Below, one piece after another: positions 1 through 10,966 of a stretch of DNA of 10,966 bases. Numbering within the stretch: the first letter of the stretch is position 1; each line of letters opens with the position of its first letter. A program made the translations under genes and the position numbers. The notes under the pieces are model-generated. The model was not told where the DNA came from. It did no database searches and saw only the letters and a list, made by a program, of their open reading frames with translations. The DNA comes from an archaeon (lineage in GTDB: Archaea > EX4484-52 > B79-G9). Location: contig JBDRKP010000048.1 in the NCBI GenBank assembly GCA_043813875.1, positions 1-10,966 on the forward strand, in the 5' to 3' direction.

Positions 1-294
1 AATAATAATAGTTATAATAATAATGTGGTGATAAGAGAGGATGAGAGGAATGAAATAGTGAGATGAAATATTTATATTGAAATGTTAAAAAATAAGCAAC
101 ATCTGGCTTACAATGGATGTGAAATTAATAGGAATCTAAATTGAAGCGCATAAATAGATTTAATATATAATCGATGTCTAATGCCTTATTTTTGTGGTTT
201 GTATGGTTTTGTGTTTTAAGGGGTTTTTGATATTTTTGAATAAGTGAGAATTTATGTAGAATTGGTGCCTAGAATAGGAATAATAGGAACAGGA

Positions 295-485
295 CTTCTA
301 GTGGAAGGGATTGTTTTTGTAGAAATCAGAGGCAATATGGTTTGGGTTGTGTTTTTTTAATATTTAACATGGTCTGTTGTTGCTCTTTTTGAGTTTTGCC
401 TGTTTGCTTTTTGTTTACTTTTTTTGTGGATTTGTTGTTAACGTGGGTTGCAGTGGAAGTGAGGGTGTCTGTGTTAATTGGAAAC
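295..485 (+). other. ORB-like motifs flanking a T-rich tract; possible replication origin
   Basis: CTTCTAGTGGAAGGG (295-309) and GTTGCAGTGGAAGTGAGGGTGT (447-468) resemble the ORB consensus GTTCCAGTGGAAAC..GGGG, in a long AT-rich non-coding region. Confidence 0.3.
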
Positions 486-525
486 CATGAAATCACAGAA
501 CTCGACATGCTAAGTTTTTTATTGA

Positions 526-1299
526 TTATATATCTTGTATGTTTGTTTTCAGGTTCGTTATCAGTTCGTCTATGGTTTCACATTTTGAGATTATTATGGG
601 TATGCCTTCTACTTTTGCTATCCTTTCTGCGAGCTTGTCCAGTTCTTTCAGGCCGTGAAATATTACTGCGCCTGGCTTTAAGTTTGTCACTTTTATGGCG
701 ATGAGAGGGGATCGGCCGCGCTCTACTTTCGTGAATACCAGGGCGCGTTCTGTTGTCATGCCGTATAGTTTTACAAGCTCTTTTGGCGAGAGTTCGATTA
801 TTGCTTTTATCGAGTCTATGATCGTGTAGCCGAATATGCTTTTTTTGCTGTCTTCCTGCCCTATGATTATCGTTCCGTTCACATATTTTGCGATGTCTTC
901 TAATGTGTGCGCTTTTGTTGTCTCTCGTATGTCTAATATCGCATCAGATAGTGTTTCTGTGGAGTATATGCTGTTGAATTCTCTTGAGATTATATTGCCT
1001 TTTGAGTCGTCGATTTTTAGGAAGGAGTTGACTATCTTTCTTATCATCGCGACTCCAGGGGATTTCCTTCTTCCTGATTCGTAGTCTGATATGACTGAGG
1101 GCATCAGGCCCATTTCTGTCGCGAGTTCGCGCTGGGAGATCTTGAAGATGTTGCGCCATTTCTGGATGGCGTCTCCGGGGTTTTGGGTGAGGACTATCTC
1201 TCCTGCTATTTTTTTGGCAAGCTTGTCTTTTTCGATGTCGTGCTCTTTGGCTGCCTGCTCTTTTTGGTCCTGCATGTTGTTTGTTATGGCAATCATCAT
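526..1299 (-). CDS. Archaeal Cro/C1-type HTH transcriptional regulator (COG1709-like); true start may be the Met at 1275
   Basis: IAGEIVLTQNPG..KWRNIFKISQRELA..MGLMPSVISDYESGRRKSPG HTH signature; C-terminal LYGMTTERALVFTKVERGRSPLIAIKV is typical of this archaeal family. Confidence 0.85.
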   Translation of the reverse strand: MMIAITNNMQDQKEQAAKEHDIEKDKLAKKIAGEIVLTQNPGDAIQKWRNIFKISQRELATEMGLMPSVISDYESGRRKSPGVAMIRKIVNSFLKIDDSKGNIISREFNSIYSTETLSDAILDIRETTKAHTLEDIAKYVNGTIIIGQEDSKKSIFGYTIIDSIKAIIELSPKELVKLYGMTTERALVFTKVERGRSPLIAIKVTNLKPGAVIFHGLKELDKLAERIAKVEGIPIIISKCETIDELITNLKTNIQDI

Positions 1300-1354
1300 T
1301 AAATAGGTTGTGGCTTTTTTGGATATATGTGTTCGATGGTGGTGAATGCGTTAG

Positions 1355-1362
1355 TTTATTAA
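1355..1362 (+). promoter_or_regulatory. Putative TATA box for the oxidoreductase (likely leaderless mRNA)
   Basis: TTTATTAA ends 22 nt before ATG 1385; no SD motif in between. Confidence 0.5.
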
Positions 1363-1384
1363 AATATTCTGTGATATTAACAAT

Positions 1385-2293
1385 ATGTATGACGTGATTA
1401 TAGTCGGGTCAGGTCCTGCAGGAATAGCGTGCGCGCTCCGATGCAAGGAGCTTAATGTCGAGCCTCTTGTGCTTGAGCAGGGAGTTTTGGCCAATACGCT
1501 TGCGGATTATCATCTCGGTAAAAAGATGTTTGGTGTTGTCGGTTTTTTCCAGGCGGATCCTCATGAGCTTATCGATTTCTATAGGAAGGATTTTAAGATG
1601 GCCAAGGTTGATGTGAGGGAGCATCATAAAGTGACGTCTATAAAGAAGAAGGCTGGGTTTTTTGAGGTCGCTGCCAACGATGAGGTGTTTAAGGCGAAGG
1701 CTGTTGTTGTCGCTGTCGGCGTGCAGGGCATCCCCCAGACAATAGGTGTTCCTGGCGAGGATAAGAAGCATGTTTATTATAAGCTAGAGGATCCTGCTAA
1801 ATATGCCGGCCGGAATGTCGTAGTTGTCGGTGGCGGTGATGTTGCTATTGAGGCGGCTATTGCTCTTTGTGAGGCAGGGGCGAATGTTGTTCTTTCTTAC
1901 AGGCGTCCTCTGTTTTTCCGTGTGAAGGAGCTTAATCTGAAGATGCTCGGTGAAAGCAAGGTGGATGTGAGGTTTTCGACTAATGTAACTCTAATCAAGA
2001 ACAAGAGCGTGATGCTAAGGCATCCTACCGATTCTCTTGAGGAGGTCAAGGCGGATGATGTGTTTATTTTTGTCGGCAATTTGAGGAATGTCGAGTTCTT
2101 CCGTGAGATTGGTCTTGATTTTGATGAGAAGGGCAATATCGTGTATGATGATGAGACGTTTGAGACGACTGTCAAGGGGCTTTTTGTTGCCGGCGATATA
2201 ACCAAGGATAAGTTCAAGCTCATCGTGCCTGCCATGTATCATGGTATGAAGGCGGCTTCTTATGTCCTTTCTTATAAGGTCAGAAATAAGTGA
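1385..2293 (+). CDS. FAD/NAD(P)-dependent oxidoreductase, thioredoxin-reductase fold, no CxxC (YpdA/FNR-like)
   Basis: DVIIVGSGPAG FAD motif, VVVVGGGDVAIE NAD(P) motif, TTVKGLFVAGD second FAD motif; the usual CxxC position reads HVYYKLEDP. Confidence 0.85.
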   Translation: MYDVIIVGSGPAGIACALRCKELNVEPLVLEQGVLANTLADYHLGKKMFGVVGFFQADPHELIDFYRKDFKMAKVDVREHHKVTSIKKKAGFFEVAANDEVFKAKAVVVAVGVQGIPQTIGVPGEDKKHVYYKLEDPAKYAGRNVVVVGGGDVAIEAAIALCEAGANVVLSYRRPLFFRVKELNLKMLGESKVDVRFSTNVTLIKNKSVMLRHPTDSLEEVKADDVFIFVGNLRNVEFFREIGLDFDEKGNIVYDDETFETTVKGLFVAGDITKDKFKLIVPAMYHGMKAASYVLSYKVRNK

Positions 2294-2660
2294 GTGTTAG
2301 CCGTTGGTTGTTGTCGAATCTGTCATTTGTGATGTGATTTATTCCTTCAGTGCTTATTTGGTATAATTCTATTTGTCTTTCAGAATCAGGGTCATTTTCA
2401 TATGTTTTACCTACAAGACCATTATTTTCTAATATTCGCAGTGCAATTTGTAAACTTAGTGGGTTTTGAGACTCACGATATGAATCATTATTTTCTATCA
2501 GGTAATTATGTATAGCACTATTATTTGCTTTAATTTGCATAGGATTTTCATCGGTCCCTTCTCCTATATAGAGATATTTTAGGATGGCAGGACATAGAGA
2601 GCAATTATTGAGGCCCACACGGGTTGCTAATCCATTTAGTAATAATTCGGTGTTATCCAT
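2280..2660 (-). CDS. Hypothetical protein, possible winged-helix (PadR/MarR-like) domain
   Basis: 126-aa ORF in otherwise empty space; LQIALRILENNGLV...R...YQISTEG resembles a wHTH recognition helix and wing; AT-rich. Confidence 0.55.
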   Translation of the reverse strand: MDNTELLLNGLATRVGLNNCSLCPAILKYLYIGEGTDENPMQIKANNSAIHNYLIENNDSYRESQNPLSLQIALRILENNGLVGKTYENDPDSERQIELYQISTEGINHITNDRFDNNQRLTLTYF

Positions 2661-2752
2661 AGTGCTACTTTATGCTAGTAATTATTAAATGTCTTTTCCT
2701 ATTAGATTGTGTTTTGGAATTGTGTTATTTTGCTATTGTTTTTTCCGTAAGG

Positions 2753-2760
2753 TTTATAAT
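2753..2760 (+). promoter_or_regulatory. Putative TATA box of the RHH-PRT-queDEC-folE2 operon
   Basis: TTTATAAT preceded by CGTAAGG (BRE-like); implies a TSS near 2780-2785. Confidence 0.5.
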
Positions 2761-2856
2761 ATTATGGGGGTATTCTTCAGGTATTATCATGAGATTATCT
2801 TCGTGTTTTTGTGAGGGTAATGGATGATAGTAATGATAGTTTCAGGGTGATATGAA

Positions 2857-3030
2857 ATGCCAAAAGTCTGTGTCGAGATTCCGCAGGATATTGTTGATGA
2901 TGTGCGCGAGCATGTGGGGGATGATAAGAAGTTTGTTAATTTTTCGGATGCTGTCAGGACTGCTTTGCGCAAGATGCTTGACCAGCTCGATGAGGTTGAC
3001 CAGAGGCATGGAAGGCGAAAGGGGGAATAA
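2857..3030 (+). CDS. Ribbon-helix-helix (CopG/MetJ-type) protein, 57 aa, not in the ORF track
   Basis: Manual translation MPKVCVEIPQDIVDDVREHVGDDKKFVNFSDAVRTALRKMLDQLDEVDQRHGRRKGE; alternating N-terminal beta strand and S-D-A-V-R-x-A-L helix B; SD GGTGA at 2846-2850; stop is 3 nt before the next ATG. Confidence 0.88.
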   Translation: MPKVCVEIPQDIVDDVREHVGDDKKFVNFSDAVRTALRKMLDQLDEVDQRHGRRKGE

Positions 3031-3033
3031 TAT

Positions 3034-3498
3034 ATGATTTCTGTATCGTGGGATGAGTTTTTTGAGCTCTCACAAAAACTTGCAAAAAAAGTGCAGAAGA
3101 AGCGCTTTGATTCTGTTGTCTGTATCAACAGGGGCGGGCTTGTTGTCGGGAGGATGCTTTCTGATGCTTTGGGACTTCCTTTAGGTGTCGTCAGCGCGAA
3201 GGCTTATGATGTCGGAAGGGCTGAGCAGCGCAAGGACGTGGTCGTTGATCGGAAGATATCTATTGTTGGCGATACGGGAAAGACGGTTTTGCTTGTGGAT
3301 GATATCGCGGATAATGGGGCCACTTTTTTTGCTGTCAAATCTTTTCTTGAGCATGATCTAGGGCTAACTGTTAACACGGCGACACTTTTTAGGAAGAAGG
3401 GTTGCTTATTTGATGTTGATTTTTTTGTGTCTGATGGCGTCGGCGACTGGATCGTCATGCCTTACGAGGCCAATGAGTTCAAGGGGAGTGGTAAGTGA
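3034..3498 (+). CDS. Type I phosphoribosyltransferase (xanthine/guanine PRT-like, COG2236)
   Basis: INRGG loop, PRPP-binding motif VLLVDDIADNGAT, C-terminal WIVMPYE. Confidence 0.88.
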   Translation: MISVSWDEFFELSQKLAKKVQKKRFDSVVCINRGGLVVGRMLSDALGLPLGVVSAKAYDVGRAEQRKDVVVDRKISIVGDTGKTVLLVDDIADNGATFFAVKSFLEHDLGLTVNTATLFRKKGCLFDVDFFVSDGVGDWIVMPYEANEFKGSGK

Positions 3499-3860
3499 TG
3501 AAAGAGATGAGATTGTGCCGCGAGTTTTATTTTGATGCTGCGCATCGGCTGCCGGATTATGACGGAAAGTGCGCGAACCTGCACGGGCATACTTACAAGC
3601 TTGAGGTTGTGGTTTCTGGCAATGTGAAGAAGAAGAGCGGGATGGTTGTTGATTTTTGCGATATCAAGAAGGCTGTCAATGAGGCGGTTATCGAGAGACT
3701 TGATCATGCGAATCTGAATGATATTTTTTCAAATCCTACTGCTGAGAATATGGCGGTGTGGATCTTTGATGAGATCAGGAAGAAGTTGCCCGAGCTTTTC
3801 AGTGTGAAGCTCTGGGAGGGGCAGCATTCATGGGTGGAGTATCATGGTGAAGGTCGTTGA
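3498..3860 (+). CDS. queD: 6-carboxy-5,6,7,8-tetrahydropterin synthase
   Basis: FDAAHRL, CxxxHGH (CANLHGHTY), GMVVDF, LDH, NPTAEN; ATG overlaps the PRT stop (TGATG). Confidence 0.95.
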   Translation: MKEMRLCREFYFDAAHRLPDYDGKCANLHGHTYKLEVVVSGNVKKKSGMVVDFCDIKKAVNEAVIERLDHANLNDIFSNPTAENMAVWIFDEIRKKLPELFSVKLWEGQHSWVEYHGEGR

Positions 3861-4503
3861 GGTTTTTGGTTCCATCCAGGGCGAAGGGATTCTTACAGGC
3901 GTCCCTACTACATTTGTGAGGCTTCTGGGCTGCAATCTGTCGTGCCGGTGGTGCGATACGAAGTATGCGAAGGAGGGGGATGGGAAAGAGATGAGCCCTC
4001 AGGAGATTTTGGGCAAGGTTAAGGGCGAGCATGTGTGCATAACTGGCGGCGAGCCGCTCATGCAGGATGTTTATGAGCTGTGCAGGCTGCTTTTTGATAA
4101 CGGGAAGAAGGTGACTGTCGAGACTAATTGCACTGTCTATGACAAGAGGCTTTCTGAGTATGTTTTTCTTTATTCTGTGTCGCCGAAGCTTTCAGCCAGC
4201 GGCGAGCGATATGATGAGCGCGTACTTCGGAAGTATCTAAATCTAGATAATGTCCAGATCAAGTTTGTTGTGTGCGATGATGATGATTTTCTTGAGGCCA
4301 GGGGGATTCTTGAAAAGTACCGGAAATCTGTAAGAGATAAGGTCATTCTCCAGCCGGATGGGATGTGTCCTCTAAATGAGTATCTTAAGAGGCTTTCGTG
4401 GCTTGTGGGGAAGGTGCTAACAGATGATGTGATGCTAAAGAATAATGTGCGCGTGCTGCCGCAATTGCATAAGGTCATCTGGGGAAATAAGCGGGGTGTG
4501 TGA
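3844..4503 (+). CDS. queE: 7-carboxy-7-deazaguanine synthase (radical SAM)
   Basis: [22 protein letters not shown] (CxxxCxxC), ITGGEP, VETN, SVSPK, PQLHK. Confidence 0.95.
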
Positions 4504-5165
4504 TGATGATGAAATGTGTCGTGCTTCTTTCCGGCGGGCTTGATTCTACCACCTGTCTTGCTATCGCGAAGAACGAGGGTTATGAGGTGTATGCGCTGAG
4601 TTTTGATTACGGGCAGAGGCATCGTGTCGAGGTGGATGCAGCGAGGGCTGTCGCAGAGAAGGTGGGTGTCGCAGAGCACAAGGTGCTTTCTATTGATTTG
4701 AGGCAGATCGGGGGTTCTGCGCTTACTGATGATATCGAGGTTCCTAAGGGGCGCTCTATTGATGATGAGATACCTGTGACTTATGTGCCTTTCAGGAATG
4801 CCATCCTTCTTTCGTTTGCGACTGCGTGGGCGGAGGTTGTCGGTGCCCGCGCTGTTTTTGCGGGGATGAATGCTATTGATTATTCCGGGTATCCGGATTG
4901 CCGGGGGGAGTTTCTTTCTGCTTTCGAGAAGGCGATGAATCTTGGGACGAAGAAGGGCGGTTTTCGGATTGTTGCGCCGCTTCTTAAGCTGACCAAGAAG
5001 GAGATTGTCCTGAGGGCGATCCATGAGGGGGCGCCGATCGAGCTTACGCATAGTTGCTATTCGCCTGTCGACGGGATGGCGTGCGGTGAGTGCGATTCGT
5101 GCCAGCTGCGGCTGAAGGGATTCAGGGAGGCGGGAATAAAGGATCCGGTGAGGTATCATGATTGA
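4503..5165 (+). CDS. queC: 7-cyano-7-deazaguanine (preQ0) synthase
   Basis: SGGLDS PP-loop, YGQRH, TYVPFRN, YPDCR, Zn ligands SCY..CGECDSC; start is one of the ATGs at 4503/4506/4509. Confidence 0.96.
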
Positions 5166-5925
5166 TGTGCAGAGATCGGGTGATGAGCGAAATGTGGAGC
5201 TTGATAAGGTAGGGGTGAGGGATGTCGGTATCCCGCTGAAGATAAAGGATATGTCGCGGAAGTTCCAGCATGTCTCTAGCAAGGTCGATTGTTTTGTCAA
5301 TCTGCCGCATGATTTTCGGGGGACGCATATGTCTCGTTTTATCGAGGTGCTGAATAAGCACAGGGCGCGCGTGTTTAATTCGGATGTGGTGCGCGGGGTC
5401 CTTTCTGAATTGAAGGAGAAGCTTGATGCGGATTCGGCGCATATTGTCGTCAGGTTCCCTTATTTTGTCGAGAAGACTTCGCCTGTTTCTTCGAAGAAAA
5501 GTGTGATGGAATATGAGTGCGCATTTTTCGGGGATTTTTGTGAGAGTTTCTCGTTCATGATCGAGGTGAAGGTTCCTGTGGCGACGCTTTGCCCGTGCTC
5601 GAAGGAGATATCAGATTTCGGTGCGCATAACCAGAGGGGGATTGTGACTGTGCTTGCGCGATGCTCAAAGTTCGTGTGGATCGAGGAGATCATCAGGATG
5701 GCTGAAGAATCGGCTAGCAGTGAGGTGTTTTCTTTGCTCAAGAGGTCTGATGAGAAGTTCGTTACCGAGAGGATGTATGATAAGCCGATGTTTGTCGAGG
5801 ATGTGGTGAGGGAGGTAGTTCTTCGGCTCCGCAGGGATAAAAGGGTTTCGGGGTTCCGGGTGGAGTGTGAGAATTTCGAGTCGATTCATGCGCATAATGC
5901 GTATGCGTTGGTTGATAGGCTGTGA
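5158..5925 (+). CDS. folE2: GTP cyclohydrolase I type IB (FolE2/MptA family)
   Basis: [55 protein letters not shown]-like GGTGAGGT upstream. Confidence 0.93.
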
Positions 5926-5990
5926 GTTCCGGTTCTTTGGAAGCGATATCCTTTTTAAGGTTTGTGTCTACTTATTTAATTGATTTTAGT

Positions 5991-6222
5991 GCAGGGGTCG
6001 CCCAGCTGGTCAATCTTATAGAAGCATGGCTTGCTATGCTTTTTTTGTGACTAGAGGCGCCGGACTCAAGAATACGTCAATGGCAACTTTTTGAGTGCTG
6101 AGCGCGCGTTGCGCGTGATGATTTTAAGAAATCCGGTCTCGTAGGAGTTCAAGGGTTCGAATGCGGCTGATGCATTTGTTTTTGTGTCGCCTGAATTGCC
6201 GAAAATCCCTTCCCCTGCACCA
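5991..6222 (+). tRNA. tRNA-Leu(CAA) with three introns. Exons 5991-6013, 6055-6070, 6131-6161, 6206-6222; introns 6014-6054 (21/22), 6071-6130 (37/38), 6162-6205 (59/60); CCA encoded
   Basis: The spliced 87-nt product folds fully: acceptor GCAGGGG/CCCCTGC + A73 + CCA; D stem GCC/GGC; anticodon stem CCGGA/TCCGG with loop CT-CAA-GA; long variable arm CTC-GTAG-GAG; T stem AAGGG/CCCTT with loop TTCGAAT. BHB-type motifs at all three junctions. Confidence 0.93.
6088..6121 (+). ncRNA. Candidate intron-encoded box C/D guide (guide 6088-6096, box D 6098-6101, box C 6115-6121) for 2'-O-methylation of C34 of the host tRNA-Leu(CAA)
   Basis: TTTTTGAGT pairs with ACTCAAGAA (6064-6072); CTGA and GTGATGA are joined by a GC-rich hairpin; the 5th nt upstream of box D (G6093) pairs with C34 (6067). 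Confidence 0.65.
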
Positions 6223-6355
6223 CAACTTTCAGAAAGGTTGATCATCAGAGCGACCATAAAGCTTCGCTTCAACCTTCTAAAAGGTTGATCATTAGGTGTG
6301 TTTCGCTTTCGCTCAAGCACACTATTATTCTATATGGATAGCTTCGCTTTAGGTC
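6223..6355. repeat. Structured repeat element: two 23-bp palindromic direct repeats, nested inverted repeats and GCTTCGC motifs
   Basis: CAACTTTCAGAAAGGTTGATCAT (6223-6245) vs CAACCTTCTAAAAGGTTGATCAT (6270-6292), 20/23 identical; GACC(A)TAAAGC 6252-6262 pairs with GCTTTAGGTC 6346-6355. Confidence 0.7.
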
Positions 6356-6528
6356 ACTTATTTGCTTTGTTCATACACATTGTTTTTTTGTTTTTTTGAG
6401 ATTATGGATGTCTGGGTTTTTTGCTTTTTGAAAGTATCTGGTCATGTGACACAGTTTGCTTTCCGTGATTCTTTGGACTCTTTCCTATCTGTTGAAATTA
6501 TATATATTATCGCGGATGTAGTAATATC

Positions 6529-6921
6529 ATGGATCTTTTTCAGAGATTGCGGAACCTGTCTGTTGGTGAGACATCTTACAAGCACAGGAAGAAGGATAAT
6601 GTGCATCTTTTCGGCGGGGTTGCGGGTATTGTTTCTATCATATCGGGGATTGTCATGTATGTCATGGTATCGCCTCTTGCTGTGGCTGAGCATATCAAGG
6701 TGCTCGGGCTTGTGTGGGTTGTTTTCGGGCTGCTTGCTTTTTATGCGCTGTATGTCTTTGAGTACGTGGATCGGAGGAGAGGCGGCAGGATTCTTGCGGC
6801 TCTAGGGGTTATTGGTATGCTTGTTGGTGTCGGTTTTTTTCTCGGGGCTTTGATGATGGCGTTTTCAGGGATTCTTGCGATTAGATATTCTGTGCGCAGG
6901 ATTGGGCAGAAGATGTTTTAG
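6529..6921 (+). CDS. Hypothetical membrane protein (3-4 TM helices)
   Basis: ATG-started 130-aa ORF with hydrophobic segments and basic loops; G/T-rich wobble positions like neighbouring + genes. Confidence 0.7.
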   Translation: MDLFQRLRNLSVGETSYKHRKKDNVHLFGGVAGIVSIISGIVMYVMVSPLAVAEHIKVLGLVWVVFGLLAFYALYVFEYVDRRRGGRILAALGVIGMLVGVGFFLGALMMAFSGILAIRYSVRRIGQKMF

Positions 6922-6968
6922 GTGCTGTGTGAGATATCTATTTAGATTTGCGTACCTTTCTTGTTTGT

Positions 6969-7409
6969 ATGAGATGTGTCGTGTGCGGGGTCGGAAACAG
7001 GTTGCGCGGTGATGATGCTGTCGGGCCGATTGTGGTCGACAGGTTGCGGGAGAAGTATGTTGATAGGGAGGATATGCTTTTTCTTGACTGCGGGGGGGCG
7101 CCGGAGAATTTCCTTTCGAAGATATGTGATTTTCACGCGGAAAAGGTGATTATTGTTGATGCTGTGACTCTTTTAGGGAGGCCGGGTGCTGTCGAGATGC
7201 TTGATGTTGATAGGATCAGGGGGATCCTATATTCTACACATCAGTTGCCTTTGTCGCTCTTTATCGGGTATCTGCAGAAAAACAGGGGTTGTGATGTTGT
7301 TTTTGTCGGCGTGCAGCCGAAGGATACAGGATTCGGAGAGAAGCTGAGTGATGAGTGCAGGATTGCGATTGGTGAGGCGGTCGGGGTTGTTTTGAAGGCT
7401 ATTTTGTAG
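6969..7409 (+). CDS. hycI: Hydrogenase maturation endopeptidase (HycI type)
   Basis: GVGNRLRGDDAVG, GGAPENF, IIVDA, STHQLPL, GVQP motifs; ATG at 6969 preferred over TTG at 6948. Confidence 0.88.
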   Translation: MRCVVCGVGNRLRGDDAVGPIVVDRLREKYVDREDMLFLDCGGAPENFLSKICDFHAEKVIIVDAVTLLGRPGAVEMLDVDRIRGILYSTHQLPLSLFIGYLQKNRGCDVVFVGVQPKDTGFGEKLSDECRIAIGEAVGVVLKAIL

Positions 7410-7488
7410 AATCAGTCTTGTTATTAATGGCGTTAACTGTAATATCTGATAATATCAGTTATTAAATTTATTTTTGCATATTTTGTGC

Positions 7489-8700
7489 ATGGATGTATCA
7501 ACTGTTTTTTTCCTTGTGGGCAGCATAATATTCATCGGGTTTTTAGGTACTTTGTTTTTCCAGCGAACGAAGGTTCCTGATGTGCTTTTGCTTATGGTTC
7601 TTGGAATGTTCATCGGCCCTGTCTTTCATATTATCGAGCCGACATCGCTTGAGAGCCTGTCGACGTATTTTGCGGCGCTTGCGTTGATCATACTTCTTTT
7701 CGAGGGTGGGCTCGGGCTGAATATATTCAAGGTCATCAGGGAAATCCCGAAAGCGACTGGTTTTACTGTGCTGATTTTCCTGTTCACGATCCTGATTACG
7801 GGCGCCCTTATGTCTGTGTTTTTTCAATGGAGTGTCTATCAGGGGATTCTTCTCGGGGCGGTTATAGGCGGCTCCAGCTCTGCGATTGTCATCGGCATAT
7901 TGAATAAGATCAAGACTGCTGATAGCGTGAAGACTTTGCTCACTTTAGAGTCTACTCTTACGGATGTGCTGTGCATTGTCGTTTCGATATCTATGATCCA
8001 GGTCATCCTTTCGAGCTCATTAAATTTTGCTGTCATCGGGAACAGTCTGCTTGGGGCGTTTTCAATAGCTGCCGTGGTTGCTGTTGCTTTCGGGATGGTG
8101 TGGCTTCAGTTCCTTAAGAATTTCGGGGGGTTTGAGTACGGCTATCTTCTGACTCTTGCTGTCACATTCCTGTTGTATGCGTTTGTCGAATCGATAAAGG
8201 CAAATGGCGCTGTGGCGGCGCTTGTTTTCGGGCTTATGCTTGCCAATGCGAAGGATATAGCGCTCATGTTGCGCCTCAAGGGCGATTATACTGTCAATCG
8301 CGATATCATCCGGTTCCATAAGGAGATATCTTTTTTTGTCAGGACATTTTTCTTTGTCTTTATCGGGATTGCCATTGATATCAAATCGATATTGGACGTC
8401 ACGTTTGTCGTCATGGGAGTTTCCGTGGTCGTCGGTCTTGTTGGAGCGAGGCGTCTTGGAGTGTATATGTATGGCATGTTTTCTGAGAATGTGTCCAAGT
8501 TTTCGCCTGTTCTAAATGCAATGATGCCGCGGGGGCTTGCAGCGGCTGTTCTTGCCTCTATCCCGATGTCAAGCGGTATTGAAATAAGCGGGTTTGTGGA
8601 GATTGTATTTTTTGTGATCATCGCGACGAATCTCATCACTACAGTGTCGGTTTATCGCTCGCAGGCGAGTGTTCCTGAGAAGAGCGAAAAGAGCAAGTGA
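7489..8700 (+). CDS. nhaP: NhaP-type (CPA1) cation:proton antiporter
   Basis: About 12 TM helices; VPDVLLLM, ALIILLFEGGL, LESTLTDV, MMPRGLAAAVLA motifs; TATA-like TTATTAAA at 7459-7466 supports ATG 7489. Confidence 0.85.
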   Translation: MDVSTVFFLVGSIIFIGFLGTLFFQRTKVPDVLLLMVLGMFIGPVFHIIEPTSLESLSTYFAALALIILLFEGGLGLNIFKVIREIPKATGFTVLIFLFTILITGALMSVFFQWSVYQGILLGAVIGGSSSAIVIGILNKIKTADSVKTLLTLESTLTDVLCIVVSISMIQVILSSSLNFAVIGNSLLGAFSIAAVVAVAFGMVWLQFLKNFGGFEYGYLLTLAVTFLLYAFVESIKANGAVAALVFGLMLANAKDIALMLRLKGDYTVNRDIIRFHKEISFFVRTFFFVFIGIAIDIKSILDVTFVVMGVSVVVGLVGARRLGVYMYGMFSENVSKFSPVLNAMMPRGLAAAVLASIPMSSGIEISGFVEIVFFVIIATNLITTVSVYRSQASVPEKSEKSK

Positions 8701-8749
8701 TGATATATCTTTCTCTACCTTAAAAAGATGTGAATGTAATTAATGGATT

Positions 8750-9085
8750 ATGGATATCTTGTCTGGATTCGGCGGGCTGGGGCTTGGGTTTGTCGGCGCG
8801 GTCCTCATCATTCTGATTTCGGCGCTGCCGCTTTATTTTGCCGTGAAGCTTCTTGGCGGTGAGGCAACTATTTTCAAGGTCCTTATGGTGAATCTTATTG
8901 CCGCAATTGTCGGCGCTGTTTTCAAGCTGCCTTTGATTGGTTTTCTGTTGCTTTTGTTTATCTATAAAGAAGTGTTCAAACTCTCCTGGTTTGGTGCTTT
9001 TGCGGCATGGATTTTGCAGTTCGTGGTTGCGGCTGTGCTGGTCGCGGGGGCGGTTATTCTTGGTATCGGGCTTATCGCGCTTTAG
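8750..9085 (+). CDS. Hypothetical small membrane protein
   Basis: 111-aa, almost entirely hydrophobic ORF filling the gap between nhaP and the next gene. Confidence 0.72.
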   Translation: MDILSGFGGLGLGFVGAVLIILISALPLYFAVKLLGGEATIFKVLMVNLIAAIVGAVFKLPLIGFLLLLFIYKEVFKLSWFGAFAAWILQFVVAAVLVAGAVILGIGLIAL

Positions 9086-9152
9086 CTTTTGATGCCTGAA
9101 GAATGTGGATGTGCTTATTTCTTTTGGAGTTTTGCTGGAAGAAATGAGTTAA

Positions 9153-9713
9153 TTATTCGATGTGGTCCAGTTCGTCTTTTAAGCGCTCCAAGGTCTTGTG
9201 GAGGTTGGATACGTCGCTTGAGAGGCCGAGGTCTATTCCTTCGTCCGGGATATCGAGGCCGTCCGGGACGCTGAGCTTCTCTTCTACGTCTATTAGTTTT
9301 GTGTCGAGTTCGTTGAGATGGATTTCAAGTCTTTCAATGGCTTCTGCTTTCAGTTTTTCTGCTTTTCCCAGAAGCGATATGGTGTCTGCAATTGATTTGA
9401 TGTCGATTTTTGCGTCTGTCAACTCTTTTGCAACTTCCGTGTGCTCGTCAATCTTGACGAAGAGCTCTGTCTCTACCTGGGTTTTTTGTTTGTGGGCAGG
9501 CTCTTTTTTTTGCGGCTCCAGCGGCTCAATGATGTTGTTTAAAGGAGGCTTTTCTTTTGGAGCGTTGACTGGCGTGGGCATGATCTTTTCTGTGTCCTGT
9601 GGCGCATTTTTCGGTATGTTGCTGTTCTGGTAGTCAGTATTGCCTGTAGTTCCGAGCCCTACGACTCCTCTTAGTCTGTTTATGTCACTTTCGGTCAATC
9701 TTTCAGAAGGCAT
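9153..9713 (-). CDS. Hypothetical protein with a Pro/Lys-rich linker and C-terminal coiled coil
   Basis: 186-aa ORF; LFVKID followed by heptad-like acidic helices; A/C-rich wobble positions like the other minus-strand gene; TTTATAAA about 25 nt upstream. Confidence 0.75.
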   Translation of the reverse strand: MPSERLTESDINRLRGVVGLGTTGNTDYQNSNIPKNAPQDTEKIMPTPVNAPKEKPPLNNIIEPLEPQKKEPAHKQKTQVETELFVKIDEHTEVAKELTDAKIDIKSIADTISLLGKAEKLKAEAIERLEIHLNELDTKLIDVEEKLSVPDGLDIPDEGIDLGLSSDVSNLHKTLERLKDELDHIE

Positions 9714-9979
9714 TTTAAATTATTGGCGTTTAATGTTTATAAACGTTTGATATGAGTTTGTGGATATTTCTGGTTTATGGTTGGAATTGTTTCTTGGAAT
9801 ATGCATGAATATAGTAAAAGTCATAACTATTTAGACTACATGACTTTTCCATATAGTTAACGCCTCTTGGTTTATTGGTTATGTTTGTCCAGTTAGTAAC
9901 GGCGTGAACTATAATTAAAATGTGCGTTGTGGTCATGTTGTCCTATAAAAGGTTTTCGATGATATGAAAAAATCATGAG

Positions 9980-10097
9980 TGCCCTCACCGGGAATTTCGA
10001 ACATCCACAAAAAGCGAAAGCAAGAATTGTGTATTGTATTTCGAACCCGGGCCACAGCCTCCGCAGGGCCGTATCTTATCCACTAGACTATGAGGGC
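9980..10097 (-). tRNA. tRNA-Arg(GCG) with a 46-nt T-loop intron (9994-10039, position 59/60); CCA not encoded
   Basis: Minus strand: acceptor GCCCTCA/TGAGGGC, D stem GTCT/AGAT with A20, anticodon stem CGGCC/GGCTG with loop CT-GCG-GA, T stem CCGGG/CCCGG; BHB central helix TTCG/CGAA with bulges AA|A and AT|T. Confidence 0.93.
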
Positions 10098-10121
10098 ATG
10101 AATGGAACTGTATTGCGAAAG

Positions 10122-10130
10122 TTTATAAAA
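10122..10130 (-). promoter_or_regulatory. Putative TATA box of tRNA-Arg, within near-palindrome AAAGTTTATAAAACTTT
   Basis: TTTTATAAA on the minus strand, 25-33 nt upstream of the mature tRNA 5' end. Confidence 0.55.
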
Positions 10131-10234
10131 CTTTACAGGATATATTTAGTTGTTTCTGGACTTTTCTGGACTTTAAATAGTGAATTGTTTAATAATAAAT
10201 AATAATAAGCAATAATAAGCAAACGGTGAAAGAT

Positions 10235-10399
10235 ATGAATGAAATGTCATGTAATGGTTGCGGCGCCAGTATTACGCCGGGTGAGCATTCTGTAAAATTC
10301 AAGTGCCCTGGTTGCGGCGAAGATGTCGTCCGATGCAGCAAATGCAAGGTGACGTCGAATAAGTACACATGTTCTAAATGCGGTTTTGTAGGTCCGTAA
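10235..10399 (+). CDS. Archaeal double Zn-ribbon protein (COG2888/DUF1610), 54 aa, not in the ORF track
   Basis: MNEMSCNGCGASITPGEHSVKFKCPGCGEDVVRCSKCKVTSNKYTCSKCGFVGP: four CxxC pairs and a terminal CGFxGP; SD GGTGA at 10225-10229; typical position upstream of aEF-1beta. Confidence 0.92.
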   Translation: MNEMSCNGCGASITPGEHSVKFKCPGCGEDVVRCSKCKVTSNKYTCSKCGFVGP

Positions 10400-10421
10400 A
10401 ATATCTGAAAGGTGGATTGTC

Positions 10422-10685
10422 ATGGGAAGGAATGTGCTTGCGACTTTTAGGGTCATGCCTGAATCGGTGGATATAGATCTGAAAGGGATTGCATCGAAGA
10501 TAAGAGAACTTGATATCGGTGATATTAAAGATATAAAGGAAGAGCCGATTGCGTTCGGCCTTAAACAGCTCATCGTTCTTGTGCTGATACCTGATGAGGG
10601 CGGGCTGATCGAGAAGATCGAGGAGAAACTCCATACGATAGATGGTGTGGATGATGCAGAGAATACGGGCTGTACGCTTATTTAG
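10422..10685 (+). CDS. ef1b: Archaeal elongation factor 1-beta
   Basis: VMPESVDIDL, EEPIAFGLKQL, DEGG, IDGV motifs; 87 aa. Confidence 0.95.
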   Translation: MGRNVLATFRVMPESVDIDLKGIASKIRELDIGDIKDIKEEPIAFGLKQLIVLVLIPDEGGLIEKIEEKLHTIDGVDDAENTGCTLI

Positions 10686-10703
10686 TTCTTTTTTTGACTT
10701 TTT
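10686..10703 (+). terminator. Oligo-T archaeal terminator candidate
   Basis: TTCTTTTTTTGACTTTTT directly after the aEF-1beta stop. Confidence 0.4.
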
Positions 10704-10825
10704 GCTTGTTACTTGTTATTCTGTCTTTTGCATGCGTCTTTGATTTATTTTTATATTTCTGTATGTATACATTAGTGGTATGTATCTTGTCTTTTTTAGA
10801 TATTTTAGTTCGGGCCGGTGTGTTT

Positions 10826-10966
10826 ATGGGTGTCAAGATTTCTGATATTGTACCCCGGAGGGAGCTTTCGCTTTCGGAAATCAGGGGCAAGACGCTTGCT
10901 GTGGATGCGCTCAACACGTTGTATCAGTTCCTTTCGATCATCAGGCAGTATGACGGCACGCCGCTC
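10826..10966 (+). CDS. fen: Flap endonuclease 1, N-terminal part (runs off the window)
   Basis: MGVKISDIVPRRELSLSEIRGKTLAVDALNTLYQFLSIIRQYDGTPL matches the archaeal FEN1 N-terminus. Confidence 0.95.
   Translation, partial: MGVKISDIVPRRELSLSEIRGKTLAVDALNTLYQFLSIIRQYDGTPL

Follow-up and report, generated by a model that had tools for sequence, protein, structure and literature searches.

Box C/D RNAs carry a consensus box C (RUGAUGA) and box D (CUGA), which together fold into a kink-turn that contains sheared G.A pairs in tandem. Among the described archaeal systems, the closest to the locus analysed here is the guide in the intron of euryarchaeal pre-tRNA-Trp (Haloferax volcanii, Pyrococcus sR50). 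Like the present candidate, this guide lies in the 37/38 intron of its own target and is directed at C34; its guide duplex likewise runs across the exon-intron junction and cannot coexist with the splicing motif (PMC7994747, PMC4090602, PMC11408192). The tRNA-Trp intron is, however, a complete sRNA with boxes C, D', C' and D and two guides, for C34 and U39, whereas the element reported here has one box pair and one guide and lies in another tRNA, tRNA-Leu(CAA). It hence falls outside the tRNA-Trp family as defined by a Trp host, four boxes and guides for both C34 and U39. A 2014 review calls the tRNA-Trp intron 'a unique example' (PMC4090602), and a 2024 review names this intron alone (PMC11408192).

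In tRNA-Leu(CAA), C34 is a predicted C/D target in Pyrococcus, where C/D sRNAs address position 34 in four tRNAs, among them Leu(CAA), Met and Trp (PMC7994747). An earlier note on the DNA studied here had stated that Pyrococcus uses a free-standing sRNA for C34 of Leu(CAA); this agrees with the same source, in which the Trp guide alone is intronic. Free-standing C/D sRNAs for position 34 thus address the same nucleotide of the same tRNAs (PMC7994747), yet they are separate genes acting in trans, while the guide of the Leu unit lies inside the intron of its own target. For Haloferax tRNA-Met, the intron-containing precursor is given as the substrate, as in the model that we propose for Leu (PMC5372725).

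The same nucleotide is also modified by protein-only enzymes. Eukaryotic Trm4/NSUN2 introduces an intron-dependent m5C34 into tRNA-Leu(CAA) (PMC4090602, PMC11408192), and bacterial TrmL forms Cm34 in tRNA-Leu(CmAA) (PMC5372725). The eukaryotic mark is a base methylation for which the intron is structural and no antisense guide is used.

Results

The tRNA-Leu(CAA) gene and its introns

The window, a stretch of 10,966 nt from an archaeal assembly of 1.64 Mb and 91.5% completeness (GCA_043813875.1, contig JBDRKP010000048.1), contains a tRNA-Leu(CAA) gene that is interrupted by three introns (Table 1). The phylum, class and order of the source comprise the same 42 species in the genome library, with relatives' genomes of 0.5-2.2 Mb, and the lineage is one of small-genome, DPANN-type archaea; all compared sequences are assemblies of uncultured organisms. 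On the raw, unspliced DNA neither ARAGORN nor Rfam gave a call, and Rfam returned no family at gathering score or at E values up to 5. Once the three introns were cut by coordinates in a script, ARAGORN called a tRNA-Leu(caa) of 87 nt with a normal cloverleaf, and the exon frame is confirmed by an intronless Leu(CAA) homologue from a sister genus (L014). Since the anticodon intron (6071-6130) has an A at both ends, insertion at 37/38 or at 38/39 is equally possible; we refer to it as the 37/38 intron.

Table 1. Features of the tRNA-Leu(CAA) gene and of the putative guide unit in its anticodon intron. Positions are those of the window.
Feature	Position	Strand	Basis
tRNA-Leu(CAA) gene, with encoded CCA	5991..6222	+	sequence; spliced product called by ARAGORN; L014 homologue
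Four exons of tRNA-Leu(CAA)	5991-6013, 6055-6070, 6131-6162, 6207-6222	+	
D-loop intron, 41 nt, ends uncertain by 1-2 nt	6014..6054	+	L014 comparison and in-script splicing
Target strand: A31-G37 (ACUCAAG, 6064-6070) and intron bases 1-2	6064..6072	+	sequence; pair counts
C34, predicted 2'-O-methylation site	6067	+	sequence
Anticodon-loop (37/38) intron, 60 nt	6071..6130	+	sequence, comparison, in-script splicing
Putative guide UUUUUGAGU; U6096 = D+2, pairs A31; G6093 = D+5, pairs C34	6088..6096	+	sequence
G6097, 1-nt spacer from guide to box D'	6097	+	sequence
Box D', CUGA; proposed sheared pairs of G6100 and A6101 with A6121 and G6120	6098..6101	+	55-intron comparison
C-stem hairpin: 6102-6107 pair with 6111-6116, wobble G6102.U6116, loop 6108-6110	6102..6116	+	covariation
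Box C', register used: bulge G6117 A6118 U6119	6117..6124	+	55-intron comparison and exon-only sample
Box C' pairs: G6120.A6101, A6121.G6100, U6122.U6099; U6123 opposite C6098, mismatched in the genus			
3' half of splicing motif (BHB)	6125..6131	+	55-intron comparison
T-loop intron, 44 nt, position 60/61 or 59/60	6163..6206	+	L014 comparison and in-script splicing

In the 37/38 intron, the earlier note had described a guide, a CUGA box, a GC hairpin and a GAUGA element, and direct reading finds each of them where it had been placed, in the layout UUUUUGAGU-G-CUGA-hairpin-GAUGA. The 9-bp guide duplex with one G-U pair that it had proposed is likewise read directly as antiparallel pairing with 6064-6072, the wobble being U6090.G6070. 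Its assignment of C34 to D+5 also holds: G6093, the fifth base upstream of C6098, pairs with C6067. As claimed, only one box pair, in D-before-C order, is seen in the 60-nt intron.

Conservation within the phylum

The Leu(CAA) genes of the phylum were collected with an exon-only pattern (GGCGNNGGACTCAA), which in the 42 genomes matched 38 places in 34 genomes; once two non-tRNA matches and one truncated at the end of its contig are set aside, 33 genomes have a Leu(CAA) gene. Seventeen of them carry UUGAGU-N-NUGA-insert-RAUGA in the 37/38 intron, one has a decayed copy (G022, with UUGAGU-U-AUAG and without the 3' box), three have an unrelated 37/38 intron and twelve have no 37/38 intron. The 17 positives are all six gene-bearing genomes of the window's genus together with members of families f2, f3, f5, f7 and f8, so that the unit is present in 6/8 families of the phylum. 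UUGAGU and the 1-nt spacer are invariant in these units (17/17). The full pattern matches 16/42 genomes, with no match in the reversed control. The alignment of related introns, which the earlier note had named as a check on its claim, supports it, with the guide, both GA boxes and the D+5 spacing kept in the genus, in six of the eight families and in other archaeal phyla.

A free-standing guide in canonical order (GATGA-N2-9-TTGAGTNNTGA) matched 3/42 genomes against 2 control matches, which amounts to none. D-before-C copies outside tRNA genes, where inspected, lie in coding-like or non-conserved DNA; the one exception, in G021, turned out to be a unit inside a 108-nt Leu(CAA) intron. For the 12 genomes without a 37/38 intron, either Cm34 is dispensable or it is made another way.

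Occurrence beyond the phylum

Beyond the phylum, we scanned one genome per species (185,579 species) with a pattern that required UUGAGU, the spacer and RAUGA, so that its matches cannot test those features. The scan gave 66 loci, 55 with archaeal and 11 with bacterial titles. The bacterial-titled loci have no tRNA context, and by our own arithmetic roughly 14 would be expected by chance. In contrast, 53 of the 55 archaeal-titled loci parse as a Leu(CAA) anticodon arm with a matching 3' stem strand; the two unparsed ones are L120, whose 3' box is UAUGA and which was mis-parsed, and L127, which has no recognisable 3' half. By sequence comparison, 15 of the 53 arms are the phylum's own and 38 lie outside it, titled Aenigmatarchaeota (15), Woesearchaeota (9), unnamed archaeon (6), 'Methanosarcinales' (5), Nanoarchaeota or Nanoarchaeia (2) and Undinarchaeota (1). 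We rejected the 'Methanosarcinales' titles as a sign of spread outside small-genome archaea: these genomes measure 0.8-1.6 Mb, and McrA was found in 0/5. The putative guide unit is widespread in small-genome archaea.

Pairing and register of the putative guide

The guide duplex of the relatives is usually 8 bp long (range 6 to 10). In the pairing alignment, we used 52 of 53 references; L149 was left out because its 3' end is doubtful, and introns in which the guide is preceded by more than 40 nt had been left out beforehand. G37 is paired with the guide in 50/52 rows. Intron base 1 is paired in 32/34 informative rows (A-U 21, G-C 4, U-A 4, U.G 2, G.U 1), ten rows being changed on both sides, and intron bases 2 and 3 are paired in 15/31 and 12/27, respectively. 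Paired cells make up 94.7% in register and fall to 46-50% when the partner is slid by one column. Beyond A36, cognate guides extend by 2.35 bp as compared with 1.72 bp for permuted partners, a difference reached by 0/2000 permutations. Since the guide-target duplex spans the exon-intron junction, the unspliced precursor would be the substrate.

Because the pattern of the cross-phylum scan had forced a 1-nt spacer, we drew a further, unbiased exon-only sample for the register, using GGACTCAAG-N25-55-ATCC on 201 genomes of the phylum that holds L136. The matches were sorted by eye; most of them are chance matches, the reversed control being about equally frequent. This second phylum yielded 25 introns with an anti-anticodon segment adjoining a kink-turn unit, as well as one intron that keeps UUGAGU without boxes (G121) and one intronless tRNA. 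In all 25 units the partner of C34 sits at D+5, while other positions vary: four units have A in place of U at D+2, two have UCGA and one has AAGA as the D' box, and UGUGA serves as the 3' box six times, GGUGA and AGUGA once each.

Register of the predicted kink-turn

Over the 55 introns, box D' reads NUGA with N being A in 25, C in 15 and U in 15. Where the insert between NUGA and RAUGA has at least 9 nt (36 introns), it forms a flush stem of at least 3 bp, running from NUGA to RAUGA, in 31, and these flush stems show 17 types of closing triplet. Such a stem with a three-base bulge in front of RAUGA, which a canonical box C would require, occurs in 1/36. The mean flush stem measures 3.16 bp, as compared with 0.63 bp in shuffled inserts. 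The position that follows the GA.AG pairs is U.U in 33/55 and A-U in 14/55. At the next one (4b-4n), the second base downstream of NNUGA forms a pair with the N of NUGA in 35/55 (U-A 17, A-U 15, G-C 3), and both UCGA variants have G at the facing position; the window's genus shows a U.C mismatch here. Together, these comparisons indicate that the register of the predicted kink-turn is a flush stem, an NNU bulge and GA, and that the putative unit has the architecture of a C/D kink-turn.

This register departs from the earlier note in one respect. GAUGA lies at 6117-6121 and GUGAUGA starts at 6115, and the note had taken the latter as a perfect box C. G6115 and U6116 are stem bases, and the introns of relatives read GCGAUGA, AAUGA, UGUGA, GGUGA or AGUGA at this place. 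As covariation fixes the flush register, GUGAUGA is a local coincidence, and the box that fits the consensus lies two bases further right. In this register the window's box is AUGAUUU (6118-6124), with 5 of 7 letters matching the box C consensus.

The note had left two alternatives, a lone D'/C' unit or a permuted sRNA that is restored when the excised intron circularises. The former fits, while circular permutation is not required: D' and C' are already linked through the hairpin, from the 3' side of the one to the 5' side of the other, and the motif can be built without circularisation. We also rejected permutation on its geometry, as the distance from C to D around the circle would vary widely among introns of 31-126 nt. 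A second box pair (C/D plus C'/D' with spacers of ~12 nt) was found neither in the 60-nt intron nor in the introns of relatives, some of which measure 31-33 nt. CUGAUGC...CUGA in the T-loop intron was considered as such a pair and dismissed, its flanking stem being on the wrong side for a kink-turn.

The order guide, D', loop, C' is that of the internal C'/D' motif (K-loop) of archaeal C/D sRNAs. In 19/55 introns, mainly with Aenigmatarchaeota titles, the insert has only 5-8 nt and resembles the K-loop of such a motif; an example is the 5-nt insert of UUGA-UUAAA-GAUGA. In contrast to a K-loop, most lineages insert a stem of 3-8 bp, which makes a full kink-turn, and there is no partner C/D motif in the same RNA.

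Motif background and chance

Taken by itself, the motif is frequent: the source genome has 112 matches to a loose NTGA-hairpin-RATGA pattern, and a generic self-target scan, which asked for the unit and a 9-bp partner within 130 nt, gave 8 matches as compared with 5 in the reversed genome, the Leu(CAA) match being the only one inside a tRNA. The case thus rests on the tRNA context and on conservation. These background counts, together with the decayed copies G022 and G121, would suit a chance resemblance or a decaying relic without present function, a reading that we consider extremely improbable. When the intron was shuffled 1,000,000 times, a 7-bp guide with NUGA arose in the C34 register 315 times, in 6 cases together with the RAUGA unit, although shuffle statistics, here and in the comparisons above, overstate the support, the compared sequences being related and not independent. 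The comparative data, with conservation and compensatory changes over several phyla, contradict this reading directly.

Related units in tRNA-Trp and tRNA-Met and the protein machinery

Units with their own matching guide in the C34 register were also found in tRNA-Trp introns of 18/42 genomes and in tRNA-Met introns of 25/42 genomes, with no control match in either case; 10/12 inspected Trp loci and 11/11 inspected Met loci lie in tRNA context. The source genome itself has the Trp unit (contig C42, 33189-33269, minus strand), and a search with the anticodon-loop pattern found no Met unit there. Family f4 has no 37/38 intron in Leu(CAA), yet carries the Met unit in 9/10 genomes. The same unit design is common to Leu(CAA), Trp and Met introns in the phylum.

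The proteins that the earlier note had named for such a particle, fibrillarin, Nop5 and L7Ae, are all encoded in the source genome, the former two close together on contig C23 and L7Ae on C7; one splicing endonuclease gene lies on contig C67. Fibrillarin scores over the cut-off in 36/42 genomes, including all 10 of high quality, and, being nearly universal, it gives a phylogenetic profile that cannot separate lineages with the unit from those without. A strict pattern for a canonical two-sited C/D sRNA had 1 match in the source genome and 0 in the control.

Splicing helix versus putative guide

The bulge-helix-bulge (BHB) splicing motif of archaeal 37/38 introns normally arises from pairing between the intron and the anticodon loop (PMC4090602), and UUGAGU might accordingly be an ordinary splicing pairing beside which UGA...GA is incidental. 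We regard this as very unlikely. Over the 55 introns, a separate segment at the 3' end of the intron pairs with C32-A35, by 4/4 pairs in 30, 3/4 in 16 and 2/4 in 9, and both 3-nt bulges are rightly placed around it, whereas UUGAGU is 20-60 nt away from the 3' splice site. The covariation of the inter-box stem and of the 4b-4n pair would also be left unexplained by an incidental UGA...GA. In the window, UAAG (6125-6128) stands opposite C32-A35 with 3 of 4 pairs, A6126 facing C34, and the 3' splice site falls into the bulge A6129 A6130 | A6131. The arrangement has the two 3-nt bulges and the 4-bp helix of a BHB motif, in relaxed form in the window. As this distinct 3' segment supplies the splicing helix, the guide is not a splicing element.

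Both the BHB helix and the guide duplex need C32-A35 and are thus mutually exclusive. In 8/55 introns the 3' box itself overlaps the splicing helix, and the minimum free energy fold of the window's arm (-25 kcal/mol, z -1.43) lacks both the kink-turn and the guide duplex, the 5' end of the intron being paired with the box region. Such competition between folds, along with a single kink-turn and the lack of a second box pair, is what one would expect if the unit were a kink-turn that binds L7Ae, or another protein, without any methylation, and served as a folding aid or timer that holds the anticodon loop in a duplex and delays the splicing motif. This explanation appears unlikely. It has no need for the partner of C34 to lie exactly at D+5, as it does in 17/17 and 25/25 units while its neighbours drift, and it gives no reason why the unit should recur in three C34 tRNAs that C/D guides methylate elsewhere.

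Discussion

Taken together, the comparative data point to a lone D'/C'-type box C/D unit that would guide formation of Cm34 on its own precursor, a reading to which we assign a probability of roughly 0.78. In the mechanism that we propose, the 37/38 intron holds a single putative C'/D'-type kink-turn with an antisense guide of 8-10 nt just upstream of it. In the unspliced precursor, this guide would pair with A31-G37 and with one to three bases at the start of the intron, and L7Ae may bind the kink-turn made of NUGA, the flush stem-loop, the NNU bulge and GA. Nop5 and fibrillarin would then assemble, and fibrillarin would 2'-O-methylate C34, the nucleotide paired five upstream of box D', to give Cm34. 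Methylation would take place on the precursor before refolding and splicing; since the guide and splicing helices exclude each other, methylation should precede splicing.

Several features speak against a guide function. There is one kink-turn only, the duplex is short, the window's genus has the U.C mismatch at 4b.4n and an A facing C34 in the splicing helix, and the genomes whose Leu(CAA) is intronless showed no free-standing substitute in our search. Canonical archaeal guides have two kink-turns, and in a study of a Methanocaldococcus sRNA efficient methylation reportedly required both.

Units with a single kink-turn have counterparts elsewhere. According to PMC6239191, a half-mer C/D RNA assembles with core proteins and target in a crystal structure, and it has one kink-turn and one guide as here; half-mers are laboratory constructs, whereas the Leu unit is natural, archaeal and part of a precursor tRNA. 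A minimal single-domain functional snoRNA of Drosophila likewise consists of one unit (PMC7994747), but it is eukaryotic and has the order C, guide, D. These putative natural guides with a single kink-turn, some of them in introns of 31-33 nt, bear on a question of long standing, whether one box pair suffices for methylation by fibrillarin, and on how Nop5 dimers assemble on such an RNA.

Our search of the full-text literature, whose coverage leaves out subscription journals, found no account of a tRNA-Leu or tRNA-Met intron that contains a guide. The putative guides in Leu (and Met) introns most likely extend a device that reviews give for tRNA-Trp alone. If our reading is true, tRNA-Trp is no longer the sole tRNA whose intron is known to guide a modification of the same molecule, and selection has a reason to keep the 37/38 introns of tRNA-Leu(CAA) and tRNA-Met across a large group of archaea that has received little study. 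It would also provide a compact case of competing RNA folds, guide duplex versus splicing motif, that could order modification before splicing.

More speculatively, and with the odds against it in our view, small-genome (DPANN-type) archaea may install Cm34 on all three tRNAs that need it at C34 (Leu-CAA, Met-CAU and Trp-CCA) by natural 'half-mer' guides, each of which would have one kink-turn and a short guide, lie in the 37/38 intron of its target tRNA and act on the precursor. The exclusive folds would then let methylation gate splicing, and these cis units could be the minimal, perhaps the ancestral, form of the two-sited, free-standing C/D sRNAs.

Finally, multi-intron tRNA genes of the type found in the window escape tRNA finders, and the unit is a handy landmark for annotating them.

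The candidate guide unit in other tRNA introns

The combination of guide, box D', hairpin and box C' seen in the 37/38 intron of tRNA-Leu(CAA) is not confined to that gene. In the window's own genome, the 37/38 intron of tRNA-Trp(CCA) carries a unit of the same type (CCUGGAGC-U-CUGA-hairpin-GAUGA), and here, too, the guide sets C34 against the fifth base upstream of box D'. The elongator tRNA-Met(CAU) follows with UUAUGAGU-N-NUGA-hairpin-RAUGA in its 37/38 intron, found in 25 of the 42 genomes of the phylum. The same search in the own genome found no unit-bearing tRNA-Met(CAU) gene; the sole tRNA-Met that ARAGORN detects there, on contig C76, has a 41-nt intron devoid of the unit.

Features of the window, its genome and relatives
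Feature	Locus	Position	Strand	Setting
D-loop intron of tRNA-Leu(CAA)		6014-6054		window
T-loop intron of tRNA-Leu(CAA)		6163-6206		window
tRNA-Trp(CCA) 37/38 intron with unit	L188	C42:33189-33269	minus	own genome
tRNA-Met(CAU) introns with unit	L198-L209			relatives
Radical-SAM protein (QueE-like), QueC, FolE2-type GTP cyclohydrolase		3844-5925		window, immediately upstream of the tRNA-Leu(CAA) gene

Two copies of the tRNA-Leu(CAA) intron have decayed, both retaining UUGAGU while the boxes are gone: one in G022, a genome of the window's phylum (L065), reads AUAG where AUGA is expected, and the other, in G121 from the exon-only sample of 201 genomes of another phylum (G121:C12:10540-10581), has neither NUGA nor NNUGA. 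Judged by these sequences, the unit can apparently disappear while the intron remains.

The unit also occurs in five publicly available assemblies that bear the title 'uncultured Methanosarcinales archaeon' (L143, L149, L168, L173 and L175). As these measure only 0.8-1.6 Mb and McrA, looked for in all five, was found in none, their titles are probably wrong.

Gene structure and genomic surroundings

Comparison of homologous genes showed that the D-loop intron of tRNA-Leu(CAA) is common to the genus relatives and that the T-loop intron is present in only some of them. Genome-wide, ARAGORN detects 16 tRNAs and the Rfam tRNA model 26 in the own genome; many of its tRNA genes thus probably contain several introns and have remained unannotated.

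The QueE-like, QueC and FolE2-type genes belong to the preQ0 pathway, which supplies archaeosine in tRNA. A tRNA-modification operon hence adjoins a tRNA gene that bears its own candidate modification guide, which may be coincidence. Throughout positions 1-10000 of the window, the plus strand, on which the majority of the long ORFs lie, has more G than C (GC skew +0.17 to +0.35) and more T than A (AT skew -0.11 to -0.35).

Other C/D-like elements in the genome

The T-loop intron of tRNA-Leu(CAG) in the own genome (L035, contig C54, minus strand) reads GCGGC-GGAUGA-AU-CUGA-A-GCUGC, with box-C-like and box-D-like motifs 2 nt apart, enclosed by a terminal stem. From its sequence, this pair may form a tiny kink-turn hairpin, or may simply be the splicing helix. 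A strict pattern for canonical two-sited C/D sRNAs matched the own genome once, at C63:9670 (plus strand), and its reversed control not at all. This candidate has AUGA as its D' box, and its first guide includes AGGAGGUGA, a putative antisense match to the 16S rRNA 3' end.
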